Origin: a bacterium
GTDB lineage: Bacteria; Patescibacteriota; 4484-211; GCA-002791395
Assembly (NCBI GenBank): GCA_027002475.1
Contig: JALWZS010000021.1
Location: forward strand, 205-64,204
Reading direction: 5' to 3'
DNA: 64,000 nucleotides
Part shown: piece by piece, positions 1 to 64,000 of the stretch
Layout of the letters: every line of letters starts with the position of its first letter
How positions within the stretch are numbered: the first letter of the stretch is position 1
Notes under the pieces: generated by a model
Database searches by the model: none
Told to the model about the DNA's origin: nothing
Seen by the model: only the letters and a program-made list of their open reading frames with translations
Program-made: the position numbers and the translations under genes

Positions 1-2
1 TA

Positions 3-272
3 GTGGCAAACGAAGAGGTTCCAGACGAGATTAATAAGTCTCTACTTCCCCAAATTGCCTCGTTTGTAAAAAAGCAAAAAGATCTATCATGGCAGGATAT
101 TAAAAGTATCAAAGTTAACGAAGGACCAGGAACACGATTTACACGAACACGCCTTAGTGTAGCTTATGCCAACGCCCTAGCATTTGCTCTTGGCACCAAA
201 GTCAACGATAAAGAGTGGACTGCTCCTATTTATAGTAGCGAGCCCAACATAACAAAACCAAAACATGGATAA
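3..272 (+). CDS. tsaB: TsaB-like (inactive Kae1/TsaD paralog) N-terminal-domain protein, truncated at the 5' end by the window edge
   Basis: The motif EGPGTRFTRTRLSVAYANALAFALG matches the TsaB/YeaZ consensus [22 protein letters not shown]. The ORF runs off the window start. Confidence 0.45.
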   Translation: MANEEVPDEINKSLLPQIASFVKKQKDLSWQDIKSIKVNEGPGTRFTRTRLSVAYANALAFALGTKVNDKEWTAPIYSSEPNITKPKHG

Positions 273-783
273 ACTAAAAATAGTTTTGCTAGCTATAGTT
301 CCGGTACTATTTTCCTTGACGTTGGTTCCACACCCTAGTTACGCCGAGCGAGTAAGCGAAACAAACGTTTCTAATCAACCGATCTCTTTAGACGAGGTAA
401 CAAAGATTCTAAAAATAAACTTGCCGGATGTAATGATATTACCAGATTCCCCTTTTTACCAAGTAAAAACCACAATTGAAGAAATACAGTTATTTTTTGC
501 GAGTACTGACGAACAAAAGCTACAGCTCCTACTATCATTCGGCCAAAAAAGGCTAGCTGAAGCCCTCAAGCTACAGGACAAAAACAAACCGGAACTAGCC
601 AAACAAACACTTGACACTTTCGATAAAACCCTAAAGCAAGCACAAGAGATACTTTCAACACTGAACTTAAAACAAGGACTTACGCAGTATCAAACCCATA
701 TCGAGCTGCAGGAAAAAGAGTTTAGTCTTATACAATTTGTTACTGGCGAGTATAATATAAGCTGGCAAAGAAATAACGATTAA
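265..783 (+). CDS. secreted hypothetical protein, DUF5667-like
   Basis: N-terminal signal peptide (MDKLKIVLLAIVPVLFSLTLVPHPSYA). An LPDSPFYQVK motif resembles the DUF5667 LPGDxLYxLK motif. Helical and Lys-rich. Confidence 0.5.
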   Translation: MDKLKIVLLAIVPVLFSLTLVPHPSYAERVSETNVSNQPISLDEVTKILKINLPDVMILPDSPFYQVKTTIEEIQLFFASTDEQKLQLLLSFGQKRLAEALKLQDKNKPELAKQTLDTFDKTLKQAQEILSTLNLKQGLTQYQTHIELQEKEFSLIQFVTGEYNISWQRNND

Positions 784-787
784 CTTT

Positions 788-1759
788 ATGACTATACTTA
801 TTGCTGGTGGTGCCGGCTTTATCGGTACCAATCTTACAAAACATCTCTTGCAAAAATCTCCAAAGACTAAGATCGTCTCGGTTGATGATTTAAGTATTGG
901 CAATGCACAAAATATAGCCGAGTTTAAGGAACGAAAAAACTACGAATTTATAGAATCATCTGTCACAGACAGAAAAACTATCCACGCACTTATTAAGCAA
1001 TATAAACCTGACGTAATAATATCGGCTGTAAATACGTACGAACATGAAAAGGCAATTAACACCTTTGTGCTTGGCAACTACAACTTACTCGAAGGTGCAC
1101 GCTTAAGTGAGCACAAACTATCTTTATTCCTATTACTATCTGACGATGAAGTTTATGGTGACACCGCAACGCTTGAAGGAAATGTCAAAAACGCTACTGA
1201 AACAGATGCGCTAACTCCTAGTAGACCCATCACAGCCGCCCAAACAGCCGCAGATATTATTGCACTTTCCTACTTCAATGAGTTTAAGCTCCCTACTGTC
1301 TCCCTTCGATCTTCTAATATTTTTGGACCGTACCAATCAGAAAATAGGCTCTTAGTACGCCTTATCACACATGCTATTAAAAACGAATCAATCCCAATTT
1401 ACGGCGATGGAACGCATATTAGAGACTGGCTTTATATTGACGACTTTCTTACTCTTATCGAAAAGATAATATCTGACACTAAACCCGAGATGCTAGGCAA
1501 AGCATTTAACGTTTCTATGGAGATGCCACAAACTGTTCTTGCAACTACAGAACTAATCTTAACAATACTAAATAAACCTAAAGAGTTCATAACTTTTGAG
1601 GAGCAAAAGCGCCCAATTACCTATAGGAAAGTGCTTGATTCTAGTAAGATACGAGACCTTTATGATTGGGTGCCAACAACGGATTTTAACGACGCGCTAG
1701 CAAAAACTATAGACTGGTACAAACAAAAAATTCAAGAAGAAAAACAGGCTACTCAATAA
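788..1759 (+). CDS. NAD-dependent epimerase/dehydratase family protein (dTDP-glucose 4,6-dehydratase-like) with degenerate catalytic motif
   Basis: N-terminal Rossmann motif IAGGAGFIGTNL. DEVYGD and GDGTHIRDWLYIDDF match RmlB/GalE-family motifs. The catalytic YxxxK is replaced by ITAAQ. Confidence 0.8.
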   Translation: MTILIAGGAGFIGTNLTKHLLQKSPKTKIVSVDDLSIGNAQNIAEFKERKNYEFIESSVTDRKTIHALIKQYKPDVIISAVNTYEHEKAINTFVLGNYNLLEGARLSEHKLSLFLLLSDDEVYGDTATLEGNVKNATETDALTPSRPITAAQTAADIIALSYFNEFKLPTVSLRSSNIFGPYQSENRLLVRLITHAIKNESIPIYGDGTHIRDWLYIDDFLTLIEKIISDTKPEMLGKAFNVSMEMPQTVLATTELILTILNKPKEFITFEEQKRPITYRKVLDSSKIRDLYDWVPTTDFNDALAKTIDWYKQKIQEEKQATQ

Positions 1760-3458
1760 TAACGATTACCTCATTTGAGTAAATATCACAATATCCTCCC
1801 CTATAACGACCTAGCCTAAAGTGCCATTCTCCTGGCCCAAACTCATTATCCTCAAGAGTTACAGTTATGCTCCTAGCTTCGCCGTTTGATATATACTCAT
1901 ATCCCCAATCATTCATAGTTTCCTCATTTGTATCTCCCTCATCAACAACCGCTAACACTTTATTGCTAAAAACTTGTGCTACAAATGTTTTTAGCTTATT
2001 AAGTAAGCTTACTTCCTTTTCAGACTGGTTTTTAGGATATGTTGGCTGCCCATCTTTATTCCAAACGAGCTTATATCCTCTATCAAGGCGACCATCTCCT
2101 GAGATCTCCCAAGAAAAAGTAATTTCGCGTCCAGTTTGTGAGGTCTTTTCTAAATTAATATCAACTTGTCCCCAGTCAATAGAAGCGACATTAACAGTTA
2201 CATCATTTGAGTAAGTATCGCATTTCTTTTCTGTGTCAGATCTAACAAAACGACATACTCGAAAGTGAAATGTTCCACCATCCGCCAACGCCTCCGCAGT
2301 AAATTCCACGTGGCTAGAATCTATTCCATCAACATAGTATCCAGGATTTTTCCCATATTCAGGATTTTCTTCCTTCGCAAAGAGAATCTTGTATCCTTGA
2401 CCATCCAAATCTCCTTGAACGCTCCACGTTAGCTTTACCTTTCCAGGTTCTGGACTTGATGCGCTTGTTATACGAATTGAAGCAACTACGGGCGTTGGCG
2501 ATGCTGTTTGCGGATCTTCCTCTGTTGTAGGTGTAGGTTGCGTTGTTGGAGTTGGAGTTAATGTGGGCGTTGGACTAAGTTCTAAGTCTTTAAAAACCCC
2601 CAGGTCTTCATCTCTTTTTAAGTCTTCGTCTTTATTAAATTCGTACCATTGATCTTTTAACTTTTCCTCTTTTATTTTGTCTGTCTTGTACTCAAACTTA
2701 TCAGGAATTGGATTTGTTATGTTAATCTCATTGCCCTGAGACACTTTAATTCCTTCACTCTTAACGGGAAGTTTCACAACTACAGCACTTTCAATGACTG
2801 CTACATTTATTTTGTTGTTTAACTTATCAACGTTAACGTTAAACGCTGTGCCTAACGCAGTTATTAGTGTACCATCTGCGTTAACCACAAATTCTCGTGA
2901 CGAGTTCTTCTGAACCCTACTATATATTTCCCCAATAGTTTGAGTTAACTTATATTCCTTATCTGAAACGGCATCAATTCGTAACTCTGTTAACTCGTTT
3001 ACTCGAACTACACTCCCATCATCAAATTGAACAATTGCTAATGCACCGCTAGCCGTCCTAACAACATCTCCCTCGTCTAAAGTCATGTTAAGCTCAATCG
3101 GCTTGGCAACACTACCGTTTTCACCACTCCAAACCGTTGTATCACCTTCAAAGTAAACAAGAGTGGCAGTGTGAACTTCCCTTACCTGATTTTCCTTAAC
3201 CTGTGTTAAGGTTTCCTGTGGAGGATTACTTACACGAAGACCGAAAATATCAAGATAAAAAGCCATAAACCCAACCAGAACCAGTAACAGCACCGATACT
3301 ACTTCAAAAAAAACAAGCAACCTTTTTTGATGCTGTGACTCCTGATTTGAGGTGGACATGTCATTAACAACGTTTTTCCCTTCTACCTTATCCATGCTTA
3401 AAGCATAACTGATATTGCCCCTACTCGCAACACGTCTAGTGAGTGAGTACCCTCTCAC
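1749..3458 (-). CDS. membrane-anchored protein with FecR-like domain, Pro/Thr linker and two tandem beta-sandwich domains
   Basis: N-terminal TM helix (LLVFFEVVSVLLLVLVGFMAF). A FecR-like segment (VVRTASGALAIVQFDDGSVVRVNELTELRI). [18 protein letters not shown] linker. Two homologous C-terminal domains (GYKILF...FHFRVCRFV...CDTYSNDVTV and GYKLVW...WHFRLGRYRGGYCDIYSNEVIV). The start codon is uncertain; internal Met codons are at residues 22 and 34. Confidence 0.6.
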   Translation of the reverse strand: MRGYSLTRRVASRGNISYALSMDKVEGKNVVNDMSTSNQESQHQKRLLVFFEVVSVLLLVLVGFMAFYLDIFGLRVSNPPQETLTQVKENQVREVHTATLVYFEGDTTVWSGENGSVAKPIELNMTLDEGDVVRTASGALAIVQFDDGSVVRVNELTELRIDAVSDKEYKLTQTIGEIYSRVQKNSSREFVVNADGTLITALGTAFNVNVDKLNNKINVAVIESAVVVKLPVKSEGIKVSQGNEINITNPIPDKFEYKTDKIKEEKLKDQWYEFNKDEDLKRDEDLGVFKDLELSPTPTLTPTPTTQPTPTTEEDPQTASPTPVVASIRITSASSPEPGKVKLTWSVQGDLDGQGYKILFAKEENPEYGKNPGYYVDGIDSSHVEFTAEALADGGTFHFRVCRFVRSDTEKKCDTYSNDVTVNVASIDWGQVDINLEKTSQTGREITFSWEISGDGRLDRGYKLVWNKDGQPTYPKNQSEKEVSLLNKLKTFVAQVFSNKVLAVVDEGDTNEETMNDWGYEYISNGEARSITVTLEDNEFGPGEWHFRLGRYRGGYCDIYSNEVIVIIE

Positions 3459-3481
3459 CCACTAGCACGCGCTGCACCAAC

Positions 3482-4387
3482 CTAGCTAAACAAACTTAAA
3501 AGGAAACCTATTATGCTAAATCCCTGCTCTTCTTCCGCAACTCTTTCCTGTAAAGCGATATTTTCGTTTAGAATCGACATAACGGTCTCTTGAATCATCT
3601 GTTGGTCTGATTCATTTTGAACCTGTGTCTGAATCTCTTGTAACTTCTTAACTCGCTCCTGGTTAGCCTTTATTTCTTCTTTAAGAGAATTTAAGGCGTC
3701 TTTGTCTGGACCGACTAAAAACTTTATCAATCCTGAACGCTTCTCAACCCTCTCAAAAGACTTTTCTATTTTCTCTTGTGCTTTCTCTTGTGCTTTAGCA
3801 ACTTCTTGGATTTGAGCTGCAAGATCTTTACCAGACATAGAACCATTACCAAGTTCGTTACCATCTTCAGGTACAGTATCCTGTCCTTCGCCAGGATTTA
3901 TATTCAGTAGCTCATGAAGTTTCTCTGCAACATCACTCATGTGCTCCATTGCCGATTTAGTACGGTCGAAACCTTTTTCCATCCTATCTAGCGCACGTTG
4001 ACCAGGAAACGTATCTGCTGTGTCATCATTCATATCGTTTGCGTCATCTTCTCCTACCTCTTCATGCATGTCTTCATCAGTACCATCCATTTCCTGCTTC
4101 ATATCCTCTTTGGTATCGTCGTTCATTTCTTGCCCCATATCGTCGTTAACATCTTCATTCATCATGGTATCCTCTTTCTCTTTAGTCATAGTCGGTGTAC
4201 TAGAGTCCATCATGTCATCATCAGTCTGCGCTGGAGTAACGTAATCCTCGCTTTCGTCTTCATGCATAGTTTCCGCGACATCCTCAGTTTTAACGTCGTA
4301 ATCTGTCATCTTAGCTGAGCTTAAAATTGGGAAAAGCACTACTAAAAATACTGCACCTATTAGTAGTTGTATTTTGTTAATTTTCAT
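3482..4387 (-). CDS. secreted acidic (Asp/Glu/Met-rich) coiled-coil protein
   Basis: Signal peptide MKINKIQLLIGAVFLVVLFPILSSA, then a highly acidic low-complexity region and a helical C-terminus. RBS ggaggtga upstream. Confidence 0.6.
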   Translation of the reverse strand: MKINKIQLLIGAVFLVVLFPILSSAKMTDYDVKTEDVAETMHEDESEDYVTPAQTDDDMMDSSTPTMTKEKEDTMMNEDVNDDMGQEMNDDTKEDMKQEMDGTDEDMHEEVGEDDANDMNDDTADTFPGQRALDRMEKGFDRTKSAMEHMSDVAEKLHELLNINPGEGQDTVPEDGNELGNGSMSGKDLAAQIQEVAKAQEKAQEKIEKSFERVEKRSGLIKFLVGPDKDALNSLKEEIKANQERVKKLQEIQTQVQNESDQQMIQETVMSILNENIALQERVAEEEQGFSIIGFLLSLFS

Positions 4388-4612
4388 ATAATCACCTCCT
4401 TTTTAGAAAGATATAGTTTAAAGCTAGCATAAATTGCAGAGTACGACAATCTAGTGTTACTAATCTTATTAGTAAAAGATCTAACCGTACCTTTAGTCTT
4501 GTATGGGTTGTTGGTATAATAGCCAAGCGCGCTGGCACACAGCAAAAGAGAACAGCAGATTAAAAAGTTTAAAGGAGGAAAAGCTTTTAAAAAGTTAGTT
4601 GAGATGTAACAT

Positions 4613-4686
4613 TGCCGGATCGTCTAATGGTAGGACGCTTGGTTTTGGTCCAAGAAATTGGGGTTCGAGTCCCTGTCCGGCAGCCA
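4613..4686 (+). tRNA. tRNA-Gln (anticodon UUG)
   Basis: Cloverleaf read by hand. Acceptor TGCCGGA/TCCGGCA, D-arm CGTC..GACG, anticodon stem CTTGG/CCAAG with loop TTTTGGT (U33, anticodon TTG), T-arm GGGGTTCGAGTCCC, discriminator G and an encoded CCA. Confidence 0.85.
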
Positions 4687-4861
4687 GTACCGACAAGGTC
4701 TAATACCACCTCGAACTCCCTTCTTTCAAATTACGCAGTTTTGTAGTATTAACACGTCCTACGAAAAAATTACTGTGGGAGGGTCAAGTCAAAGACTGTA
4801 AATAAATATTCGTAAATCGCGACCACTTACGTTAGAATGTATACAATTTAACAACGTTCCT

Positions 4862-5242
4862 ATGGGCAGTTTGATTGAAATAAACGACACACTACAAATC
4901 ACAAAAGAGCAAGGTTTTCCCAAAGAATTAGTTTATGAAAAACACAAAGTTAAACCATTTACAGCGGCAGACTTTGAAGGACAGGTTTTTGAATTCAAAG
5001 ATAAACCTAAGATAAGAATTTACAAACTACCACCAGTTCGAAATTTTCTTGTGCAAAACATCAACGGGGAATGGTTGTACTGGGGGCTTATACATATCCT
5101 TGAAGTCACACACAACAATATTAAACAAACAACATCTGGGAAATTTAAAATAATTTATATTTACACTCCAGAAGAGATGGAATACGCCCATAGACTAATT
5201 GACAGAAATATTGGTACAGATTACTTAAACTCCCTTCTTTAG
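4862..5242 (+). CDS. hypothetical protein
   Basis: 126-aa ORF with no recognised motif. It sits downstream of the tRNA in an intergenic context. Confidence 0.45.
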   Translation: MGSLIEINDTLQITKEQGFPKELVYEKHKVKPFTAADFEGQVFEFKDKPKIRIYKLPPVRNFLVQNINGEWLYWGLIHILEVTHNNIKQTTSGKFKIIYIYTPEEMEYAHRLIDRNIGTDYLNSLL

Positions 5243-5272
5243 ACAAAGTTTTTATAGTGATATATTAGATAA

Positions 5273-5896
5273 ATGGAGTTAGACATCCCAACCAAGCGTG
5301 AGTCGCCGACCAACAAAAACTTCCACGCTTTAGTTATTATCGTACTCACGTTAATTATTCTCTCCATCGCTCTTGCAATTTTTTGGGTTAGATACTTGAT
5401 AAAAACAGTAGATTTAAAAAAAGAAACGATTAACATACTTGATAACATCTCAGAGACATTTGCAACCCCAACCCCTGAGGAACCATTCCCTACAATGCCT
5501 AACTATGATTATCCAACTGCAACGCCACGTTATAACGACGTGATGTTAGACCTAAAGATAACTGACAACAAAAGACAAATGATTGAAACCGGTGTTTATG
5601 CAACTCTTATTAGTGTTACAGTTATCGACAATAAGCGTCTTTACGCAACGTTCCAAATCGAAAACATTATGGATATAGAACGTGATTTTAGCCCAATTCG
5701 TCTTAATATGTATAACGGGAAACTAGGAACAAGTACAAAAACTGCGATAATAAAGAGCACAATAAAACCACATGATAAGCTTTTTATAACCAACCAATAC
5801 GACGTCTTGCCGGGTAACGAGTTTACATTCCGCTACGCAAGCCAAACGATTGAAGGCGCAGCTCCGCTCTTAGGAAGAGTTACACTTAAAAACTAA
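5273..5896 (+). CDS. membrane-anchored hypothetical protein (N-terminal TM, extracellular beta-rich domain)
   Basis: TM helix ALVIIVLTLIILSIALAIFWV followed by a Pro/Thr-containing linker and a beta-rich domain. Confidence 0.55.
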   Translation: MELDIPTKRESPTNKNFHALVIIVLTLIILSIALAIFWVRYLIKTVDLKKETINILDNISETFATPTPEEPFPTMPNYDYPTATPRYNDVMLDLKITDNKRQMIETGVYATLISVTVIDNKRLYATFQIENIMDIERDFSPIRLNMYNGKLGTSTKTAIIKSTIKPHDKLFITNQYDVLPGNEFTFRYASQTIEGAAPLLGRVTLKN

Positions 5897-6167
5897 TCAC
5901 ATTTCTAAGGAACATTTGATAAAGATACAGGTGTTCGCTAAACATAAACGCCCCAATCATCGCTTCAAAAATAATAGGAAAAGTAATTTGTTTTTCGTCC
6001 TTTAAGTCAATAAATGCATCTACCACCAAAGCTATTCCCAAAACAAATGAGCCATAATGCAAAAGCCCAAAAGAAGCATACCTTAAACCCAAATAAGCCA
6101 ACAAAAAGGTGAGTGGCAAAAAAAGCAAATATATTCTTAAGTTTTTGTCACCTAGAAGTTTTATCAT
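5886..6167 (-). CDS. small integral membrane protein
   Basis: Two or three predicted TM helices. Start overlaps the upstream ORF (ATGA). Confidence 0.4.
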   Translation of the reverse strand: MIKLLGDKNLRIYLLFLPLTFLLAYLGLRYASFGLLHYGSFVLGIALVVDAFIDLKDEKQITFPIIFEAMIGAFMFSEHLYLYQMFLRNVISF

Positions 6168-6487
6168 GACAACAAGGTTATTAAATGAACAAACATTATT
6201 AGGAAGAACGTGTTAAAGGCTACAAACTTCAAAAGCCTAAATTTATTACCGAAATGTTTTCTCCTTTGCATATAAATGATAGATAGTAACGAGAAGTACA
6301 TAAAGGTCTCAGATAAGAAAAACTGTAAATGCCCTGGAGTACGATAAGTTGCGCGATTTGTCTGAATAATCCCACCCCATAAATACCCAGCAATTACGAC
6401 AAGAAGAACAATTAAACCGAACCTAATATAAACGCTATAACCTCGCTTTGAACCAATTACTTTTTGTGTGTTAAAATCCGTTCGCAT
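6164..6487 (-). CDS. small integral membrane protein
   Basis: Predicted TM helices. Translationally coupled (ATGA overlap) with 5886..6167. Confidence 0.4.
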   Translation of the reverse strand: MRTDFNTQKVIGSKRGYSVYIRFGLIVLLVVIAGYLWGGIIQTNRATYRTPGHLQFFLSETFMYFSLLSIIYMQRRKHFGNKFRLLKFVAFNTFFLIMFVHLITLLS

Positions 6488-6499
6488 ATTTAGTTAATT

Positions 6500-6712
6500 A
6501 TGGAATTTTACTGCAATAAATGCAAAATAAAGTTTGAGTCCGAAGGATATAAAGTTAAGTGGCAAGATCCAATTTATGGAATGAATTGGAAGTATGCAGC
6601 GAAATGCCCAGGTTGCAATGAAGAATGCGATCGAGCTCAATCTAACATCGTTAAAAGCACTGGTTCGTCAACTTCTTCCTCTTGTCCTACAGGTACCTGC
6701 CCGTTTGCATAG
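6500..6712 (+). CDS. small zinc-ribbon protein
   Basis: CNKC...CPGC arrangement of Cys pairs, typical of zinc ribbons. 70 aa. Confidence 0.4.
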   Translation: MEFYCNKCKIKFESEGYKVKWQDPIYGMNWKYAAKCPGCNEECDRAQSNIVKSTGSSTSSSCPTGTCPFA

Positions 6713-6744
6713 ACTTGATTTCTAATTTAAGGTATGATTTTTGT

Positions 6745-8091
6745 ATGGAAGAGAAACCTAGTCTAACTGTATGGCAGCTTCTCTTAGACATTGCAGTACT
6801 TGGTCCACTAGTCGTACTCTCAATTGCCATTGTAGCGTTAATTGTTGTTGGTATATTCCAAAAGTTCCAGCCTATACTTACTAAATCAACTTCCCCCACA
6901 CCAACCATTACTCCACAGCAACCAACGATTGCCCCGACAATAACTCCTACACCAACTCAAGTTTCTACACAGTCACTATCGCAAGCGCATAACCTATTTG
7001 GCTTAAACATACTTAAAAAGCTAACCGACGAAAACAAAGAAGAAAACGTAGTGATTTCCCCGACAAGCCTTTCAATTGCATTCACAATGCTTTACAACGG
7101 AGCAAGCGGAGAAACTAAAGCAGTTTTAGATCAAGCGCTTGGTTACTCAGAAAAACTACAAGAGCAAGACATTAATAAACAAACACAAGAGCTTATAAAC
7201 TCACTCCAAAACAGTGACGTTACGTTATCAATTGCTAACTCGATTTGGATTCGCGACGGATTTCCTGTTATTTCAGAGTTTACAAACAAAAATAAAGAAT
7301 ACTTAAATGCTCTAGTCTCTACGTTAGATTTCAGCAAACCTAGTGCCCCAACTAAAATAAATAACTGGGTAAAAGACAACACCAATAATAAAATCGTCAA
7401 GATTGTATCTCCACCACTCCCAGATTCACTTATGATGATGCTTGTTAACGCGGTTTATTTTAAAGGGACTTGGACATACACCTTTGATAAAGAGTACACA
7501 AACAAAGACACGTTTTACCTTACTGACGGAACCACTCAAACGGTTTCATTCATGCATCAAACACGTAAAGACTTCAAGTATTTTGAAAACGACACCTTCC
7601 AAACTGTACTACTACCATACGGCGAAGGTAAGCGTTTTGCAATGAGCGTACTAGTACCTAAAGAAGAAAAAAGCGCTAAAGACATAATAAATGGACTAAA
7701 TCCCACGTCATGGCAAGAATGGATGAATAGTTACAACGAGCAAAAAGGAACGGTAGCATTGCCAAAATTCAAACTCGAGTACTCTAAAGGGTTAATCCCA
7801 ACGCTTCAGTCTCTTGGTCTAGAAAACATCTTTAGTGATAACGCAGACTTCTCACTAATTAGTGAAGAACCACTTAAAGTCGGTTCTGTACTGCACAAAA
7901 CATTTATTGAAGTTGATGAACAAGGCACCGAAGCCGCTGCCGTTACCTCGATTGGTATAGTTGCGACAAGTGCAGTTGATAACGAACCTAGTTTCTCACT
8001 AGTTGCCAACAAGCCTTTTGTTTTAGCTATCACAGACACAACAACTAACGAAATTTTATTTATTGGATTAATCAGTAACCCGCTCGAATAA
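6745..8091 (+). CDS. serpin-family serine protease inhibitor, membrane-anchored
   Basis: Serpin signatures NAVYFKGTWTYTFDKEYT, a reactive-centre-loop hinge GTEAAAVTS and C-terminal PFVLAITDTTTNEILFIGLISNP. N-terminal TM helix plus a PTPTITPQQPTIAPTITPTPT linker. Start moved to the in-frame ATG at 6745 to avoid overlap with the upstream ORF. Confidence 0.85.
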   Translation: MEEKPSLTVWQLLLDIAVLGPLVVLSIAIVALIVVGIFQKFQPILTKSTSPTPTITPQQPTIAPTITPTPTQVSTQSLSQAHNLFGLNILKKLTDENKEENVVISPTSLSIAFTMLYNGASGETKAVLDQALGYSEKLQEQDINKQTQELINSLQNSDVTLSIANSIWIRDGFPVISEFTNKNKEYLNALVSTLDFSKPSAPTKINNWVKDNTNNKIVKIVSPPLPDSLMMMLVNAVYFKGTWTYTFDKEYTNKDTFYLTDGTTQTVSFMHQTRKDFKYFENDTFQTVLLPYGEGKRFAMSVLVPKEEKSAKDIINGLNPTSWQEWMNSYNEQKGTVALPKFKLEYSKGLIPTLQSLGLENIFSDNADFSLISEEPLKVGSVLHKTFIEVDEQGTEAAAVTSIGIVATSAVDNEPSFSLVANKPFVLAITDTTTNEILFIGLISNPLE

Positions 8092-8092
8092 G

Positions 8093-8920
8093 ATGAAGTA
8101 TAATAAAAACATGCTGCCCAAGGTTTTATATATAACCTCTCGAGTTCTTGCGATTTTGATTGGTGTAGTGGTCTTTGCATTCATCACTGAAGGATTTGGA
8201 TCGGTCACATTCACAATGAAATTAGCAGGGGCATTATTCACCCTATTAACGGCTGGAGGATTAATCTATTTCGCAATGCGCCAAAAGAATGATAGATGGC
8301 TCGCACTTCTTCCTGTCGCTTATTGGGTAGCTCTTCTTGTAATCTTTTTAATGGGAGGCTTTGTAAACGATATGAATTTTATTAGGTTCCTTTTTGTTTC
8401 ACTAGTTGCAAGTATCACAACCGCTTTAGCTTTTTACGCATGGAGAAGCAACCAACTAGGAGGCTCTATGTATGTTGCGCTAGGCGTAGTCTATATCTTT
8501 TTGGCATTTAAGCGCGTTGAGACACTTCCTTTAATCATTGTACTTACAATTTTGCTTGCTACTGGAGTTATGTTTTATCTAGGACCGAATAGGCTCAAAA
8601 AACAAATCCCAAATCCCAAGCAAGACAAACCCAACAAACAAGAAGGTGACGCAGAAACTCAAACTCTTAACCAACCTGATGAGAAAAGCCAAGAAACAAT
8701 ACAAGTAGCCCCGAAACAAGAGCCAACAAATGCACCTGTTAAACCAAAAACGCCACCTATTGAAAAAGAGCCTTCACCAATAATGCCGCCAAGTCCCCCC
8801 AAACCTAAAAAAGAGTATAATGACCTAAAAGCTGTAGACGAAGCACTACAAGGTTGGCAAAGTCTCGCACAAAAATCTGCTCCACAAAAAAGTCGAACCT
8901 TCAAAAACGTGAAAAAGTAG
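8093..8920 (+). CDS. polytopic membrane protein with Pro/Lys-rich C-terminal tail
   Basis: Five or six hydrophobic helices then a KPKTPPIEKEPSPIMPPSPPKPKKEY tail. Starts 1 nt after the serpin stop. Confidence 0.6.
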   Translation: MKYNKNMLPKVLYITSRVLAILIGVVVFAFITEGFGSVTFTMKLAGALFTLLTAGGLIYFAMRQKNDRWLALLPVAYWVALLVIFLMGGFVNDMNFIRFLFVSLVASITTALAFYAWRSNQLGGSMYVALGVVYIFLAFKRVETLPLIIVLTILLATGVMFYLGPNRLKKQIPNPKQDKPNKQEGDAETQTLNQPDEKSQETIQVAPKQEPTNAPVKPKTPPIEKEPSPIMPPSPPKPKKEYNDLKAVDEALQGWQSLAQKSAPQKSRTFKNVKK

Positions 8921-9185
8921 GGAGTTAGAGGGTTGGAGAGTTGTAGAGTTTAAGAGTTGACGTGAGAACGTCATTGCGAGCGTTAGCGTGGCAATCTCAG
9001 TGGAAAGGTTTAAAATCGCGAGGAGGAAATCGGAGATTTACGACGTGGCGATCCATTGCCCTGAGATTACTTCAGTCGCTTCACTCCTTCGTAATGACAA
9101 GCTCGTCACTGCGAGGAACATAGTGACGCGGCAGTCTCAGTTAGAAAGTTACAGAGTTGGAGTGTATGAGAGTTGTAGAGTTAGC
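8921..9185. repeat. composite intergenic repeat, copy R1 (heptad AGAGTTn arms plus GC-rich palindromic core)
   Basis: Contains gtcattgcgagcg, aatcgcgaggaggaaatcggagattt, cgtcactgcgagg, gtgacgcggcagtctcagttagaaagttacagagttggag. Its reverse complement is about 90% identical to copy R3. Confidence 0.8.
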
Positions 9186-9330
9186 GTATCCACCCCAAAA
9201 CGGGCGATGGTACTAACAAACATTCCGCTTGTGAACTACTCCTTACTTATTTCAAAAGAAACTAAAAGTAAGTAAAGAGTAGCTCGCAAAACACAATCTC
9301 ACTCACAACCACACTCACAGGAGAAACCCC

Positions 9331-9465
9331 ATGGAAGTTCGTAAATTACTAAAAGCAGCCCAAGCAATCGTAGACATTCTCACCGTTGTCACGCTCAAGC
9401 CGGTGATTGATCGCCCCAACAAGAAAAAGAAAAAAGAGACTGTAAAACCAGCCCATATCTCATAG
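9331..9465 (+). CDS. small Lys-rich protein (44 aa), not in supplied ORF track
   Basis: AGGAGA RBS 6 nt upstream of the ATG. MEVRKLLKAAQAIVDILTVVTLKPVIDRPNKKKKKETVKPAHIS. Followed by an intrinsic terminator at 9496-9514. Confidence 0.3.
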   Translation: MEVRKLLKAAQAIVDILTVVTLKPVIDRPNKKKKKETVKPAHIS

Positions 9466-9495
9466 CTGGTGAAGTCCCCGGGCAAAAAATAGTTC

Positions 9496-9514
9496 GGGGG
9501 CTTGCCCCTTTTTT
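9496..9514 (+). terminator. Rho-independent terminator
   Basis: GGGG-CTTG-CCCC hairpin followed by TTTTTT. Confidence 0.5.
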
Positions 9515-9627
9515 AACAAATGACAAAAAACAAATTCTATACTCCAAACAAAACACTAAAGTTTAGGGGGTAGGTGAATTTATCTGTTTGTTACGTTTAG
9601 TGCTTGGTATTTGTGATTTGACACTTT

Positions 9628-9922
9628 TTCAACTCTCCATCTCTTTAACTTTCTGAGACTGCCGCGCTCGTTTCTCGCTCGCAGCGACAGAGTAAAGTCC
9701 CTTTACAGTACGAATATGTCATTACGAGGAGGAAATCGGAGATTTTCAACGTGGTAATCTCAACCATACGTAGACGCTTCACAGCTACGATTGCGTCATT
9801 ACGAAGGAGCGAAACGACTGAAGTAATCTAAGGAAAGCAGATCGCCACGTCGAAAATCTCCGATTTCCTCCTCGCGATGACCTTCAAACTCTCTAACTCT
9901 CCAACCCTTTAACTCTCTAACC
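9628..9922. repeat. composite intergenic repeat, copy R2, with internal MITE-like inverted arms
   Basis: Left arm gtcattacgaggaggaaatcggagattttcaacgtggtaatctc (9717-9760) and right arm gatcgccacgtcgaaaatctccgatttcctcctcgcgatgac (9830-9871) are inverted. Flanked by aactctc heptads. Confidence 0.8.
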
Positions 9923-11002
9923 ATTAATCATAAACTCGACTACGTCCCCTTCTTGCATCTCGTAATCCTTACCCTCAAATCTAACCTTGCCTGCATCCAT
10001 AACTCCCTTCCAGCCTTTTAGACCAATAAAATCCTCGAAATTTGCAATTTTGGCTTTCACAAAACCTTTTTCAAAATCTGTATGAATTGCCCCAGCAGCT
10101 TGTGGGGCTAGCGTTCCCTTGAGAATAGGCCAAGCACGCACCTCTTTCTCCCCTGCTGTTAAAAATGTTATTAGCCCTAAAGTTTCGTATGTTTTTTTAA
10201 TTAAAATCTCAAGACCCGGTTTTTCTATTCCATAGGCGTTCAAGAGTTCGATGCGCTCATCACGAGTCATACCTGCCATATCGGCTTCAAGTTTGGCATT
10301 TAACGCAACGATAGATTGCTTCTCCCCGATATTCATCGGGGCTCGCAATGACGATTCAGAACCAAACAACTCATTAAGCTTTTCTTCATCTGTATTTAAA
10401 ACGATAATAATTGGTTTTAGTGTTAACAGTCCAAATGATTTTATTGCATGGGCTTCGTCTTTAGTTAAATCCGCCTCAGAAGCGTTTTTACCTTGTTCTA
10501 GTTTGGCTCGAATTTTATCGATCGCATCGTATCTAGCTTTTTCCTCATCTGATAGTTTTTTATTAGGACGATTTTGTTTTTCTAGTTGAGCAAGATCTGC
10601 TAACTGCAACTCCGTTAATAAAATTTGCATATCGTTTTCTGGATTTGTGCTTCCTGCTCGCACAATGTTGTCATTCTCAAAATCCCTAAGAACCATAATT
10701 ATTACATCGACTTCCCTAATGTGAGACAAAAATTTATTCCCAAGCCCTTCGCCTTTATGCGCCCCTTCAACAAGTCCCGCAATATCAACAAACTCAATTG
10801 CAGCAGGAATAATCTTTTGAGTATTTACAACCTTGGCAAGTTTTGGCAAACGCTCATCCGGAACCTCAACAACTCCAACATTTGGTTCAATCGTACAAAA
10901 GGGGTAATTTTGCGCATCGGCTACAGTGCGACTAAGAAGCGCATTAAAAAGCGTTGATTTTCCAACATTTGGTAACCCAACCAATCCTGCCTGCAAACTC
11001 AT
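9917..11002 (-). CDS. ychF: ribosome-binding ATPase YchF
   Basis: G1 motif GLVGLPNVGKSTLFNAL. YchF length and a C-terminal TGS domain. Confidence 0.9.
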   Translation of the reverse strand: MSLQAGLVGLPNVGKSTLFNALLSRTVADAQNYPFCTIEPNVGVVEVPDERLPKLAKVVNTQKIIPAAIEFVDIAGLVEGAHKGEGLGNKFLSHIREVDVIIMVLRDFENDNIVRAGSTNPENDMQILLTELQLADLAQLEKQNRPNKKLSDEEKARYDAIDKIRAKLEQGKNASEADLTKDEAHAIKSFGLLTLKPIIIVLNTDEEKLNELFGSESSLRAPMNIGEKQSIVALNAKLEADMAGMTRDERIELLNAYGIEKPGLEILIKKTYETLGLITFLTAGEKEVRAWPILKGTLAPQAAGAIHTDFEKGFVKAKIANFEDFIGLKGWKGVMDAGKVRFEGKDYEMQEGDVVEFMING

Positions 11003-11177
11003 GGGTGTATGGTAATAGGTAAATAGGAATTAGTAAATAGCAAACTCTGTCTGAATGAGATTGTGCTATAATAATTTTACGAAGATGACCTATAGGTCGT
11101 CCCACCTTCTCAATAATTCTGCCCGTAGGCTGAAATAACCCTATATACATGAATAAAAAAGAAAGGGGGTGAGGAAA

Positions 11178-11786
11178 ATGAAGAGAATTTTGTATAGTGT
11201 GCTAAGTATAGCTGCACTAGCCGTTTTGGTCGGAGGGGCAACCTTTGCATATTTTTCTGACACAGAAACCAGCAATGGCAACACTTTCACAGCAGGAACT
11301 CTAGACCTTTTAGTTGATGGTTCCAACAATAATGTTGTGAAGTTTAATGTCACAAATATGCGACCAGGTAACCAACCTAAAGCAAGTTACCTTCTCCACA
11401 ACAACGGTACTCTAAAAGGCTATCTTGACCTCGAAAACATCTCTGTCACCAACAATGAGAACTCATGTGTTGAACCAGAAGTAGAAGCTGGTGATACAAC
11501 ATGTGGAACTGTCGGCGACGGTGAGCTACAAGATGTAGTCAACCTTCGATTGTTCATCGACTACGGAGGTGACGGATGGATCTCAACAGGTGATAAGGTG
11601 TTCTACAACGGAAAGGTAAAAAATCTTCCTTCCCATTTCGAACTAGATGAATCAATGAATGCAGGCACCGACTTACATATCGTTGCCTTATTCGACTGGT
11701 GGTCAACACCTAACGACGATCTTGCTCAAGGCGATACATTTAGCCTTGACATGACTTTCGAGCTGGCTCAAACAGCGGCTCAATAA
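11178..11786 (+). CDS. TasA/camelysin-like secreted protein with SipW-cognate-class signal peptide
   Basis: Signal peptide ending in the hallmark FAYFSDTETSNGNTFTAGTLDL. GGGGGTGAGG RBS. Start set at the ATG at 11178 rather than the GTG at 11169. Confidence 0.7.
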   Translation: MKRILYSVLSIAALAVLVGGATFAYFSDTETSNGNTFTAGTLDLLVDGSNNNVVKFNVTNMRPGNQPKASYLLHNNGTLKGYLDLENISVTNNENSCVEPEVEAGDTTCGTVGDGELQDVVNLRLFIDYGGDGWISTGDKVFYNGKVKNLPSHFELDESMNAGTDLHIVALFDWWSTPNDDLAQGDTFSLDMTFELAQTAAQ

Positions 11787-11842
11787 GTCTTGCAAGATAT
11801 ATTATGGATGGGGACGAAGCATAAAAGCCTAGTCCCCTATCC

Positions 11843-13171
11843 ATGGTGAAATCGATAAACAAACTGAAAACAAAAATGAATAGTTTACTAGAAAAAGCCA
11901 AACAAAAGTTAAAAGGTTTTAAAGAAGGGTTAAATGCAAAAATAATAATCCGCTCAGCACTAGTATTTGCAATAAGTATAGTTGCAATCTTGGTTATCTT
12001 AAGTTCTCCAATAGCCGGCGGCAAGGGCGTGGTCTTTGCTGTTTTGTCAGGTTCAATGGAGCCAAAAATCCACACAGGAAGTATTGTTGTAGTTATTCCT
12101 GCTAAAAACTATAAAATCGGAGATGTAATCACCTTTTTTGAAAAAGATAAGGAAATAACAGTTACTCATAGGATTAAAGATATCCGCAAAATCGATGGGC
12201 AAGATGTGTTCATAACAAAAGGTGATGCCAACGAAACCGAAGATAACTATCCAGTTGCTAAAAATGACGTTATTGGAAAAGTCGTATTCTCTATTCCTCT
12301 GCTAGGACGAGTTTTGCACTTTGCAAACACAGACATAGGGTTTGTAACATTCATTGTTATATCTGCAACAATTTTAATTTACGAAGAAGTACGAAAGATT
12401 AAGCAAGAAGTAAAAGACCTTGAGAAAAAGCAAAAAGTATTTACTAAAACGAAACGTGCTATAAAGAAAAAGTTCAAGAAGGTAGTGAAAAACACTAAGA
12501 AACGACTAAAAACTATTCGCAAAACATTACCATTTATTTTCACTTTAGGCATTTTGGCAGCAAGTCAAACAGTAAACGCACAAACATTAAATATTAACTG
12601 TACAAACGAAAGTTGCGTTTTATCTCCAGAGAGTTCTCCACTTTTTAGCGAAGGGAACTTAGCACCTGGTGATTTTGTACAAAGAGACCTAGAGATTTGT
12701 AACAATAAAAACACAGCAATTTCTTTATCTGTAAAATTCACGGATTACAAGAACGAGGTACCAAGCGACTTCTCCGATAAGATTTTAGTAAGTGCAGTTG
12801 ATAGCAGCGATAACTCTTTAGTTCTTAACGAACAAACAATGTCAGAACTTGAAGATAAAACAATTGAGCTCATTAGCGTAGGTAGCAACTCATGCAAAAC
12901 ACTAACCTTTACAGCAAAGCTTAGTAATGTAGGTAACGAGTATCAAAACGCCAAGCTAGGCTTTAATATAAACTGGGTTATTGAAGGCGAAGATGGAAGT
13001 CAACCGCAAGTATTATCTGTATTTGATAAAAGCGGCAACGGTGATGTGTTAGGAATGACATTGCCAGAAACAGGATTTCCTATAATTTATTTTGTTGGGA
13101 CCGGCGCAATATTTTTGCTTATTGGCTACCTACTAAAAAGCATTGCAAGCGATTTATCTAAAGACAAATAA
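11843..13171 (+). CDS. sipW: SipW-type signal peptidase I fused to an internal signal peptide, a TasA-like domain and a C-terminal LPETG sorting signal
   Basis: S26 catalytic motifs VLSGSMEP and GDANETEDNYPV with N- and C-terminal TM helices. A K-rich loop, then a second signal-like segment LPFIFTLGILAASQTVNA|Q. A domain resembling the upstream TasA-like protein. LPETG plus a hydrophobic stretch and a KSIASDLSKDK tail. Confidence 0.75.
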   Translation: MVKSINKLKTKMNSLLEKAKQKLKGFKEGLNAKIIIRSALVFAISIVAILVILSSPIAGGKGVVFAVLSGSMEPKIHTGSIVVVIPAKNYKIGDVITFFEKDKEITVTHRIKDIRKIDGQDVFITKGDANETEDNYPVAKNDVIGKVVFSIPLLGRVLHFANTDIGFVTFIVISATILIYEEVRKIKQEVKDLEKKQKVFTKTKRAIKKKFKKVVKNTKKRLKTIRKTLPFIFTLGILAASQTVNAQTLNINCTNESCVLSPESSPLFSEGNLAPGDFVQRDLEICNNKNTAISLSVKFTDYKNEVPSDFSDKILVSAVDSSDNSLVLNEQTMSELEDKTIELISVGSNSCKTLTFTAKLSNVGNEYQNAKLGFNINWVIEGEDGSQPQVLSVFDKSGNGDVLGMTLPETGFPIIYFVGTGAIFLLIGYLLKSIASDLSKDK

Positions 13172-13304
13172 TCCCCTATACTCGGAAACCTCTGAGGCTT
13201 CTGGTACGCTTGATAACAAGCAAAAACACAAAACTCGCCCCGTTTGTAATGTTTGAGATTTAATATTTGGAGTTTGTTTGTCCCGTTTTGTGCTTTGAAA
13301 CAAT

Positions 13305-14234
13305 TTACTCTTGCTCTTCCAACCACTTGCCTGCCTCAATTGCAGCGCGGCATCCTGCGCCTGCAGCAGTAATTGCTTGACGATATACAGGATCTGCTAC
13401 ATCCCCAGCAACAAACACACCATCAACGCTTGTCCTAACACCATCAGGGGTAACGACATACCCATGGCTATCAAGCTCTACTTGACCAACAAAAGGCTCT
13501 GTCATCGGGACATGACCGATTGCCAAAAACATTCCATCAACCTCTAAAATGCCTTCTTCTTGAGTTTCGTTGTTAAAAAGCCTTAGCCCTGTAACGAACT
13601 GATCACCAAGAACTTCTTTAACTTCACTATTCCAGACCACCTCAATCTTAGGATTATTTAGTGCTCTTTCTTGCATAATTTTACTTGCCCTAAACGCATC
13701 GCGCCTATGAACAATGTAAACTTTTTTAGCGTATTTTGTAAGGTAGGTAGCCTCTTCCATTGCGCTATCTCCCCCACCAATTACTGCAACGACCTTATCC
13801 TTATAAAAAGCACCGTCGCAAGTAGCACATGTAGAAACGCCTTTCCCCCAAAATGCCTGTTCAGATTCAAGCCCAAGCCTGCGAGGAGAAGAACCCGTTG
13901 CAATAATTACAGATTCAGCAAAGTATTCATTTTCATCTGTAACTAGCTTGTATGGGGATTTAGAAAAATCAACACTTCGAACAAATTCATAAACCATTTT
14001 TGCACCAAAACGCTCGGCTTGCTTTATCATATTGTCCATTAGTTTTGGTCCTTCAATTCCTTCTGGGAAACCAGGGTAGTTTTCAATAACTGTTGTGGTC
14101 ATTAGTTGCCCACCAAACTCAAAACCAGCTAAGACAATAGGATTTAATTCAGCGCGACCTGTGTAAATACCAGCAGTAAGTCCAGCTGGACCAGAACCAA
14201 CAATAATTACTTTATGGACATCGGTTGCACTCAT
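13305..14234 (-). CDS. trxB: thioredoxin reductase
   Basis: FAD motif GSGPAGLTAGIY, redox-active CATCDG and NADPH motif GGGDSAMEEA. Confidence 0.9.
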   Translation of the reverse strand: MSATDVHKVIIVGSGPAGLTAGIYTGRAELNPIVLAGFEFGGQLMTTTVIENYPGFPEGIEGPKLMDNMIKQAERFGAKMVYEFVRSVDFSKSPYKLVTDENEYFAESVIIATGSSPRRLGLESEQAFWGKGVSTCATCDGAFYKDKVVAVIGGGDSAMEEATYLTKYAKKVYIVHRRDAFRASKIMQERALNNPKIEVVWNSEVKEVLGDQFVTGLRLFNNETQEEGILEVDGMFLAIGHVPMTEPFVGQVELDSHGYVVTPDGVRTSVDGVFVAGDVADPVYRQAITAAGAGCRAAIEAGKWLEEQE

Positions 14235-14249
14235 ATAAATAACTTACCT

Positions 14250-14576
14250 TTAAGCCTGAGGCTCGCGGTATTTATTAATCAGACTCAAAAAGTCCTGCTT
14301 TGCCCTAAGACCGACAATTTGCTCAACAGGCTTTCCATCTTTAAACAAAATAACTGTTGGAATACCACGAATACCAAACATTGCTGCTAATGATGGATTT
14401 TCGTCAACGTTGACCTTTGCAACTTTAACGTCTTTTTCTTCCTGTGCGATTTCAGCAATCATAGGACCAAGAATTCTACAAGGCCCACACCAAGGCGCCC
14501 AAAAGTCAACTAGAGTTAGCCCCTTTGACTCTTGTACCTCTTTGCCAAAATTTGATTCGTTAACTTGAACTTCCAT
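14250..14576 (-). CDS. trxA: thioredoxin
   Basis: WAPWCGPCR active site. 108 aa. Confidence 0.9.
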   Translation of the reverse strand: MEVQVNESNFGKEVQESKGLTLVDFWAPWCGPCRILGPMIAEIAQEEKDVKVAKVNVDENPSLAAMFGIRGIPTVILFKDGKPVEQIVGLRAKQDFLSLINKYREPQA

Positions 14577-14684
14577 GACTACAGTATTTTAACATATTAC
14601 ATGCAAGCCGCTTTTGGCGTTATAGCAATAAATAAAACCAACCCCCAGTATCACAGCGTATTACAAGGAAAAACAGCCCCACAC

Positions 14685-14900
14685 TTTAACTCTCCAACTC
14701 TGTAACTTTCTAACTGAGACTGCCGCGTCACTATATTCCTTACAGTGACGCGCTTGTCATTACGAAGGAGTGAAGCGACTGAAGTAATCTCTGAAAAGCA
14801 GATCGCCGCGCTCCGCTCGCGATAGACGCCAAACGTCAAACCACTATACTTGCTTTGCTCCATAACTCTCCAACTCGTAACTCTACAACTCTCCCCCCCC
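14685..14900. repeat. composite intergenic repeat, copy R3
   Basis: ctctccaactctgtaactttctaactgagactgccgcgtcactat...gtcattacgaaggagtgaagcgactgaagtaatct is the reverse complement of R1. It ends with aactctacaactctccccccc. Confidence 0.8.
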
Positions 14901-14915
14901 AACCCATCCCACCCC

Positions 14916-14944
14916 TTGACAAGTCCTATAGGGTTATGTATAAT
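14916..14944 (+). promoter_or_regulatory. consensus sigma70-type promoter (TTGACA-17-TATAAT)
   Basis: TTGACA at 14916-14921, a 17-nt spacer and TATAAT at 14939-14944. Both hexamers are perfect consensus. Confidence 0.6.
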
Positions 14945-14950
14945 ACGCAC

Positions 14951-15153
14951 ATACTTCAAGGCGAAAAGCTTAAAGTATGTAGTACATTATTTAACATCAG
15001 TAAACAGCTTTGGATCCCTACCCGAAGTAAAACACATAATACTCCGAAAGACTTATGGGACACCCAAAGCATCGGAGTTTTTTATTATCCGAAACAAGAG
15101 AGATGCTCCCGTATCTACCCTAAAGGTACAGGATAATCTCTCCTGTTTTTTGT
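14951..15153 (+). ncRNA. candidate small RNA (about 135-200 nt) of unknown class
   Basis: Transcribed from the consensus promoter. No plausible RBS-led ORF. An internal hairpin CTCCGA..TCGGAG with a T-tract (about 15043-15085) and a terminal hairpin-T-tract terminator. Confidence 0.4.
15128..15153 (+). terminator. Rho-independent terminator
   Basis: ACAGGA-taatctc-TCCTGT hairpin followed by TTTTTTGT. Confidence 0.55.
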
Positions 15154-15240
15154 CTTTAACACTACAAAAGACACTAAGACAGGTAGGGATGACGTGAGTT
15201 TGTTAAACAACGTCAGGGCACCTTTAACAAGTTAGTCTAT

Positions 15241-15306
15241 ATTCTCCGGAGCTTTAGCGATAAAGAGATGATTATATTCGCCGAAGCTTTAGCGAAGGAG
15301 AAAAGA
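15241..15306. repeat. two tandem 30-33 nt direct repeats
   Basis: ccggagctttagcgataaagag and ccgaagctttagcgaaggag, 33 nt apart. Confidence 0.5.
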
Positions 15307-15484
15307 CTAGAAGATACCGAAACGATCTATACCGTACTAGGATCTTTTGGCACTAACTCGTCTAAAGGAGATTTTGCTTAGCTGATCAGAGTCATGCAGT
15401 TTATGAAATAAACTGCCTAAGTTGATTTTGCTACGCAAAATCAACGTCAACGACCTTAACAATTCATTTCAACTTAAACATTAT

Positions 15485-15594
15485 GGGTCCGTAGCTCAAA
15501 AAAGCCAGCTTTATGTAGAGCTGGTTGGCATAGAGCCCCTTCTCGCCGAGGGGCCCCCTGCGGGGGGATGCAGGTTCGAATCCTGCCGGACCCA
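15485..15594 (+). tRNA. aberrant expanded tRNA-Lys-like gene (about 110 nt); anticodon unresolved, possibly CGC
   Basis: 5' GGGTCCGTAGCTCA and 3' GCAGGTTCGAATCCTGCCGGACCCACC form a perfect 7-bp acceptor stem and a canonical T-arm, closely resembling bacterial tRNA-Lys. The D-loop carries a roughly 24-nt insertion with its own hairpin (AAAG-CCAG-CTTT). A putative anticodon arm CCCTT-CTCGCCG-AGGGG lacks position 26. A long GC variable hairpin CCCCC-TGC-GGGGG. No encoded CCA. Confidence 0.45.
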
Positions 15595-15598
15595 CCCC

Positions 15599-15628
15599 AA
15601 AAAAAGCGCGCCTCGATATGAGGCGCGC
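15599..15628 (-). terminator. strong Rho-independent terminator on the minus strand
   Basis: 9-bp GC stem GCGCGCCTC-gatat-GAGGCGCGC, preceded on the plus strand by AAAAAAA (a T-tract on the minus strand). Confidence 0.6.
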
Positions 15629-16109
15629 CAAACCTTAAGTTAGGTCTTTTTGTGTGTCTAGGTATGTAGTAACTTTACTCCATGCCCAGGCCCACAAGAG
15701 GCCAACTTTTCTTTTTTTTCCTGGGGCGTCTGTGCCCCTCTCACCAAGGAGGTGAATTATACGCAGACACTTGTAGTACCGGTCACGTGACCAAACCTAC
15801 CTTCCGTCCGTCATCCTGAAAGCTTACACCGCAAGGTGCAGCCAGGACTTGCCACAATGGCAATCGGAGGAAGTAGCAAGGAGCGGTCAACGTGGTCGTG
15901 AACAACTGAATCGGCAGCCAGTAGCGGACGCTACTGCGACTAGCCGTGCAGGGAGGATACACCCAAAAGAACTTTGTATCCGAAACGCTGAGGGTGTCAG
16001 CGTGCCATAAGGCAAAACAACACCAAGTCCGCCGCTAGTGTGCGGGCGAAAGTCCTGGAAAATGATCCAGGCCGGCACCCATGCCGCCTCTTCGAATAGG
16101 AGGAATAAA

Positions 16110-16565
16110 ATGGGTAGTAATTTTAAGAGTAAAGTAGCAGAGACCATCAAATCCGCCAAAAATATTCAGATGGCAATTAAACTCCTGAAAGAGGCGTTTG
16201 ACGTAAAGGCTGTAGCGGTAAGCTCAGCCCCAGGCCCAATCCAGCGAGCCCCCCGAGATATCGGAGTTCTGGTACAAAGAGGGTTGAAGGACAATGTCCT
16301 TATCAACCTCTACCAGAATTTCCGAGGTGGTACCGGGATGATGGGGGATCGTATCGGACCGGTCCAGTATGAGCTCATAAATGACGGTGAGCTCCCTGGG
16401 GCCATATTTACTTTTGAGGACCAAGTTTACGTCAACCGCCCCCAACTATGGTTTGTTGCCATGGCTTCGGAAGCACTGAATGAGTTCGTGCTAAATCAAA
16501 CCGAAGCCAATGAGCATCTCTTCAAAGTTGCTCGCGGCAAGAAACCTTACTCGAAACTCTACTAA
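16110..16565 (+). CDS. hypothetical protein (151 aa) inside the GC-rich non-coding island
   Basis: Perfect AGGAGG RBS 7 nt upstream of the ATG at 16110. The ORF is continuous. No recognised domain. Confidence 0.5.
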   Translation: MGSNFKSKVAETIKSAKNIQMAIKLLKEAFDVKAVAVSSAPGPIQRAPRDIGVLVQRGLKDNVLINLYQNFRGGTGMMGDRIGPVQYELINDGELPGAIFTFEDQVYVNRPQLWFVAMASEALNEFVLNQTEANEHLFKVARGKKPYSKLY

Positions 16566-17139
16566 CCTACACCCTCTCGCGCCTTCCTGCTGGGCGCATA
16601 AAAAATCAGTAGGTTGCCGGTAAGTGTCGCTTTGCGACCCCCCGCCCGGTGTAAAAAATAGGGGATATTCCTCCCTTCTCACAAGCGAATGAAGAAGGGC
16701 GCCAAGGGCTGCGTAATGCCCCCACCCGAAAACGGGTGCGTCAAATGGGTAGTAAACTACCCAATGCGCTAAGAGCTTCTTGCTCTTTTTACCGTGATAC
16801 GCGCGTCTCAAACACGGGTGCCACCTCCCCCGCGGTGGCGAAAAAATTAGGGGTTTATCTTTGGGCAGTTATGCTTCTGCCACAAAAAAAGCAGCAACGC
16901 GGCTCTGGGTTACATGCTCAGAGCCAAAAAGCGGCAAGGAGTGGTGACAGTCTCCTTGCCGGCAACACTAGCACTAACGAATCATAGGACAATCTGAAAC
17001 TCCCCAAATTATGAAACGCATTTAGATTCACAGTTACTGAGGAATATATTTGTAGTCTGCTTGTTGAGAAGTTTGCTTCTTAGCAAGGAGCCTACAAAGG
17101 CTCAAAGCCAGCCAAGAACGGTCGGATGGATATCATTCT

Positions 17140-17400
<261 letters not shown>

Positions 17401-17804
17401 CGAACTTATATGGGCGATAAGACCTTGATATCTCAACAGATATCATTGCTTCCACCAAATAGAAATCCGACCAACGCTTGGCCACAGGCGGCATTAACTC
17501 GATAGAGCTAATGCCGCCTTATTCTTACTAATGCTCCCCGCTGTGGGTTGAGTAGGGATCGCGTGTAATACATTAGACGCGACAACCCACAGCGAGTAGT
17601 GCGAGTAAGTGGCTCAAATTACAAACCATACAAACAGAACAAACCTTGCAAACAAATTACAAGCAATAAATTACAAACTTCAAACAGTCTGCAACCAAAT
17701 CTGCCCAAAGCCTAAACTATTCTATTTTGTTTAAAATTTGCAATTTGTGATTTAAAGTTTGTTTGTTATGTTTGGGATTTGGAATTTGAAGCTTGATATC
17801 CCCC

Positions 17805-18075
17805 TAACTCACTTGAGATTGCGCCGCATACTCCGTATGCTTACAGAAGAAACTGACGTTTCTTCACCGTACCCTAACCGTCACTGCGAAAGAGCAAACG
17901 CGATTGCGGCAGTCTCTACTTGTAGATTGCTTCTCCTGCCGCGGCGGGTTCGCGATGACGTTTTCACACCAACACTCAGACCCTCCAACTCTTTAACTCT
18001 TCAACTCTCCAACTTGAGATTGCTTCACCCGATATACATCGGGTTCGCAATGACGTTTGCACGTCAACTCATGAG
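17805..18075. repeat. composite intergenic repeat, copy R4
   Basis: cgtcactgcgaaagagcaaacgcgattgcggcagtct, ggttcgcgatgacg and ccaactctttaactcttcaactctccaac. cttgagattgc occurs twice. Confidence 0.75.
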
Positions 18076-18086
18076 ATAATAATGTC

Positions 18087-19160
18087 ATGGAAATGCCTAT
18101 TGGGACATTTGAAGTTGTTGCCAAAGATAACAAAACTAAAGCAAGACGCGGTCGCCTTTATACTCGGCGCGGCATTATTGAAACTCCAGCCTTTGCTCCT
18201 GATGCAACTTACGCAGTTTTAAAACATTTAAGCACTCACGATCTAGAAAAAATTGGTCTTCAAATGATTCTCACCAACACCTATCACGTTAATATTCGCC
18301 CTGGTCTTGAAGTAATAAAAGAGCACAACGGAATTCACAATTTCCTAAAATACGACAAACCAATCCTCACAGACAGCGGCGGCTGGCAAGTCTTTTCATT
18401 AGTTTATGAAAGTAAAATGGGCAAAGTTTTAGATAACGGTGTTAAATTCCGCGATCATATAAGTGGCGACGAGCACTTCTTAACTCCTCAAAAAGCTATC
18501 GACATTCAGTTAACCCTAGACTCTGATATCTTAATGGTTCTAGATTACCCTGTTTCTCCTAATGCAAATAAAAAAGACAACCTCTACTCTATCTCCCGAA
18601 CAACTGCTTGGGCAAAAATTTCAAAAGACACATTTGTTAAAGATGAGCGTTCAAGAGATAAGATCCTTTATGGAATTATTCAAGGAGCAAACGACAAAGA
18701 CTTAAGAAAAAAATCATTTGAGGAACTAGAGCAAATTGGATTTGGCGGATATGGTTTTGGCGGAGTTCCGCTTTATGACGACGTGGTTGAATACACGGCC
18801 GATCTTATTCCAGACAGTAAATTAAGATACATGATGGGATCAGGTACGCCTGATGATATTAAAAAATATGTTGCAATGGGATATGACCTTTTTGACTGCG
18901 TTGTCCCAACAAGAAACGCCAGACACGGTCTTTTATACACAAGCGAAGGAGAAATGCGAATAACCAATGCTAAGTTTAAGTTTGACAAAAAGCCAGTTGA
19001 TGAAAAATGCGATTGTGAGCTTTGCACGACTTACTCACGCTCATACTTACACCATTTGTTTAAAATAAAAGAACCACTAGGCAGACGCCTCGCCACAATC
19101 CACAATTTAAGATTTTATGTAAAGATGATGGAGGAGATGAGAAAATTAATTAATCACTAG
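18087..19160 (+). CDS. tgt: queuine tRNA-ribosyltransferase (tRNA-guanine transglycosylase)
   Basis: LTDSGGWQVFSL active-site motif and a zinc site CDCELCTTYSRSYLHHL. Confidence 0.9.
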   Translation: MEMPIGTFEVVAKDNKTKARRGRLYTRRGIIETPAFAPDATYAVLKHLSTHDLEKIGLQMILTNTYHVNIRPGLEVIKEHNGIHNFLKYDKPILTDSGGWQVFSLVYESKMGKVLDNGVKFRDHISGDEHFLTPQKAIDIQLTLDSDILMVLDYPVSPNANKKDNLYSISRTTAWAKISKDTFVKDERSRDKILYGIIQGANDKDLRKKSFEELEQIGFGGYGFGGVPLYDDVVEYTADLIPDSKLRYMMGSGTPDDIKKYVAMGYDLFDCVVPTRNARHGLLYTSEGEMRITNAKFKFDKKPVDEKCDCELCTTYSRSYLHHLFKIKEPLGRRLATIHNLRFYVKMMEEMRKLINH

Positions 19161-20067
19161 CCAACTCGAAGGCTAATACATCTTTTTCATTAGCTGTAGC
19201 TAAAGCAGCAACCTTCCTCAACGTTCGTTCCGTATCTAACCGCCACTTATCGGGAAGCTCAACCCTAAACTTATCGCGCATAAAATCCCTAAATGCCTGC
19301 ATCCCTTCTTTATCGTCATATGAAAACTTTTTAGTCTGTTCTCCATCCCCAAAAGTTCCTTCGACTAATTCACCTGTACCAGTGAATGTCAACTCAAAAA
19401 CATTACCTCCAAACTGTTTGCCATTACTGTCGTAACTATATCTAAGAGCTTCAATTTGCCGCCCAGCTGGTCCCTCTACAAAATGCCCCTGCAAGCGTGC
19501 ACTAGGAGGAACATCTGGAGTTTCAATACCATACCCCCCTCGCGTATCCAGCTGAAAGATCCAGCTTGGTGGATCTATGAGGTCTACTTTTTTCAATGTA
19601 AAACTAGTTACCCGTGAACTATCCTCTTCACCTATTGTCAGTTCAAGATCATGTACCCCATCACCATGCAATAAATCAAGTTGGTAGTGTTCAATCGCGG
19701 GCGACACACTTCTCTCACCTAAAATTCTGTCACCAATTTCTACAAGCTCTCTCTCAGCAATGGTGCATTTGTTGTTATATTCTTCTCTGGCTTCAACCAT
19801 GCGCCTAGCTTTTTCCTGTAACACAGGTCTTGCCACAACGGTTTCAAATGCAGCAGCTACTGCTTCTTCGTCTGCAACCCTCCCGCCACTTTCATCAACA
19901 ATTCGATTCGCCTCCTCATGAATCTCATCAACAACTTGTCTCACTGCCTCCTTAGCAACTACCTCTGATAGATACCTTTCAATTTTTGCAACAAGCTCAG
20001 GATTTGTTAGTTTAAGTTCTGATGCAACAGAAGGGAGCTCCCCACCGCCACCGACTACTTTTCTCAT
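19150..20067 (-). CDS. hypothetical acidic protein (305 aa), GC content visibly higher than neighbours
   Basis: Continuous ORF with no recognised motif. Noticeably GC-richer codon usage than flanking genes. Confidence 0.5.
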   Translation of the reverse strand: MRKVVGGGGELPSVASELKLTNPELVAKIERYLSEVVAKEAVRQVVDEIHEEANRIVDESGGRVADEEAVAAAFETVVARPVLQEKARRMVEAREEYNNKCTIAERELVEIGDRILGERSVSPAIEHYQLDLLHGDGVHDLELTIGEEDSSRVTSFTLKKVDLIDPPSWIFQLDTRGGYGIETPDVPPSARLQGHFVEGPAGRQIEALRYSYDSNGKQFGGNVFELTFTGTGELVEGTFGDGEQTKKFSYDDKEGMQAFRDFMRDKFRVELPDKWRLDTERTLRKVAALATANEKDVLAFELASD

Positions 20068-20129
20068 ACTAAAACAATACTACAATAAAACACCTTGCGC
20101 AAGAGATGCACCATGCACCTTAATAGGGT

Positions 20130-20158
20130 TTGCATATGTATTCATACCGACCTACAAT
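20130..20158 (+). promoter_or_regulatory. sigma70-type promoter (TTGCAT-17-TACAAT) giving a leaderless transcript
   Basis: TTGCAT at 20130-20135, a 17-nt spacer and TACAAT at 20153-20158. The ATG at 20166 lies at or next to the predicted transcription start. Confidence 0.5.
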
Positions 20159-20165
20159 AATCCAT

Positions 20166-20459
20166 ATGGGTTTGAAGCTAAATATTAATTTTATCCTCCG
20201 AACAGATGCGTTTGATGATGTCAACTTGGTCGTTGGTCAAGAATATAAATTTGAAAAACCAGGACTACACTTAATCTCAGATACGCTTCAAATTTGGCTT
20301 ACAAAAAAAGACTGGACTGTTTTAGCAGATATACAAGTTACGTCTTTAACCCGCGCAAATGATCTAACCTCTGGCACTTTTGTAGTAAAACATGTCTATA
20401 CTGGCAACGAGCAAAAAACCGTTACAGAAATGTTTAGACGAATGTACGGGTCGAAGTAA
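20166..20459 (+). CDS. hypothetical small protein (97 aa)
   Basis: Start moved to the ATG at 20166, because the promoter lies inside the longer ORF call. No RBS, consistent with a leaderless mRNA. Confidence 0.45.
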   Translation: MGLKLNINFILRTDAFDDVNLVVGQEYKFEKPGLHLISDTLQIWLTKKDWTVLADIQVTSLTRANDLTSGTFVVKHVYTGNEQKTVTEMFRRMYGSK

Positions 20460-20461
20460 CC

Positions 20462-20662
20462 ATGGAAAAGAAGCCACTTGTTTTTAAATATAAAAACTGG
20501 AGAGGAGAAACCAGCATTCGAAAAGTTATGCCAATAAAGATTTGGTATGGCTCTACTAAATGGCATCCACAAGAAGGTTGGCTTCTTAAAGCCATGGATT
20601 TAGATAAAGATGCCGAGCGTGATTTTTCTATAAAGGATATTATCAGTTTCGAAAAAGAGTGA
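20462..20662 (+). CDS. hypothetical small protein (66 aa)
   Basis: Begins 2 nt after the upstream stop (operon partner). KNWRGE...IWYGSTKWHPQEGWLLKAMDLDKDAERDFSIKDI is a conserved-looking pattern I cannot assign to a family. Confidence 0.45.
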   Translation: MEKKPLVFKYKNWRGETSIRKVMPIKIWYGSTKWHPQEGWLLKAMDLDKDAERDFSIKDIISFEKE

Positions 20663-20673
20663 TTCCCAAACTC

Positions 20674-22020
20674 TTACAGCAACACGGCGCTGGCTAGCCC
20701 CAAAAACACCAAAAAGCCTATCATATCCGTAGCAGTAGTCAAAAGCACCGCAGAACTCACAGCCGGATCGATGTTTAACTTTTTTAGCGTAAGAGGAATG
20801 ACCGTTCCAAAAAATCCCGCAGCTAAAAGATTAAATATCATCGCAAGTGCCAATACGACCCCAAGCATAATGTTTTTGTTTAGAATGTAAGCTACCAAAG
20901 CAATAATCACCCCATTTGCTGCACCATTGAGTATTCCAGCGATCATCTCTTTTATAACTATTTTCTTACCTACTCCCGGCTCTATTTCACCTAATGCAAG
21001 ACTTCGAATAACAACCGCTAGAGTTTGCGTACCAGCATTCCCTCCCATACTTGCGACAATTGGCATATAAGCCGCCAGTATTACCATCTCACTTAGCGTA
21101 TTTTGGAATAAAGAGATAATCGCAACAGCGCCAAGCGAAGTTAATAAGTTTATAACAAGCCACTTTAACCTATGATTTACCGTTGTGGACACTGAATCGG
21201 TAGCGGTCTCCTCTTTTTGCACACCCGCGAATTTGAGTAGTTTCTTACTTGCTTCATCTTCAATTACCTTAATTAAATCTTTTGCATGAACAATCCCTAT
21301 TGGAATATCATCCTCGTTAGCAGTAATGACCAAATCATCTTTTGGGTGTTTTTTAAGCAAACTTATAAGTTTACCTTTCTCAAACTGCCCATTAATGACA
21401 ATTGCATCTGAAATCAAGTGATCAATTGGCTCATCTTTGTCGGCAGCGATAATATGTGCAAAGTAAACCCTACCTAAAGTTTTTCTCTTATTATCGGTAG
21501 CAATAATCACTGGGACCTCATCGAAGTTTTTTAAATATTCGTCAACCTTTTTCGCAACATCTTCCACGGTAAAATTCTCCTCAACCACAACAAAGTTGCG
21601 TCTGATCAAATCTGCTACTTCAGGGAATAGCTGTGTCATCTCTTCAATCTCTTGCTTATAATCAGAAGCACGCTCTTCCTGTTGCTCCCCATCTATGTCT
21701 TTTCTGTGATTTAAAATAACCTCTTCTTCTGCTCTATCTGTGTAGTATAAAAGTGCATCAATCTCTGCTTGAGTTAACGACCTGATAATATTTTTTCGCA
21801 CCCCGAGCCCAACTAAAAACAAAACCTCAACTTGCGCGTCGGCGGGAAGTAGTCTAAAAATTGCTATTCGAGATCGTGCCAAGTCAATTATCTTAGCAAT
21901 GTCGCTGTAGGTTAGTTTAGAAAGTATTTTTTTAGCCTTCGCTTTATTGTTTTTGCTTAAAAGCTTTTCTAAATCGGAAGCGATTTTCCTAGCAGATCCT
22001 TTTTTCCGAAGCCTGTTCAT
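20674..22020 (-). CDS. mgtE: magnesium transporter MgtE
   Basis: N-terminal domain, a CBS pair, and a C-terminal TM domain with GGNAGTQ. Confidence 0.85.
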   Translation of the reverse strand: MNRLRKKGSARKIASDLEKLLSKNNKAKAKKILSKLTYSDIAKIIDLARSRIAIFRLLPADAQVEVLFLVGLGVRKNIIRSLTQAEIDALLYYTDRAEEEVILNHRKDIDGEQQEERASDYKQEIEEMTQLFPEVADLIRRNFVVVEENFTVEDVAKKVDEYLKNFDEVPVIIATDNKRKTLGRVYFAHIIAADKDEPIDHLISDAIVINGQFEKGKLISLLKKHPKDDLVITANEDDIPIGIVHAKDLIKVIEDEASKKLLKFAGVQKEETATDSVSTTVNHRLKWLVINLLTSLGAVAIISLFQNTLSEMVILAAYMPIVASMGGNAGTQTLAVVIRSLALGEIEPGVGKKIVIKEMIAGILNGAANGVIIALVAYILNKNIMLGVVLALAMIFNLLAAGFFGTVIPLTLKKLNIDPAVSSAVLLTTATDMIGFLVFLGLASAVLL

Positions 22021-22060
22021 CTATAACTCTAGAATATATGTAAAATCACGCTTTAACAAG

Positions 22061-22182
22061 TGTTAGTTGAAGAGTTAAAGAGTTATAGAGTTTGAGTGTT
22101 GAAGCGTTTGAATGTCATTGCGAGGAGGAAATCGAAGATTTTCGACGAAGCAATCCCAGATTGGAGAGTTGGAGAGTTGTAC
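22061..22182. repeat. composite intergenic repeat, copy R5
   Basis: Heptad run gttagttgaagagttaaagagttatagagtttgagtgttgaag, core gtcattgcgaggaggaaatcgaagattttcgacgaagcaatccc, and ggagagttggagagttgtac. Confidence 0.75.
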
Positions 22183-22196
22183 TATATAATTAAACG

Positions 22197-23840
22197 ATGG
22201 AAAACATTCATCCATCTCTTCGTATCCGCAAAGGAGTTGCTATTGTTCTTGGAATCATACTTTTAGAAGCTATCTTTATTTACGTCCTTACTATACACAG
22301 AAACAATACTCCCACCCAGCAGCCAATTAATATCCCAATTATTAGCTCAACAATACACGTCAACAAAAACTCGATAGAAAATACAAGCATGCCGATAGCA
22401 ACGCGAGAAAAAATCACAAACGCAGTTAGCCAGATTCAAGATGCAAAGTTGGATTTAGGAGATGACATAACGTTAAATAACAACGGCAAAGGAACACTTG
22501 TTCAATCATACGTCTATGTCCCAGTTGTACGGTTTGGTTCACTAATCGAGGAAACTAATCTAGATGAAATCAAAGACACGTACATAAACGGAAGCAGCAA
22601 TAAATTTAGTAAAGTCTATATCCTTAACGATGCAAAGGCACTTAACACAATACTAAACACCACTAACACTAAAGCAATTACAGTCGCCTCCGTTGACACA
22701 CTAATTAGCAAAATGAGTAAATCTGATCTAGCGATAGTCCCATTTGAAGAACTAACCCCCAAACTAAGTACATTAAAGATAGGTAAGCTTTCTGTATTAA
22801 ACAAGGAGCTAAGCAACGATAAATGGCCGTTAACGCTAAAAGTCTACATAGACGGCAAAAAGGGACAACTTCTTGTCGATGTACTAGGTGATAGTTTGGT
22901 TGATAACAGAATCCCACAAAACATGGGTACTTTAATTATGACAGGTGTTACTGCAATAAGCCGCGGGGTCGAGTATGCAATAGAGCGTCACAATGACCCA
23001 ATATATCCAGCTCGAGGCGTAATGGACGTACTTTCCAAAGCGGACTTAACTCATGTAAACAGCGAGAATCCATTATTCGATGGGTGCATACCTGCAGAAC
23101 ACGGCGTAGTTCTTTGTGGTAAAACCCGCTCAATTGCGAACTTTAAAGCAATTGGTGTTGATATCGTAGGCCTAACAGGTAACCACCGAAATGATTATGG
23201 TCCCAAAAAAAACCTTGAATCGATTGGTCACTTAGAAGAATTAGGACTTGAGTATTATGGCGGCGGTAAAAACGAAAAAGATGCCGCGAAGATTTTATAC
23301 AAAAAGATTGATGATATTACACTAGCATTTGTTGGTTATGCGTACTTTGATTCTTTGAACGGTCCTAGCTACCGATCTTTAGCATATGGAGACCGACCAG
23401 GTGCCAATTACTATAGTGAGAAAAAAGTTAAAAGAGATATTGAAACCGCTCGTAAAAAGGCCGACTTTGTGATTGTTGAATATCAGTTTATTGAAAACTA
23501 TTCATACGACCCGATTCCTGGTCAAATTGAGGTATTCCAACAAACCATTGATTATGGAGCAGATCTTGTTATGGGGGTTCAGTCGCACCAACCACAATGG
23601 ATTAGGTTTAGAAAGTCTCCAGATGGGCACGAAGGAACAATATTTTATGGACTTGGAAACTTCTTTTTTGACCAAATGTGGTCACTTGGTACAAGGCAAG
23701 GAATAATTCCAGAGTTTGTCTTTTACAACGGGAAGCTTATTTCAATGGATATTATGACCACCCTACTTTACGATTACGCACAACCCCGATTTGTAACAGG
23801 ACAAGACCGAGAAGCGATATTAAAGGAAGTGCTCCCTTAG
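22197..23840 (+). CDS. CapA/PgsA-like metallophosphatase family protein (poly-gamma-glutamate synthesis accessory) with N-terminal TM extension
   Basis: CapA-like region GVTAISRGVEYAIERHNDPIYPARGVMDVLSKADLTHVNSENP. N-terminal TM helix. 547 aa. Confidence 0.65.
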   Translation: MENIHPSLRIRKGVAIVLGIILLEAIFIYVLTIHRNNTPTQQPINIPIISSTIHVNKNSIENTSMPIATREKITNAVSQIQDAKLDLGDDITLNNNGKGTLVQSYVYVPVVRFGSLIEETNLDEIKDTYINGSSNKFSKVYILNDAKALNTILNTTNTKAITVASVDTLISKMSKSDLAIVPFEELTPKLSTLKIGKLSVLNKELSNDKWPLTLKVYIDGKKGQLLVDVLGDSLVDNRIPQNMGTLIMTGVTAISRGVEYAIERHNDPIYPARGVMDVLSKADLTHVNSENPLFDGCIPAEHGVVLCGKTRSIANFKAIGVDIVGLTGNHRNDYGPKKNLESIGHLEELGLEYYGGGKNEKDAAKILYKKIDDITLAFVGYAYFDSLNGPSYRSLAYGDRPGANYYSEKKVKRDIETARKKADFVIVEYQFIENYSYDPIPGQIEVFQQTIDYGADLVMGVQSHQPQWIRFRKSPDGHEGTIFYGLGNFFFDQMWSLGTRQGIIPEFVFYNGKLISMDIMTTLLYDYAQPRFVTGQDREAILKEVLP

Positions 23841-24601
23841 CCCTTAACTGATTTGCGATTACTTTCTTCAAGTTCTTTTCGCTTTTTAAATTCTCTATAA
23901 CCTTTAACGTATTGTCGGAGAAGAACTAAGAATATCAAACCCAAACCAAAAAACACCCCAACAATAAGATATGAGTTTAGTTTAGATGTAAAATCCGCAA
24001 ATCTAAAAACTAAGTAATTAACTGTAAAGGCTGGAATTGCAGAAACGACTGCAGTGATTATAAAGTATGTTTTAAAATCAAGCGGAGTAAGACCTGCAGC
24101 GTACGACACAATATCGAACATCGGGAAGCCAAAAAGTCTCGCGATAATAAGTAGCTTTTCATCTGATGCATCTACAAATTCATCAATGTCCTCCATTGTT
24201 TCTTCACCAACAAACTTTTTAACTAAAGGCCTCCCCCACTTTTTGCTAATCCAAAAGGCGATTGCAGAGCTAATAAGTCCTCCAAGATACGCATAAAACA
24301 TGGTTTTCCATAACCCAAAAAGTCCCACACTAAGAAGAACCCCAGGGCTCCCAGCTATAGGAGCAAAGATATGGGAAATCACAACATAAATTGTTACACC
24401 AAAAGGCCCAAATGGCCCTAGCCAAATAACTAACTTATGCATCCAATCAGCAGTGATGATGTCACCCAAAAAATAAACGAATACGATAATTGCTACTGCA
24501 CCAAGAGCATTTTTAACGGTTACGTACTTAATCCCCCTCCTATACCAACTCTTTTGAGTTATCGCTCGCAATTTATCAAGCATAAACGTATTATCGCACA
24601 C
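23837..24601 (-). CDS. DedA/TVP38-TMEM64 family membrane protein
   Basis: Polytopic. DedA-type motif around FAPIAGSPGVLLSVGLFG. Confidence 0.65.
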   Translation of the reverse strand: MCDNTFMLDKLRAITQKSWYRRGIKYVTVKNALGAVAIIVFVYFLGDIITADWMHKLVIWLGPFGPFGVTIYVVISHIFAPIAGSPGVLLSVGLFGLWKTMFYAYLGGLISSAIAFWISKKWGRPLVKKFVGEETMEDIDEFVDASDEKLLIIARLFGFPMFDIVSYAAGLTPLDFKTYFIITAVVSAIPAFTVNYLVFRFADFTSKLNSYLIVGVFFGLGLIFLVLLRQYVKGYREFKKRKELEESNRKSVKG

Positions 24602-24719
24602 TAAAAGTTTAGTTAAAGGTCCGACCTTTAACTAAACCGCTACAACAGGCTCAAGAAATCTTTAGATCTCTTGACAAGACTTTAGCGTATAATGTGAACA
24701 GCTAAAGGGGGTGATTTAA

Positions 24720-25109
24720 ATGACAGGATTTGCAGATAATATTGAAAAGCTTACAAAAGAAAATGACAACTTCCGAAAAGTTTTGTTCACAGGAGAACAC
24801 ATGCAGCTAGTCCTAATGACACTTTTACCTGGTGAAGACATTGGATTAGAAGTACATAACAATGTTGACCAGTTCTTCCGAGTTGATGCTGGACATGGAA
24901 AGGTTGTTATGAACGGCCAGGAACAAGACATTGAAGATGGGTTTGCAGTACTAGTCCCAGCAGGAACAGAACACAACATTGTAAATACTGGCGATGAACC
25001 ATTAAGGCTCTACACAATTTATGCCCCACCAAACCATCCAGACGGTACAGTACATGCTACCAAAGCAGAAGCAGATGAGTACGAAGCAACTCACCACCAC
25101 GAAGAGTAA
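24720..25109 (+). CDS. cupin-domain protein
   Basis: Cupin_2-like segment LLPGEDIGLEVHNNVDQFFRV...GTEHN. His-rich C-terminus. GGGGGTG RBS. Confidence 0.65.
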   Translation: MTGFADNIEKLTKENDNFRKVLFTGEHMQLVLMTLLPGEDIGLEVHNNVDQFFRVDAGHGKVVMNGQEQDIEDGFAVLVPAGTEHNIVNTGDEPLRLYTIYAPPNHPDGTVHATKAEADEYEATHHHEE

Positions 25110-25155
25110 GCCTACAAGCCCTCCTTATTTAGGGGGGCGTATGGCACGATGAATT

Positions 25156-25881
25156 ATGGATAATGTTACTTCAAAAGAACTAATTGAATATATAAAGCGA
25201 CATAGCAATAAAGAAAAAGCAACATCAGAGCATCGATACTTTAAAACAAATCCTGGCGAATACGGTGCTCATGACAAGTTTCTAGGCGTCCCAATGCCAA
25301 CACAGCGTCAAATTGTCAAACGTTACTACAAGGTCCCGTTAGAAATAGTTCCAGACCTATTAAAAAGCCCCTTTCACGAAGTTAGAATGATTGGGCTTTT
25401 AATTCTAGTTGAGAAATTTAAAAAGACCAAAAAAGATCCCGCTGCGCAAAAACAAATATATGAGATGTTTGTTAAAAATCTTAATGCCGCAAATAACTGG
25501 GATTTAGTCGATGTAACAGTCCCCCATGTTATTGGCGAATTTATGGTTATCCAACCAAAGGAAAGAAAATTATTGTATAAGCTAGCAAAGTCAAAGGGTT
25601 TATGGGAAAAACGGAGTGCAATGCTAGCATGCTACGCGTTCATAAAAAGAAACGATTTTGATGATACATTAAAAATAGCAGAGATCCTAGTAAGCGATAA
25701 ACATGACTTAATTCACAAAGCCGTTGGCTGGATGCTAAGAGAAATTGGCAAACGTGATGAAAACAAAGAAAAGGAGTTTTTAATGAAACACTATAAAACC
25801 ATGCCACGAACTATGCTTAGATATGCCATTGAAAAAATGAGCAAAAAAGATAAAGACTTCTTTATGGGTAGAACTACTTAA
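25156..25881 (+). CDS. DNA alkylation repair protein (AlkD/AlkC-like HEAT-repeat glycosylase family)
   Basis: Helical repeat protein with the family pattern HRYFKTNPGEYGAHDKFLGVPMPTQRQI...NWDLVD. Confidence 0.6.
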   Translation: MDNVTSKELIEYIKRHSNKEKATSEHRYFKTNPGEYGAHDKFLGVPMPTQRQIVKRYYKVPLEIVPDLLKSPFHEVRMIGLLILVEKFKKTKKDPAAQKQIYEMFVKNLNAANNWDLVDVTVPHVIGEFMVIQPKERKLLYKLAKSKGLWEKRSAMLACYAFIKRNDFDDTLKIAEILVSDKHDLIHKAVGWMLREIGKRDENKEKEFLMKHYKTMPRTMLRYAIEKMSKKDKDFFMGRTT

Positions 25882-26132
25882 ACGCCAGTAATACAACTGC
25901 AAATAAGGTAATACCAACGATTGCAACAAGCTGTATTAACCACTCTTTGTGGGGCAGTTTATCAAAGTTAGTCATTTAGTATCACCTCTTTCCTACAACT
26001 AATATACATAAATGTTTAGGACTTGGTCAAATAGCTTATACTTAAAAAGATGGTAAAAGAAACTCTGATATCCGCACTAATATTCGTTGCTAGCGTCATA
26101 GCATTAGTTCTACTTCTTCAAATAAGACGCAC

Positions 26133-28454
26133 CTAGTTACAGTCACCGCGACCAAATAAAAGGTTATGAAAATACTCTGATACGTAATTTATGTTGTGAG
26201 AATACTGTGCAGTTTCTTTATGGATTTTAACGTAGCGCTTTAATGGACAGTGTTTGGCATCATCATGTTTCTTTATGTGTTTGAGAACATAGGTGACTGC
26301 CCGCTTTTGGTTTGGGAAAATCCTGTTTTCTCCTAGCTCTTCTAATAAACCACTTTCCTCCATGACTTCAAGCACTGAGGTTTTAAGCCCAGCAAAATAA
26401 ATTTCCTTTTTAGATTCTTTTAGTCTTGAGATTAACTCACGCAAAATCTCAATGCCTGTTGCATCAATCATATTGATCCCCGACCCAACAATAACTACTG
26501 CAGATATTTTTTTGTGAGCAACAAGGTCTGCTAGAATTGCGTTCTCTAGATTTTGTGCATTTGCAAAAAACAATGGGGCATCAAATCGGATAATTGCAAT
26601 ATTTGTACACCTTGCCAAGTGGAAAAGCTTTGAGTCATGAAACGTACCATCTCGGTATTTTGACAAAAACACAATCCTTGGATGAGCATTGTTATATAGG
26701 TAATAAAGAATAGAAAGTGCAACCCCAATGGCAAGACCTTTTTCCAGATCTGGCGCAAAATAAAGCGTTCCTGCAAAGGTAACTAATGCTGCCACACCAT
26801 CTTGTTTACTTGCTTTAAAAATCTCAACAATCTTTTTTACATCTAATAAACTAAGTACGCTTACTACAATGATTGCCGACAACACAACCTGTGGCAAAAA
26901 TTTAAGTAGTGGAGCAAAAAATAACATAGTAAGCAGCACAACGATCCCAGCAATAACGTTAGAAAGTCCGGTTACTCCTCCACTTTCATAGTTTACTGAC
27001 GTTCTCATAAAAGATCCCGCAACAGGAAGCCCCTTACTAATGGAACCAACAATATTTGCCATGCCTTGTCCAATTAGTTCTTGGTTGTAATCTATAGCCT
27101 CCTTAGTCTTAAAAGCAATAGCTTGAGCAACAGCAATCGACTGTGTAAAACCAACAATTGCAATCATTAGAATTGCAGGCAAAAGTGACATCATCTTTGC
27201 CAAATCAATAGTTGGCATGGAAAACTTAGGTAAACCTTTTGGTATGTCTCCAACGATGCTTCCCCCTTGAACAAAAGTTAAGTTATTTAGGTTAAGCTTT
27301 CCACTACTAACATCAAGATACCAAATATCTTTTGACAAAGGCTTGCCATGGACATCTTTTGCTAATACAAGCTTTCTTTGCGCTGGGTTAATATCGTAAA
27401 GTGCAGTTGTAGATAGTTCTTTTTTTAATCTATCAAAATCTAGTTTTAGCAAAGAAGTTTCAAACTCTAAACGACGATACTTAGATTCAAGCTCGAACTG
27501 GTCTATATCACCTAACAATCCCGATTCGATCTGTTCTTTCAGTTTAACTATTTCCTGTTCATTAGCGTTAATCTGCGATAATACTTGATTATATTCAGTT
27601 ATTTTTGTTAACACTTCAGAAGATGCAATATTAAATGACGAACCAGTAAAACTAATCCTATACCCGATTCCCCATGAAACTATAGTGGCAACCACCACCA
27701 CAATCAAAACATAAGGCACCTTAGAGTTAAGCCATTTGAAAAGGTACATGGTAACAAGTGCAGCAACCCCAAAGGCTAGAGTTGGCCAGTATAGATGAGA
27801 GGCAGAATCCCTAAGTACTGGGACTATTGACTGGTAAAGGTAGTTTTGCGTGTTAATGGAACTCCCCAAAAACGAAGGCAGTTGCAAAAACGCAATTATA
27901 ATGACAGCAGCACTAGTAAACCCATAAATTACAGGGTGCGAAATAAATGAAAGCAACGAACCAAGCCTAAAACTACCAAGTAGTAGCTGAATTACACCTA
28001 GCGTAAACGCAATCATAGTCGTATAGGCAATAAATTCAGGGCTAGATGTAATTGCTATCGAGCTTAACGCGGTAGCAGTCATCAAAGAAACCAAAGCAAC
28101 TGGTCCAGTTGATAAGTGCCTACTTGAGCCAAATAGTGCCGCAATAATAGGAGGTAAAAAGGCTGCATACAATCCGTAATAAGCTGGAAGACCGGCAAGT
28201 TCTGCGTACGCTAACGATTGAGGGATTAAAACTAAAGCCACTGTAATCCCTGCAAGTAAGTCTGCTTTTAATGTGTCCCAAGAAAAATCCTCAAACCAGC
28301 GAAGAAAAGGAAACAATGAAAGTAAAATTGGATTTGTTACCCTAACTTTAAACTGCTTAGTACGTTTTAGTTTTGTAGTCTGGGTATGTTTTGTTTTTTG
28401 CTCAGAAGCTTTTTTACCCCAAATACTAGTTCGAGATTTTTTCTTTGCAGGCAT
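26133..28454 (-). CDS. SulP-family anion transporter with C-terminal STAS domain and an inserted coiled-coil segment
   Basis: SulP signature LLAGITVALVLIPQSLAYAELAGLPAYYGLYAAFLPPII..GSSRHLSTGP. The C-terminal fold is STAS-like. Confidence 0.85.
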   Translation of the reverse strand: MPAKKKSRTSIWGKKASEQKTKHTQTTKLKRTKQFKVRVTNPILLSLFPFLRWFEDFSWDTLKADLLAGITVALVLIPQSLAYAELAGLPAYYGLYAAFLPPIIAALFGSSRHLSTGPVALVSLMTATALSSIAITSSPEFIAYTTMIAFTLGVIQLLLGSFRLGSLLSFISHPVIYGFTSAAVIIIAFLQLPSFLGSSINTQNYLYQSIVPVLRDSASHLYWPTLAFGVAALVTMYLFKWLNSKVPYVLIVVVVATIVSWGIGYRISFTGSSFNIASSEVLTKITEYNQVLSQINANEQEIVKLKEQIESGLLGDIDQFELESKYRRLEFETSLLKLDFDRLKKELSTTALYDINPAQRKLVLAKDVHGKPLSKDIWYLDVSSGKLNLNNLTFVQGGSIVGDIPKGLPKFSMPTIDLAKMMSLLPAILMIAIVGFTQSIAVAQAIAFKTKEAIDYNQELIGQGMANIVGSISKGLPVAGSFMRTSVNYESGGVTGLSNVIAGIVVLLTMLFFAPLLKFLPQVVLSAIIVVSVLSLLDVKKIVEIFKASKQDGVAALVTFAGTLYFAPDLEKGLAIGVALSILYYLYNNAHPRIVFLSKYRDGTFHDSKLFHLARCTNIAIIRFDAPLFFANAQNLENAILADLVAHKKISAVVIVGSGINMIDATGIEILRELISRLKESKKEIYFAGLKTSVLEVMEESGLLEELGENRIFPNQKRAVTYVLKHIKKHDDAKHCPLKRYVKIHKETAQYSHNINYVSEYFHNLLFGRGDCN

Positions 28455-28504
28455 TACTTTAATACTATCGTACTGCAGAGCAGTTTAAAAGTTCAAGTGG
28501 ACTA

Positions 28505-28715
28505 CTGACTAGTCATCGCGAGGAGTAAAGCAATCTCTACCGCCAGTAGATTGCCACACTACGCTCGCAATGACAACTCACCCGTCACTGCGAAGGAGCA
28601 AAGCGACTGCGGCAGTCTGACGTAGCGTCATTGCGAGGAGTAAGCTTACAGCTTGCGACGCGGCAATCTCTATGAACAGACTGCCACAGTCGCTTTGCCC
28701 CCTCGCGGTGACGGT
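28505..28715. repeat. composite intergenic repeat, copy R6
   Basis: gtcatcgcgaggag, cgctcgcaatgac, cgtcactgcgaaggagcaaagcgactgcggcagtctg and cgtcattgcgaggag. A palindromic arrangement. Confidence 0.75.
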
Positions 28716-28836
28716 TTTGTTAAGTCCTGTATGTACATCTTGCGCACATCCATTGCTAGCGCTCAACATTTATTACCTTGAAATATTTTCTTAATAAATT
28801 TGTATTACTTGCGTAGTTTGAAAGGAGGTGAATGAA

Positions 28837-29346
28837 ATGAAATTAAACAAATACTTAATAGTTCCAGCAATCGCTTTAGCGGTCACGGCAACAGGAGCCT
28901 ACGGACTTAGCAAAGTAGATGCTGCAGAAACAAGTAATCTGCCACCATTTGTTCAAGGACTAGCGCAAAGGTTTGGCTTGAACCAAGAAGAGGTTCAAAA
29001 CTATATGAATGAGCAAATGGAAGCAAGACATGAAGAAATGGAGCAAAGACACGAAGAGCACCTTAATGAGCTCGTTGATACTGGTGTAATAACTCCAGAG
29101 CAAAAAGACATGCTTGAGGCAAAGCATGAAGAAATGGAAGAAGTTCGAGAAGAGTATCGTTCTCTTCCACCAATGGAGAGGCGCGAGGCAATGCGCGAAC
29201 TTCGTGATGAAATGCACCAATGGGCGCAGGATAATGGAATAAACTTACCACACGATGGAACAGGTAAGGGAATGCACATGGGTAAAGCGTTTGGCAAAAG
29301 AGGCGGAGGATTTGGAATGCACGGAAACGGTCTAATGACGCAGTAA
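28837..29346 (+). CDS. secreted LTXXQ-motif (Spy/CpxP-like) His/Glu-rich protein
   Basis: Signal peptide MKLNKYLIVPAIALAVTATGAYG. Repeated EEMEQRHEEH and ITPEQKDMLEAKHEEM (LTxxQ-like). GGAGGTG RBS with 8-nt spacing to the second ATG. Confidence 0.5.
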   Translation: MKLNKYLIVPAIALAVTATGAYGLSKVDAAETSNLPPFVQGLAQRFGLNQEEVQNYMNEQMEARHEEMEQRHEEHLNELVDTGVITPEQKDMLEAKHEEMEEVREEYRSLPPMERREAMRELRDEMHQWAQDNGINLPHDGTGKGMHMGKAFGKRGGGFGMHGNGLMTQ

Positions 29347-29413
29347 CGTGTTCTAAACCGCGAGAAAAAGCCCTCACATCGGGGGCTTTTTTCGTATCTG
29401 ATATCATACGCAC

Positions 29414-29965
29414 ATGCTAAATCCAAAGCCCCTTGTTTTTCTTGACCTTGAAACTACTGGGTTTAGTCCAAAATATAATCGTGTTACAGAGATTGGAATC
29501 GTTGTAGTAAGAGGCAATCATATAACTGATGAATATCAGCGACTTGTTAACCCAGATCAGTGGATAAGCCCAGCAATAACAAAAATAACTGGCATAACCC
29601 AAAAAGATGTTCTTGATGCCCCCTACTTTAACGAGATTGCTAACGAACTACTCCCCTATCTCAAACTCGGCTTACTGACTGCTCATAATGCCAACTTTGA
29701 CTATCGATTCCTGCAAGCCGAATTTTTTAGGAGCGGAGTTGAATTTAACTCGCCAAGGCTTTGCACTATGACGTTATCTCGCCAATTATTCCCTACTCAA
29801 AAAAGCCATAGATTAGAAGAGATCCTTCGAGTACACAATATCAGTGTCAAAAGACATCACAGAGCACTAGACGATGCCCGCGCCACAGCACAGTTTTATT
29901 TAAAGGTTAAAAAGGAACTCCCAAGGGATTTATTCACACAGTCACTTAAAAAAGCTATATATTAA
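29414..29965 (+). CDS. DnaQ-like 3'-5' exonuclease (DEDDh) domain protein
   Basis: Exo I LVFLDLETTG, Exo II AHNANFDYRFL and Exo III HRALDDARATAQ. Confidence 0.8.
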   Translation: MLNPKPLVFLDLETTGFSPKYNRVTEIGIVVVRGNHITDEYQRLVNPDQWISPAITKITGITQKDVLDAPYFNEIANELLPYLKLGLLTAHNANFDYRFLQAEFFRSGVEFNSPRLCTMTLSRQLFPTQKSHRLEEILRVHNISVKRHHRALDDARATAQFYLKVKKELPRDLFTQSLKKAIY

Positions 29966-29994
29966 AAAAACGGGCGAAGGATTAACCTCCGCCC
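29964..29994 (-). terminator. Rho-independent terminator for the minus-strand small gene
   Basis: GGGCGAAGG-attaa-CCTCCGCCC hairpin with AAAAAAA on the plus-strand side (a T-tract on the minus strand). Confidence 0.5.
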
Positions 29995-30006
29995 GCCACA
30001 AAGAAC

Positions 30007-30150
30007 TCACTTGCGCCATCTATGTCTCGTCTTTCCACTCCTCTTTTCATTTTTGTGCGCGAAAACCTCGTGGTAAATCATGCAAACTCCTACGCCAATT
30101 ACAAAATATAAAAAGGCGACAAAGAAGATTGCTAAGAAGGCGCGGTCCAT
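30007..30150 (-). CDS. small membrane protein (47 aa)
   Basis: AGGAGA RBS before the internal Met. MDRAFLAIFFVAFLYFVIGVGVCMIYHEV plus a basic tail. A terminator lies downstream. Confidence 0.35.
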   Translation of the reverse strand: MDRAFLAIFFVAFLYFVIGVGVCMIYHEVFAHKNEKRSGKTRHRWRK

Positions 30151-30239
30151 GATCTTCTCCTTTATTAGAGTGTTGTTAATAAAGCCCAATTTAATTGGGC
30201 GCGAACGATGTCCTAATAATACTACACTACATAACTAAA

Positions 30240-30268
30240 TTGCATTTGGGGGTTAATACTTCTATAAT
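30240..30268 (+). promoter_or_regulatory. sigma70-type promoter (TTGCAT-17-TATAAT)
   Basis: TTGCAT at 30240-30245, a 17-nt spacer and TATAAT at 30263-30268, upstream of the surface-protein gene. Confidence 0.5.
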
Positions 30269-30287
30269 ATTTATACGAAGTGATGTG

Positions 30288-31532
30288 ATGAAAATACGTC
30301 AATTGCTTACAACATCTTTTGTTATTCTTACCCTAGCTTTTTTATTAACCCCTACTGCCTATGCTGACACTGTTCGTGTTAACGTCAAAGAAGACACTTC
30401 TTTTGTTGAGGCAAATCCTGATCTAACAGACTACGGTGCCTTCCCACACTTAATTATCGGGCGCCATAACGGCGAGTACTGCGCAAAAATCTCTTTCGAA
30501 GACATTAACCTGCCACCTGAAACAATGTTTGACTCCGCAAGACTTAGCATCAACATAATAAGCTACGCTTACAGCGACTCAACAAGAATAAAAATAGGAC
30601 CTAATGTCGCAAGTCCAACATTAGATGAAAACACAAGCACATGGAACACCGGTCCGGCGATGGCTACTGACGCAGCATTAATCTCTCAACCCGTAATAGA
30701 TTTAACTGAAACCACACAAACGTTAGATATATCTAACATTGTAAACGCTTGGCTAATGGGCACAATTCCAAACAATGGCATTGGCATCTGCGTCGCTGCT
30801 GGTCAACCCGATGTAGTCTTCACAATATCCTCAAAAGATACCACAGTTAACCCATTACGCATGTCGCTAACGTATCACACAGTAGCCCTTGGCGAGCCAC
30901 CTTCAGAAGACATAGCGTCAGATTATCCAATCACATTTAACTTAATAAGTCCTGATGGCGATACTTTAACCACAGCCCCTTATACTTTTAGGTGGACCAC
31001 TGTAGATAATACCGACCCAGCACGCGAGCACTTAACAATAACAATCAATCGCGAAAACCCAGACAGTACACAAACTCAGATTATTAAATATGACATGCCT
31101 ACCACATGGACAAGCTTTCAATACACAAGCGACTTAGCCGATGGAAACTACTCGTGGTACATGGAGGGGTTTCACATGGATACGCTCGTTTACACAACAG
31201 ATACCAAATACTTTACAGTTGACAATTCTACAACACCAACGACAACAACTTCGCCAACTACCGGAGCAAGCCCAACTGAGGAACCGACACTCACTCCTGA
31301 AGACACGCCTGAAATATCAGGTACAACCACCCCAGCAGAAGAAATTAGCCCAAAAGCCTCACCAGAAAACTCACCCACTACGTCAAGTAAGAATAGTATA
31401 GATCTGCAAAGTATAAATCCAATTTGGCTTCTTATTTTGCTTCTTAGCTTAATAGTTATCATTTTGTTATTCCTGCTTCTAAAAAAGAGTGACGATAACA
31501 ATCAACCAGGCAAAAAAGAAAAGCAACCTTAG
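30288..31532 (+). CDS. secreted/surface protein with Pro/Thr-rich stalk and C-terminal TM anchor
   Basis: Signal peptide MKIRQLLTTSFVILTLAFLLTPTAYA. A beta-rich domain. The stalk TTPTTTTSPTTGASPTEEPTLTPEDTPE. C-terminal TM plus KKSDD. The start is the in-frame ATG at 30288. Confidence 0.6.
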   Translation: MKIRQLLTTSFVILTLAFLLTPTAYADTVRVNVKEDTSFVEANPDLTDYGAFPHLIIGRHNGEYCAKISFEDINLPPETMFDSARLSINIISYAYSDSTRIKIGPNVASPTLDENTSTWNTGPAMATDAALISQPVIDLTETTQTLDISNIVNAWLMGTIPNNGIGICVAAGQPDVVFTISSKDTTVNPLRMSLTYHTVALGEPPSEDIASDYPITFNLISPDGDTLTTAPYTFRWTTVDNTDPAREHLTITINRENPDSTQTQIIKYDMPTTWTSFQYTSDLADGNYSWYMEGFHMDTLVYTTDTKYFTVDNSTTPTTTTSPTTGASPTEEPTLTPEDTPEISGTTTPAEEISPKASPENSPTTSSKNSIDLQSINPIWLLILLLSLIVIILLFLLLKKSDDNNQPGKKEKQP

Positions 31533-31597
31533 ACTGATAATAGCTTCCACCAGTTTTCGTGTAAAAAGCGGGCGATGCTTATGCACCGCCCTGAGGA

Positions 31598-31702
31598 TTA
31601 GGGGGGCGGCGGTGGGGCTTTGCTGATTATCAAAACCACCCATACCAGCAAAGCCACTAAAATGACCGCAACGCTGACGCCTCCCAAACAGACAGCATTC
31701 AT
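31598..31702 (-). CDS. tiny membrane peptide (34 aa), not in ORF track
   Basis: AGGAGG RBS. MNAVCLGGVSVAVILVALLVWVVLIISKAPPPPP. Confidence 0.25.
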   Translation of the reverse strand: MNAVCLGGVSVAVILVALLVWVVLIISKAPPPPP

Positions 31703-31722
31703 TGTCAGCCTCCTGTTGAATG

Positions 31723-32937
31723 CTATTTGGTAAGACCTCGATTTAAAATTTCAAGGCCTGGAATAATCCATTCCCCGTCTTTTTGAATAATTTTTCCATC
31801 AAGCAAAACTTCCCCACCACCATATTCAGGTAACATCTGAATTGTAATATCCCAATGAATTGAGCTTACATTGCCATTAAAAACCTTTACAGGCTTACCT
31901 TCATGCTCGCTAAACTCATAGGAACTTCCAGGGGTAATATGAAAACTACCACCAACCTTTTCGTTCAGCAAACCATTAAACAACCGCCTTCTAAGACCAG
32001 GATTTGTACCAAAAGCAATTTCACCAAAACGCCTAGCACCTTCGTCGCGAGATAAAAATTCGTCTAAATCTTCCTGCAACGTTTTTGATTTAGCCTCTAC
32101 AATCACACCTTTTTCAACTTTAAAATAAACGTCTTCAATAATCTTGTTCTCGTGTCCTAACATCCTTTTGCCTGCAGCAAAAAACTGCCCATCAACTTTA
32201 TCTATTTCTGGTGCAGAAAAGACCTCAGAACCTGGATAATTATTATCAATTGTAGAGTTTATAAACGTCATGCCTTCAATACCTACCTCTAGATGTGTTC
32301 TTTTTTTAGGATCAGGGTTACTAGGATCTGCAATTAGCGTAAGCGTCTTGCCTTCATCTAGTATCTTAGTTAATATCTCCTGCGCTTTTTTAATCTCATC
32401 CCAAGGCTGATCACACGCATTAAAGTAAAGTTTTACATATTCTTCAAAAGGAAGCCCCTCTAAGTTAGCCTCTGCTTTTGTTGGCCAATAAATTAACTGC
32501 CAATTTGTATGATTAACGCGATAATCACCATAAATTGGTTTTTGCGCCTTTTGAGCCTCCTTCATTCGATCCACCGATACGTTTTCCATAACCGTTGGAT
32601 CCTTCGCTGCCCTAATCATAAGCACAACGTCTGCCTGCATAATTTGTGAGTTCAGAAAAGAGTAATAACGTGCAATATCACGCTTTTTTAAGTTCGCGAA
32701 CAAGACAGAATCCATTTCAAGTTCTCGAACATAGTAATAAACTCGAGCGCCCTTTTGGCTACATAAACGTGCTACCTCTTTAGCAAGCTGCCGTCCACCA
32801 ACATCGTAAATAATTAACACATGATCAGTTGGTTTTACTTTCGCAGACAAATGAACCCAATCACTTGCAACCTTTTCAACAAGCTCAGGATTAAACGTCA
32901 CAATTTCATCACTTAAGTCTTTAACGATGTAATTCAT
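31723..32937 (-). CDS. aminopeptidase, M29 (AmpS/PepS)-like
   Basis: The length and overall pattern fit M29 thermophilic aminopeptidases. Only weak motif support from reading. Confidence 0.45.
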   Translation of the reverse strand: MNYIVKDLSDEIVTFNPELVEKVASDWVHLSAKVKPTDHVLIIYDVGGRQLAKEVARLCSQKGARVYYYVRELEMDSVLFANLKKRDIARYYSFLNSQIMQADVVLMIRAAKDPTVMENVSVDRMKEAQKAQKPIYGDYRVNHTNWQLIYWPTKAEANLEGLPFEEYVKLYFNACDQPWDEIKKAQEILTKILDEGKTLTLIADPSNPDPKKRTHLEVGIEGMTFINSTIDNNYPGSEVFSAPEIDKVDGQFFAAGKRMLGHENKIIEDVYFKVEKGVIVEAKSKTLQEDLDEFLSRDEGARRFGEIAFGTNPGLRRRLFNGLLNEKVGGSFHITPGSSYEFSEHEGKPVKVFNGNVSSIHWDITIQMLPEYGGGEVLLDGKIIQKDGEWIIPGLEILNRGLTK

Positions 32938-32989
32938 AGCAAAATATTAACAAGCTTATAAAAGTTGTGCGATAATTAAAGCATCTTAT

Positions 32990-33604
32990 ATGACAATAAG
33001 TAATTCTAATGTTAACCGCAACGTACTCACTGCCCTTTTAGAAAAATACGATATCCCTACTTCGAAATGGAACGGCAATAATGGAACCAAAAAGATTAGT
33101 GATCTAGTTACAGAAATTAAAAACGGCGAGACAGTTCTTATCGAGGAAGACAACAAGCTAATTCGCGTAGTAAATATAGTTATAGCCGATGTTTTATATA
33201 TTGATAATAATACAGGGCAAAAGTGGAAATTAACCGAAGAAAAACAAGTATTCAAAAAGGACAACACAGTAAAACGACGAACTAAGGCGTTAGGTGCAGT
33301 TTCGGAAAAGATCCACGGTGGTGAAGACCTAACATTAGCATTACTACGTGCACTAACCGAAGAATTATTTTCTTCCTATGAGAAGATGCCAAACCTTAAA
33401 GAGCTCCTTACACGAATAACTGTTAAGGATAAAAGAGAAATAATCGAAGAACACATATCTACCGCTTATCCTGAGTTGTTATCAAGGTACAAAATCCACA
33501 AACTAACAGTTTATTTACCAAAAGAGCTATTTAACGCCAAAGGTTACATAGAACACCAACCCACCAAAGACATACATTTTGTATGGGAGGAGACCACCGC
33601 TTAG
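32990..33604 (+). CDS. hypothetical protein (possible degenerate Nudix-like)
   Basis: GGEDLTLALLRALTEEL loosely resembles a Nudix box but lacks the key Glu. Confidence 0.45.
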   Translation: MTISNSNVNRNVLTALLEKYDIPTSKWNGNNGTKKISDLVTEIKNGETVLIEEDNKLIRVVNIVIADVLYIDNNTGQKWKLTEEKQVFKKDNTVKRRTKALGAVSEKIHGGEDLTLALLRALTEELFSSYEKMPNLKELLTRITVKDKREIIEEHISTAYPELLSRYKIHKLTVYLPKELFNAKGYIEHQPTKDIHFVWEETTA

Positions 33605-34578
33605 CTAATATTTATAGACTTAATTTCATCGATTTTGTACACCTCTTCAGGAAAATTACACTCCATTAATCTTTGCCTAAGGTCAGACGCACCGTTAAAA
33701 TCCCGAATATAAATCTTGAAAAACTTTTTTAGTACCTGAAACTTGCCTTTGTATCTGTAATCTGGAAGCTTTCCTTTCCACCTTTTTTCAAAAAGCTTAA
33801 TGTGTAAGATTAGAAGCTTAATACGTTCTTCTTTAGAGTGAAAACGCTTTTCTTTTTCAAACACCCATGGATTTTGAAAGATTCCTCTTCCAATCATCAC
33901 GCCATCAACTCCGTATCTTTTAGACTTTTCAATTACCTCTTGATACGACAAGACATCTCCGTTCCCGATAACTATTGTACTTGGCGCAATTTCATCTCGA
34001 AGTTTTACTACCTTACCAATTTCATTCCAGTCCGCACTTACTTTTGACATTTGCTTTGCTGTTCGCCCATGAATTGTTAGTGCGGCAATTCCTTGCTCTA
34101 GCAAAAATGACGCCCAGTCCTCTGTCTCGACCTTATCAAACCCAATCCTAGTTTTTACACTAACAGGGATATCGCCTGCACCTTCTTTAGTTGCTTTAAT
34201 AATCTCCGCCGATAACATCTTGTCTTTAATATGAGCTGCCCCACTACCCATTGACGTAACCTTTTTGACAGGACAACCCATATTAATATCAATTCCATCA
34301 AAGCCGAGCTTAACAATAAGCCTTGCGCTTTCTTTGAAAAAGTCAGGGTTTACTCCCCAAATTTGAGCAACAATTGGGCGCTGCTTTCCGCTAAATTCAA
34401 GGTTAATCAGAGCGTCTTCTCGTCCTTCACTCATAAGGGCATGAACATTTGTAAACTCGGTAAACATGATATCGGGTTTGGCTGTTATTGCAATAACTTC
34501 ACGGAAAATGTTGTCTGTAACATCTTCCATTGGAGCAAGTACTGCAAAAGGTTTTTCTAAACTTTGCCAAAAATTCAC
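33601..34578 (-). CDS. dus: tRNA-dihydrouridine synthase
   Basis: LAPMEDVTD N-terminal motif and a catalytic NMGCPVKKV. The long ORF (to 34662) overlaps the tRNA-Gln gene, so a downstream in-frame GTG start (about 34578) is preferred. Confidence 0.75.
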   Translation of the reverse strand: MNFWQSLEKPFAVLAPMEDVTDNIFREVIAITAKPDIMFTEFTNVHALMSEGREDALINLEFSGKQRPIVAQIWGVNPDFFKESARLIVKLGFDGIDINMGCPVKKVTSMGSGAAHIKDKMLSAEIIKATKEGAGDIPVSVKTRIGFDKVETEDWASFLLEQGIAALTIHGRTAKQMSKVSADWNEIGKVVKLRDEIAPSTIVIGNGDVLSYQEVIEKSKRYGVDGVMIGRGIFQNPWVFEKEKRFHSKEERIKLLILHIKLFEKRWKGKLPDYRYKGKFQVLKKFFKIYIRDFNGASDLRQRLMECNFPEEVYKIDEIKSINIS

Positions 34579-34633
34579 GCTTTGATTATAACCTGCTGTC
34601 TGGTTGAGTGTCCGGGGCTTAATTATAAGATAC

Positions 34634-34707
34634 TGGCTGCGGGACAGGGACTCGAACCCCAATTTTCTGATCCAGAGTCAGACGTCCTACCATTAGACGA
34701 TCCCGCA
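34634..34707 (-). tRNA. tRNA-Gln (anticodon CUG)
   Basis: Reverse complement TGCGGGATCGTCTAATGGTAGGACGTCTGACTCTGGATCAGAAAATTGGGGTTCGAGTCCCTGTCCCGCAGCCA. Anticodon loop CTCTGGA. Paralogous to the UUG copy. Confidence 0.85.
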
Positions 34708-34766
34708 ACGCATCTCAAGCAGTATTTTATCACGCAAATTTAGTTAAGAGCCCAGCAGCGCTTCGC

Positions 34767-35300
34767 TTAACTAGCGCCAGCAATTAGCTGTTTCAGATTA
34801 TCTCTATTAACTAAAATACGAGAATCAACGAATTTATCGTTAATTATTTGTGACGGAGCTAATTTATAGATTTCTTGAGGCGTAGCTTTATACATTCTAA
34901 GCACAGATTCACCCAAAAAGTCGCTAATTCCGTTAACAAATCTCTCGTAGACGTTCCCTTGCTTGATAAAGCCCGTTTTCAACATTTTAGAACCATAAGT
35001 GTGAAGTCCATGAAGCAACTCCGATTTCGAAGACACCTCACTTGCAGTAGCCTTTATGTAAACAGCATCTACGTCGTCACCAACTGCGGTAGAGTTAAAA
35101 ATTGCAAGAGCCACATTAGGGTTTTCTTTAATGTAAGACGAGTGCTTAGTCTCTTTAGACGAATACCAATAAAGATTAAGTTTCTTGTCGTAAGCAAAAA
35201 AGACGTTTGCAATCCACGGCTCCCCCGCTTTACTCGATACCGATAACGTCATATACAAATTATCATCCAATATTTGTTTTGCTTTTTCTTCAACAGTCAC
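34767..35300 (-). CDS. pyridoxamine 5'-phosphate oxidase-like FMN-binding (general stress protein 26 family) protein
   Basis: The split-barrel family pattern LYMTLSVSS..GEPWIANVFFAYDKKLNLYW. Confidence 0.55.
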   Translation of the reverse strand: MTVEEKAKQILDDNLYMTLSVSSKAGEPWIANVFFAYDKKLNLYWYSSKETKHSSYIKENPNVALAIFNSTAVGDDVDAVYIKATASEVSSKSELLHGLHTYGSKMLKTGFIKQGNVYERFVNGISDFLGESVLRMYKATPQEIYKLAPSQIINDKFVDSRILVNRDNLKQLIAGAS

Positions 35301-35431
35301 AAGCTAAGTATACCAACCCCTCTGCCCCCAGTTGGCTTTTCTCTCTTACTCCCGCAATTACCAAAAGCTAAACGTATAACCACCATTAAAGACAAAATGT
35401 ATCTGATTAACTAGCATGTTATCATTAAAAC

Positions 35432-36802
35432 GTGGCTGTAGATAAATCGATATTCAAAGCTTACGACATACGCGGGATATACCCCAGCTCACTTAGTGAA
35501 GATCTTGCCTACAAGATTGGACGCGCTTATGCAACTTTACTAACCGAAGAAAATCCTAACAAGCAATTAAATATTGTCGTAAGCGGAGACATGCGACTTT
35601 CTACGCCAAAACTAAAGCCCAAATTAATAAAAGGCTTAATTGATAGCGGATGCAACGTGATTGATGTTAATATGCTAACTACTCCGACGTTTTACTTTGC
35701 CGTAGCCTATTATGGTTACGATGGCGGAATTCAGGTGTCCGCATCACATAATCCTAAGGATTACAACGGCTTCAAAATGGTTCGTAAAAACGCTGTTCCA
35801 ATAAGCGGTGATAGTGGGATTATGGACATTCGGGATATGGTGCTAAACGAGGATTTCGTTGCTACAGATAAAAAAGGTGCCATTTCCAAAAAGTTTAATG
35901 TCACTCAAGAGGCAGTACGCGTTGAGAGAGAATATGTCAAAGGTTGGAACAACATAAAACCAATGCACATAGTAGTTGATGCAGCAAACGCATTAGGATC
36001 AATTGACATAGATGAGATATTTAAAGACCTACCTATCAAACTAACCCGTATTAACTGGGAATTGGACGGGTCATTTCCTTCTCACCAACCTGATCCTCTA
36101 AAAGAGGAAAACTTAGAACTTTTAAGACAAAAGGTTAAAGAATTAGAGGCAGATTTGGGAATCGCACCAGATGGCGATGGCGACAGATATTTTATCGTTG
36201 ACGAAAAAGGTCAAATACTGCGCCAAGAAATTTTGCGTGGAATAATTGCACAAGAAGTACTAAAAGATCACCCGGGAGTTAAAATTGGCTATGATATTAG
36301 ACCTGGTCGAATAACGGTTGACATGATAAAGGAAGCTGGCGGAACTCCTGTAATAACAAAAGTCGGCCACTCTTTAATTAAAGAGCAAATGATACGGGAA
36401 GATCTATTCTTTGCAGGAGAATCGTCAGGTCATTACTACTTTACCTTTGACTTTGGCAAGTTCGACGCACCAATCGTCTTAATCCACTACTTCCTGCGAT
36501 ATTTAACTCGCGAAAATAAACCACTCTCAGTGCTTAGCGCCCCACTACAGAAATATTTTAATTCAGGCGAAATCAACTCAACGGTTAAAGACAAAGACGC
36601 AAAAATTAAAGAGCTTATAGAGCGCTATTCCGACGCCAAAAACATCTCAACCTTAGATGGCGTTTTAATCGAGTACGATGATTTTTGGTTTAATGTTAGA
36701 CCGTCAAACACAGAACCTAAGCTACGCCTTAATTTAGAGGCTATTTCCAAAGAAATTATGGAAGAAAAACGTGACGAGGTGTTATCGATTATTCGCGAGT
36801 AA
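35432..36802 (+). CDS. phosphomannomutase/phosphoglucomutase (alpha-D-phosphohexomutase)
   Basis: Active-site SASHNPKDYNGFK and metal site GDGDGDR. Confidence 0.9.
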   Translation: MAVDKSIFKAYDIRGIYPSSLSEDLAYKIGRAYATLLTEENPNKQLNIVVSGDMRLSTPKLKPKLIKGLIDSGCNVIDVNMLTTPTFYFAVAYYGYDGGIQVSASHNPKDYNGFKMVRKNAVPISGDSGIMDIRDMVLNEDFVATDKKGAISKKFNVTQEAVRVEREYVKGWNNIKPMHIVVDAANALGSIDIDEIFKDLPIKLTRINWELDGSFPSHQPDPLKEENLELLRQKVKELEADLGIAPDGDGDRYFIVDEKGQILRQEILRGIIAQEVLKDHPGVKIGYDIRPGRITVDMIKEAGGTPVITKVGHSLIKEQMIREDLFFAGESSGHYYFTFDFGKFDAPIVLIHYFLRYLTRENKPLSVLSAPLQKYFNSGEINSTVKDKDAKIKELIERYSDAKNISTLDGVLIEYDDFWFNVRPSNTEPKLRLNLEAISKEIMEEKRDEVLSIIRE

Positions 36803-37594
36803 ATGCCAACTCCTTACTCCACCCAACTAGAATTTGCCAAAGAACTCGTTAAAAAAGGTGGTCTTATTGCCAAAAACGCTCAGCAAAACCACGCTTTAGA
36901 TTACACACTAAAACCTAACGAAAAAGCACACCTTGTTACTAAGTACGATACTCAAATCGAAGAGATGATGATAAAAGCAATCAAAAGAGAGTTCCCTGGT
37001 CACGCCATTTATGGCGAAGAAACAGGCAACCATAGTGGCACTAATGGTTTTACATGGCTTATTGACCCAATTGATGGCACGTCCAACTTTGCGCACGGAC
37101 TTCCGCTTTACTGCACGATGTTGGCTCTAATGCATGGCGGCGAAGTAGTTGTAGCTGCAATATACCTTCCAGTACTTGATGAACTTTTTTATGGAGAAGC
37201 AGGGCAAGGCTCATTTGTTAACGGCAAACGTCTTAGTGTTTCAAAAGAAGAGAGTCTAGAACGTGCATTTGTTTATGTAGAGCGCGGAGGGAAAGAACAC
37301 GACAAATGGTATGTCAATTTACTTAGTAACTCTCAATCTAAGGTTATGGGAACGCGAATTTTAGGCTCATGCGGAATACAAATGGCTTTTATTGCAGCAG
37401 GCAGAATGGATGGATTTATCTCAAAAGGCACAAATCTTTACGACAGAGCCCCAGGAGTACTTTTTATCAAAGAAGCAGGCGGGGTAATTGTTAACTTTAA
37501 AGGTGAAGAGTACGACGTACAAGATAAAGACTTAGTTGCAGCAAATCCATCGCTTGCCCAAAAAATCGTCAGCGACTTACCACTCGATGCTTAA
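36803..37594 (+). CDS. inositol monophosphatase family protein
   Basis: WLIDPIDGTSNF and the upstream GEE motif. Confidence 0.85.
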   Translation: MPTPYSTQLEFAKELVKKGGLIAKNAQQNHALDYTLKPNEKAHLVTKYDTQIEEMMIKAIKREFPGHAIYGEETGNHSGTNGFTWLIDPIDGTSNFAHGLPLYCTMLALMHGGEVVVAAIYLPVLDELFYGEAGQGSFVNGKRLSVSKEESLERAFVYVERGGKEHDKWYVNLLSNSQSKVMGTRILGSCGIQMAFIAAGRMDGFISKGTNLYDRAPGVLFIKEAGGVIVNFKGEEYDVQDKDLVAANPSLAQKIVSDLPLDA

Positions 37595-37926
37595 ATCCCG
37601 AACACGTGGTCGTTAATTAGACTAATAAATTCTCTTTCAACGTTCATTACAATACCTCGTGCCCTTTTTTTAAAATCATGCATCGAGTTTTCAACTAGTA
37701 CTCTTGTCGCACGCTCATCTGGAAAGTACTCCATTTGTACTAAAACTTGATACTTATCCTTACCTTTAAAATTATCTAAGACTAAATGTGTTAGTTCTAA
37801 ATAAACGGTTTTTCTAGCAACCTCTAGTAAACGCTTCTTTTGCTCTTTCGAGGCGTTAAGCTCATTCATTGCTTTTTCTAGTTTTTCTAAATTTATATAC
37901 TTGTCAAAAAAGTGCTCTTTTTTCAT
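37591..37926 (-). CDS. hypothetical protein
   Basis: 111-aa ORF with stop-start overlaps on both sides. Confidence 0.45.
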   Translation of the reverse strand: MKKEHFFDKYINLEKLEKAMNELNASKEQKKRLLEVARKTVYLELTHLVLDNFKGKDKYQVLVQMEYFPDERATRVLVENSMHDFKKRARGIVMNVEREFISLINDHVFGI

Positions 37927-37927
37927 A

Positions 37928-38884
37928 TTAAAAAACCGGTCCTAAAGGAATTACATCGTCAGGGTCATTAACAAACATCATTACCACCGCACCTTTTCGC
38001 ATCCCACCATCAAGGTGCAAAGCATGCATTGCTTCAGGACTAGCACCAAACTGCTTACCAGTCCAAGGGGCTGGACCAGCATCAGCAACAACTCCAACAA
38101 CAGCATCTCCGGTAACGGTATTCACCATAATCATTTTTCTATATTTGAACCAATCTTTCATTCCATAAACATTCCCGCGCCAACCTGGAGCTAAGAATGT
38201 TTGAACTGCAAAGTAATACTTTTCTTTTTGTTTTAGCTCATCTGTTAACTCCGACTTAGAGTTTGCGAAATAGCCCCACGCACCTTTTTTAGGAGCCATC
38301 CCGTCTCTGATATGCTCATCATGTAAAGAAACAGTATCACCAGGATAGCGTATCAAATGCTGCTCGTAACCTGTGTAACCATAATCGGTGTTCAAGCTAA
38401 TTCCATCCAATTCACTTCTTGCATCAATACCTAAGTACTGTTTTAAAATCCGATTAATTTGCTCACTTTGCTGTTTTTCTAACTTTGAGACTTTGTTTGG
38501 CAAAAACTGTTTAATCTGTAAGGCTAAAACCTTCTTTTGCGTCTCAACGTCAATATCTTGAGTTACCAACTCCCCTTCTGTGTCAATCTCTTCTTGACGT
38601 TCCTCCTCTTCGCTTTCTGCCTCAACAACAGTATCAAACGTTACAGGAATCATCGGGCTTAGTACCATCGCTGCAGAAACGGTACCAGCAGCAAGTAGTT
38701 TTAAACTTTCTGTTTCTATTTCTTTTATTGGGATTGGTTCCTCTAACAGTTTTTTAACTTGTGGATGATTTGATAACAGTTTTCGCTTTGTGGTTTGATG
38801 ATATTTTTTAAATGTCTCTTCTAAATGCTTAAAGCCAGATGTTTCACCGATAGAGTCATCCTTTTTATATTCAATAACATGCAT
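37928..38884 (-). CDS. membrane-anchored protein with RlpA-like double-psi beta-barrel domain
   Basis: C-terminal VNTVTGDAVVGVVADAGP...LDGG resembles the RlpA/DPBB pattern VrVtN..nGksvvVrVnDRGP. N-terminal TM and an acidic linker. Confidence 0.4.
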   Translation of the reverse strand: MHVIEYKKDDSIGETSGFKHLEETFKKYHQTTKRKLLSNHPQVKKLLEEPIPIKEIETESLKLLAAGTVSAAMVLSPMIPVTFDTVVEAESEEEERQEEIDTEGELVTQDIDVETQKKVLALQIKQFLPNKVSKLEKQQSEQINRILKQYLGIDARSELDGISLNTDYGYTGYEQHLIRYPGDTVSLHDEHIRDGMAPKKGAWGYFANSKSELTDELKQKEKYYFAVQTFLAPGWRGNVYGMKDWFKYRKMIMVNTVTGDAVVGVVADAGPAPWTGKQFGASPEAMHALHLDGGMRKGAVVMMFVNDPDDVIPLGPVF

Positions 38885-38930
38885 ATCTTTATCATATCAG
38901 AGTTTCTCGCAGTCACGCTACATAAAAAAG

Positions 38931-38990
38931 ATACTCCAGTACTCCAGTGTACTGGAGTGTTTGTAACGAATTCTGGAGAATACGACGATG
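38931..38990. repeat. second repeat family, copy 1 (hairpin ACTCCAGTgtACTGGAGT)
   Basis: tactccagtactccagtgtactggagtgtttgtaacgaattctggagaatacgacg. It may act as the minus-strand terminator for gltX (a T-tract follows on the minus strand). Confidence 0.6.
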
Positions 38991-39009
38991 TGTGACGTTA
39001 AAATTAACT

Positions 39010-40461
39010 CTAGAAGTCTAATGCTTTAATCAATCTATCTAAAACGACATCTCTCCCAAGCACCTCAAGCATTTCAAAAAGTGGTGGGGTGTGAGTTTGA
39101 CCTGAGACTGCTGCGCGAATAGTCATAAACGCTGCTCTTGGTTTAAGCTCGTGCTTTTGCTGAATTTCACGCAAGGCTTTTTCTATTTGCTCAGTTTCCC
39201 AAAGTTCTAAAGCCTCTAAGGCATTGACTACCTCGTTCAAATACTCTTTTCTTTTGCTACTGTCGCTAAGATAAGAAGTTACCAACTCCTTGTCGACCGC
39301 TACATCTTCAAAAAAGAATCTATTTTCATCCCAAAACTCGCTTAAAACTTTAAGTCTTTCCTGTGCTAATTCAACAACACGCTCGAGGTATGCGCTGTTT
39401 TTTGCATACCTCTCATTTACAAATCCCTCACTAACTAATAAACTTGCTAACTCGCTAACTTGCAAACTCCTTATATAAACCCCGTTCATCCATCTTAGTT
39501 TCTCAAGGTCAAAGATAGGACCAGTTGGATTGATCTTGTTAATATCAAAGCCTTGAATCATCTCGTCAAGAGAAAAAATCTCACTGCCTTGCGCTCTTGG
39601 CCAAATAAGTGTGCCTAGGTAATTTATAATCGCTTGAGGTAAAAAGCCTTGCTCGCGATACCAGGACATCCAAACAGGATTCTTACGCTTGCTTAGCTTA
39701 CTTTTGTCTTTATTGCGTAGTAACGGCAAGTGAACAAAAACAGGTAATTCCCAACCAAATGCTTTGTAAAGCAACACATGCTTTGGTGTTGACGAAATCC
39801 AGTCTTCTCCACGAATAACATGAGATATCTCCATCAAATGATCATCTACAACTACAGCCATATGGTAAGTCGGAAAACCATCGGATTTGATCAAGACCTG
39901 GTCATCAATTAAACGATTTTCAAAGGTTATATCTCCTCGCACAACATCATGAAAAGTTGTTGTTCCTTCATCTGGGACATTAAGTCTTATTACATGAGGT
40001 TGCCCACTATCTAAACGTTGTTGAACCTCCTCAGGGCTTAAATGTTTACACGTACCGTCATACATCGGAGTCTCACCTCTAGCCTGCTGCTCTTTTCGCA
40101 TTTTATCTAGACGCTCAGGGGTACAAAAACAATAATAAGCCATTCCTTTATCTATTAGCTCCTTAGCATACTTTTTGTATAAATCCAGCCTATCAGACTG
40201 CCTATACGGACCATAATCCCCGCCTATATCAGGACCTTCATCGTAATTAAGTCCTAGCCATCTTAAAGATTCTAGTATTCGCTCTTCAGATCCTTCAACA
40301 AAGCGAGTCCTATCGGTGTCTTCAATTCGAATCACAAACTTTCCGTTATTTTGCTTTGCAAAAACATAATCTACTAAAGCTGTATTTGCATGACCAATGT
40401 GCAAGTTCTCTCCAGTAGGACTTGGGGCGATTCTAACTCTAACGCTCTTGTTAGTAGACAT
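39010..40461 (-). CDS. gltX: glutamyl-tRNA synthetase
   Basis: Class I HIGH (LHIGHA) in RIAPSPTGENLHIGHANTAL and KMSKS (KLSKRK). 483 aa. Confidence 0.9.
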   Translation of the reverse strand: MSTNKSVRVRIAPSPTGENLHIGHANTALVDYVFAKQNNGKFVIRIEDTDRTRFVEGSEERILESLRWLGLNYDEGPDIGGDYGPYRQSDRLDLYKKYAKELIDKGMAYYCFCTPERLDKMRKEQQARGETPMYDGTCKHLSPEEVQQRLDSGQPHVIRLNVPDEGTTTFHDVVRGDITFENRLIDDQVLIKSDGFPTYHMAVVVDDHLMEISHVIRGEDWISSTPKHVLLYKAFGWELPVFVHLPLLRNKDKSKLSKRKNPVWMSWYREQGFLPQAIINYLGTLIWPRAQGSEIFSLDEMIQGFDINKINPTGPIFDLEKLRWMNGVYIRSLQVSELASLLVSEGFVNERYAKNSAYLERVVELAQERLKVLSEFWDENRFFFEDVAVDKELVTSYLSDSSKRKEYLNEVVNALEALELWETEQIEKALREIQQKHELKPRAAFMTIRAAVSGQTHTPPLFEMLEVLGRDVVLDRLIKALDF

Positions 40462-40535
40462 AGACGAATTGTAGCTATTTTCTAAAGAACACGCAAACGC
40501 TACAACTCTACTCTATTTTCAGCTATACTAACACT

Positions 40536-41717
40536 ATGACGCTAACACAAGCGGCTGCAACATTTCGACTAACAGTAAAGGTTACCGCTGTAGTAATTGT
40601 TTCATTAATAGTAGTACGAGGAAGCTTCTTTATATTCAGTCTTTTGTTCCCTAAAGAACCACCCCCACCGCCAAAGCCCAAATTTGCTGCAGAGTTTGGT
40701 AAACTACCACCATTAGAATTTGATACTGCTAGTGTTCAATTTACACCAAACTACAAAGCAGTATTAGACCTTATAGCGGCAAACTTACCAGACCAACCAG
40801 AAGTTGCATATGTATACCCTGTCCTCAAAGCCCCGTATGGCTTCTTAAGTGAAGACAGAGCGCAGGAAGTTGCAAAAGTATTTAACTTGTATGGAACACC
40901 TGTGAAGCTAAGTACCACTGAAAGAGTATGGTATGGTCCTAACCGTTCGTTAAGCATAAACACACAAACCCTTAACTTTACGTATGAGTATAGGTACGAT
41001 CTTGATACTTCTGTATTTAAAAAAGGGGTATATCGACAAGGCACTACATTAGTCGATTACGCCAAAGCACTAAAAAGCCAGTACAACATATTTGGCGAAT
41101 TTGCAGACGATCTAGCAAAAAGAGAACCTAAGCTATATCTTCTAAAATACCAGTCAGGCAAACTCCAACCAACAAACAGTATGTTAGAAGCATCCGCAGC
41201 GCGAATAGATTTTTTAAGAGACAGTATTTCATACGCGTTAGGTCAATATCGATACACTTTTGAATTTGTATCACCAAATTACGTCGGATCGATAGCGTAC
41301 ACAATGCTTGGAACAGGTGAAGACGGCAGAACTCCAAAGCCCATCGAGGTGCATCACTACTTATGGCGTTACGACGCTGAAAAAGGCTCTACTTACCCCA
41401 TTCTTCCTAGTCAGTTAGCATGGGAAACGCTTCAACAAGATCCGGCAAAATACACAGTTTATGTTGGCAATTTGTCTCTTGGACCAATGGATAAAAACCC
41501 AACAACACTGTCTTTAAGCGCAATAACTATCTCCAATGTAAAATTTGCGTACTATAACACTAAAATAGAACAAGATTATATTCAACCTGTATGGGTGTTT
41601 ATTGGAAAAGGAACCCTATCAACTGGTGGGGAGTTGGATTGGGTTGGATACGTACCTGCAGTACTCCCATCAATGATAGCGCTACCACAAGAAAGTGCCG
41701 ACCAAGTAACAAACTAA
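40536..41717 (+). CDS. membrane-anchored hypothetical protein
   Basis: N-terminal TM, a PPPPPKPK linker and a large extracytoplasmic domain. Confidence 0.55.
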   Translation: MTLTQAAATFRLTVKVTAVVIVSLIVVRGSFFIFSLLFPKEPPPPPKPKFAAEFGKLPPLEFDTASVQFTPNYKAVLDLIAANLPDQPEVAYVYPVLKAPYGFLSEDRAQEVAKVFNLYGTPVKLSTTERVWYGPNRSLSINTQTLNFTYEYRYDLDTSVFKKGVYRQGTTLVDYAKALKSQYNIFGEFADDLAKREPKLYLLKYQSGKLQPTNSMLEASAARIDFLRDSISYALGQYRYTFEFVSPNYVGSIAYTMLGTGEDGRTPKPIEVHHYLWRYDAEKGSTYPILPSQLAWETLQQDPAKYTVYVGNLSLGPMDKNPTTLSLSAITISNVKFAYYNTKIEQDYIQPVWVFIGKGTLSTGGELDWVGYVPAVLPSMIALPQESADQVTN

Positions 41718-42680
41718 CTAATCGCCAAGATATATATTATTTCCTAAGTACTTGTTATAACCACTAAATTCTTGTCCTTCCTTTTTATCCCTTAGTGCAC
41801 GTGCTCTTTCATTTTCAGCAATATTCATGTACGTAGATGTTAAATCAGCATAGTACACAGCCAGCGCCTCACGAGTTACAGGCAAAATTGGACTTCCAGT
41901 TTCTCTTTTGCCTTGGTGACTAAGAATTATGTGCAGAAGTTGTAACCTAAGTTCTTCTGGAAAATCCTCTGGCATTCGATTTTCTATCATCAATAAACCA
42001 ATACCAATGTGTCCTATAAACTGCCCTTCTTTACTATACTCAGTAACACCCGACATACTAACGTTAAGCTCCTTAATCTTCCCAACATCGTGCAAAAAGG
42101 CGGCGCCAGTCATCAAATCACGATTGAGATCAGGATATATCTTAGCAATTGAATCTAGGATTTCCATCATTTCTAAAACGTGTTGTAAAAGACCATGTCT
42201 ATAATCATGATGAACGTACATTCCAGCTGGAGCATTAATATATTTTTTGTAGAAAAGCTCATCGTCGAAAAAAGCATCAATCAATTTACGCAAGTGGAAG
42301 TCACGAATTGAATCAATCCGCTTATGCATCTCCTTGATCAAATACTCCCCATCAATACGCTCATTAACAGCAATAAAGTCGTCTGAATCAAACTCCGTTG
42401 CCTTCTTTAAGCGTCTTATTACAAGCTCTACTTTCCCACGATACTCACGCACTTCAAACTCAACAGAAACAACATCACCAGCGGAGTGCTCATCTGTCAT
42501 AGAAATTGAGTCAGACCATACCTTCCCACTAATCTCACCGCTCTTATCACGTAATACCAAGTCTAGAAAGGGTTTTCCGTCTTTTGTTGTCCGCTGCTCA
42601 GATTTGACCACAGCAAATTCACTACTTCCTGTTAGTCCGACGGAATTATTTAGGTCTTCAACAAAGAACTGCTTCGCCAC
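41718..42680 (-). CDS. OB-fold plus HD-domain phosphohydrolase (YhaM-like 3'-5' exoribonuclease family)
   Basis: N-terminal OB-fold-like region. HD motifs HHDYRHGLLQHVLEM and FLHDVGK. Confidence 0.65.
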   Translation of the reverse strand: MAKQFFVEDLNNSVGLTGSSEFAVVKSEQRTTKDGKPFLDLVLRDKSGEISGKVWSDSISMTDEHSAGDVVSVEFEVREYRGKVELVIRRLKKATEFDSDDFIAVNERIDGEYLIKEMHKRIDSIRDFHLRKLIDAFFDDELFYKKYINAPAGMYVHHDYRHGLLQHVLEMMEILDSIAKIYPDLNRDLMTGAAFLHDVGKIKELNVSMSGVTEYSKEGQFIGHIGIGLLMIENRMPEDFPEELRLQLLHIILSHQGKRETGSPILPVTREALAVYYADLTSTYMNIAENERARALRDKKEGQEFSGYNKYLGNNIYLGD

Positions 42681-42738
42681 AATATAAACATTATAGTATA
42701 TCTAGTAAGAAATATCAGCCTAATGGACTTTTTAACTT

Positions 42739-45312
42739 TTACTTATTTGGGGATTTAGAATTAACCCATAAAACGCCACCAACAGAAAGCAACATTGCAC
42801 TAACAATTAAGCTGTATAGAGCGTTTGTTGCAGCAGTATCAGGGAGTTCGGTAGCCGCACCCAATACATCTCCCTTACCCATAGGAGCTTCTGTGGGTGT
42901 ATTTGTTGGAGTGTTGGTTGGAGTTGGAGTAGTTTTAATATCGCTCTCACCTAACACATCGCCGGTTTCTTCCGTAGGGGTTGGTGTAGTAGTTGGAGTA
43001 GGCGTATTCGTTGGGGTTGGGGTATCTGTCGGAGTGGGTGTTGGCGTATTAGTTGGCGTTGGAGTAGGTGTATCGGTTGGAGTTGGTTCCTGAGGAGTTG
43101 GGGTTGGAGTATCTGTTGGAGTAGGTTGAACTCTCGCAAATGTTGGTGTAGGGGTATTAGTTGGTGTTGGTGTGTTAGTAGGACTTGGACTTACGGTGGT
43201 AGTAGGAGATGGCTGTATTCTAGCGAATGTTGGAGTTGGTGTATTTGTTGGCATATATGTTGGTGTAGGAGTATTTGTGGGACTTGGCGTATCTGTTGGT
43301 GTTGGAGTTAAGACAGTCCTGTCCAAGGTAACTTCACACCAATCGCCCCAATCACTCGCGTTCCCAGCAGCGTCAACTGCACGAACTCGGTACTTGTAAA
43401 GTCCGTCTAAGTCTCTAATCATTCCTGTTTTCTCAGATATAGTTGGATGATCGATTATGTTACCTTCACGAATCATGTAGTCGTAGTGATCAAAGTCCGC
43501 TTCAGTGTTATCGTCCCAATCAACGGTTATCAACCGATTATCGGTTATACCACCACATCTAAGGTCGTTACCCTCATGGTCGAGGATATGAATTCCGGTA
43601 GGCGCACTTGGTGCAATGTCATAAGTTATAGAACACACATTACTCCACTCTGACACGAATTCGTTAGCATCTATTGTACGGTCTCCATCTGCATCTTTCC
43701 ACGCCCTAACCCTTGAGTAGTAAATCCCTTCGTGCCCTGTACCTCCACCAAAAGTCCGATAGTTAGTGTAAGGATTATCGTATATTTCGCTACCTCTCCA
43801 GCTTCCGTTACCGACTTTATACTGACGCTCATACCTAATGTTTGGATCTCCTAAAGCGACATCCGTCCAGTGGACTGATATCCCGTTAACACTAGTAGAG
43901 CCTCCAGTACAAGCAATTTCATTTGGAAACCTAGGAGTAGCGTAATTATCGCCATCGTTTTGGTTGTAACCAGTTTGCTCCGGCGTAGCAGGCGGCATTC
44001 CTATTGTTAGGTTAACTCTACTCCTCCAGCGTAAGTTGCCAGCCTTATCTGCAAATCTCACAACCATCTTGTACACACCATCAGGTAGATTGTTTGTTCC
44101 ATCATTAACTGGCAGGCTCCATGTCTCTGAAGCTTCATCATAAGTTGCCCAAAACGTTGCAACAAGACTATTGTCGCTCATTTTCCTAAACCTAACTCTT
44201 ATAGAGTCTATGCCAGAAAGCGCGTCACCTGCCGTACCTGTTACATCGAATGGTCCTGAGAGAAATGCACCGCTATCAGGATATGTGATTGTGGCAAAAG
44301 GCTTCGTGCTGTCATAAGTGATCTTGCAACTATCATCAAAGGTCTTGTCTCCGCCAAGTGCCCAAGCAGATTTGTTACCATTTACATCTACCGCTCTAAC
44401 GGCAAATCCGTAAGTACCTTCGTGAGGTAGCCAGCTACCATTGTATTCAAATATGGAGTCATAAAATACTCGTTCATCAATACCAATCCGACCGTTTGGC
44501 GCATCAAACGATGTGTATTCGTAGTGGTCAAAGTCGTATTCTGTATTGTCATCCCAATCAGGATGCATTCTTTGGATTGGTGAGTAAGCTCCGCATTCGT
44601 AAACTTTACTATGATCGTCACCTTGCAGTCTTCTTAAACCAGTAGGCATCGCAGGGGGAGTATTATCCTCTATGTGTGGAATGTTAAGATTAAAGGCGTG
44701 ACGATGCTTCTTTACTAACCTCACCTGCCAACAACTAGATGCTTCATCTGCCATTCCAGACCTATTCTCAACAACAGATGCCTTTGGGTGCTGTATCACA
44801 CGTCCCAACGGACCAACTGGTTTTGTGCCAACTGGAGGCATATTAAGCTCGTAGGCTAAGTCAGTGCGAACACCACATACATAATAAGTGTTACCCCATG
44901 CAAGGTTGCCAAAGTAGAAGAAACCACGTGGGAGAGTTCCACTTGTTTGCTCGCGCAAGTTCACAAAATTCCCGTTACCGTCATCCACATACAACCTAAC
45001 ACCCCAACCATTCTTAAGCGGAGACCTACCGTCTGCTATAGTAAGCAAACCATCGTCATTAGCATCTAGAAATGTAAATCCTGTAATACTTCCATTGTGA
45101 ATCGTTTTCTTAAGCGTAATCGCTTCTACGGTTTGCGAATTAGACCCAAATACAAAATATGCACCTACGGTAAGTATCGTAAAGACCAGAACGGTTAAAA
45201 ATTTATTTAATTTCGATTTGGGTTGATACATAAGCTCTAGTCCTATAGAACGAGTGCATATTAACACTATAACTACAATTTTGTCAAATGGATACATCAA
45301 AAGAGTATTCAA
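42739..45312 (-). CDS. large cell-surface protein with Fn3/Ig-like repeats, long Pro/Thr repeat stalk and C-terminal LPDTA-hydrophobic-basic sorting-like signal
   Basis: N-terminal TM or signal. Duplicated WDDNTE(Y/A)DFDHY(E/D)Y modules. About 150 aa of [16 protein letters not shown] repeats. C-terminus [35 protein letters not shown]. Confidence 0.7.
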
Positions 45313-45377
45313 CCAACATCACCATCATGGTATTTATAGGTAATTCTAGAAAGGTTTCTATTATCCAATCCTAGATC

Positions 45378-45440
45378 CCACTCCAGTACTCCAGTGTACT
45401 GGAGTATTTATGCGGAATTCTCGGCGGTTCGTCTTTTGAA
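45378..45440. repeat. second repeat family, copy 2
   Basis: cccactccagtactccagtgtactggagtatttatgcggaattctcggcgg. Confidence 0.6.
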
Positions 45441-45505
45441 AGCATTTACGTGGATCGTACAAGCCTTCACAGAACTACTCTGTCCCCCCTAATTTCTAGT
45501 GTATA

Positions 45506-46399
45506 ATGAAATCGATGTGGCGGTTTACTAAAGTTTCTCTCTTAGGTCCATTTTCATTGCTGCTGGCAATTGTTTTATTTACCCCAGCATTACAAAACAA
45601 CGCATCAGCACAAACCACAGATAATGTTTCCGTAAGAATACGTACAGTAAATCGTGGATGCGATAATGCCACAATCGAGTGGACTACAGACCCTGCGACT
45701 AAATGCGAGGTCGAGTATATTGACCCAGAAGGACAAAACACCAAGATACCTCCCAACGAGAACTATACTGAAGAGCATTCAGTTACATTACTAAATCTTA
45801 TACCAAACAATGCCAACTACTACCTTCGCCTGACTTGTGTCGACGAAAACGGAAAACAAAAAGTTCAAACAGATAAATTCACGACACTGGGTGATTCCGT
45901 CTGTGAAAAAAAGTTAACTCCATCCCCCACGCCACAAGATGATGGCGGGTTTTTGGCGTTATTGTCACCATCCCCATCTATTACCCCCACTCCAACCCCA
46001 GCATATCCATGGGCGCTACCAGGCGGACAGTACGTTCCTTTTTATCCAATCCCAATACCGATTGCCTATCAACCACAAGTTCTTGGAGCGCAAGTAACCC
46101 AACCGCCAACACCTACCCCGATTCCTCCAACCAACACCCCGACACCAACTCTACAACCATCTGCAGTAACAATCTCAGATACCGGCTCACTACTTTTAAT
46201 TATCGGACTTCTCGCAGGGGTTATTGTTTCGTTTATGGTTTATGAACTACGTAAGGATCAAAGCAAAGAGGTTTTAAACAGACTTAAAGACAAAACTCAA
46301 CAAAAAATAAGCAAAGAATCGACTAGCTCAAATCAAGAAGAAGAAAAATCAGACACGCAAACGTTTAAATTCTCGGTAAAACCAAAGGAGTCAGAATAA
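45506..46399 (+). CDS. secreted Pro/Thr-rich surface protein with C-terminal TM anchor
   Basis: Signal peptide ending ASAQT. PTPTPAYP and [16 protein letters not shown] linkers. C-terminal TM plus RKDQSK. Confidence 0.55.
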   Translation: MKSMWRFTKVSLLGPFSLLLAIVLFTPALQNNASAQTTDNVSVRIRTVNRGCDNATIEWTTDPATKCEVEYIDPEGQNTKIPPNENYTEEHSVTLLNLIPNNANYYLRLTCVDENGKQKVQTDKFTTLGDSVCEKKLTPSPTPQDDGGFLALLSPSPSITPTPTPAYPWALPGGQYVPFYPIPIPIAYQPQVLGAQVTQPPTPTPIPPTNTPTPTLQPSAVTISDTGSLLLIIGLLAGVIVSFMVYELRKDQSKEVLNRLKDKTQQKISKESTSSNQEEEKSDTQTFKFSVKPKESE

Positions 46400-46400
46400 A

Positions 46401-49028
46401 TTAATTCTCCCCTAACCTTTTCGAAAGCACCCAGTAAATAAGTTCGTTAAACGCAATCATACTAAGCGAAATAACGAACACAAGTATCCAATCAGATACC
46501 GCTAATGGAACTGTTCTAAACAGTTCTTGCAGAGGTGGCACCAACACAACACTTAGCTGCAAAAGTGCAGAGAACCCAAATGCGTACCAGATAGCCTTAT
46601 TTTCAAATATATGGCTTTTAAAGATTGAATGCCTACCAGCTTGTATATTGAATACATTAATTAATTGCATAAACGCCATAACAATAAGAGTGGCAGTTCT
46701 CGTGTATTCTAATCCATGCGTCGTATAAAAGAACAAAAATACTCCAATTGCAGTAATTGACATTGCTGTTCCCAGTAAAACCAACTGCCACATAGACCAC
46801 TTGTCTAAAATAAATGCGTTTTTATCACGAGGTTTTCGCCGCATAATGTCATCTTCTTTAGGAGAAAAGATTAACGCGGTGTAGGGCAAACCATCGGTAA
46901 CCAAGTTAAGCCATAATATTTGCGTTGGATACAAAGGTAAAGGAAATCCAAAAACTAATGCAAACACCATTAAAGCGACCTCACTTACGTTTGTCGCTAA
47001 TAAGTAGAGCAAAACCTTTTTAATGTTGTCAAAAATCCCCCGTCCCTCTTCTACCGCCGCTTCAATGGTCGCAAAGTTATTGTCTAAAATAACCATATCT
47101 GAAGCACCTCGCGCAACATCTGTCCCGCCCTCGCCCATGGCAACCCCAATATCGGCGCTTGCTAGCGCTGGCGCGTCATTTACCCCATCTCCTGTCATAG
47201 CAACAACCTCACCAGTTTCTTGGAGCAATCGAATTATTGTAAGTTTATGCTTAGGCGTAACACGAGCAAATACATTAGTTACCTTTAGTTTCTCGCGTAG
47301 AGTATCATCATCCATTGAATCTAAGTCGCTACCTTTAAGAATATTTTGGTAATCTTTTATACCCACGGCTTTAGCAATTTCACTAGCGGTTAGGCGATGA
47401 TCGCCTGTTAGCATCAAAACGCGTATGCCAGCTTCGCCAACCGTCTTAACTGCCTTAATCGCCTCAGGTCTTAAAGGATCAGCAAACCCAACCAACCCAA
47501 GTAACACTAAATCATTATCAATATCTTCAAGTTCTAAATCTTCTTTAGCGTTAGACGTTTCTTTGTAAGCGATCGCTAAGGGTTTTAGGCGCTCGCTTGC
47601 CATTCGTCGCACCTCATTAAGAGCATCTTCGCGAACCTTATCGCTAAGCCGCACCACTTTGCCTTCAACCATCTCAAACCCACACCTGTTAATAACTGCC
47701 TTTGGGCTACCTTTTACAAAAATGTATCCTTCGTTATTACCGCCGCTAGTTTTAGTTACTTTAACCGCCATCAAGCGATAGTCATTCGAAAAAGGCAATT
47801 CTGCAATCCTCTTGTATGCACTTCGGATCTTGTCGATATTCTCGCCAACCCTTCTCGCCCAGTTAAGGAGTGCAATATCTAGAGGGTCACCTAAGTCCCG
47901 CTGGTCTTCTTGAGCCAACACTGCGTCATTTGCTAAAACACATGACAAAAGAAGCTTACTGATCTTATCTTTTTCAAAATCATTAACGATGTCATGACCA
48001 TTAGCAAAGAGCTTTTTAACGCTTAACTTATTTTCTGTAAGTGTCCCGGTTTTATCTGTTGCAATAACGGTTACAGCACCAAGCGTTTCAACCGCCATCA
48101 TGTTCCTAACAACCGCTTTCCTTTTTGCCATTCGCGACATTCCAACAGCCAATGCAATAGTTACAGCAATAACCAATCCTTCAGGCAAAACAGAAACAGC
48201 CAACGACACAGCAAATAAAAACATTTCATAGAAACCATGTCCACGAAGCAAACCTACAACAAATAAAAACGCCATAATCACAAGAACCGCGATAACAAGC
48301 AACCTGCTCAAACGACCTAAACTTTCCTGCAATGGCGTTTGTCCTTTTTCAATAGAACTTATATCTGTAGCAATCTGACCAATCTGGGTAGCCGCACCTG
48401 TTGCCACAACAATTGCCATACCATTCCCACGAACAACTGTGCTACCTGCAAACACCATATTGGTTTGGTCATTAATAATCACGTCATTAGTTATAACTTC
48501 GGTATTTTTCTCAACGGATAAAGATTCGCCAGTAATAACAGATTCGTTTACCGAAAGAGATGCGGTCTCAATTAACCTAGCATCACAGGTTATAGACATC
48601 CCTTCTTCTAATAAAAGGATATCTCCAGGAACTAATTCCGACGAGTCAACCTCTTGACGTTTCCCTTCCCTGATTACAATTGCCTTTGGCACTGTTAACT
48701 TTTTTAGTGCTGCAACAGCTTCTTGAGCTTTATATTCTTGAAAAAAGCCTAGTACAACACTTAGTAAAACTGTGATGAACAAAACGGTAGCGTCTATGTA
48801 TTCGTGTAAAAATATCGTGACAACAAAAGCAAAGATTAAAACTGGTATCAATGGATTAGCAAACTGCCGCAAGAATAAGGTTAATGCGGATTCATACTCT
48901 TCCTCAGGCAACGTGTTAGGACCATACTTTTTAAAAGACGCCTCAACTTGCTCCTTACTTAATCCGTTGCGTGTTACACTATAAGTATCAAAAAGATCTT
49001 GAATGGTTTGCTGATAGGGCAGTTTCAC
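46401..49028 (-). CDS. cation-transporting P-type ATPase (type IIA Ca2+-like)
   Basis: DKTGTLTEN phosphorylation site, MLTGDHRLTA and GDGVNDAPAL. 10 TM pattern. Confidence 0.9.
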   Translation of the reverse strand: MKLPYQQTIQDLFDTYSVTRNGLSKEQVEASFKKYGPNTLPEEEYESALTLFLRQFANPLIPVLIFAFVVTIFLHEYIDATVLFITVLLSVVLGFFQEYKAQEAVAALKKLTVPKAIVIREGKRQEVDSSELVPGDILLLEEGMSITCDARLIETASLSVNESVITGESLSVEKNTEVITNDVIINDQTNMVFAGSTVVRGNGMAIVVATGAATQIGQIATDISSIEKGQTPLQESLGRLSRLLVIAVLVIMAFLFVVGLLRGHGFYEMFLFAVSLAVSVLPEGLVIAVTIALAVGMSRMAKRKAVVRNMMAVETLGAVTVIATDKTGTLTENKLSVKKLFANGHDIVNDFEKDKISKLLLSCVLANDAVLAQEDQRDLGDPLDIALLNWARRVGENIDKIRSAYKRIAELPFSNDYRLMAVKVTKTSGGNNEGYIFVKGSPKAVINRCGFEMVEGKVVRLSDKVREDALNEVRRMASERLKPLAIAYKETSNAKEDLELEDIDNDLVLLGLVGFADPLRPEAIKAVKTVGEAGIRVLMLTGDHRLTASEIAKAVGIKDYQNILKGSDLDSMDDDTLREKLKVTNVFARVTPKHKLTIIRLLQETGEVVAMTGDGVNDAPALASADIGVAMGEGGTDVARGASDMVILDNNFATIEAAVEEGRGIFDNIKKVLLYLLATNVSEVALMVFALVFGFPLPLYPTQILWLNLVTDGLPYTALIFSPKEDDIMRRKPRDKNAFILDKWSMWQLVLLGTAMSITAIGVFLFFYTTHGLEYTRTATLIVMAFMQLINVFNIQAGRHSIFKSHIFENKAIWYAFGFSALLQLSVVLVPPLQELFRTVPLAVSDWILVFVISLSMIAFNELIYWVLSKRLGEN

Positions 49029-49068
49029 AGAATAATTCTAACACGATAAAATAGTTAAACACCACATT

Positions 49069-50847
49069 ATGTCAGAAATCACTCAAACTATAAAAGACAA
49101 AATCGATATAGTCGATTACATCGGCAGATACGTTAAGCTAAAGAAAACCGGGCAAAACTTTGGCGGATTATGCCCTTTCCATAGGGAAAAGAGTCCCAGC
49201 TTTTTCGTGTCACCACAACGTCAAACCTGGCATTGTTTTGGTTGCGGCAGGGGCGGTGACATTTTTACCTTTGTTATGGAACGTGAAGCGCTAGATTTCT
49301 CCGGTGCATTAACGCTACTAGCTAAAGAAACAAATACTCCCCTACCTAAAAGCCGAGATTACAAAAAGGAAGGACCACGTCAACGTCTTTACGAAGCGCT
49401 TGATGAAGCCTACAAGTTTTTTAGCCAAAATCTAGCAAAAAACGAAGCGGCACTTAACTACCTAACCAACAAACGCCACGTTACAAAGGAAAGTATCGAA
49501 AAGTTTAAGATTGGTTTTGCACCAGACTCATGGGACATGCTTGGCAAACACCTTTTAGATAAAGGCTTTACAATAAAAGAACTTGAGCGGGCAGGGTTAA
49601 TCATTCCTAAAACGAAGTCCTCAGGAGATAGAGGTTGGTACGATAGGTTCCGCAACAGAATAATGTTTAGTATTACCGATAGGATTGGTAGAGTTGTTGG
49701 CTTCTCAGGACGGATACTAAGTGGAGACGAGCAAACCGCTAAATATGTAAACAGTCCAGAGACTGAAGTATTTAAAAAAAGCTCACTACTTTATGGATTT
49801 GATATAGCCAAGCAGTCAATTGCCAAACAAGATTACGTAATAATAGTAGAAGGACAACTAGATGTTATTGCTCTACATCAAATCGGTATTAAAAACGTTG
49901 TTGCCCCACAAGGCAGTGCGTTTACACCAGCCCAGGTCAAGTTGATCAACCGGCTTACAAAACGAGCAATACTAATGTTTGATAACGACTCCGCAGGCCT
50001 TAAAGCAACACTTAGAAGTCTTAAAATTCTTTTAGAAGATAATTTTGAAGTAAAAATCGCACAGTTATCCAGCGGAAAAGACCCCGATGAGTCTGCCCAA
50101 CAATCTCCAGAACAGACACAAAAAGACATTGCCCAAGCTAAACACTACTTTAATTATTTACTTGATTACGCTACAAGTAGCAGCAAAGAAGACGACCCAA
50201 ATAGAAATTCTAAAATCAGTGCATTCATTTTGCCATTCATTGCCAGCACTCCAAACGAAGTACAAAAAGAAACACTAACACAAAAGTTAGCAGAACACCT
50301 GCACATCAGCACCAAAAGCTTACTTGACGAGCTAGCCAAAATCACTCCGAAAAGAAAAGACATCCAACCACCTAAGGTGCCAAGTCAAAAGCCAAAACGC
50401 AAAATGTCCCGTAAGGAAGCATTGTTTGCCGAGCTAACGGCTATGCTTTTACAACTCCCCCCTACTCTTGAAGAAGACGCTATCGTTGTCGACATATTAA
50501 AACCACTTTCTACCATAGAGCCTGACAACAATGTAATAATCCAACTAGCATCTAAAATTATTCAGATGGTTACATCATCGGGTAAAGTCAAGCACGATGA
50601 GCTTGATAGTTTACTAGATGAGAAAGAAACAAAGCTTGCAGACATCTTATCTGTTAAAGACTTAAAAACCGTATCAAGTGATGACGACCTTTTTATCGCT
50701 ACACTAGAACATATTGCACGAGACATTGAAGTTATTCGTATAAAGAGTAAAATCAAGGAATTAGTTAAGGATAAAAGCCCTAAGTCAATTGAAAAGATTA
50801 ATGAGCTTACAAAAAAGCTAAAAGAGTTGCAGAAACCTAATGGGTAG
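49069..50847 (+). CDS. dnaG: DNA primase
   Basis: Zinc ribbon CPFHREKSPSFFVSPQRQTWHCFGCGRGGD and the TOPRIM motif IVEGQLDVIAL. Confidence 0.9.
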   Translation: MSEITQTIKDKIDIVDYIGRYVKLKKTGQNFGGLCPFHREKSPSFFVSPQRQTWHCFGCGRGGDIFTFVMEREALDFSGALTLLAKETNTPLPKSRDYKKEGPRQRLYEALDEAYKFFSQNLAKNEAALNYLTNKRHVTKESIEKFKIGFAPDSWDMLGKHLLDKGFTIKELERAGLIIPKTKSSGDRGWYDRFRNRIMFSITDRIGRVVGFSGRILSGDEQTAKYVNSPETEVFKKSSLLYGFDIAKQSIAKQDYVIIVEGQLDVIALHQIGIKNVVAPQGSAFTPAQVKLINRLTKRAILMFDNDSAGLKATLRSLKILLEDNFEVKIAQLSSGKDPDESAQQSPEQTQKDIAQAKHYFNYLLDYATSSSKEDDPNRNSKISAFILPFIASTPNEVQKETLTQKLAEHLHISTKSLLDELAKITPKRKDIQPPKVPSQKPKRKMSRKEALFAELTAMLLQLPPTLEEDAIVVDILKPLSTIEPDNNVIIQLASKIIQMVTSSGKVKHDELDSLLDEKETKLADILSVKDLKTVSSDDDLFIATLEHIARDIEVIRIKSKIKELVKDKSPKSIEKINELTKKLKELQKPNG

Positions 50848-50871
50848 CAATGGTATAATATAATATCTTCG

Positions 50872-51957
50872 ATGACTAAAAAAACTCAAAAGGATCCTCT
50901 AAAGTCATTAATTCGAAAAGGAAAAAGCCGAGGTTACGTAACCGAATCCGAAGTCATGGAGGCGTTCCCAAACGCCGAAGAAAATCTTGAAGCACTAGAT
51001 GAGTTTTACGCGTCCTTACTTGATGAAGGTATCGAGGTTCTTGAAACTAAAGATGAGAGTGAAGCAGAAACCGACGCCAAGATATCTTTGCACGAGCAGC
51101 TCGATGCTCTTGCCAAAAAGGTAAGAAAGCGAGCATCAGATCCAGTTCGAATGTATCTAACCGAGATCGGAAAAGTCTCACTTTTAACTCGTGAAGAAGA
51201 GATCGCTCTTGCTAAAAGGGTTGAGCAAGGAGACGAAGCCGCAATAGAAAAGCTCATTCGTTCAAACCTAAGGCTCGTTGTATCAATTGCCAAAAAATAT
51301 TTAGGAAGAGGACTTTCTATGCTTGATCTAATCCAAGAAGGAAACATGGGCTTAATGAAGGCTGTTAAAAAGTACGACTGGCGACGTGGCTTTAAATTCT
51401 CAACATACGCAACATGGTGGATTCGACAAGCAATAACAAGAGCAATTGCCGACCAAGCACGAACAATCCGCGTGCCAGTGCACATGATCGAAACCATTAA
51501 CAAGTTTCACCGCATATCACGTCAGATGGCACAAGAGTTGGGACGCGAACCAGAGCCTGAAGAAGTCGCAAAAAGAATGGGCTTGGATCCAGAAAAGGGA
51601 CGTGAAATTCTAAAGATTGCCCAAGAACCAACAAGTTTGCAAAAGAAGGTCGGCGAGGATGATGATTCCGAACTAGCCGATTTCATCCAAGACGAAATGG
51701 TAATGGCTCCTGATGAGGCTGCCAGCGCAGAGCTCTTGAAGGAGCAAATGAAAGAAGTTCTAGAAACATTAACACCAAGAGAACGAAAAGTTTTGGAACT
51801 ACGGTTTGGATTGGAAGATGGTCGAGGCAGAACATTAGAAGAGGTAGGACGGGACTTTGGCGTTACAAGGGAGCGAATTAGACAAATCGAGGCAAAAGCT
51901 TTAAGAAAACTCAAACACCCAACACGCGCTCGCGAACTAAAGGACTACTTAGATTAA
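50872..51957 (+). CDS. rpoD: RNA polymerase sigma factor RpoD (sigma-70)
   Basis: Region 2.4 [22 protein letters not shown] and region 4.2 [27 protein letters not shown]. Follows dnaG as in the conserved operon. Confidence 0.9.
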
Positions 51958-51960
51958 GTC

Positions 51961-52809
51961 ATGCTAATTGGTGGATTTGTTTCAGCTGCAGGAGGATTAG
52001 ATAAGGCAATCCTACGAGCAGACGAGAACGGCTTTGAAGTCGCTATGTTTTTCATTGGTAGCCCTCATAGTTGGAAACTTCCCCATTTAACCGACGAAGA
52101 AGCCAGAAAAATTAGAGACACACAAAAAAACTCAATTGTTAAAAAAACTTATGCCCATGCGCTTTATCTTGCGAACTTAGCAACAAGCAATAAAGAGCAG
52201 TTTGACAAAACAGTAAAAGCACTCACTACAACTGTACAAAATGGAAATCTTATCGATTTAGAAGGTGTGATTTTTCATCCAGGCAGTCACAAAGGAACAA
52301 GCATCCAAGAAGGAATAAAACGGGTTGCTGAAGGCACGACGCAAGTTCTTTCAAACGCTCCAGGAACAACAAAGCTAATTCTTGAATTTGTAGTAGAACA
52401 GGGCGATAAAGTCGGAACAAGCTTTGAGCAACTTAAGCAAATAATGGACTTAGTACCCAACGAATATCAATCTCGAGTTAGTGTTTGTTACGATACTTGC
52501 CATGGTTTCGCAATGGGATATGACTACAAAGACCCCACCTTAATGCAAAAACTCGTATCAGACATAAAAAACACAATCGGACTAGAAAAACTTGATGTTT
52601 TTCACGTTAATGACTCACAGACCCCACTTGGTAGTCACAAAGACAGACACGCGAATATTGGCAAGGGCTATGTTGGATTAGAAGGATTTAAAGCGCTTCT
52701 TAACAACAAAAATTTCAAGGATAAAGACTTCATACTTGAGGTTCCAGGACTAGATAACAAAGGTCCAAGCAAAAAAGATAGAGAGCTACTATTATCGCTT
52801 ATAAACTAG
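51961..52809 (+). CDS. nfo: endonuclease IV (AP endonuclease family 2)
   Basis: HAPYLANLA, FHPGSH and CYDTCHGFA signatures. Confidence 0.85.
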   Translation: MLIGGFVSAAGGLDKAILRADENGFEVAMFFIGSPHSWKLPHLTDEEARKIRDTQKNSIVKKTYAHALYLANLATSNKEQFDKTVKALTTTVQNGNLIDLEGVIFHPGSHKGTSIQEGIKRVAEGTTQVLSNAPGTTKLILEFVVEQGDKVGTSFEQLKQIMDLVPNEYQSRVSVCYDTCHGFAMGYDYKDPTLMQKLVSDIKNTIGLEKLDVFHVNDSQTPLGSHKDRHANIGKGYVGLEGFKALLNNKNFKDKDFILEVPGLDNKGPSKKDRELLLSLIN

Positions 52810-53387
52810 CTTAAATACTCTTCATCCGCCTCCATCTCACGATTGATCAAATCTCGCAAAAAGACAGATTTCGGAATTCGACGTTTTTTAGAAACCCACT
52901 CAAGGTAGTCAACCATATAAGGTGGGACTAAAAAGTTAAATCGAATGTCCTCTCCCTCTTTAACACGAGCTAGTTCATCATCTAATCTATCTAATAATTC
53001 ATCGATCTTGAGATACTCGACAATGTATATGTCATGCTCGCGCATCGCTTTATAAATCTGTGGAACCCTACCTTCTTTGCTTATAAGGACAATCGGCTTG
53101 TTCTTTTCAAGAGCTAAGCTTAATTCATGCCCAATACTAGCGCTTGAGTAGGAAGTTTCAGCAACAACAACATCCGCTTGATTAATATTTTTCAGCATGT
53201 CTTTGTAGTATGCAACACGTTTTTCATCACTTATCTGCTGAATATCCTCATACCCCATTTTTAAAACATGATCCGCTATCACCTTGTTCCCTAACGACTC
53301 AAGCTTTTTAACTATTTTCTCGTAAACTTCACCTATTTGGGGGTGGTCATTTTTGGCCGATACAGATGCTGTAAAGTATATCTTCAT
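52806..53387 (-). CDS. hypothetical protein, nucleoside 2-deoxyribosyltransferase-like fold suspected
   Basis: KIYFTASVS...ADVVVAETS..SIGHELSLALEKNKPIVLI resembles a flavodoxin/NDT-like arrangement. Weak. Confidence 0.35.
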   Translation of the reverse strand: MKIYFTASVSAKNDHPQIGEVYEKIVKKLESLGNKVIADHVLKMGYEDIQQISDEKRVAYYKDMLKNINQADVVVAETSYSSASIGHELSLALEKNKPIVLISKEGRVPQIYKAMREHDIYIVEYLKIDELLDRLDDELARVKEGEDIRFNFLVPPYMVDYLEWVSKKRRIPKSVFLRDLINREMEADEEYLS

Positions 53388-54154
53388 ATTTTTTTGCCTC
53401 CTAAGATCAAAAATCTTGGTAGATAGTATGTATGCCTTAGCCGTGGGTATTTTACCACAATCTGCTTACTTGCAAGTGGTTCTTTAAATGCAACCAGCGA
53501 AAGATTATTTTTGATAAAAAGATTTATATAGTACTGCACTGGTCTAAAGTAATATGGCAATTTAGTACCAGAAAAAGTATAAGTGCGTTCATATGAAACG
53601 GTTTCCAAGTACCTATGCTCTATATCAAAACAAAGCCTCGTTTTACCGCTAGTGTTTGAAAAGGCGCCTAAGGCTTTTTGTTGTGATGGATTCATATCAA
53701 ATGCAGGATGCAGTAACGTAATGAAAACTCTACCATTGGGCTTTACAAGTTTTACAAAGTGTCTAAATATTTGCTCCACATTAGGGATACTCATAAAAGT
53801 CATACTACTTATTACAACATCAAAGCGTTCACCAGAGATCGTCCCGACTTGTTCTAATGAAAGTTTCAAGAGTTCTACACTATCCTTGTAATCTGACAGT
53901 CTTGTTTTAGCTAACTCAATCGCATACTCGCTTTGATCAATACCTACGACGCTAGCTCCTGCACTTAGTAGATTTTGAGTAAACTTACCATCTCCACAAC
54001 CAGCGTCTAGTATATGCTTCCCCGAAACGTTACCAAGTTCATCGAGTAAAGATTTGTATAAAACGCTTTCACGTAAGGCTACACTAGGATGTGTATCTCC
54101 AAGTTGAAAATAGTCTTTGGCAGCTCTTTGCCACGGTTCCTCGTCGTTGCTCAC
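53384..54154 (-). CDS. class I SAM-dependent methyltransferase
   Basis: Motif I ILDAGCGDGKFT and motif post-I VVGIDQSE. Confidence 0.75.
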   Translation of the reverse strand: MSNDEEPWQRAAKDYFQLGDTHPSVALRESVLYKSLLDELGNVSGKHILDAGCGDGKFTQNLLSAGASVVGIDQSEYAIELAKTRLSDYKDSVELLKLSLEQVGTISGERFDVVISSMTFMSIPNVEQIFRHFVKLVKPNGRVFITLLHPAFDMNPSQQKALGAFSNTSGKTRLCFDIEHRYLETVSYERTYTFSGTKLPYYFRPVQYYINLFIKNNLSLVAFKEPLASKQIVVKYPRLRHTYYLPRFLILGGKKI

Positions 54155-54223
54155 TTTTAAGATTTTACCAAAACCATAAGCACTTGGCTTGCTCCTGTCT
54201 TAGCTTCATGCTAAATTAAATGT

Positions 54224-55861
54224 ATGGAGGCCCCTCAACAATCAACTGCTCCATCAATCTATAAGCAATTAGATGACAATCCTCTGCAAAGCCCTCTAGC
54301 GCAAAATAAGCCAAAGGGAAAATTTTTAAAACTCTTCCTTATCTCATTGCTTATAGTAGCCATTGCTTTTTTGGGCACAGGAGCGGTGCTAGTTGCCGCA
54401 GCTTACTCTCCAGATAAACTCCCCTTCGTCCCTAGCGTAGTAAGAGTAAATCTAAATCGGTTTCTTCTTGAATTACCAGTCCCAAGAAATACTGAACAAA
54501 TCTTTATAGGAACCCTACTTAATGAAACAGAATTAAAGCAGTATCAACAAAAAATATTCGCCGAAATATCAACGCAAGGAGTCCCAAGCAATAGTCCACT
54601 GTCAAGCACCATAGCACTAAGGGCAGATGGACCAATAGATATTACGAACAAAGAAAACATTAAACTCGATCAAACAATAGTTCTTTTAATGCAACTCATG
54701 GATACTTCTTACAAACTGCAAGGCAGAGTGATTGTTTCCGATAACGTAGCATACATTAATATAAGCGACATACCCCAAGAGCTTCAAAGCTTTATAGCAG
54801 AATACATTGATCCTAGCGAAATACTTAACAAGTGGCTAAGCATTGATATAAGTAATCTTAAAAAAGACACTTCCCAACTTATCCCGCCACAACAGGGTTC
54901 TCCCACAAGCGATTCGCAAGAGTACTCACTAGATAACTTAGTCAAAAATATTTTTTCATACTCAATGCAATCTAACTACTACTCCTATTTAACCAATCTA
55001 GGCATAGAGAAAGTTAACGACATAAACACGTATCACATACAGTTAAGTAAGTCCGGCAATGAACTTAAACCATTCGTTGCTGGTCTAATTGACTATTTGA
55101 TAGAAAACGACACACCCAATAAGAACAAACTAAAGGACTCTAAAGAGAACATGCTCAAACTACTAGACTACTTGGATCGTATTACTTTGGATGCATATAT
55201 TGATACCAACGACTATTATGTAGTTCGTACAAACTTAGAAGTATTAGTGACGCCACCACTAGACATGGTTCCGACTGTCAAAGACTTTTCATCTACGTAC
55301 GGAGTTAACATATCATCTAACTTAAAGCTCGATATAAAAACAGGCTGGGAAGCATCCAACATTAACGTTCCACAATCCATAGCAGTTCCTAAAGACGCAA
55401 TACCGTTTGACCCAATAAAATCATTTTCGCCACAAGCTAGAATGACCAAGGAAGACCAACAAATGAAGCAAGATCTAGCAAACATTGGTAAAGCCATAGG
55501 CGAGTATCACAAAAAATACAACCAGTATCCACAACAGTTAACCGACCTTACAAAAGAAGGACTTACTGAAATTATTCAAAATAGCAATGGGTTACCTTAT
55601 GAGTACTACACTAAAGAAGATAACGCGTTTTTAATTGGGTACTTGGTAGCACCTGACGACTACACTAAACCAGTATGGCAGTACGATGTTAGAGCTCAAA
55701 AAGGCACAGCAATTAGTTATGAGCAGTACTTAGACTTACAAGGCTCTACACAAATACAACCCACTAAAGCACAAGATAACGACAATGGTGATGTAAATGG
55801 CATGTTTGATATTAAGCTTAATTTAGAAGACATTGTTAAAGACCTAGTGCTGCCATTTTAA
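54224..55861 (+). CDS. membrane-anchored hypothetical protein with C-terminal pseudopilin-G-like segment
   Basis: N-terminal TM. C-terminal DLANIGKAIGEYHKKYNQYPQQLTDL resembles the GspG-type motif (AL..Y..dnG.YP) but there is no prepilin leader. Confidence 0.5.
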   Translation: MEAPQQSTAPSIYKQLDDNPLQSPLAQNKPKGKFLKLFLISLLIVAIAFLGTGAVLVAAAYSPDKLPFVPSVVRVNLNRFLLELPVPRNTEQIFIGTLLNETELKQYQQKIFAEISTQGVPSNSPLSSTIALRADGPIDITNKENIKLDQTIVLLMQLMDTSYKLQGRVIVSDNVAYINISDIPQELQSFIAEYIDPSEILNKWLSIDISNLKKDTSQLIPPQQGSPTSDSQEYSLDNLVKNIFSYSMQSNYYSYLTNLGIEKVNDINTYHIQLSKSGNELKPFVAGLIDYLIENDTPNKNKLKDSKENMLKLLDYLDRITLDAYIDTNDYYVVRTNLEVLVTPPLDMVPTVKDFSSTYGVNISSNLKLDIKTGWEASNINVPQSIAVPKDAIPFDPIKSFSPQARMTKEDQQMKQDLANIGKAIGEYHKKYNQYPQQLTDLTKEGLTEIIQNSNGLPYEYYTKEDNAFLIGYLVAPDDYTKPVWQYDVRAQKGTAISYEQYLDLQGSTQIQPTKAQDNDNGDVNGMFDIKLNLEDIVKDLVLPF

Positions 55862-55896
55862 TGCCTTGTTAAATCCCCGCCCGGAAACTCTGCAGA

Positions 55897-57114
55897 TTAG
55901 TCTTGGTAGTTTACGGTCTTAGTTGAACCATCCCCCATCTTAAACGTAATAGTAAAATATGCACCATACATACTGGCATTAAACCTAATCTTGTTTAGAT
56001 TCTCCCAACTTGTAGAAGGATAGTAGTCACTGATATCAACATAATCACCGGAGTTAGCACGACCACTCCATCTCGTGCTTCCATCAATCTTAATACGCCT
56101 CATCTGTCTATTTGACTTAGACCATGTCACCATCATCTCATCGACGTAAATACTAGCACTCCCATCGGTACTTCGAAGTTCAATCCCCTTTAGTTCTTTT
56201 CCTGACCAGCCACCTACATATGCACCACTTGTATCAACATCCAGACAACTTGCCTGCGGATTGCAAGCGCTTGGCGTTGGGGTCGGGGTTGGCGTATCTG
56301 TTGGAGTTGGTGTGTTGGTTGGAGTTGGCGTGTTTGTAGGAGTAGCAGTTGGTCCGACCGTTGGAGTTGGAGTATTTGTAGGGGTGGGAGTATTGGTTGG
56401 TGTTGGTGTGTTAGTTGGAACAGGTGTATTGGTTGGTGTTAGTGTTGGAGTTGGTGTATTTGACGGAGTTGGTGTTGGACCAGTCGTTGGAGTTGGTGTT
56501 GGTTCGATCGTTGGAGTAGGCGTTGGTGAACTGCCAGGCGTAGCAGTCGGCGCGGAGTAACTACAGCTAACCACATTACACGAACACGATGATTCACTGA
56601 AATCAGTGTTTGTGACATTGCCAAATTGGTCTAGCGACACACTAGTTTGTCCAACCCCCTCGTAACAAAGGTTAAAGGTGAACGGGAAACTACTAATGTT
56701 AGTCACCTGCCCCGTTGGGACTTTAAAGTCAAAATTTGATTCGGTCGAAACAATACAGATCGGGCAAGAAATTATTTCTGTATCCAGTGACGGGGCAATA
56801 GCATTATCACTTTCATCGACTTGAGATATCTGGTAGCCTCTATATACTCCACTAGGATCATCAGCATACCGAAGCAGTGAAAAGCGATACTCTTGAACAA
56901 AAGTTCCATCATTTTGAACACCAGACGTCGCGTATTTATGAGTTAATCTCATGTCTGCAACAACGTCTCTAGTAGCCGAAGTTAGTTCTCTTCTGTGATT
57001 GAATTTCATCATCTGAGGGACCAAGAAAACCATCAACATAGCACTCAATCCAGCAACTATTAGCAGTTCAATTAGAGTAAATCCTTTTACTAAGCCCCGT
57101 CGTGTCTTTAGCAT
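55897..57114 (-). CDS. prepilin-type N-terminal cleavage/methylation domain protein (large type IV pilin-like, 405 aa) with Pro/Thr-rich region
   Basis: [25 protein letters not shown] class III signal. [50 protein letters not shown] stalk. C-terminal beta-rich domain. Confidence 0.7.
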
Positions 57115-57166
57115 TCTTTATTAATATTGACCTAAATCGACCTTTTAATCAAGAGTCATAGTGATA

Positions 57167-57586
57167 TTAGATAGTAATCTTTTTAATATCATCTACTGTT
57201 ATCCAAGCAGATTGCGCACCAAATCCGCTTTTATTAATCTCAAACGGCTTAACTTCTTTTGCACCTTCTAGAAAAACAACAATCAAATATCTTTTATCCT
57301 TAAATAAAGCCTGAAATTTTGAGATACTTCCTTTATCGATTCCTAATCCATCCTTCTTAGCGTACTTACTAAGCAATTTCACAACCTTTTTTGGAGTCAA
57401 GTTCTCATACTGCTCCACCTTTTTAACCCTAGCCACGATGGTTACAGGTTCACCACTATCTTTAAAAAAGATTCTATCTCCCGGAAACACTCTATCCCAT
57501 GGTCGCGCTTTTGTCTTATACCAACGTGTCTCAATAGTCTTTTCACCTGTTAAAATCTTTTGAGTTAACCCCCAGGATTTGCGCAT
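57167..57586 (-). CDS. ASCH-domain protein
   Basis: ILTGEKTIETRWYK is an ASCH (PUA-like) signature. The N-terminal 39 codons of the long ORF overlap the opposing gene, so the Met at 57586 is preferred. Confidence 0.55.
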   Translation of the reverse strand: MRKSWGLTQKILTGEKTIETRWYKTKARPWDRVFPGDRIFFKDSGEPVTIVARVKKVEQYENLTPKKVVKLLSKYAKKDGLGIDKGSISKFQALFKDKRYLIVVFLEGAKEVKPFEINKSGFGAQSAWITVDDIKKITI

Positions 57587-57660
57587 TATAGCCACGTGAT
57601 CCTGTTTTAAACCAACATTGAGCCTTGTTTGATAAGACACCTTAGTATTATTATACGCCC

Positions 57661-58569
57661 ATGGGAAAAAGCTATAAACTAAGTAACATTCCGTTGTATC
57701 CACAAAAAGAACCCATCTCGTTAAAACATAAGGAATTAATCGATAAGCTTAATGCAAAGGAAAAAATTTCTCACTCATCAACTAACTTTACCAACCTTTT
57801 CATACTAGACACAAACGACACATTTTTATCAAAACTAGATGATATTTTGCTAATACAGCAATTAGAACTATTTAGTAATAGGACTATCTATTTAGCACTA
57901 AGTAGCAAAGGTGATGACGTTAGTTCCAAACTAGAGAGCATCGGCATCGGAAACTTAGTAATGTACCCATATCAGTTTAAAGACGCCCAGCTCGATGAGG
58001 ATAACAGCGACTACATATACAACGTTAGAGATCTTGTGAGCTTAAAAGGCAACATTTACGCAAGTATACGAAGAAAAGTACACGCATTTGAGAAGTATGG
58101 AGACATTAGCCTAAAAAAACTTTTTGCAGCAGACTACGAAAAACTTTGGCATCTCGGTGAGGCAATATATAAACAAGGCGTACAAAAAACACCAAGTCAA
58201 AAGCAAGCAGTTGAGGTCGAAAAACAAGCACTTGAAAAAACTCTAAATTTTTCCCAAATTCTTAATGTAAACGTTGACGGACTTTTTATTAATCAAGCAC
58301 TTGTAGCTTTTGCAATCACGGAAGTAGTTAACAACAACGCTTTTGCGTATACAAATAAACCCTACAGTTCTAAAACATTATTAATTCATTTTTTCAGAGT
58401 AGATACTTCTTACAAAGGAATTAGCGAATACCTTTTCCACAAATTAGCAAAACAGTATGAGGAGAACGTAGAATTCATAAACTTTGAACAAGACTTGGGA
58501 ATTCAAGGACTTCGTAAATTTAAGCAGTATTTAAAACCCTGCTGTAAAGTAAAGGTGTACTCAAAATAG
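57661..58569 (+). CDS. hypothetical protein, DUF2156 / lysyl-PG-synthase C-terminal-like (GNAT fold) suspected
   Basis: IRRKVHAFEKYGD and GLRKFKQYLKP resemble DUF2156 motifs. Weak. Confidence 0.35.
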   Translation: MGKSYKLSNIPLYPQKEPISLKHKELIDKLNAKEKISHSSTNFTNLFILDTNDTFLSKLDDILLIQQLELFSNRTIYLALSSKGDDVSSKLESIGIGNLVMYPYQFKDAQLDEDNSDYIYNVRDLVSLKGNIYASIRRKVHAFEKYGDISLKKLFAADYEKLWHLGEAIYKQGVQKTPSQKQAVEVEKQALEKTLNFSQILNVNVDGLFINQALVAFAITEVVNNNAFAYTNKPYSSKTLLIHFFRVDTSYKGISEYLFHKLAKQYEENVEFINFEQDLGIQGLRKFKQYLKPCCKVKVYSK

Positions 58570-58637
58570 CAATCCTCCGCCTTATTTCAGTCTCTACTAA
58601 AGGCTTACTCCAAGAAGACAGATGCTATTGCTATGTC

Positions 58638-59114
58638 GTGTATACTTTCTTTATGACATTTTCGAAAAAAGAATTAATTGATTTATTAACCAAAAAGAAG
58701 TCAGAAATTCAAGAAAAGTTAGACGACAAGATGAAAAAGTTTGCAAAGGCTGACAGTGGTCGCACCGCAAGGTTTCCTACTGGTAGAGTTGAGCTTGAAG
58801 CTGAAATACTATCCTTCAAGCAAAGCATTAGCAACATCGACGGAATTCTTTATGACATTGCGCAAATTGAAACTAGAAATACAGGAACAGCAGATAGTGT
58901 AAATATTGGAAGTGTTGTAACACTAGATATAAACGGGGTAGAAAAGACTTACCTAATCCTTCAAAACGGAACAGAATTATCACTTAGCATTATCTCTATC
59001 GAGTCTCCGCTTGGCAAAAGTCTCTATCAAGCCAAAGTCGGTGATACTGTAAATTACGAAACTCCTTCTGAGACTAAGTCGGCACTAATTAAATCAATTA
59101 AGTGGTTAGAGTAA
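58638..59114 (+). CDS. greA: transcription elongation factor GreA-like
   Basis: C-terminal FKBP-like domain SIISIESPLGKSLYQAKVGDTVNYETPSETKSALIKSIKW aligns to GreA [38 protein letters not shown]. 158 aa. Confidence 0.6.
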   Translation: MYTFFMTFSKKELIDLLTKKKSEIQEKLDDKMKKFAKADSGRTARFPTGRVELEAEILSFKQSISNIDGILYDIAQIETRNTGTADSVNIGSVVTLDINGVEKTYLILQNGTELSLSIISIESPLGKSLYQAKVGDTVNYETPSETKSALIKSIKWLE

Positions 59115-59150
59115 AAGAATATTAAACCAGAAAGCTAAACTCACGCCTAT

Positions 59151-59516
59151 TTAGAAGCTCACAGAAAAGTCTGCATTTAAGCCATCCAAATCTTTCGACA
59201 TATCATCCAACCCGTCAACCTCATTCATTAGTGAATTCACCTCTGTAGCTGCTGAGTCGACCTCAGTATCGCCGCTATCCGCAGGAATTTCTGCAACTGA
59301 AGGCAGAGGTGTTGGTGTTGCAGTTGGGTTTACAACAGAACCAAGATCTCCATCCCCTTTATTCGTTGGAGTTTGTGTAACCTTTGTAGTAGTTTCATTC
59401 TCAGGAGAAGTGTTTGTTGAATACACATACAAAGCCCCTAAAATCATTAAACCTACGACAAGTAGCAAAACAAGTTCAACTACTGCTCCTTTATTGTTGT
59501 TTCTTAATCTTTCCAT
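59151..59516 (-). CDS. small membrane-anchored Thr/Pro-rich protein (degenerate prepilin-like N-terminus)
   Basis: KGAVVELVLLLVVGLMILGALYVY resembles a degraded [10 protein letters not shown] leader. TPT-rich. Confidence 0.45.
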   Translation of the reverse strand: MERLRNNNKGAVVELVLLLVVGLMILGALYVYSTNTSPENETTTKVTQTPTNKGDGDLGSVVNPTATPTPLPSVAEIPADSGDTEVDSAATEVNSLMNEVDGLDDMSKDLDGLNADFSVSF

Positions 59517-59521
59517 AGTGT

Positions 59522-60400
59522 TTATTGGTCTTGTGCTTCCAGATCCTTTACCTCGTCTCTCAATGCAAGTACAGCATCTCTAAGGTTCATACCAGCATCG
59601 TAAAGCTCCTCCTTGGCATTCTTTAATATGCTGACTGCTTGCTGGAAGTTCTCATCAGCAGCATCTGTACCAGGAACCATCGCTTTAAACAAATCCCTTG
59701 CATCCTGAACGTCTCTTTTGGCAAGCTCTAGAGCTACTTTAAAGCCATCTATTGCCTTACGCACTTCAGTTACATCTACACCTTTTTCCTCAAGCTCACC
59801 TAGCTTGGCTTCCACCTTACTTTGTACTTCTTCCATTTTCGCAACGTGATTCAAGAACCGACCTGTCACGTTTAAGCCAACATATTTCTTATGAACTTGA
59901 ACTGCCTTTTTCCAAATACTTTTAGCCTCACCTACTAATGCCTTAAAGTCTTCGCGTGTTTGAGCTGCTTCTACCTTATCTTTGAAAGCATTAATGTCTG
60001 CAATGATTCCGTCTATATCTGCAATTGCTGCAGCTTTTTCTTCATCAGTTAAACCAGTGGCGTTATTAACTCTATCCTTTGTCTGCTCAAGGCGAGCTAT
60101 TATTCTGTCAAACTGCTCCTCAAATCTAGTCTTAGCCTGATTTAGTAAATCGTCAACCGCATCTTTTATCTGATCCTTTATTTGATCCTTAATGCTTTCC
60201 ATGTCCTTTGCAATCGAAACCATAGGAGTTATCTTGATTGGGGTAATACTTGGGCTAATCTGTGCATTTTGCAACTGTTCTTCGACTACATCATTAACCT
60301 TATCTTTAAGGTTATCTGTATTAAACTCATACCCGAGTACAGAAGTGGTAAACAAAGAAAAAGCTAGAACTGTTAACGGTAGGACAGTAATCTTTTTCAT
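59522..60400 (-). CDS. secreted coiled-coil protein
   Basis: Signal peptide MKKITVLPLTVLAFSLFTTSVLG. Long helical, charged repeats. Confidence 0.55.
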   Translation of the reverse strand: MKKITVLPLTVLAFSLFTTSVLGYEFNTDNLKDKVNDVVEEQLQNAQISPSITPIKITPMVSIAKDMESIKDQIKDQIKDAVDDLLNQAKTRFEEQFDRIIARLEQTKDRVNNATGLTDEEKAAAIADIDGIIADINAFKDKVEAAQTREDFKALVGEAKSIWKKAVQVHKKYVGLNVTGRFLNHVAKMEEVQSKVEAKLGELEEKGVDVTEVRKAIDGFKVALELAKRDVQDARDLFKAMVPGTDAADENFQQAVSILKNAKEELYDAGMNLRDAVLALRDEVKDLEAQDQ

Positions 60401-60435
60401 AACAATTTAATAATAATCATAATTTGCAATACGTG

Positions 60436-61683
60436 TCAAGTCCTATGTTGATGTTTAGAAATCAACTCCTTTACAAATTTAAACATCGACCCACTAGATA
60501 CCATTTGTTGACTAGCCAATTCCCAGTCAAATGGTTGTCTCACATACCGCCTAGTATCAAGAGGACGTCCTTTCAACTTCATATTCTCTAGACCTAACTC
60601 TTCGCCGTAATAAATAACGGGTACTCCAGGAGTAGAAAAAAGGAGTTCAAAAGCACGACGAAATTTTTCTTCATCTCCTTGCACGGCAGTCATTAATCTG
60701 ACCGCTGCCCCATCATCTCTAAATCTATATCTTCCTGTGGGGTCGATCGTATCAAGCAAAGTCTCAAGTTGTTTTTTAGATAAATGCGGAGCACTCACCT
60801 CATCATGGTTAATTAAAACGGTCGCCCAATTTGTTCCTTTAGGTAGAGCCGCAAAAGTCTCATTCACCTTTTGTTCATACAAAGAATAATCACCACTAGC
60901 TAACCCATAAAACAAATACTCACGCAGGCTAAAATTAAAGACCAAGTCAAACTCATCACCACTACCAAAATACTCTTTTTGCTCACTAAACGTACCCGAT
61001 GCTTCAGCAAGAAGTATCGTGCCTGGATATTCTTTATCAATCCACCTTCTAAAACGTTTCATTATCTTGTGTACACCTGGCCTATTTTTACAGTTGGTTC
61101 CTTCCTCTTTTACTAAATAAGGGACAGCGTCCACACGAAAACCAGAGACTCCTAAGTCTAACCAGAAACCAAGGAATTTACGCATTTCATCGAAGACTTC
61201 TTGGTTTTCCCAATTCAAATCTGCTTGCTGAGGGTAAAACGTCGCATAATAATAATCCCGTGTTTTTCCATTATAGATCCAATTACTTTTCTTTATCTGT
61301 GGGAACGCATTGACACCCTCAAGAAACTCATGCCCATCTTTACTCCAGATATAAAAATCTCTTTTAGAATTATTTTTTGAAGAACTTGCTTCCTTAAACC
61401 ACGGGTGCTCCACCGATGTATGGTTTATCACCCAATCGACAAGAACTCCTATACCAAACTCGTTGGCTTTATCAAGAAATAACTTAAAGTCGTCAATCGT
61501 CCCAAGTTCTTTTCTTACACCATAATAATCGGACACGTCGTACCCATCATCAACCATAGGCGATGGATAATGAGGTAACAACCAAATATGGGTAATACCT
61601 AAATCCCTAAGGTACGAAAGCTTTTGGGCTAAACCCTTAAAATCCCGCGCGAATTTATCAACATACAATTCGTAAATAACCAT
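60436..61683 (-). CDS. glycoside hydrolase family 13 (alpha-amylase family) enzyme
   Basis: GH13 regions LGITHIWLLP, GFRVDAVPYL (catalytic Asp) and INHDEVS. Confidence 0.8.
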   Translation of the reverse strand: MVIYELYVDKFARDFKGLAQKLSYLRDLGITHIWLLPHYPSPMVDDGYDVSDYYGVRKELGTIDDFKLFLDKANEFGIGVLVDWVINHTSVEHPWFKEASSSKNNSKRDFYIWSKDGHEFLEGVNAFPQIKKSNWIYNGKTRDYYYATFYPQQADLNWENQEVFDEMRKFLGFWLDLGVSGFRVDAVPYLVKEEGTNCKNRPGVHKIMKRFRRWIDKEYPGTILLAEASGTFSEQKEYFGSGDEFDLVFNFSLREYLFYGLASGDYSLYEQKVNETFAALPKGTNWATVLINHDEVSAPHLSKKQLETLLDTIDPTGRYRFRDDGAAVRLMTAVQGDEEKFRRAFELLFSTPGVPVIYYGEELGLENMKLKGRPLDTRRYVRQPFDWELASQQMVSSGSMFKFVKELISKHQHRT

Positions 61684-61684
61684 A

Positions 61685-62224
61685 CTACGGACTACAGGTG
61701 CAAGTACATGGAGTATCGTTAAACTCCCCCTTAACTATTCGACCATCTTCATATACCGTAATTGGAACGTAACCATACCCTGAATAACAAACCTTTACAG
61801 TTGTTGAACCTGACCAAGTATTATTTATAACTCGACCAGTAATGGTCTGGAAATCAATATCACTATTTTCATAGGATATAACAATTGGACATTGTACACT
61901 CGTTTTGCCCAACTCACTTCCAACACTAGCGTTTGCGTCGTCATAGCCCTGAATAAAATAGCTACTATAGCATCCAACGCTACCAGGATCAGAAAAAGCA
62001 AACTTATAATAGTCAATCTTATTAGCACCGGCGGTTTGGTTTTGTACTCCACTCCTAGCCATAGATTGAGATAGCTTCAGCGAAGACTCAACCTGTGCCG
62101 CTACATTACCGGCATCAGAGCGCTTTTGAAACTTTGAAAACTGCGGGATTGTAAACGCCGCTAACATGCCCATTAGAAGTGCAACAATCATAAGTTCTAT
62201 TAGTGTAAAACCTTTTTTAGTCAT
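61685..62224 (-). CDS. prepilin-type N-terminal cleavage/methylation domain protein (pilin/pseudopilin)
   Basis: [29 protein letters not shown]. Two Cys pairs near the C-terminus. Confidence 0.7.
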   Translation of the reverse strand: MTKKGFTLIELMIVALLMGMLAAFTIPQFSKFQKRSDAGNVAAQVESSLKLSQSMARSGVQNQTAGANKIDYYKFAFSDPGSVGCYSSYFIQGYDDANASVGSELGKTSVQCPIVISYENSDIDFQTITGRVINNTWSGSTTVKVCYSGYGYVPITVYEDGRIVKGEFNDTPCTCTCSP

Positions 62225-62276
62225 AAGCCGGTGTCTAAATTAATGATTGCATAAGAAGTGAACTTATACAAGTAAG

Positions 62277-63560
62277 CTAATCAAGAGTTAACATTTCCAA
62301 AACAGGCAGCTCCTTCCCTGCTAAAAAGCCTAGAGTTGCCCCACCAGCCAAACTTGCATGTGTAAACGAAGATATATCAACTACTTGTTTTGCTACAGCA
62401 ATTGTATCGCCACCACCAATAACGGTAGTTGCATCACTTTGAGCCATCGCTTTTGCTATCGCATAAGACCCACTTGCAAAGCGCTCATCTTCAAACTTCC
62501 CCATTGGACCATTCCAGAAAACGGTTTTAGAATGATAAATCAGCCTTGCAAACATCTCTTCTGTCTCTGGTCCAATATCTAAAGCCATCCAGCCCTCTGG
62601 CACAACATCATTAACCCGATAAGAACGTACTACTTTAACCTCAGAATTAGCGCTCAAACTATTACTAATACGCAAATCGATAGGATGTTGGACAGTATGC
62701 AAAGAGTAATCAGCACCAATACCGTAAAGTCTTTCCAGCTCACGGTTTTTATTTTCTCTCATTGTTTGTATTGTTCTTGCTAGCTCTACCCAATCTTTTT
62801 TCTCGCCTCGTTTTTCATCAACATACACATCTTCCATAAATGAATCCCCCATGTTTTTACCCTCTGCTTTCATAAATACATTTGCCACACCACCACCAAC
62901 CAAAAACATATCCGCTTTATCCATTAAGTTTTGAACCGCTTCAACTTTATCTGATATCTTTGCCCCGCCGATAATTACCGTAAACGGATGCTCTGGAGAT
63001 TCAATTAAACCGTTTAGCGTACGGACCTCACTTTCAAAATAGAGACCTGCATAACTTGGTAAATGTCGTAAGATGCCAGTAGTTGAAGCGTGAATACGAT
63101 GTGCTTGTGGGAAACCATCAAACACAACGACTTCGCCATTTTCCGCTAGCTCTTTAGCAAAAGCATCGTCATCCTTTTTATCTTCAGGATGAAACCTTGT
63201 ATTTTCAAGCATTACAAGCTCGCCCGGTTTCATTTTAGAGATGTAACCTCGAACTTCTGTGCCAACACAGTCATCAAGTTTTGGCACAGGTCTTAAGATT
63301 AACTCCGACAATCGCTTGGCATGAGGAGCAGTCGTTAGATTTTCGTTTACGACTCCATCTGGTCTACCAACGTAGGTAATAATTACAATTTTGGCATTTT
63401 GCTCAAGAAGGTATGTAAGAGTTGGGATTGTCGCTTCTATACGAGAATCATCGACTAAAACGCGCTCCCCGTTAACCATTTCTGTGGCAATATCGTATGG
63501 TGAACGATACAAAACGGTTTTATTTGTAAAATCGAAGTCGCGAATAGTTCTAAGTTTCAC
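62277..63560 (-). CDS. pgk: phosphoglycerate kinase (with internal insertion)
   Basis: LRTIRDFDF..VLYRSPYD, IIGGAKISDKVEAVQNLMDKADMFLVGGGVANVF and PEGWMALDIGPET. A probable GTG start at 63560. The longer ORF's N-terminal 50 codons overlap repeat copy R7 and lack homology. Confidence 0.85.
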   Translation of the reverse strand: MKLRTIRDFDFTNKTVLYRSPYDIATEMVNGERVLVDDSRIEATIPTLTYLLEQNAKIVIITYVGRPDGVVNENLTTAPHAKRLSELILRPVPKLDDCVGTEVRGYISKMKPGELVMLENTRFHPEDKKDDDAFAKELAENGEVVVFDGFPQAHRIHASTTGILRHLPSYAGLYFESEVRTLNGLIESPEHPFTVIIGGAKISDKVEAVQNLMDKADMFLVGGGVANVFMKAEGKNMGDSFMEDVYVDEKRGEKKDWVELARTIQTMRENKNRELERLYGIGADYSLHTVQHPIDLRISNSLSANSEVKVVRSYRVNDVVPEGWMALDIGPETEEMFARLIYHSKTVFWNGPMGKFEDERFASGSYAIAKAMAQSDATTVIGGGDTIAVAKQVVDISSFTHASLAGGATLGFLAGKELPVLEMLTLD

Positions 63561-63609
63561 AATGAAATGATAGCAGGGAGTCGAGTATGAGTAAACACGG
63601 TCTACATTC

Positions 63610-63705
63610 TCGTCACCGCGAGTGCTTGCAAAGCAAGTACGTGGCGATCTTTTATCAATGAGATTGCCACAGAATTTATGCAATAAATTCCTCGCAATGA
63701 CATGT
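63610..63705. repeat. composite intergenic repeat, degenerate copy R7
   Basis: cgtcaccgcgagtgcttgcaaagcaagtacgtggcgatc ... ctcgcaatgacatg. Confidence 0.55.
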
Positions 63706-63745
63706 GGCACACTGGTTGTAATAACCTAAACAACAGCTACTCAGA

Positions 63746-64000
63746 TTACACTATCTCTTTAATTGTAATTGTGTTAGTGAGACCTGGAATTTTCCAATGG
63801 TCGCCATGTACAAAAACAACCCGATTACCTTCTTCAATAATTTCATCCTTTTTAAGCAGATCTATGACAGAATCTATCTCTAGGATTTCACCTTCAGGCA
63901 ATTTCATAAGATGCGGTCGAACACCATAAACAAGTGTTAACTGGCTAAAAGTATGTGGTTTTTCTGTCACTGCATAAACAGGAATATGAGGTCTAAATCG
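63746..64000 (-). CDS. pyk: pyruvate kinase, C-terminal portion (gene continues beyond window)
   Basis: LTLVYGVRPHLM..EEGNRVVFVHGDHWKIPGLTNTITIKEI aligns to the PK C-terminal [38 protein letters not shown]. Confidence 0.6.
   Translation of the reverse strand, partial: RFRPHIPVYAVTEKPHTFSQLTLVYGVRPHLMKLPEGEILEIDSVIDLLKKDEIIEEGNRVVFVHGDHWKIPGLTNTITIKEIV

Follow-up and report, generated by a model that had tools for sequence, protein, structure and literature searches.

The palindromic repeats clustered between the genes of this stretch of Patescibacteria DNA (64 kb in length, hereafter the window) very probably represent a small single-stranded DNA (ssDNA) hairpin motif of the CGTC-tagged REP superfamily, to which the Neisseria Transformation Sequence (NTS) and the Ssn-related motifs (SRM) also belong. 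This placement is based on the anatomy of the repeat unit together with the bracketing of SsnA-like GIY-YIG genes by the same class of units in other genomes. The units form a subclass that is missed by the published SRM search string. That string, HGTCWYN(0-2)YYVSBRHN(0-5)WNVSBRGN(0-2)RNCYNB, matches none of the 24 units and has no match in the window; canonical NTS and A. lipoferum units do match it.

Hairpin units and octamer arrays in the window

The repeats are real and occur far above chance expectation. In the window, GTCAYYRCGARG, which is the 5' half of the core, was counted 12 times against 0.02 expected, and RGAGTTNNRGAGTT, which corresponds to two successive octamers, 11 times against 0.04 expected. 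What an earlier note on this DNA had described as a composite element consists of two layers, namely hairpin units and tandem arrays of the octamer NNAGAGTT. The hairpin units (24 copies, 27–46 nt in length) are arranged as inverted dimers and clusters at eight loci, here called R1 to R7 and the ychF copy. Their strand distribution is near-equal (11 plus and 13 minus), and 23 of the 24 are intergenic, the remaining one being located in ychF. Five clusters are embedded in octamer arrays of period 8, and none of the five array loci in the window is free of an interrupting hairpin cluster. R6, R7, and the ychF copy are without octamers.

R1 and R2 are located directly 3' of stop codons. The left part of R1 is an array of five octamers (8919..8958, plus strand; found by TRF with period 8 and as a regular-expression run), which begins at the stop codon of a 275-aa gene (8093-8920). 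The array is followed by the units CGTCATTGCGAGCGTTAGCGTGGCAATCTCA (8969..8999, plus), AAAATCGCGAGGAGGAAATCGGAGATTT...GGCGATCCAT (9012..9056, plus; without a GTC tag), TGTCATTACGAAGGAGTGAAGCGACTGAAGTAATCTCA (9062..9099, minus), and CGTCACTGCGAGGAACATAGTGACGCGGCAGTCTCA (9104..9139, plus), and then by five further octamers oriented as in the left part (9143..9182, plus). R2 has about three degenerate octamers in the inner part of its array (9630..9654, minus), followed by the units TGTCGCTGCGAGCGAGAAACGAGCGCGGCAGTCTCA (9654..9689, minus), one with an inner GGAAATCGGAGATTTTC module (9717..9762, plus), CGTCATTACGAAGGAGCGAAACGACTGAAGTAATCTAA (9794..9831, plus), and GGTCATCGCGAGGAGGAAATCGGAGATTTTCGACGTGGCGATCTGC (9837..9882, minus), and by five octamers that overlap the ychF stop codon (9887..9926, minus; TRF). 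The unit at 9717-9762 is the outer partner in a tags-outside dimer with the unit at 9837-9882. Within ychF, the unit SSLRAPMNIGEKQS (10311..10353, minus) is in frame and accounts for 14 codons. A 92%-identical relative has it too, and it is missing from the other YchF proteins aligned (eleven, mostly from WWE3).

R3, R5, R6, and R7 are located in 5' regions upstream of genes. R3 is composed of three octamers on the left (14688..14711, minus; TRF), the units CGTCACTGTAAGGAATATAGTGACGCGGCAGTCTC (14716..14750, minus; 5' half degenerate), TGTCATTACGAAGGAGTGAAGCGACTGAAGTAATCTCT (14755..14792, plus), and CGTCTATCGCGAGCGGAGCGCGGCGATCTGCT (14797..14828, minus), and about four octamers on the right (14863..14895, minus; TRF). 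R4 contains a degenerate relic unit, CGTCAGTTTC...GCGCAATCTC (17815..17858, minus), the units CGTCACTGCGAAAGAGCAAACGCGATTGCGGCAGTCTCT (17879..17917, plus) and CGTCATCGCGAACCCGCCGCGGCAGGAGAAGCAATCTAC (17922..17960, minus), an array of about five octamers (17970..18013, minus; TRF and self-comparison), and the unit CGTCATTGCGAACCCGATGTATATCGGGTGAAGCAATCTCA (18015..18055, minus). In R5, a single unit, TGTCATTGCGAGGAGGAAATCGAAGATTTTCGACGAAGCAATCCCA (22113..22158, plus), lies between about five octamers on the left (22063..22108, plus; TRF) and 2.5 octamers on the right (22159..22181, plus; TRF). R6 has five units, i.e., AGTCATCGCGAGGAGTAAAGCAATCTCT (28511..28538, plus), TGTCATTGCGAGCGTAGTGTGGCAATCTAC (28546..28575, minus), CGTCACTGCGAAGGAGCAAAGCGACTGCGGCAGTCTGA (28583..28620, plus), CGTCATTGCGAGGAGTAAGCTTACAGCTTGCGACGCGGCAATCTCT (28626..28671, plus), and CGTCACCGCGAGGGGGCAAAGCGACTGTGGCAGTCTGT (28676..28713, minus). 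Finally, R7 is a tags-outside dimer upstream of a phosphoglycerate-kinase-like gene, with its left half at 63611..63652 (plus) and its right half at 63659..63702 (minus).

The repeats reported in the earlier note were recovered, and its interpretation is partly supported. Related repeats are present at all seven loci that it listed, which are linked by self-comparison pairs, and the sequence modules that it named belong to one family, each of them being one or two hairpin units. Its list lacked the eighth locus, i.e., the unit in frame within ychF (10311-10353, minus). The resemblance that it saw between R1 and the reverse complement of R3 extends over 122 nt at 89% identity (9044-9165 and 14689-14810; self-comparison), and the internal inverted arms that it mentioned cover 43 nt at 88% identity, placed by self-comparison at 9718-9760 and 9839-9881. 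The description as a REP-like family also agrees with the short tagged hairpins, mostly intergenic positions, presence in both orientations, and inverted dimers. The family is dispersed rather than the product of a local duplication, with copies present in related and unrelated genomes. Other parts of the description require revision. The tandem unit, given as a heptad, has a period of 8 (TRF hits at 8932, 9887, 14687, 17986, 22065, and 22161), and these runs accompany five clusters and are missing from R6 (28505-28715) and R7 (63610-63705). The runs are not flanking inverted arms; their orientation is identical on the two sides of a cluster, which indicates that the cluster interrupts one array. 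The region 8921-9922, taken as a single element, is divided into two clusters, 8919-9182 and 9630-9926, by a small conserved gene with its own terminator (9332-9466). The suggestion of iteron-like heptads is not borne out, given the period of 8 and arrays without any link to replication. The proposal that the repeats create look-alike spurious ORFs is plausible for 14651-14959 (minus) and 17759-18079 (plus), and the N-terminal extension VPHVIARN... of the ORF at 62277-63710 is plausibly repeat-derived and spurious as well.

The octamer arrays are lineage-specific and are not part of the wider hairpin family. Other CPR copies of the unit are without octamers, and among the 120 loci listed by a metagenome scan for the octamer pattern, none has a hairpin unit within 400 nt of an array. 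The scan yielded no additional relatives. The arrays have no explanation within the hairpin/Ssn model. The best named relatives of YchF (9917-11002, minus) and of a CapA-family protein (22197-23840) are found in WWE3 and other Patescibacteria. A heterocystous cyanobacterial origin, with Nostoc SDR/STRR elements as the repeats, was considered and rejected, as the YchF and CapA homologs are those of candidate division WWE3. The G+C content of the window is about 40%, and a JOHN19-1 metagenome scaffold is identical to part of it.

Structure of the hairpin unit

From 5' to 3', the unit consists of an unpaired YGTC tag, a 5-bp basal stem, an internal loop, a distal hairpin, and a C-TC tail. The tag is CGTC or TGTC in 20 of the 24 units; a second tally gives CGTC in 15 and TGTC in 6. 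Among the atypical units, two have GGTC or AGTC, one has CGTCT with an extra base, and one has none. The basal stem occurs as ATTGC/GCAAT, ATTAC/GTAAT, ACTGC/GCAGT, or ATCGC/GCGAT, with an A-T pair at position 1 in most units and T-A or C-G at position 2. The internal loop is purine-rich, its 5' strand reading GA(G/A) and its 3' strand GAA, GTG, or GCG, and the sequence of the distal hairpin is freely variable. A C directly 3' of the stem is present in all 24 window units, usually as CTC. Interpreting the GA/GAA sequences of the internal loop as a k-turn or loop-E motif (by eye) was dropped because the strand lengths do not fit. Based on the unit coordinates, the dimers in the window include seven with tags outside (HH), five with tags inside (TT), and four in tandem (HT).

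DNA folding gives the expected shape for most units, and the nearest-neighbour folding energy is unremarkable for units with GA-rich loops. The dimer at 9717-9882 can fold as one long hairpin (-42 kcal/mol, z = -7.1). The pairing of the basal stem is further reflected in covariation, for which the stem halves were located without requiring complementarity. Across the three variable stem positions, the window units gave p = 0.0013 (position 2), 0.058, and 0.00026 (position 4), values that are inflated by copies related through duplication; the 240 units from other phyla gave p = 3e-14, 7e-16, and 6e-4. Stem mismatches have no clear strand (wobble) preference overall across phyla. Rfam has no family on the hairpins of the window and 16 other loci, and a literature search by sequence strings returned nothing relevant.

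Turnover between close relatives

Orthologous sites were available from the loci L122 and L365 (GCA_054010915.1) and from L367, a 97%-identical relative. The differences concern whole units, inner modules, and a 95-nt block, and in one case the orthologous array has no interruption, indicating that the family is dynamic. Where the window has a 235-nt cluster of four units inside the array downstream of ychF (R2), L122 has an unbroken run of six octamers. Upstream of the thioredoxin gene, the L122 orthologue of the R3 unit at 14797-14828 has an extra 16-nt inner hairpin module. At R5, L367 has GAGTTGGAGAGTTGGAGAGTT only, corresponding to the right part of the locus; both the left octamers and the unit TGTCATTGCGAGGAGGAAATCGAAGATTTTCGACGAAGCAATCCCA are absent, such that the window is 95 nt longer (five octamers and one unit). 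The same site in L365 is occupied by an unrelated 230-nt palindromic element. In addition, L365 lacks two units of R6 (TGTCATTGCGAGCGTAGTGTGGCAATCTAC and CGTCACTGCGAAGGAGCAAAGCGACTGCGGCAGTCTGA) and one unit of R4, with CGTCATTGCGAACCCGATGTATATCGGGTGAAGCAATCTCA not found at this position. The octamer arrays are kept at orthologous positions in the relatives, with or without hairpins, and their length and sequence drift freely. These filled and empty sites could equally be explained by deletions through recombination between octamers or by insertion.

Distribution in other phyla and association with GIY-YIG genes

An exact-pattern scan with GTCATTGCGAG N6-36 GCAATCTC matched at least 120 loci in species-representative genomes, with names from about 20 phylum-level groups, and the same scan matched at least 120 loci in viral contigs. 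The 250 units in the listed genome loci have the same tag, stem, loop, and tail as those in the window; among these units from other phyla, GTC is preceded by Y in 90% and the CTC tail is present in 80%. The dimers among the listed genome loci (at least 120) include 65 HH, 12 TT, and 16 HT.

Flanking of ssn genes by this repeat class is seen in other genomes only. Small GIY-YIG genes are located between two dimer units in an Oscillospiraceae and a Planctomycetota genome, and GIY-YIG genes with this unit class are likewise found in an Omnitrophota and a Falkowbacteria genome. Such genes are bracketed by or abut the units at loci L033, L035, L070, and L081. Moreover, seven of seven GIY-YIG homologs picked without knowledge of repeats have units within about 60 nt of their start or stop, and the same repeat class flanks the cd10448-type GIY-YIG gene at L033, L035, L070, L369/L373, L379/L381, L397, and L401. 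For the ATTGCGAG subclass, bracketing of a GIY-YIG gene of ~95 aa was found in Oscillospiraceae, Planctomycetota, Falkowbacteria, Marinimicrobia, and others. In cultured hosts, the repeats flanking the GIY-YIG gene are of the host's own CGTC type, and in A. lipoferum and N. aromaticivorans there are no other copies within 50 kb. The GIY-YIG proteins found share 44% identity with the SsnA orthologue of N. gonorrhoeae (E = 3e-26), and NCBIfam has no model for small GIY-YIG proteins. The association of such repeats with GIY-YIG/Ssn is itself already known (Chenal et al., 2025; PMC11893778).

In a tblastn search of the 64-kb window and four WWE3 relative loci (L122, L365, L366, and L124), which together represent a small part of any genome, no ssn/GIY-YIG homolog was found. 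Clustering of the neighbouring proteins at 120 and then 240 repeat-bearing loci recovered nothing beyond ABC ATPases, response regulators, and phage core genes, and neither Y1 nor any other transposase was enriched among the neighbours at the 240 loci. An apparent enrichment of UvrA proved artefactual, arising from similarity shared by ABC ATPases in general.

Comparison with known repeat systems

SsnA of Neisseria and its homologs bind NTS/SRM hairpins only in the form of ssDNA, and for the Neisseria enzyme binding of the motif as RNA was excluded (Chenal et al., 2025; PMC11893778). Ssn cuts a few bases upstream of the tag, as tested in Neisseria and Wolbachia; cleavage depends on the three bases that precede the palindrome, and binding on the C that follows it (PMC11893778). 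The same study compared the NTS-ssnA-NTS arrangement to an insertion sequence and does not mention Patescibacteria (PMC11893778). As in the window family, SRM/NTS is a directional motif of 20–50 nt with an unpaired HGTC 5' of the hairpin and a C directly 3', and is found in clusters around genes. The HGTC associated with SRM/NTS cleavage is present 5' of the hairpin in most of the window units. As in the ATTGCGAG subclass elsewhere, SRM/NTS copies bracket a single-domain GIY-YIG gene of ~95 aa. The window family departs from SRM/NTS in that an internal loop of purines splits the stem, the distal hairpin is variable, and the host belongs to Patescibacteria; an embedding of SRM/NTS in octamer arrays is likewise absent from that description (PMC11893778).

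The CGTC-tagged REPs have a CGTC/TGTC tag, an A-T stem start, and short tails; they form HH dimers, have intragenic copies, and are without a transposase (Di Nocera, 2013; PMC3733652). The families CGTC-1 to -4 share with the window family the tag, the A-T stem start, and the short unpaired tail, and share with this class in general the predominance of HH dimers, in-frame intragenic copies, lack of a linked transposase, and occurrence in several phyla. The unpaired CGTC/TGTC end, the predominance of HH dimers, and the absence of a flanking transposase, which characterize the superfamily, were all found here. Whereas CGTC-1 to -4 have contiguous stems of 8–9 bp, loops of 4–5 nt, a CCA tail, and "clusters rare" (PMC3733652), the window family has a 5-bp stem, an internal loop, a variable hairpin, and a CTC tail, and is mostly clustered. 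The stems of those families have A-T and T-A pairs at positions 1 and 2; the window units fall outside their stem length of 8–9 bp and their loop of 4–5 nt. Patescibacteria, Chloroflexota, Planctomycetota, and Bacillota are outside the five phyla listed for the CGTC families (PMC3733652).

Di Nocera (2013) also equated RPE-4 and RPE-6 with CGTC repeats (PMC3733652). The ychF unit is similar to the Rickettsia palindromic elements in that a palindromic repeat adds a short in-frame peptide to a conserved housekeeping protein, but differs in that only one gene carries a unit, of 42 nt; RPE-1 elements exceed this length. The small dispersed repeats (SDR) of Nostocaceae, very small structured repeats reportedly found by Elhai and colleagues in 2008 to be nested in tandem heptamer arrays and within each other, may be comparable to the octamer-array embedding and to the inner-module indel, but the sequences and hosts differ.

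Alternative explanations

The earlier note had pointed to MITE-like elements or to a RAYT partner. Classical REP/REPIN elements mobilised by RAYT, an IS200/IS605-type tyrosine transposase, are similar to this class in having short tagged hairpins, inverted dimers, mostly intergenic positions, and a cognate gene that has copies of its repeat on both sides. However, REP/REPIN elements have a GTAG tag and an HUH tyrosine transposase, whereas this class has a YGTC tag and a GIY-YIG nuclease. Neither a GTAG tag nor a repeat-flanked RAYT gene was found; no transposase is enriched near the 240 loci, the consistent neighbour of this repeat class is a GIY-YIG gene, and no RAYT gene flanked by CGTC repeats was found by Di Nocera (2013; PMC3733652). 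Given that the tag is YGTC and that the bracketing gene elsewhere encodes a small GIY-YIG (Ssn-type) nuclease, a RAYT partner does not fit, and mobilisation by RAYT appears extremely improbable. It is also very unlikely that the clusters are ordinary MITEs, i.e., internally deleted copies of DDE-transposase insertion sequences with terminal inverted repeats, target-site duplications, and octamer arms as ends. Such an origin would be in line with the 95-nt block of octamers and a unit that is absent from the 97% relative, and with the multi-unit block of 122 nt that was copied at 89% identity. Against this, the octamer arrays on the two sides are direct rather than inverted, one array is uninterrupted without any unit, the unit content and order differ among clusters, and octamers are lacking at R6, R7, and the ychF copy. 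Furthermore, the repeats are not bounded by long terminal inverted repeats such as a parent element with a transposase would have, and three filled/empty comparisons (the R2, R4, and R5 junctions) revealed no target-site duplication.

The hairpins may alternatively be mainly RNA elements under transcript selection, such as 3'-end stabilisers, terminators, or regulatory stem-loops. The positions of R1 and R2 directly after stop codons and of R3, R5, R6, and R7 in 5' regions are compatible with this explanation, and RNA roles have been proposed for many REPs (Di Nocera, 2013; PMC3733652). Nevertheless, the near-equal representation of both strands (11 plus and 13 minus), the lack of a clear one-strand wobble bias across phyla, the lack of an Rfam match or of a U-tract after the hairpins, and the binding of the motif by Neisseria SsnA as ssDNA rather than RNA (PMC11893778) make it unlikely as the main explanation. 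An RNA side-effect of the hairpins on neighbouring genes is possible. Similarly improbable is that the octamer arrays are the functional feature, as sites for a regulator, nucleoid, or replication protein, with the hairpins as passengers. The arrays are located at gene boundaries and are kept at orthologous positions with or without hairpins; however, their length and sequence drift freely between relatives, a hairpin cluster interrupts each of the five arrays of the window, none of the 120 metagenome octamer loci listed has hairpin units within 400 nt, and the arrays have no known protein partner.

Proposed model and significance

Within the CGTC-tagged REP superfamily, an ssn gene between two inverted units would represent the autonomous form, and inverted dimers without an ORF would be derivatives of this unit-ssn-unit form. 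In the WWE3 lineage, the units have built up at gene ends and promoters in clusters of alternating orientation, preferentially inside the lineage-specific NNAGAGTT octamer arrays, with fast turnover of single units, inner modules, and array-plus-unit blocks. We infer that an Ssn enzyme acts on the copies in this organism; any route by which the copies would insert, and any effect on ssDNA uptake or recombination, are likewise putative. A broader proposal is that the ATTGCGAG hairpin is a distinct Ssn-associated class of many phyla and of viral contigs, overlooked by current SRM searches, that reaches hundreds of copies in CPR genomes, with the octamers as landing pads or footprints and with a role in ssDNA survival. 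This proposal is tentative and, taken as a whole, rather doubtful.

Streamlined CPR genomes are generally regarded as poor in repetitive DNA. With 24 structured repeats over 64 kb, one of them in a housekeeping GTPase gene, the window indicates that a repeat system thrives in a CPR genome. The family is a structural variant of CGTC-REP/SRM in a phylum without an earlier description. The data, with the ATTGCGAG subclass present in about 20 phylum-level groups and in viral contigs and bracketing Ssn homologs, also suggest that the Ssn/SRM system extends beyond what its published search motif detects. For annotation, the units lead to spurious ORF calls and wrongly extended N termini, of which plausible cases are found here, and they break assemblies. 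The filled and empty sites that result from unit-level turnover can be used to work out the insertion of CGTC-type hairpins. Ultra-small episymbiotic CPR bacteria are thought to depend on competence-type DNA uptake. If the broader proposal is true, the unit-ssn-unit form of 400–470 bp would be among the smallest autonomous mobile elements, and the copies in CPR genomes would shape which incoming or replicating ssDNA survives.

Other Repeats and Conserved Elements in the Window

Between R1 and R2, two clusters of hairpin units, the window has a small conserved ORF of 44 aa (MEVRKLLKAAQAIVDILTVV...; 9332–9466, plus strand) with a ribosome-binding site and a terminator composed of a hairpin and a T-run (about 9470–9513). 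A homologous small ORF is present in L122, a locus of the relative genome GCA_054010915.1. A second repeat type consists of long imperfect palindromes, in which one arm is CAAAC-rich and the other GTTTG-rich (fold of −25 kcal/mol, z −2.3). These palindromes are found in the window at 17612–17798 and about 9520–9627, as well as in the relative genome (L122 11170–11290; L365 about 9730–9960). In L365, one such palindrome takes the site that the hairpin-unit cluster R5 has in the window.

Stretches rich in G+C (47–51%) and without a long ORF are located at about 15090–16115 and 17525–17652. Their sequence identity to the relative genome is 91–97%, whereas that of the flanking genes is 80–88%, and a bacterial LSU rRNA match (Rfam, 98 nt, 72 bits) lies nearby at 17201–17298. 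These patterns suggest at least one unannotated structured RNA gene. In a tRNA-like sequence at 15485–15594 (plus strand; Rfam tRNA, 37.6 bits), the acceptor stem and T arm are intact, whereas the D region carries 33 extra nt and the anticodon region is enlarged; ARAGORN made no call for this sequence. Its counterpart is kept in the relative genome (L122 1801–1910, minus strand).

Coding repeats with a period of 18 nt (GTTGGAGTTGGTGTATT-like in plus-strand reading) occur at 42890–43310 and 56270–56530. The tracts fall within two large minus-strand ORFs and probably encode low-complexity Thr/Pro-rich linkers.

ssn-Type Genes in Other Genomes

In the Planktothrix agardhii plasmid NZ_LR882964 (L411), an ssn-type GIY-YIG gene is located between an MmeI restriction-modification gene and the DISARM gene drmA. 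Three SRM-like units (GTCATCCTGAGTGAAACGAAGGATC; 15456, 17094, and 17178) all lie within the annotated MmeI gene. In a Falkowbacteria (CPR) locus (L070 2728–2870), a palindromic insert of a different kind (~130 nt) splits the ssn-type gene, which is still flanked by hairpin units on both sides (two units). In a metagenome contig (L401 10001–10288), A. lipoferum (L403), and S. meliloti (L405), ssn-type genes and their flanking repeats are placed between genes of conserved operons or neighborhoods (uvrB/uvrA, sufB/sufC, and gltA/lpxB). A small mobile cassette that had inserted at these sites would give this kind of arrangement.

Follow-up and report, generated by a model that had tools for sequence, protein, structure and literature searches.

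An in-frame fusion of a SipW-type signal peptidase to an anchored TasA-like protein in a candidate minimal fibre operon of a Patescibacteria-like bacterium

We examined a stretch of bacterial DNA of 64,000 nucleotides (64 kb; hereafter the window), and found two neighbouring genes on its forward strand. Both exist as the initial annotation had described: gene 1 runs from 11169/11178 to 11786 and gene 2 from 11843 to 13171, with no stop inside. The mechanical ORF start of gene 1 is an in-frame GTG at 11169, and GGGGGTGAGG sits directly 5' of its ATG. The features of gene 1 and of the region that follows it are:

11178..11786, + strand: gene 1, predicted TasA-like (Peptidase_M73) major fibre subunit, 202 aa from the ATG at 11178 (PF12389, TIGR04088)
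11178..11249, + strand: SipW-cognate signal peptide of gene 1, MKRILYSVLSIAALAVLVGGATFA before the predicted cut and YFSDTETSNGNTFTAGTLDL after it (TIGR04088 match)
11800..11848, + strand: intergenic hairpin, its 3' arm holding the gene 2 ATG (MFE -27.9 kcal/mol, z = -4.0)

Gene 1 scored 65.2 bits against Pfam PF12389 Peptidase_M73 (cutoff 22.5) and 42.6 bits against the SipW-cognate signal model TIGR04088 (cutoff 19; residues 11-45 of the GTG-start ORF), and these scores bear out the earlier claim of a SipW-cognate signal peptide on a TasA-like protein. By analogy with TasA, the predicted cut would lie between A24 and Y25, placing an aromatic residue at P2'. Against the TasA equivalog NF046066 gene 1 reached 39.8 bits, below the cutoff of 450. 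The intergenic hairpin (11800..11848) is possibly a translational attenuator or mRNA stabiliser. An intrinsic terminator between genes 1 and 2 was ruled out, as the hairpin has no U-tract and terminator prediction made no call.

Gene 2 encodes a single chain with five parts: a signal peptidase I, a K-rich cytoplasmic tail, a classical signal peptide, a TasA-like passenger and an LPETG/TM/short charged tail. The 442-aa product is identical in the NCBI contig, in an ENA scaffold (L001; 3 mismatches to the NCBI contig in 14.3 kb, located outside gene 2), and in a Logan contig (L002; 100% identical). Since the same product is called in the two further assemblies, an assembly frameshift is unlikely. 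A sequencing or assembly artefact, in which a homopolymer error merged two genes, would find its place in the A-rich runs flanking the junction and in the other-frame stops that adjoin a potential start codon. However, the ORF recurs in an assembly made from another run, and short-read data are not prone to errors at A5 runs. We consider such an artefact very improbable.

The first half of gene 2 is a peptidase with the following features:

11843..13171, stop included, + strand: gene 2, SipW::TasA-like-anchor fusion ORF, 442 aa (ORF calling, assemblies)
11936..12022, + strand: TM1, N-in signal-anchor of the peptidase, residues 32-60 (hydropathy)
12026..12322, + strand: S26B/ER-type signal peptidase core, extracytoplasmic, residues 62-160 (TIGR02228, A2, local SipW HMM)
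12053-12055, 12167-12169 and 12224-12226, + strand: presumed catalytic residues S71, H109 and D128 (invariant columns in A2)
12329..12385, + strand: TM2, residues 163-181, bringing the chain back to the cytoplasm (hydropathy; aligns with TM2 of stand-alone SipWs)
12386..12484, + strand: K/E-rich cytoplasmic tail (alignment A2 with the SipW tails of L004 and L005)

Residues 39-185 matched the archaeal-type signal peptidase I model TIGR02228 with 125 bits (cutoff 51.85), and the core scored 158 bits against a local SipW HMM. S71, H109 and D128, the residues to which published SipW work assigns the catalytic role, lie in intact SGSMEP, THR and KGDAN motifs, and their columns are invariant in alignment A2, true SipWs included. 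With the flanking TM segments seen by hydropathy, this agrees with the earlier description of an S26 SipW-type peptidase with N- and C-terminal TM helices. The score against the Bacillus SipW equivalog NF046067 was 120 bits (cutoff 190); judged by its sequence, the enzyme is SipW-like and no orthologue by the criterion of that model. The K-rich loop noted earlier after the peptidase matches the native C-terminal tails of stand-alone patescibacterial SipWs (A2). Hydropathy placed TM segments at residues 32-60 (TM1), 163-181 (TM2) and 411-436 (TM4). The in-out-in-out-in topology previously proposed is self-consistent because the SipW part ends in the cytoplasm. AlphaFold in single-sequence mode gave a pLDDT of 50 for the whole protein, too low for use.

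The second half of gene 2 begins with an internal signal peptide and ends in a sorting-type tail:

12485..12580, + strand: internal signal peptide (aligned to the signal peptides at the N-termini of stand-alone relatives)
12581..13060, + strand: mature passenger (A1 alignment, AF2, fold search, hhalign)
13061..13168, + strand: C-terminal sorting-type signal (LPxTG columns conserved in A1)
13061-13075, + strand: LPETG, residues 407-411 (sequence inspection)
13076-13135, + strand: hydrophobic segment of 20 residues after LPETG

The internal signal peptide consists of a basic n-region, (V/M)KNTKKRLKTIRKT, an h-region, LPFIFTLGILAA, and the c-region SQTVNA. The h-region (residues 229-240) has the 12 residues typical of signal peptides and by hydropathy falls short of a TM helix. 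It is followed by a V-x-A site at positions -3/-1, with a predicted cut between A246 and Q247 (VNA/Q), in line with the AXA site proposed before. Gene 2 gave no match to TIGR04088, and the passenger signal is of the generic AXA type. At the other end, LPETG, a hydrophobic stretch and a charged tail are present as claimed earlier; the sequence beyond the hydrophobic segment is KSIASDLSKDK, with a net charge of only +1. The LPxTG columns are conserved in the passenger family (A1), whereas TIGR01167 and PF00746 (Gram_pos_anchor) gave no score on the isolated tail. As stated in the initial annotation, the window contains no sortase detectable by TLxTC regex, tblastn or HMM. A phmmer search of the window for a LepB-type S26 peptidase was also empty. 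A second window protein, of 857 aa, likewise carries a GDVLG..LP[ED]T-TM-basic tail.

Gene 2 could instead make a permanent four-TM protein. Its internal signal would then stay uncut and hold the TasA-like domain close to the active site of the peptidase, where it might serve gene 1 as an assembly platform or as a module for substrate docking. The strongly basic n-region, the non-cognate type of the signal, the weakly charged tail with no LPXTG HMM match, and the use of a third segment as a stable signal-anchor in SipW::sortase fusions are in keeping with this. However, the h-region lies under the TM threshold, the V-N-A/Q site is canonical, and the segment aligns column by column with the cleavable signal peptides of stand-alone relatives and with their conserved mature N-terminus A/ADLxIxC (A1; slash, cut). 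A permanently tethered protein thus appears quite unlikely to us.

The mature passenger starts with a Cys-x4-Cys N-terminal hairpin, QTLNINCTNESC, and its core is a TasA-type jelly-roll with PLFxExNxxPGD and VGNEYQ..LxF motifs (AF2 model, pLDDT 83.8). With PF12389 it scored 20.6 bits (E 4e-4), just under the cutoff of 22.5, while profile-profile comparison by hhalign matched it to TasA/Peptidase_M73 at 98.1% (E 9.4e-14, 118 columns). The TasA likeness claimed for this domain is supported by the hhalign match and by the TasA jelly-roll fold. The best Foldseek match was TasA itself (5OF1, E 3.9e-4), by a small margin over generic beta-sandwiches, and the Pyrobaculum pilin AbpA (7UEG) was also among the fold matches. 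TasA ranked first when the A1 profile was searched against PDB sequences, at an E-value of only ~0.7-1. The hhalign match begins after residue 53 of gene 1, and as far as the alignment can tell the passenger is without the N-terminal segment that serves as donor strand in TasA. TapA was considered as an identity for the passenger and rejected, as gene 2 had no TIGR04087 match at E <= 1; the real TapAs of L003 and L006 reach 180 and 88 bits.

To place the passenger among its relatives, we used an exhaustive phmmer search, and detected 231 members of an unnamed family. The passenger fragment by itself gave no relatives in an indexed search for homologues. Among the 150 relatives listed, the match nearly always begins at the relative's own N-terminal signal peptide, and those inspected are stand-alone secreted proteins. 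Pfam scans of ten relatives gave sub-threshold matches only. An LPxTG-like signal was present in 34 of the 149 relatives checked; most patescibacterial members have a TM anchor only, without LPxTG, and in 51 of 60 patescibacterial loci the family ORF ends in a TM segment and basic tail.

Stand-alone family genes follow a separate sipW at a distance of one or two genes (median length 184 aa in the patescibacterial cluster). The co-directional order TasA-like genes, sipW, large protein, passenger-family gene and sometimes sortase was found at 60 of 80 patescibacterial SipW loci. The same type of cluster also occurs in some Firmicutes. A sortase lies directly downstream in L004, L031, L056 and L058, and one also adjoins the homologous gene in L003. 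The Ornithinibacillus layout is sortase, TasA-like, TapA, SipW, family member with sorting signal, and SinR/SinI. Since the passenger's relatives are encoded on their own, behind a separate sipW, the sequence evidence makes gene 2 a natural in-frame fusion of two operon neighbours that nearly all relatives keep apart.

No other SipW fusion with the same passenger was found among the 150 relatives listed, 60 other SipW homologues and 80 genomic SipW loci. Single-protein scans of genome and metagenome contig collections returned no close relatives of the fusion, which is a singleton, and we found no description of SipW-substrate fusions in the literature. Elsewhere in Patescibacteria, SipW is joined to other proteins encoded downstream of it (SipW::LTD protein, SipW::cognate-signal peptide, SipW::sortase). 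These fusions occupy the same operon slot, many retain a site of the cognate xFSDxE type beyond the third hydrophobic segment, and one of them, P0041, is present on 12 contigs.

The fusion junction retains traces of how the two genes may have been joined:

12465..12488, + strand: fusion junction (A5 run at 12467-12471; TAG-TGA in the +1 frame at 12483-12488)

Here the TAG-TGA overlaps an in-frame GTG at 12485, and only from the A5 run, 18 nt upstream, is the +1 frame open. In relatives, the sipW/passenger junction usually has a stop/start overlap (ATGA in L004). The junction may be what is left of a sipW stop codon that once overlapped the start of the passenger gene, and a 1-nt indel in the A-run just 5' of the TAGTG overlap could have produced the fusion. 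It is conceivable that the fusion is recent and neutral or mildly harmful: the indel merged sipW with the gene behind it, peptidase activity persists, and the passenger is processed as before or translated separately from GTG 12485, the fused state having no function of its own. The uniqueness of the fusion, the overlapping codons at the junction and the habit of such overlaps in relatives favour this account. AAGAAGG also precedes the GTG, but this Shine-Dalgarno-like element is only 2 nt away from it. Moreover, every motif of both halves is intact, gene 2 is identical in three assemblies, and analogous SipW fusions persist in many clusters and contigs. We judge a functionless fusion to be unlikely. 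An indel origin also fits the preferred reading, and the dispute concerns only the adaptive value of the fused state.

That preferred reading, the best explanation of the data and in our view probably correct as a whole, is that the locus is a two-gene, minimal TasA-type extracellular-fibre operon of an uncultivated Patescibacteria-like bacterium, in which gene 2 combines sipW with an anchored TasA-fold accessory protein acting as fibre base, and the enzyme thereby has a probable substrate joined to its own C-terminal end. Gene 1 would be the major subunit, exported via its SipW-type signal peptide, and the new N-terminus of the cut product would become the donor strand. The passenger half would be a TasA-fold accessory protein with its own Sec signal peptide and an LPETG-TM-charged tail, and without the donor-strand segment. 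Because the SipW half ends in the cytoplasm, the passenger signal peptide could re-insert into the membrane from the inside and carry the TasA-like domain across it, with neither half disturbed. A signal peptidase would then cut after A246, and this enzyme may be gene 2's own SipW domain, acting in cis or on a neighbouring copy. Since the passenger signal is generic AXA and not SipW-cognate, it could also be cut by a LepB-type enzyme or stay uncut. The released passenger would still be held in the membrane through its C-terminal TM segment and, if the genome has a sortase, might be moved to the cell wall at LPETG. It would then be the cell-proximal acceptor or cap subunit for gene 1 fibres built by donor-strand exchange. 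We infer both the self-cleavage and the fibre-base role of gene 2 from its domain layout.

The proposed operon was compared with known systems. Like B. subtilis tapA-sipW-tasA, it pairs an ER-type signal peptidase gene with a TasA-family substrate bearing a TIGR04088-type signal, and would likewise have a minor accessory subunit associated with the cell. In Ornithinibacillus, a member of the passenger family occurs in an operon that has true TapA and SipW. Donor-strand exchange assembles the B. subtilis TasA fibre (PMC9674648, PMC10151520). In contrast to B. subtilis, the window locus has no TapA homologue, its SipW stays at 120 bits, under the 190-bit equivalog cutoff, and its accessory protein has a TasA fold with no donor strand and an LPETG tail, and is fused to SipW. 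Clostridium perfringens sipW-bsaA-bsaB-bsaC with the adjacent srtB likewise combines sipW and TasA-like paralogues, one of them with LPXTG in most strains, and a sortase is encoded next to them. Earlier work has pointed out TasA-family operons that include LPxTG proteins, a signal peptidase and a sortase (PMC11580942, PMC7395162). In C. perfringens, however, the genes are separate and BsaA polymers are locked by isopeptide bonds, whereas no sortase was found in the window here.

The other patescibacterial SipW fusions share with gene 2 the order TM1, peptidase, TM2, basic tail, third hydrophobic segment and extracellular module, and their partner is likewise the gene normally next after sipW. 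Gene 2 differs in its partner, a passenger-family protein that is anchored at its C-terminus and whose signal is of the generic AXA type. Pyrobaculum AbpA is a TasA-like jelly-roll that uses donor-strand exchange, and for its downstream accessory AbpB a role in capping or nucleating the fibre has been proposed (PMC9245690). The archaeal pili have no dedicated peptidase or LPXTG signal, and the likeness is at fold level only. Basal pilins such as SpaB are minor subunits with an LPXTG signal that fix the fibre base to the wall. Their likeness to the passenger is in working mode only; they have a different fold and are polymerised covalently by pilin sortases, and we do not claim membership.

The TasA/SipW system is known; what is new is the in-frame fusion of SipW to an anchored TasA-like protein, together with its passenger family, which merits family definition. 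We tentatively raise the possibility, itself rather doubtful, that SipW-substrate polyproteins are a recurrent, selected architecture in Patescibacteria, in which the peptidase cuts its own covalently joined operon substrate in cis or within an oligomer. The fusion is a singleton without close relatives, and selection for the fused state therefore remains a supposition. If the polyprotein reading is true, the 1:1 ratio of peptidase to fibre anchor would be fixed, the fibre base would be placed at the processing site, and gene 2 would provide the first demonstrated case of a type I signal peptidase that acts on its own chain. In that event the SipW::sortase fusions would also point to a physically coupled machine for secretion, processing and anchoring. 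The signal peptidase can tolerate fusion to products of the operon in which it is encoded, and such fusions have arisen repeatedly, which offers a compact natural construct for distinguishing cis from trans cleavage.

TasA-type fibres are a central model for Gram-positive biofilm matrices, and their mode of cell attachment is debated. Patescibacteria are ultrasmall, and their surface appendages are thought to mediate host attachment. The TasA/SipW cluster with an anchored TasA-fold subunit that has no donor strand is widely conserved in these bacteria, and it suggests a simple answer to the anchoring problem: an acceptor-only subunit held by a TM segment or by sortase.

We confirmed two co-directional ORFs at this locus, called as follows:

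GTG 11169 or, more likely, ATG 11178, to 11786, + strand: gene 1, TasA-like ORF
11843-13171, + strand: gene 2, 442 aa, uninterrupted; SipW fused to a TasA-like, anchor-bearing C-terminal part (the passenger)

The sequence GGGGGTGAGG lies directly 5' of ATG 11178, and ATG 11876 is an alternative start of gene 2. The 442-aa product was called identically on an ENA scaffold and a Logan contig, whose DNA has 3 mismatches to the window in 14,300 positions and none in 4,594, respectively. Gene 2 reads as a single ORF, as in the initial annotation, and in view of this agreement a frameshift arising from assembly is very unlikely.

Gene 1 matched Pfam Peptidase_M73 (65.2 bits, over cutoff), and the SipW-cognate signal peptide (the xFSDxE type of TasA-like SipW substrates) ascribed to it was recovered by TIGR04088 (42.6 bits, over cutoff). 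The SipW-type peptidase proposed for gene 2 was also found: residues 39-185 match TIGR02228 (archaeal/ER-type signal peptidase I; 125 bits, cutoff 51.85), and the Bacillus SipW equivalog scored 120 bits, below its cutoff of 190. SGSMEP, THR and KGDAN (S71, H109, D128) are invariant in the alignment with bona fide SipWs. Hydropathy placed the expected TM segments on either side of the peptidase (TM1 32-60, TM2 163-181) and a C-terminal hydrophobic segment at 411-436. LPFIFTLGILAA, third of the hydrophobic stretches, is below TM-helix length; its n-h-c organisation is that of a cleavable signal peptide, with VNA↓Q at the end, in line with the internal AXA-site signal described earlier.

LPETG is indeed present at residues 407-411; the gene 2 tail has a net charge of just +1 and was not scored by LPXTG HMMs. 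A very similar C-terminus (GDVLG..LPDTA, a TM segment and the basic tail KSPNK) ends an 857-aa protein at 42739-45312 on the - strand, which contains Ig-like domains (Big_3_2, Big_13) and scored 15.6 bits with TIGR01167 against a cutoff of 15.9. This protein is probably a second sortase-type substrate and an adhesin. The likeness of the two tails argues that the organism employs this kind of sorting signal.

An exhaustive phmmer search with gene 2 residues 224-442 found 231 relatives of the passenger at E <= 1e-3. Among the 150 listed of these 231, the match begins at the relative's own N-terminus in nearly all, and only the window protein carries it internally. Common to the relatives are an AXA-site signal peptide, a mature N-terminus conserved as A↓ADLxIxCxxxxC..PLFxExNxxPGD and a VGNEYQ..LxFD motif; of 149 checked, 34 have VLG..LPxTG, then a TM segment and basic tail. 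Compared profile to profile, the passenger and the operons' TasA-like major subunits matched at 98.1% probability (E 9.4e-14), which bears out the suggested homology. The alignment covers the jelly-roll core only, and the passenger lacks the xFSDTETS..TAGTLDL segment that becomes the donor strand in TasA (PMC9674648). Judged from sequence comparison, the passenger is a true homologue of TasA, and the unnamed family to which it belongs consists of stand-alone proteins.

A SipW-core scan over species-representative genomes gave more than 527 matches, and the best 80, mostly from Patescibacteria, were taken. In this set SipW is a separate ORF (median 184 aa; only 4 of 82 reach 240 aa), and 60 of the 80 loci have a same-strand passenger-family ORF downstream, ending in a TM segment and basic tail in 51 cases. 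At 3 of these best 80 loci a sortase directly follows the passenger-family gene, which encodes LAPTG, LVATG or LAATG ahead of the TM segment. The order in the Microgenomates locus L004 is TasA-like, SipW, LTD protein, passenger-family member and sortase, and a Roizmanbacteria locus is similar. In Ornithinibacillus halophilus, a sortase lies upstream of TasA-like, TapA (180 bits), SipW (317 bits) and a passenger-family member with an LPxTATN sorting signal (37.9 bits), with SinR/SinI downstream. The operon is conserved across relatives, and since SipW is a separate ORF there, mostly with a passenger-family gene downstream, gene 2 is sipW fused to a second gene of the operon to which it belongs.

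In stand-alone patescibacterial SipWs, the counterpart of the K/E-rich linker of gene 2 is the native cytoplasmic tail. At the junction (AAG AAG GTA GTG AAA), a +1-frame TAG-TGA (12483-12488) overlaps the in-frame GTG at 12485, and the +1 frame is open back only to 12465, inside an A5 run. Stop/start overlaps are frequent at this junction in relatives, for example ATGA in L004. These features suggest that a one-base indel would be sufficient to create the fusion. No close relative of the window genome was found in either contig collection (genome or metagenome contigs).

The passenger was absent from all 60 other SipW homologues examined, many of which are elongated. In 33 a third hydrophobic segment follows the basic tail, and in at least 9 of these (strict regex) a SipW-cognate-like motif follows, such as GFFSDTERGSANF, AFFSDIEATSGNS or AYYSDTADLTGNT; others carry the variant ASFTSGQATITGV, similar to AAFTSNSVTITGV of the major subunit at L087. 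This last locus encodes P0041, a SipW::LTD fusion found on 12 contigs, with a TasA-like gene on one side and a passenger-family gene on the other. Four of the 60 homologues are fused to a sortase domain (P0036, P0045, P0049, P0052; locus L089 2038-3453). Each is one polypeptide in the order TM1, peptidase, TM2, signal-anchor and sortase domain, and would be a bifunctional enzyme for both processing and anchoring. The C-terminal extension of P0004 (L088 6001-6867) and P0013 comprises no more than a SipW-cognate signal peptide and ~30-45 residues; its cleavage, if it occurs, would yield a secreted product of very small size. At L074 4920-7141 (Shapirobacteria), a 579-aa SipW ORF abuts a 160-aa passenger-family ORF that starts without a signal peptide; this is possibly a further fusion, or else a variant of this operon produced by a frameshift. 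The fusion with this passenger is a singleton among the sequences compared; the fusion principle recurs. SipW is N-in/C-in, so adding any protein that begins with its own signal peptide keeps the topology, which is probably the reason that these fusions are tolerated.

Between genes 1 and 2 we found a strong hairpin (11800-11848; dG -27.9 kcal/mol, z -4.0) without a U-tract, whose 3' arm sequesters the gene 2 ATG. It could restrict expression of gene 2 to a lower level than that of the major subunit, and may be an attenuator that fixes how much major subunit is made per peptidase/anchor.

Elsewhere in the window, a serpin-family gene (PF00079; 6682-8091, +), whose product has a TM segment at its N-terminus and a Pro/Thr-rich linker, lies upstream of the two ORFs. 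Three copies of a ~100-nt repeat (9044-9165, 9779-9878, 14689-14810; none expected by chance; core GTCATTACGAAGGAG(C/T)GAA(A/G)CGACTGAAGTAATCT; no Rfam match) flank the ychF-tasA-sipW-trxB-trx block, in the long intergenic regions there. The two outermost copies are inverted relative to each other (122 nt, 89% complementary), and more nested inverted repeats occur in 8918-9919. A zone of higher GC (0.45-0.48; 14000-18000) contains a 98-nt bacterial 23S rRNA piece (17201-17298, +; model positions 1071-1168), the only 23S part over the Rfam threshold; it is either an isolated fragment or part of a heavily interrupted rRNA gene as reported in CPR bacteria. A tRNA match at 15485-15594 (+) spans 110 nt against a 71-nt model, suggesting an intron or long insertion. 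Two type IV pilin-like ORFs (55897-57114 and 61685-62224, both -) have N-terminal methylation motifs (KGFTLIEL...), so the organism probably makes type IV pili besides the TasA-type fibre.

TasA homologues in Patescibacteria were already noted (PMC9245690), and in Clostridium perfringens and relatives sipW is described in operons that contain TasA-like paralogues and an LPXTG-bearing member and have a sortase beside them (PMC11580942, PMC7395162); the system overall is therefore of a known kind. In the literature searched, we found no signal peptidase fused to a substrate or partner from its own operon, no definition of the passenger family as a TasA-fold component that is anchored at its C-terminus and has no donor strand, and no account of how far this cluster is conserved in Patescibacteria.

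The layout of gene 2 is compatible with the order in-TM1-out (peptidase)-TM2-in-signal peptide-out (TasA-like domain)-LPETG-TM4-in, in which the protein would insert. The passenger signal peptide is of the generic AXA type; no LepB-type peptidase and, as first reported, no sortase was detectable within the 64-kb window. Whether made by the fused peptidase or by a second copy, a cut after A246 would free the passenger N-terminus. TM4 would keep the passenger attached, and a sortase may transfer it to the wall. Since it has the TasA acceptor core and no donor strand, the passenger could cap and anchor the fibre end with an exposed free donor strand, opposite to the end served by a TapA-type strand donor (PMC10151520).

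What the first reader, a model, noticed from the sequence alone, without database searches (positions are those of the whole stretch)
15485..15594. Expanded tRNA-Lys-like gene with D-loop insertion, GC variable hairpin and non-canonical anticodon loop
The acceptor stem (GGGTCCG/CGGACCC), D-stem and T-arm (GCAGGTTCGAATCCTGC) are essentially those of bacterial tRNA-Lys. The gene is about 110 nt. A roughly 24-nt hairpin-forming insertion sits in the D-loop. The anticodon arm is replaced by CCCTT-CTCGCCG-AGGGG (U33 kept, position 37 pyrimidine, apparent anticodon CGC), followed by a CCCCC-TGC-GGGGG extra arm. It could be an intron-containing tRNA, a tRNA-derived regulatory tRNA-like structure, or an att-site relic. 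No canonical tRNA-Lys is present in the window.
Basis: seen in the sequence. Interest (0 to 1): 0.65.

Follow-up and report, generated by a model that had tools for sequence, protein, structure and literature searches.

The report
Anticodon-less tRNA-like gene in RNA island
A 110-base gene in an uncultured Patescibacteria genome keeps the top half of a tRNA but has three extra or altered hairpins and no usable anticodon loop, and it sits in an acquired non-coding island next to a free-standing copy of a ribosomal RNA domain, a pairing that also occurs in large phages.

Summary
Window 15485-15594 (+) is a tRNA-derived gene: Rfam tRNA scores 37.6 bits (threshold 29) and the fold has z = -5.3. 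All helices pair without mismatch (some G-U), with a 10-bp hairpin in the D-loop and a GC variable hairpin. The anticodon arm ends in CUCGCCG (C37, C32:G38).

It is not Lys-like. The same acceptor and T arm occur in a Saccharibacteria tRNA-Ile(UAU) and an alphaproteobacterial tRNA(CAU). It is not a spliceable intron-tRNA or an att relic. It is unlikely to decode.

It lies in a 3.5-kb, mostly non-coding, GC-richer island. WWE3-like relatives have a dehydrogenase gene there instead. The island also holds a stand-alone mimic of 23S rRNA helices 42-44 (17190-17310).

Both element types recur in viral contigs:
- 44 of 50 well-formed tRNA-shaped genes with expanded D-loops lack a canonical anticodon arm.
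- 46 of 47 hits to the helix-43 core are free-standing mimics; most fetched loci also hold tRNA genes.
- One viral contig carries both types.

Best reading (about 0.5): a non-decoding tRNA-like RNA in a phage-type accessory RNA cassette. The main rival is an inert tRNA relic. No direct homologue was found, so function is inferred.

The parts
15485..15594 (+). The tRNA-like gene (110 nt; an optional 8th acceptor pair would use T15484)
   Evidence: Rfam RF00005 scores 37.6 bits against a gathering score of 29. Fold -60.6 kcal/mol, z = -5.3. ARAGORN in default mode does not call it.
15485..15491 (+). Acceptor stem, 5' strand GGGTCCG. It pairs with 15587-15593 (CGGACCC). The discriminator is A15594, followed by CCCCA, so there is no in-register CCA.
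   Evidence: Both genuine tRNA-Gln genes in the window encode CCA.
15494..15536 (+). D arm: stem GCTC/GAGC enclosing a 35-nt D-loop (15498-15532)
15503..15526 (+). Hairpin of 10 bp with an AUGU loop, inserted in the 5' part of the D-loop, just before GG 15527-15528 (candidate G18G19)
   Evidence: dG -12.3 kcal/mol, z = -5.0. The sequence occurs nowhere else in the window.
15537..15553 (+). Stub in place of the anticodon arm: CCCUU-CUCGCCG-AGGGG, folding as 6 bp plus the 5-nt loop UCGCC. There is no position-26 spacer.
   Evidence: C37 occurs in 0.7% and C32:G38 in 3% of 430 reference tRNAs.
15554..15567 (+). Variable-region hairpin CCCCC-UGCG-GGGGG, abutting the stub with no spacer
   Evidence: dG -10.4 kcal/mol, z = -3.1
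15570..15586 (+). T arm GCAGG-TTCGAAT-CCTGC
   Evidence: It is one of only three T arms in the window.
15605..15629 (-). Strong GC hairpin followed by a T-run on the minus strand. It looks like an intrinsic terminator for leftward transcription and ends 11 nt short of the tRNA-like gene.
14577..18086 (.). Lineage-specific, mostly non-coding island between trx and tgt. GC is 45-48% in the two 2-kb windows covering most of it, against about 37-43% elsewhere in the window. Its core 14810-17878 is unique.
   Evidence: Relatives have a 236-243-aa SDR gene here. No SDR remnant was found. Composition. Relatives' loci have no Rfam RNA at all.
17190..17310 (+). Stand-alone mimic of 23S rRNA helices 42-44 (the L11/L10 GTPase-associated centre), on the same strand and 1.6 kb downstream
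   Evidence: Rfam LSU_rRNA_bacteria scores 72.2 bits over model positions 1071-1168 only. No other 23S similarity exists in the island. It folds as H42/H43/H44.
14916..14944 (+). Perfect sigma-70 consensus promoter-like site (TTGACA-17-TATAAT) at the left edge of the island core. It is a candidate start of plus-strand transcription.
   Evidence: 12 of 12 matches. Function is inferred.

Best explanation
This is a gene for a non-decoding, tRNA-derived 'tRNA-like' RNA.

Shown:
- It keeps the parts of a tRNA that make the acceptor/T minihelix and the D/T elbow: a 7-bp acceptor, U8, A14, the D-stem, a GG dinucleotide and a consensus T arm. The frame matches a Patescibacteria tRNA-Ile/Met type.
- The anticodon arm is a stub whose loop (C37, C32:G38) is not that of a decoding tRNA.
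- Two further perfect hairpins sit at the two places where tRNA architecture tolerates additions: the 5' part of the D-loop and the variable region.
- The gene lies in a laterally acquired, mostly non-coding island that also encodes a free-standing mimic of the 23S rRNA GTPase-associated centre.
- Both element types recur in viral contigs, the rRNA mimics in or next to tRNA arrays and some of the tRNA-likes inside arrays. I therefore read the island as a phage-type accessory RNA cassette.

Inferred mechanism:
- The RNA is transcribed on the plus strand.
- RNase P and 3'-end processing recognise and trim it like a pre-tRNA.
- The tRNA frame gives it defined ends and stability.
- It cannot read codons. 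It acts through its acceptor/elbow surface and displayed hairpins, as a scaffold or decoy for a factor that binds the tRNA acceptor or elbow. It possibly works together with the rRNA mimic.
For: 1. It derives from a tRNA and is intact. Rfam tRNA scores 37.6 bits. All six helices pair without mismatch, and z = -5.3 alone and -10 in context. Acceptor plus T arm are identical to genuine tRNAs.
2. It is not built for decoding. The loop is CUCGCCG; purine-37 occurs in 97% of 430 reference tRNAs, C37 in 0.7% and C32:G38 in 3%. There is no position 26 and no G3:U70. CCA is not encoded, although both tRNA-Gln genes in the window encode it.
3. The inserts sit only in loops or junctions and each is a perfect hairpin.
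4. The island is lineage-specific and differs in composition from the rest of the window.
5. The same architecture recurs in viruses. Of 50 unique well-formed tRNA-shaped genes with expanded D-loops, 44 lack a canonical anticodon arm. Viral contig L012 has four in tandem, with UUCG/UCCG-capped stubs; three of them share a D-loop module.
6. Stand-alone rRNA H43/H44 mimics occur in 46 of 47 viral hits. They are closed by a covarying stem, lie near tRNA genes, and are absent from Rfam 15.
7. L012 carries both element types on one strand, as the window does.
Against: - It is a singleton. No homologue of the expanded parts was found in GTDB representatives, JGI metagenomes, IMG/VR, GenBank phages or PLSDB plasmids. 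Those scans needed exact patterns or BLAST-level identity.
- There is therefore no covariation and no evidence of conservation for this RNA itself.
- There are no expression data.
- The viral look-alikes share architecture, not insert sequence, so homology with them is not shown.
- The island has no recognisable phage protein gene. Its only ORF with a ribosome-binding site (151 aa) is an orphan.
- The -10-like hexamer directly upstream is too close to serve the gene, so transcription must come from further upstream.
Confidence: 0.5

Rival explanations
1. Inert relic: a tRNA gene copy carried in on foreign DNA. It lost its anticodon loop and picked up small palindromic insertions, and it is no longer used.
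For: - It is a singleton with no detectable homologue.
- It lies in an island with no recognisable protein function.
- It has no encoded CCA, unlike the window's genuine tRNAs.
- ARAGORN does not call it.
Against: - Neutral decay should break helices, but the acceptor (7/7), D (4/4), T (5/5) and three extra hairpins all pair without mismatch, and the T-loop is consensus.
- The changes fall only where tRNA structure tolerates them.
- The same combination of traits is common in viral tRNA-shaped genes, including tandem arrays that cannot be pseudogenes.
Confidence: 0.27
2. A working, decoding tRNA of unusual shape: class II-like with a long variable arm, anticodon CGC and a tolerated D-loop hairpin. 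It might be charged by a synthetase that ignores the anticodon (Ser, Leu or Ala).
For: - After the D-loop hairpin is deleted, ARAGORN calls a 90-nt tRNA-Ala(cgc).
- U33 is present and the discriminator is A73.
- A15:U48 and G18G19 are possible.
- A few viral tRNAs with expanded D-loops keep canonical anticodon loops (6 of 50).
Against: - It has C37, a Watson-Crick C32:G38 and no position 26. These features are rare in 430 reference tRNAs.
- It has G3:C70 rather than the G3:U70 that Ala identity requires.
- A 39% GC genome has little need for a GCG-specific tRNA (inference).
- CCA is not encoded.
Confidence: 0.08
3. An intron-containing tRNA whose insert or inserts are removed to give a normal tRNA.
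For: With introns allowed, ARAGORN proposes tRNA-Glu(ttc) with a 26-nt intron. Patescibacteria are rich in tRNA group I introns (PMC13011429).
Against: - The ARAGORN model has a 3-bp D-stem and a mismatched anticodon stem.
- The inserts are 14-24 nt, and no group I or II intron signature was found.
- The hairpin is fully paired, so it has no bulge-helix-bulge junction.
- Known Patescibacteria tRNA introns are group I introns in the anticodon loop (PMC13011429).
- Removing the inserts still leaves a non-canonical anticodon arm.
Confidence: 0.03
4. An attachment-site remnant left by an integrating element.
For: The locus is at the left side of an acquired island, and tRNA genes are common integration targets (established knowledge).
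Against: - A full tRNA frame with both acceptor strands is present, not a 3' fragment.
- The 3' half is not repeated anywhere in the 64-kb window.
- There is no integrase.
- Relatives have no tRNA at this locus.
Confidence: 0.03
5. An assembly chimera: the island, or its two halves, are mis-joined metagenomic DNA.
For: In an ENA assembly, two scaffolds overlap by only 9 nt at window 16134-16142. So the join inside the island rests on one assembly.
Against: The tRNA-like gene and about 550 nt downstream are contiguous with trx/trxB in the ENA scaffold at 99.99% identity. The right half is contiguous with tgt. Both flanks are syntenic with relatives.
Confidence: 0.03

Closest known systems
Canonical bacterial class II tRNAs (Leu, Ser, Tyr) and the Patescibacteria tRNA-Ile(UAU)/tRNA(CAU) that share its frame
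   Same: 7-bp acceptor, U8/A14, 4-bp D-stem, GG in the D-loop, 5-bp T stem with a consensus T-loop, and a paired variable arm. Acceptor and T arm are identical to L091 tRNA-Ile(UAU) and L090 tRNA(CAU).
   Different: The D-loop is 35 nt and contains a 10-bp hairpin. The anticodon loop has C37 and C32:G38. There is no position 26, the variable hairpin has no spacers, and CCA is not encoded.
Anticodon-less tRNA-shaped genes with expanded D-loops in viral contigs. This is an informal class seen here (for example the L012 array, L058, L036, L035, L019 family, L057). I found no description of it in the papers searched.
   Same: An intact acceptor/T frame, a D-loop of 22-47 nt that often forms hairpins, and the anticodon loop replaced by a short-loop hairpin. 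ARAGORN misses them; Rfam tRNA, run on only one of these loci (L012), detected two of its array genes.
   Different: The inserts share no sequence with ours. Some of the viral genes sit inside tRNA arrays, whereas ours is in a bacterial chromosome with no adjacent tRNA. Homology is not shown.
Bacterial and phage Y RNA-like YrlA (PMC4201824)
   Same: A non-decoding RNA that mimics the tRNA elbow (T arm plus D arm).
   Different: In YrlA the 5' and 3' ends lie where the anticodon stem would be (the Ro-binding helix) and the acceptor is capped (my own knowledge of that paper). Here the ends form a normal open acceptor stem. No Ro60/TROVE gene was noticed among the ORFs examined near the locus.
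Phage T4 stable RNAs C and D encoded in its tRNA cluster (my own knowledge, not checked here)
   Same: Small, stable, tRNA-cluster-associated RNAs of unknown function that are processed like tRNAs.
   Different: No sequence relation was tested, and the architecture was not compared.
allo-tRNAs and tRNA-Sec (PMC5389517, PMC7609411)
   Same: A long variable arm, and an 8th acceptor pair is possible.
   Different: Those have 8/4, 9/3 or 8/5 acceptor/T branches, long D-stems and canonical 7-nt anticodon loops. Here the T stem is 5 bp, the D-stem is 4 bp and the anticodon loop is non-canonical.

Membership tests
Decoding elongator tRNA | 7-bp acceptor stem and 5-bp T stem with the T-loop consensus | tested here: met
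Decoding elongator tRNA | 5-bp anticodon stem with a 7-nt loop that has U33 and purine-37 and is not closed by a 32:38 Watson-Crick pair | tested here: not met
   The loop is CUCGCCG with C37 and C32:G38, and the minimum-free-energy fold gives a 5-nt loop. Reference frequencies.
Decoding elongator tRNA | D-loop of about 7-11 nt | tested here: not met
   The D-loop is 35 nt and contains a 10-bp hairpin.
Decoding elongator tRNA | Called by standard tRNA finders | tested here: inconclusive
   The Rfam covariance model scores above its gathering score (37.6 against 29). ARAGORN in default mode makes no call. tRNAscan-SE was not available.
Decoding elongator tRNA | Aminoacylation and use on the ribosome | not testable with these tools
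   This needs biochemistry or tRNA-seq.
   No such anticodon is present. Exact frame matches are tRNA-Ile(UAU) and tRNA(CAU). BLAST hits to the 3' half include Met, Lys, Arg and Asn tRNAs.
tRNA-Ala (ARAGORN's call after the hairpin is deleted) | G3:U70 identity pair | tested here: not met
   The pair is G3:C70, read directly from the sequence.
Group I or group II intron-containing tRNA | A catalytic intron (about 200 nt or more), usually in the anticodon loop | tested here: not met
   The inserts are 14-24 nt, and no intron family matched at E up to 10.
Archaeal-type spliced tRNA | A bulge-helix-bulge motif at the exon-intron junctions, with a canonical tRNA left after removal | tested here: not met
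   The D-loop insert is a fully paired hairpin without 3-nt bulges. Deleting it leaves a non-canonical anticodon arm.
tRNA-Sec / allo-tRNA | 8/5, 8/4 or 9/3 acceptor/T branch, an extended D-stem, and a canonical anticodon loop (UCA for Sec) | tested here: not met
   An 8th pair is possible, but the D-stem is 4 bp, there is no UCA, and the loop is non-canonical.
tmRNA tRNA-like domain | Acceptor/T halves separated by pseudoknots and a tag reading frame | tested here: not met
   ARAGORN and Rfam tmRNA made no call, and the element is only 110 nt.
att-site / tRNA 3' fragment | A partial 3' tRNA segment repeated at the other end of an integrated element | tested here: not met
   A full frame is present and nothing repeats it.
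Viral anticodon-less tRNA-likes with expanded D-loops (informal class) | Intact acceptor/T frame, D-loop of 22 nt or more with a hairpin, and the anticodon loop replaced by a short-loop hairpin | tested here: met
Viral anticodon-less tRNA-likes with expanded D-loops (informal class) | Sequence or covariation evidence of common descent | tested here: not met
   The inserts share no similarity. The resemblance is architectural only.

The most novel reading that the evidence does not exclude
The island encodes a two-part RNA system of phage origin made of mimics of the translation machinery. One part is a tRNA-shaped RNA that offers an acceptor/elbow surface but cannot decode. The other is a free-standing copy of the ribosome's GTPase-associated centre (the L11/L10 site, which contacts the tRNA elbow during delivery). 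Together they would titrate or mislead a factor that acts on ribosomes or tRNAs, such as a ribosomal stalk protein, a translational GTPase, a stringent-response factor, or a tRNA/rRNA-directed toxin or antibiotic. That would be an undescribed RNA-only way of manipulating or protecting translation, shared by large phages and this Patescibacteria lineage.
Probability: 0.2. Interest if true: 0.85.

Novelty: new variant of a known kind. Interest (0 to 1): 0.6.

Why it matters
Non-decoding tRNA mimics are known, but natural tRNA frames with a D-loop hairpin and a capped anticodon stub are not covered in a 2020 review of non-canonical tRNAs (PMC7609411). They are also missed by ARAGORN.

If this RNA is expressed, it is a natural 'tRNA scaffold' in an organism with a minimal genome, where 3.5 kb of non-coding DNA is unlikely to be idle.

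The context matters more widely. The same island, and many large phages including cultured ones (Aeromonas phage 4_4572, Pseudomonas phage pf16, Xanthomonas phage XacN1), carry an unannotated, covarying RNA that copies the L11/GTPase-associated centre of 23S rRNA. This gives a testable entry point into how phages might interfere with or protect translation through RNA mimicry. It also flags two RNA classes that current annotation pipelines skip.

Tried and rejected
- Direct homologues were sought and none found. I used exact or gapped patterns on viral contigs, GTDB representatives (only two normal tRNAs) and JGI metagenomes (only partial or spurious look-alikes). BLAST against GenBank phages and PLSDB plasmids matched only the generic 3' half.
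The source genome itself is not among the GTDB representatives scanned.
- Synteny: relatives at 62-63% Tgt identity have no tRNA, no tRNA-like and no rRNA mimic at this locus.
- Intron reading: ARAGORN was run with introns allowed and with systematic D-loop deletions.
- Hidden protein gene under a recoded stop codon: nothing convincing was found.
- Degenerate rRNA operon: only H42-H44 resembles 23S by blastn, nhmmer and Rfam.
- Mobile hairpin repeat as the source of the D-loop insert: the insert occurs nowhere else in the window.
- ORF151 (16110-16565): no Pfam hit and no real homologues. The four weak hits are to repetitive proteins with unrelated domains. The AlphaFold2 single-sequence model has pLDDT 58. 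Uninformative.
- Other known RNA families in the island: none at E up to 10.
- Literature: searches for D-loop-expanded tRNAs, phage tRNA-like decoys and rRNA GAC mimics found nothing that fits.

Full report

Yes. The sequence at 15485-15594 (+) reads GGGTCCG-TA-GCTC-[35-nt D-loop]-GAGC-CCCTTCTCGCCGAGGGG-CCCCCTGCGGGGGG-AT-GCAGGTTCGAATCCTGC-CGGACCC-A.
- Rfam's tRNA model matches it end to end at 37.6 bits. The gathering score is 29 and E = 2.7e-4 for the whole window. The model places a 33-nt insertion in the D-loop and 26 nt where it expects 15 in the anticodon region.
- ARAGORN in default mode does not report it.
- RNAfold gives a cloverleaf with three extra or altered hairpins at -60.6 kcal/mol. 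That structure makes up 40% of the ensemble, z = -5.3, and 0 of 200 dinucleotide shuffles fold as well.
- The structure survives folding in a 301-nt context (z = -10).
- The plus strand folds better than the minus strand (z = -5.1 against -2.5).
- The D-loop hairpin (15503-15526) has 10 bp, dG -12.3 kcal/mol and z = -5.0. The variable hairpin (15554-15567) has z = -3.1.
- It carries one of only three T arms in the 64-kb window.

**2. Which tRNA does it derive from?**

Not specifically Lys. I scanned one genome per GTDB species for the exact acceptor 5' strand plus T arm plus acceptor 3' strand. Only two genes matched, and both are of normal length:
- a Saccharibacteria tRNA-Ile(UAU), which also shares AGAGCCCC after the D-loop;
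- an alphaproteobacterial tRNA(CAU).

BLAST of the 3' half against phages hits tRNAs of several specificities.

The organism is a Patescibacteria (CPR) bacterium. Its Tgt protein is at best 62-63% identical to the nearest homologues, one of which is labelled candidate division WWE3.

**3. Could it decode?**

Unlikely.
- The 'anticodon' loop is C-U-C-G-C-C-G. U33 is kept, but position 37 is C and positions 32 and 38 can form a C:G pair. The predicted structure is therefore a 6-bp stem with a 5-nt loop.
- There is no spacer nucleotide 26, and the variable hairpin abuts both neighbouring helices.
- The apparent anticodon CGC would mean Ala, but the acceptor has G3:C70 rather than the G3:U70 identity pair.
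- Both genuine tRNA-Gln genes in the window encode CCA. This gene is followed by A-CCCCA.

**4. Is it an intron-containing tRNA?**

No.
- Deleting the D-loop hairpin makes ARAGORN call a 90-nt 'tRNA-Ala(cgc)' with a long variable arm and an 8-bp acceptor. The anticodon arm is unchanged and still abnormal.
- With introns allowed, ARAGORN proposes tRNA-Glu(ttc) with a 26-nt intron. That model has a 3-bp D-stem and a mismatched anticodon stem.
- The inserts are 14-24 nt and fully paired (G-U pairs included). They have no bulge-helix-bulge junction and no group I or II signature.
- Known Patescibacteria tRNA introns are group I introns in the anticodon loop (PMC13011429).

**5. Is it an att relic?**

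No. Both acceptor strands are present, and nothing in the window repeats its 3' half.

**6. Context**

The gene lies in a 3.5-kb stretch (14577-18086) between thioredoxin (14250-14576, minus strand) and tgt (18087-19160, plus strand).
- In the WWE3-like relatives, the order ychF - trxB - trx - SDR dehydrogenase - tgt - ... mgtE - PGA_cap is conserved. Here the SDR gene is absent without remnant.
- The stretch is GC-richer (45-48% in the two 2-kb windows covering most of it) than the rest of the window (about 37-43%).
- Its ends carry dispersed intergenic repeats that are also found elsewhere in the window. Its core is unique.
- The relatives' loci contain no tRNA or other Rfam RNA.
- The island has one ORF with a good ribosome-binding site (16110-16565, 151 aa). 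It has no real homologue.
- The rest is a chain of strongly structured segments. These include a 12/12 sigma-70 consensus promoter at 14916-14944.
- At 17190-17310 (+) there is a stand-alone copy of 23S rRNA helices 42-44. Rfam LSU scores 72 bits over model positions 1071-1168 only. The H43/H44 core is about 87-93% identical to genuine 23S genes, and the H42 stem is kept with different bases.
- Nothing else in the island resembles rRNA.

**7. Do such things occur elsewhere?**

No direct homologue of this tRNA-like was found. The architecture does recur in viruses.

A pattern requiring only a tRNA frame with a long D-loop hit 82 viral loci.
- Of 66 unique hits, 52 have at least 6 of 7 acceptor pairs.
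- Of 50 unique well-formed ones, only 6 keep a canonical anticodon arm. The other 44 do not, and 27 of those have 3-5-nt loops.
- The search did not impose this second trait. Its association with D-loop expansion is therefore informative.
- Viral contig L012 (239 kb) has four such genes in tandem. Their anticodon arms are capped by UUCG/UCCG loops, and three of them share a D-loop module.
- Some of these genes sit inside phage tRNA arrays, and ARAGORN misses them.

The rRNA mimic also recurs.
- The exact H43 core hit 47 viral contigs, and in 46 of them only 30-37 nt resemble 23S.
- Alignment shows a family with the layout H43 mimic - variable insert - H44 mimic (UUUGGCGUAAUAGCACACC). A 6-bp closing stem covaries: in 24 sequences with 23 distinct stems, a mean of 5.5 of 6 positions pair, against 3.06 +/- 0.24 for shuffled partners.
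- Of 35 unique viral mimic loci, 30 hold at least one tRNA gene in the fetched stretch, and in 11 a tRNA ends within 120 nt upstream on the same strand.
- The family is not in Rfam 15.
- It is present but unannotated in cultured phages. In Aeromonas phage 4_4572 it lies at 75085-75360, just upstream of tRNA-Met. It also occurs in Pseudomonas phage pf16, Xanthomonas phage XacN1 and Erwinia/Serratia jumbo phages.
- L012 carries both a GAC-mimic RNA and the tRNA-like array on one strand. This is the same pairing as in the window.

**8. Interpretation**

Shown:
- The gene is tRNA-derived and structurally intact, and its features are atypical for decoding.
- It lies in an acquired non-coding island.
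- Look-alikes of both the tRNA-like and the neighbouring rRNA mimic recur in viral contigs, the rRNA mimics mostly near tRNA genes.

Inferred:
- The island is a phage-type accessory RNA cassette.
- The RNA is processed like a tRNA and works as a non-decoding scaffold or decoy through its acceptor/elbow surface and displayed hairpins.

The main rival is an inert relic. The perfect helices and loop-only changes argue against it, but the lack of any conserved relative keeps it alive. I give the functional tRNA-like reading about 0.5 and the relic about 0.27. The rest is split among a decoding oddity, an intron, an att relic and an assembly artefact. On the last point, an ENA assembly breaks at 16134-16142, although each half is anchored to its syntenic flank.

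**9. Novelty and score**

tRNA mimics are a known kind. A natural tRNA frame with a D-loop hairpin, a capped anticodon stub and a GC variable hairpin is a new variant, and so is its pairing with a free-standing GAC rRNA mimic. I found no description of it in the literature searched.

Interest is 0.6. The locus alone is an unconserved singleton, but it points to two recurrent, unannotated RNA classes.

Noticed in passing
window 17190-17310 (+): A stand-alone mimic of 23S rRNA helices 42-44 (the L11/L10 GTPase-associated centre). The H43/H44 core is nearly identical to genuine 23S, and the H42 stem is kept with different bases. No other 23S-like sequence lies nearby.
   Followed up: partly
L102-L148 (IMG/VR); Aeromonas phage 4_4572 MK813943.1 75085-75360 (L149 2501-2776); also Pseudomonas phages pf16, Astolliot and UNO-G1W1, Xanthomonas phage XacN1, and Erwinia/Serratia jumbo phages: A family of phage RNAs (core 95-250 nt) with the layout H43 mimic - variable insert - H44 mimic, closed by a covarying 6-bp stem. 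Most fetched loci (30 of 35) also hold tRNA genes, some directly adjacent to the RNA. The family is absent from Rfam 15 and unannotated in GenBank records.
   Followed up: partly
L012 3946-3333 (-) and about 8120-7746 (-): A 239-kb viral contig has four tandem tRNA-shaped genes with UUCG/UCCG-capped stubs in place of anticodon loops. Three of them share a D-loop insert (a CGGCA-GCAA-UGCCG hairpin; two of the three also have CCC-UUCG-GGG). The same strand also carries a GAC-mimic RNA.
   Followed up: partly
L003-L084 (IMG/VR): Among 50 unique well-formed viral tRNA-shaped genes with D-loops of 22-47 nt, 44 lack a canonical anticodon arm. ARAGORN misses them. This appears to be a recurrent class of non-decoding tRNA-likes.
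   Followed up: partly
window 14577-18086: A 3.5-kb, mostly non-coding, GC-richer island replaces the SDR dehydrogenase gene found between trx and tgt in relatives.
   Followed up: yes
window 14681-14810 and 17878-18070; also about 8930-9920, 22065-22178 and 28582-28618: A dispersed intergenic repeat family (AACTCTCCAACTC-type short units and roughly 100-nt copies at 95% identity) flanks the island and occurs in other intergenic regions.
   Followed up: no
window 14916-15160 (+): A perfect sigma-70 consensus promoter (TTGACA-17-TATAAT) is followed by about 200 nt of strongly structured sequence (z = -6.1) containing two hairpin-plus-T-run sites (about 15041-15085 and 15128-15146). It may be a small RNA or a leader.
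   Followed up: no
window 15595-15770 (+): A very stable structured segment lies right after the tRNA-like gene (z = -7.4). It includes a GC hairpin that reads as a minus-strand terminator (15605-15629) and a long hairpin at 15637-15708.
   Followed up: no
window 16110-16565 (+): An orphan 151-aa ORF with a strong AGGAGG ribosome-binding site. It has no Pfam hit, only spurious weak hits in 1.8 billion representatives, and a low-confidence structure model.
   Followed up: yes
window 16134-16142: Two ENA scaffolds (same ENA record, ERZ23491050) end and start here with only a 9-nt overlap. The join inside the island, and across the start of ORF151, rests on one assembly.
   Followed up: partly
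window 15128-15143 and 17363-17378: A 16-nt inverted repeat (15 of 16 complementary) with arms 2.2 kb apart brackets the tRNA-like gene, ORF151 and the rRNA mimic. It could be chance, a long-range pairing or terminal repeats.
   Followed up: no
window 15238-15307: Two tandem 35-nt direct repeats (77% identical) lie upstream of the tRNA-like gene.
   Followed up: no
window 4613-4686 (+) and 34634-34707 (-): The only canonical tRNAs in the window are tRNA-Gln(UUG) and tRNA-Gln(CUG). Both have encoded CCA.
   Followed up: yes
L111 685-1176 (-): A GOLLD RNA lies in the same viral tRNA-array locus as a GAC-mimic RNA (4557-4585, minus strand).
   Followed up: no
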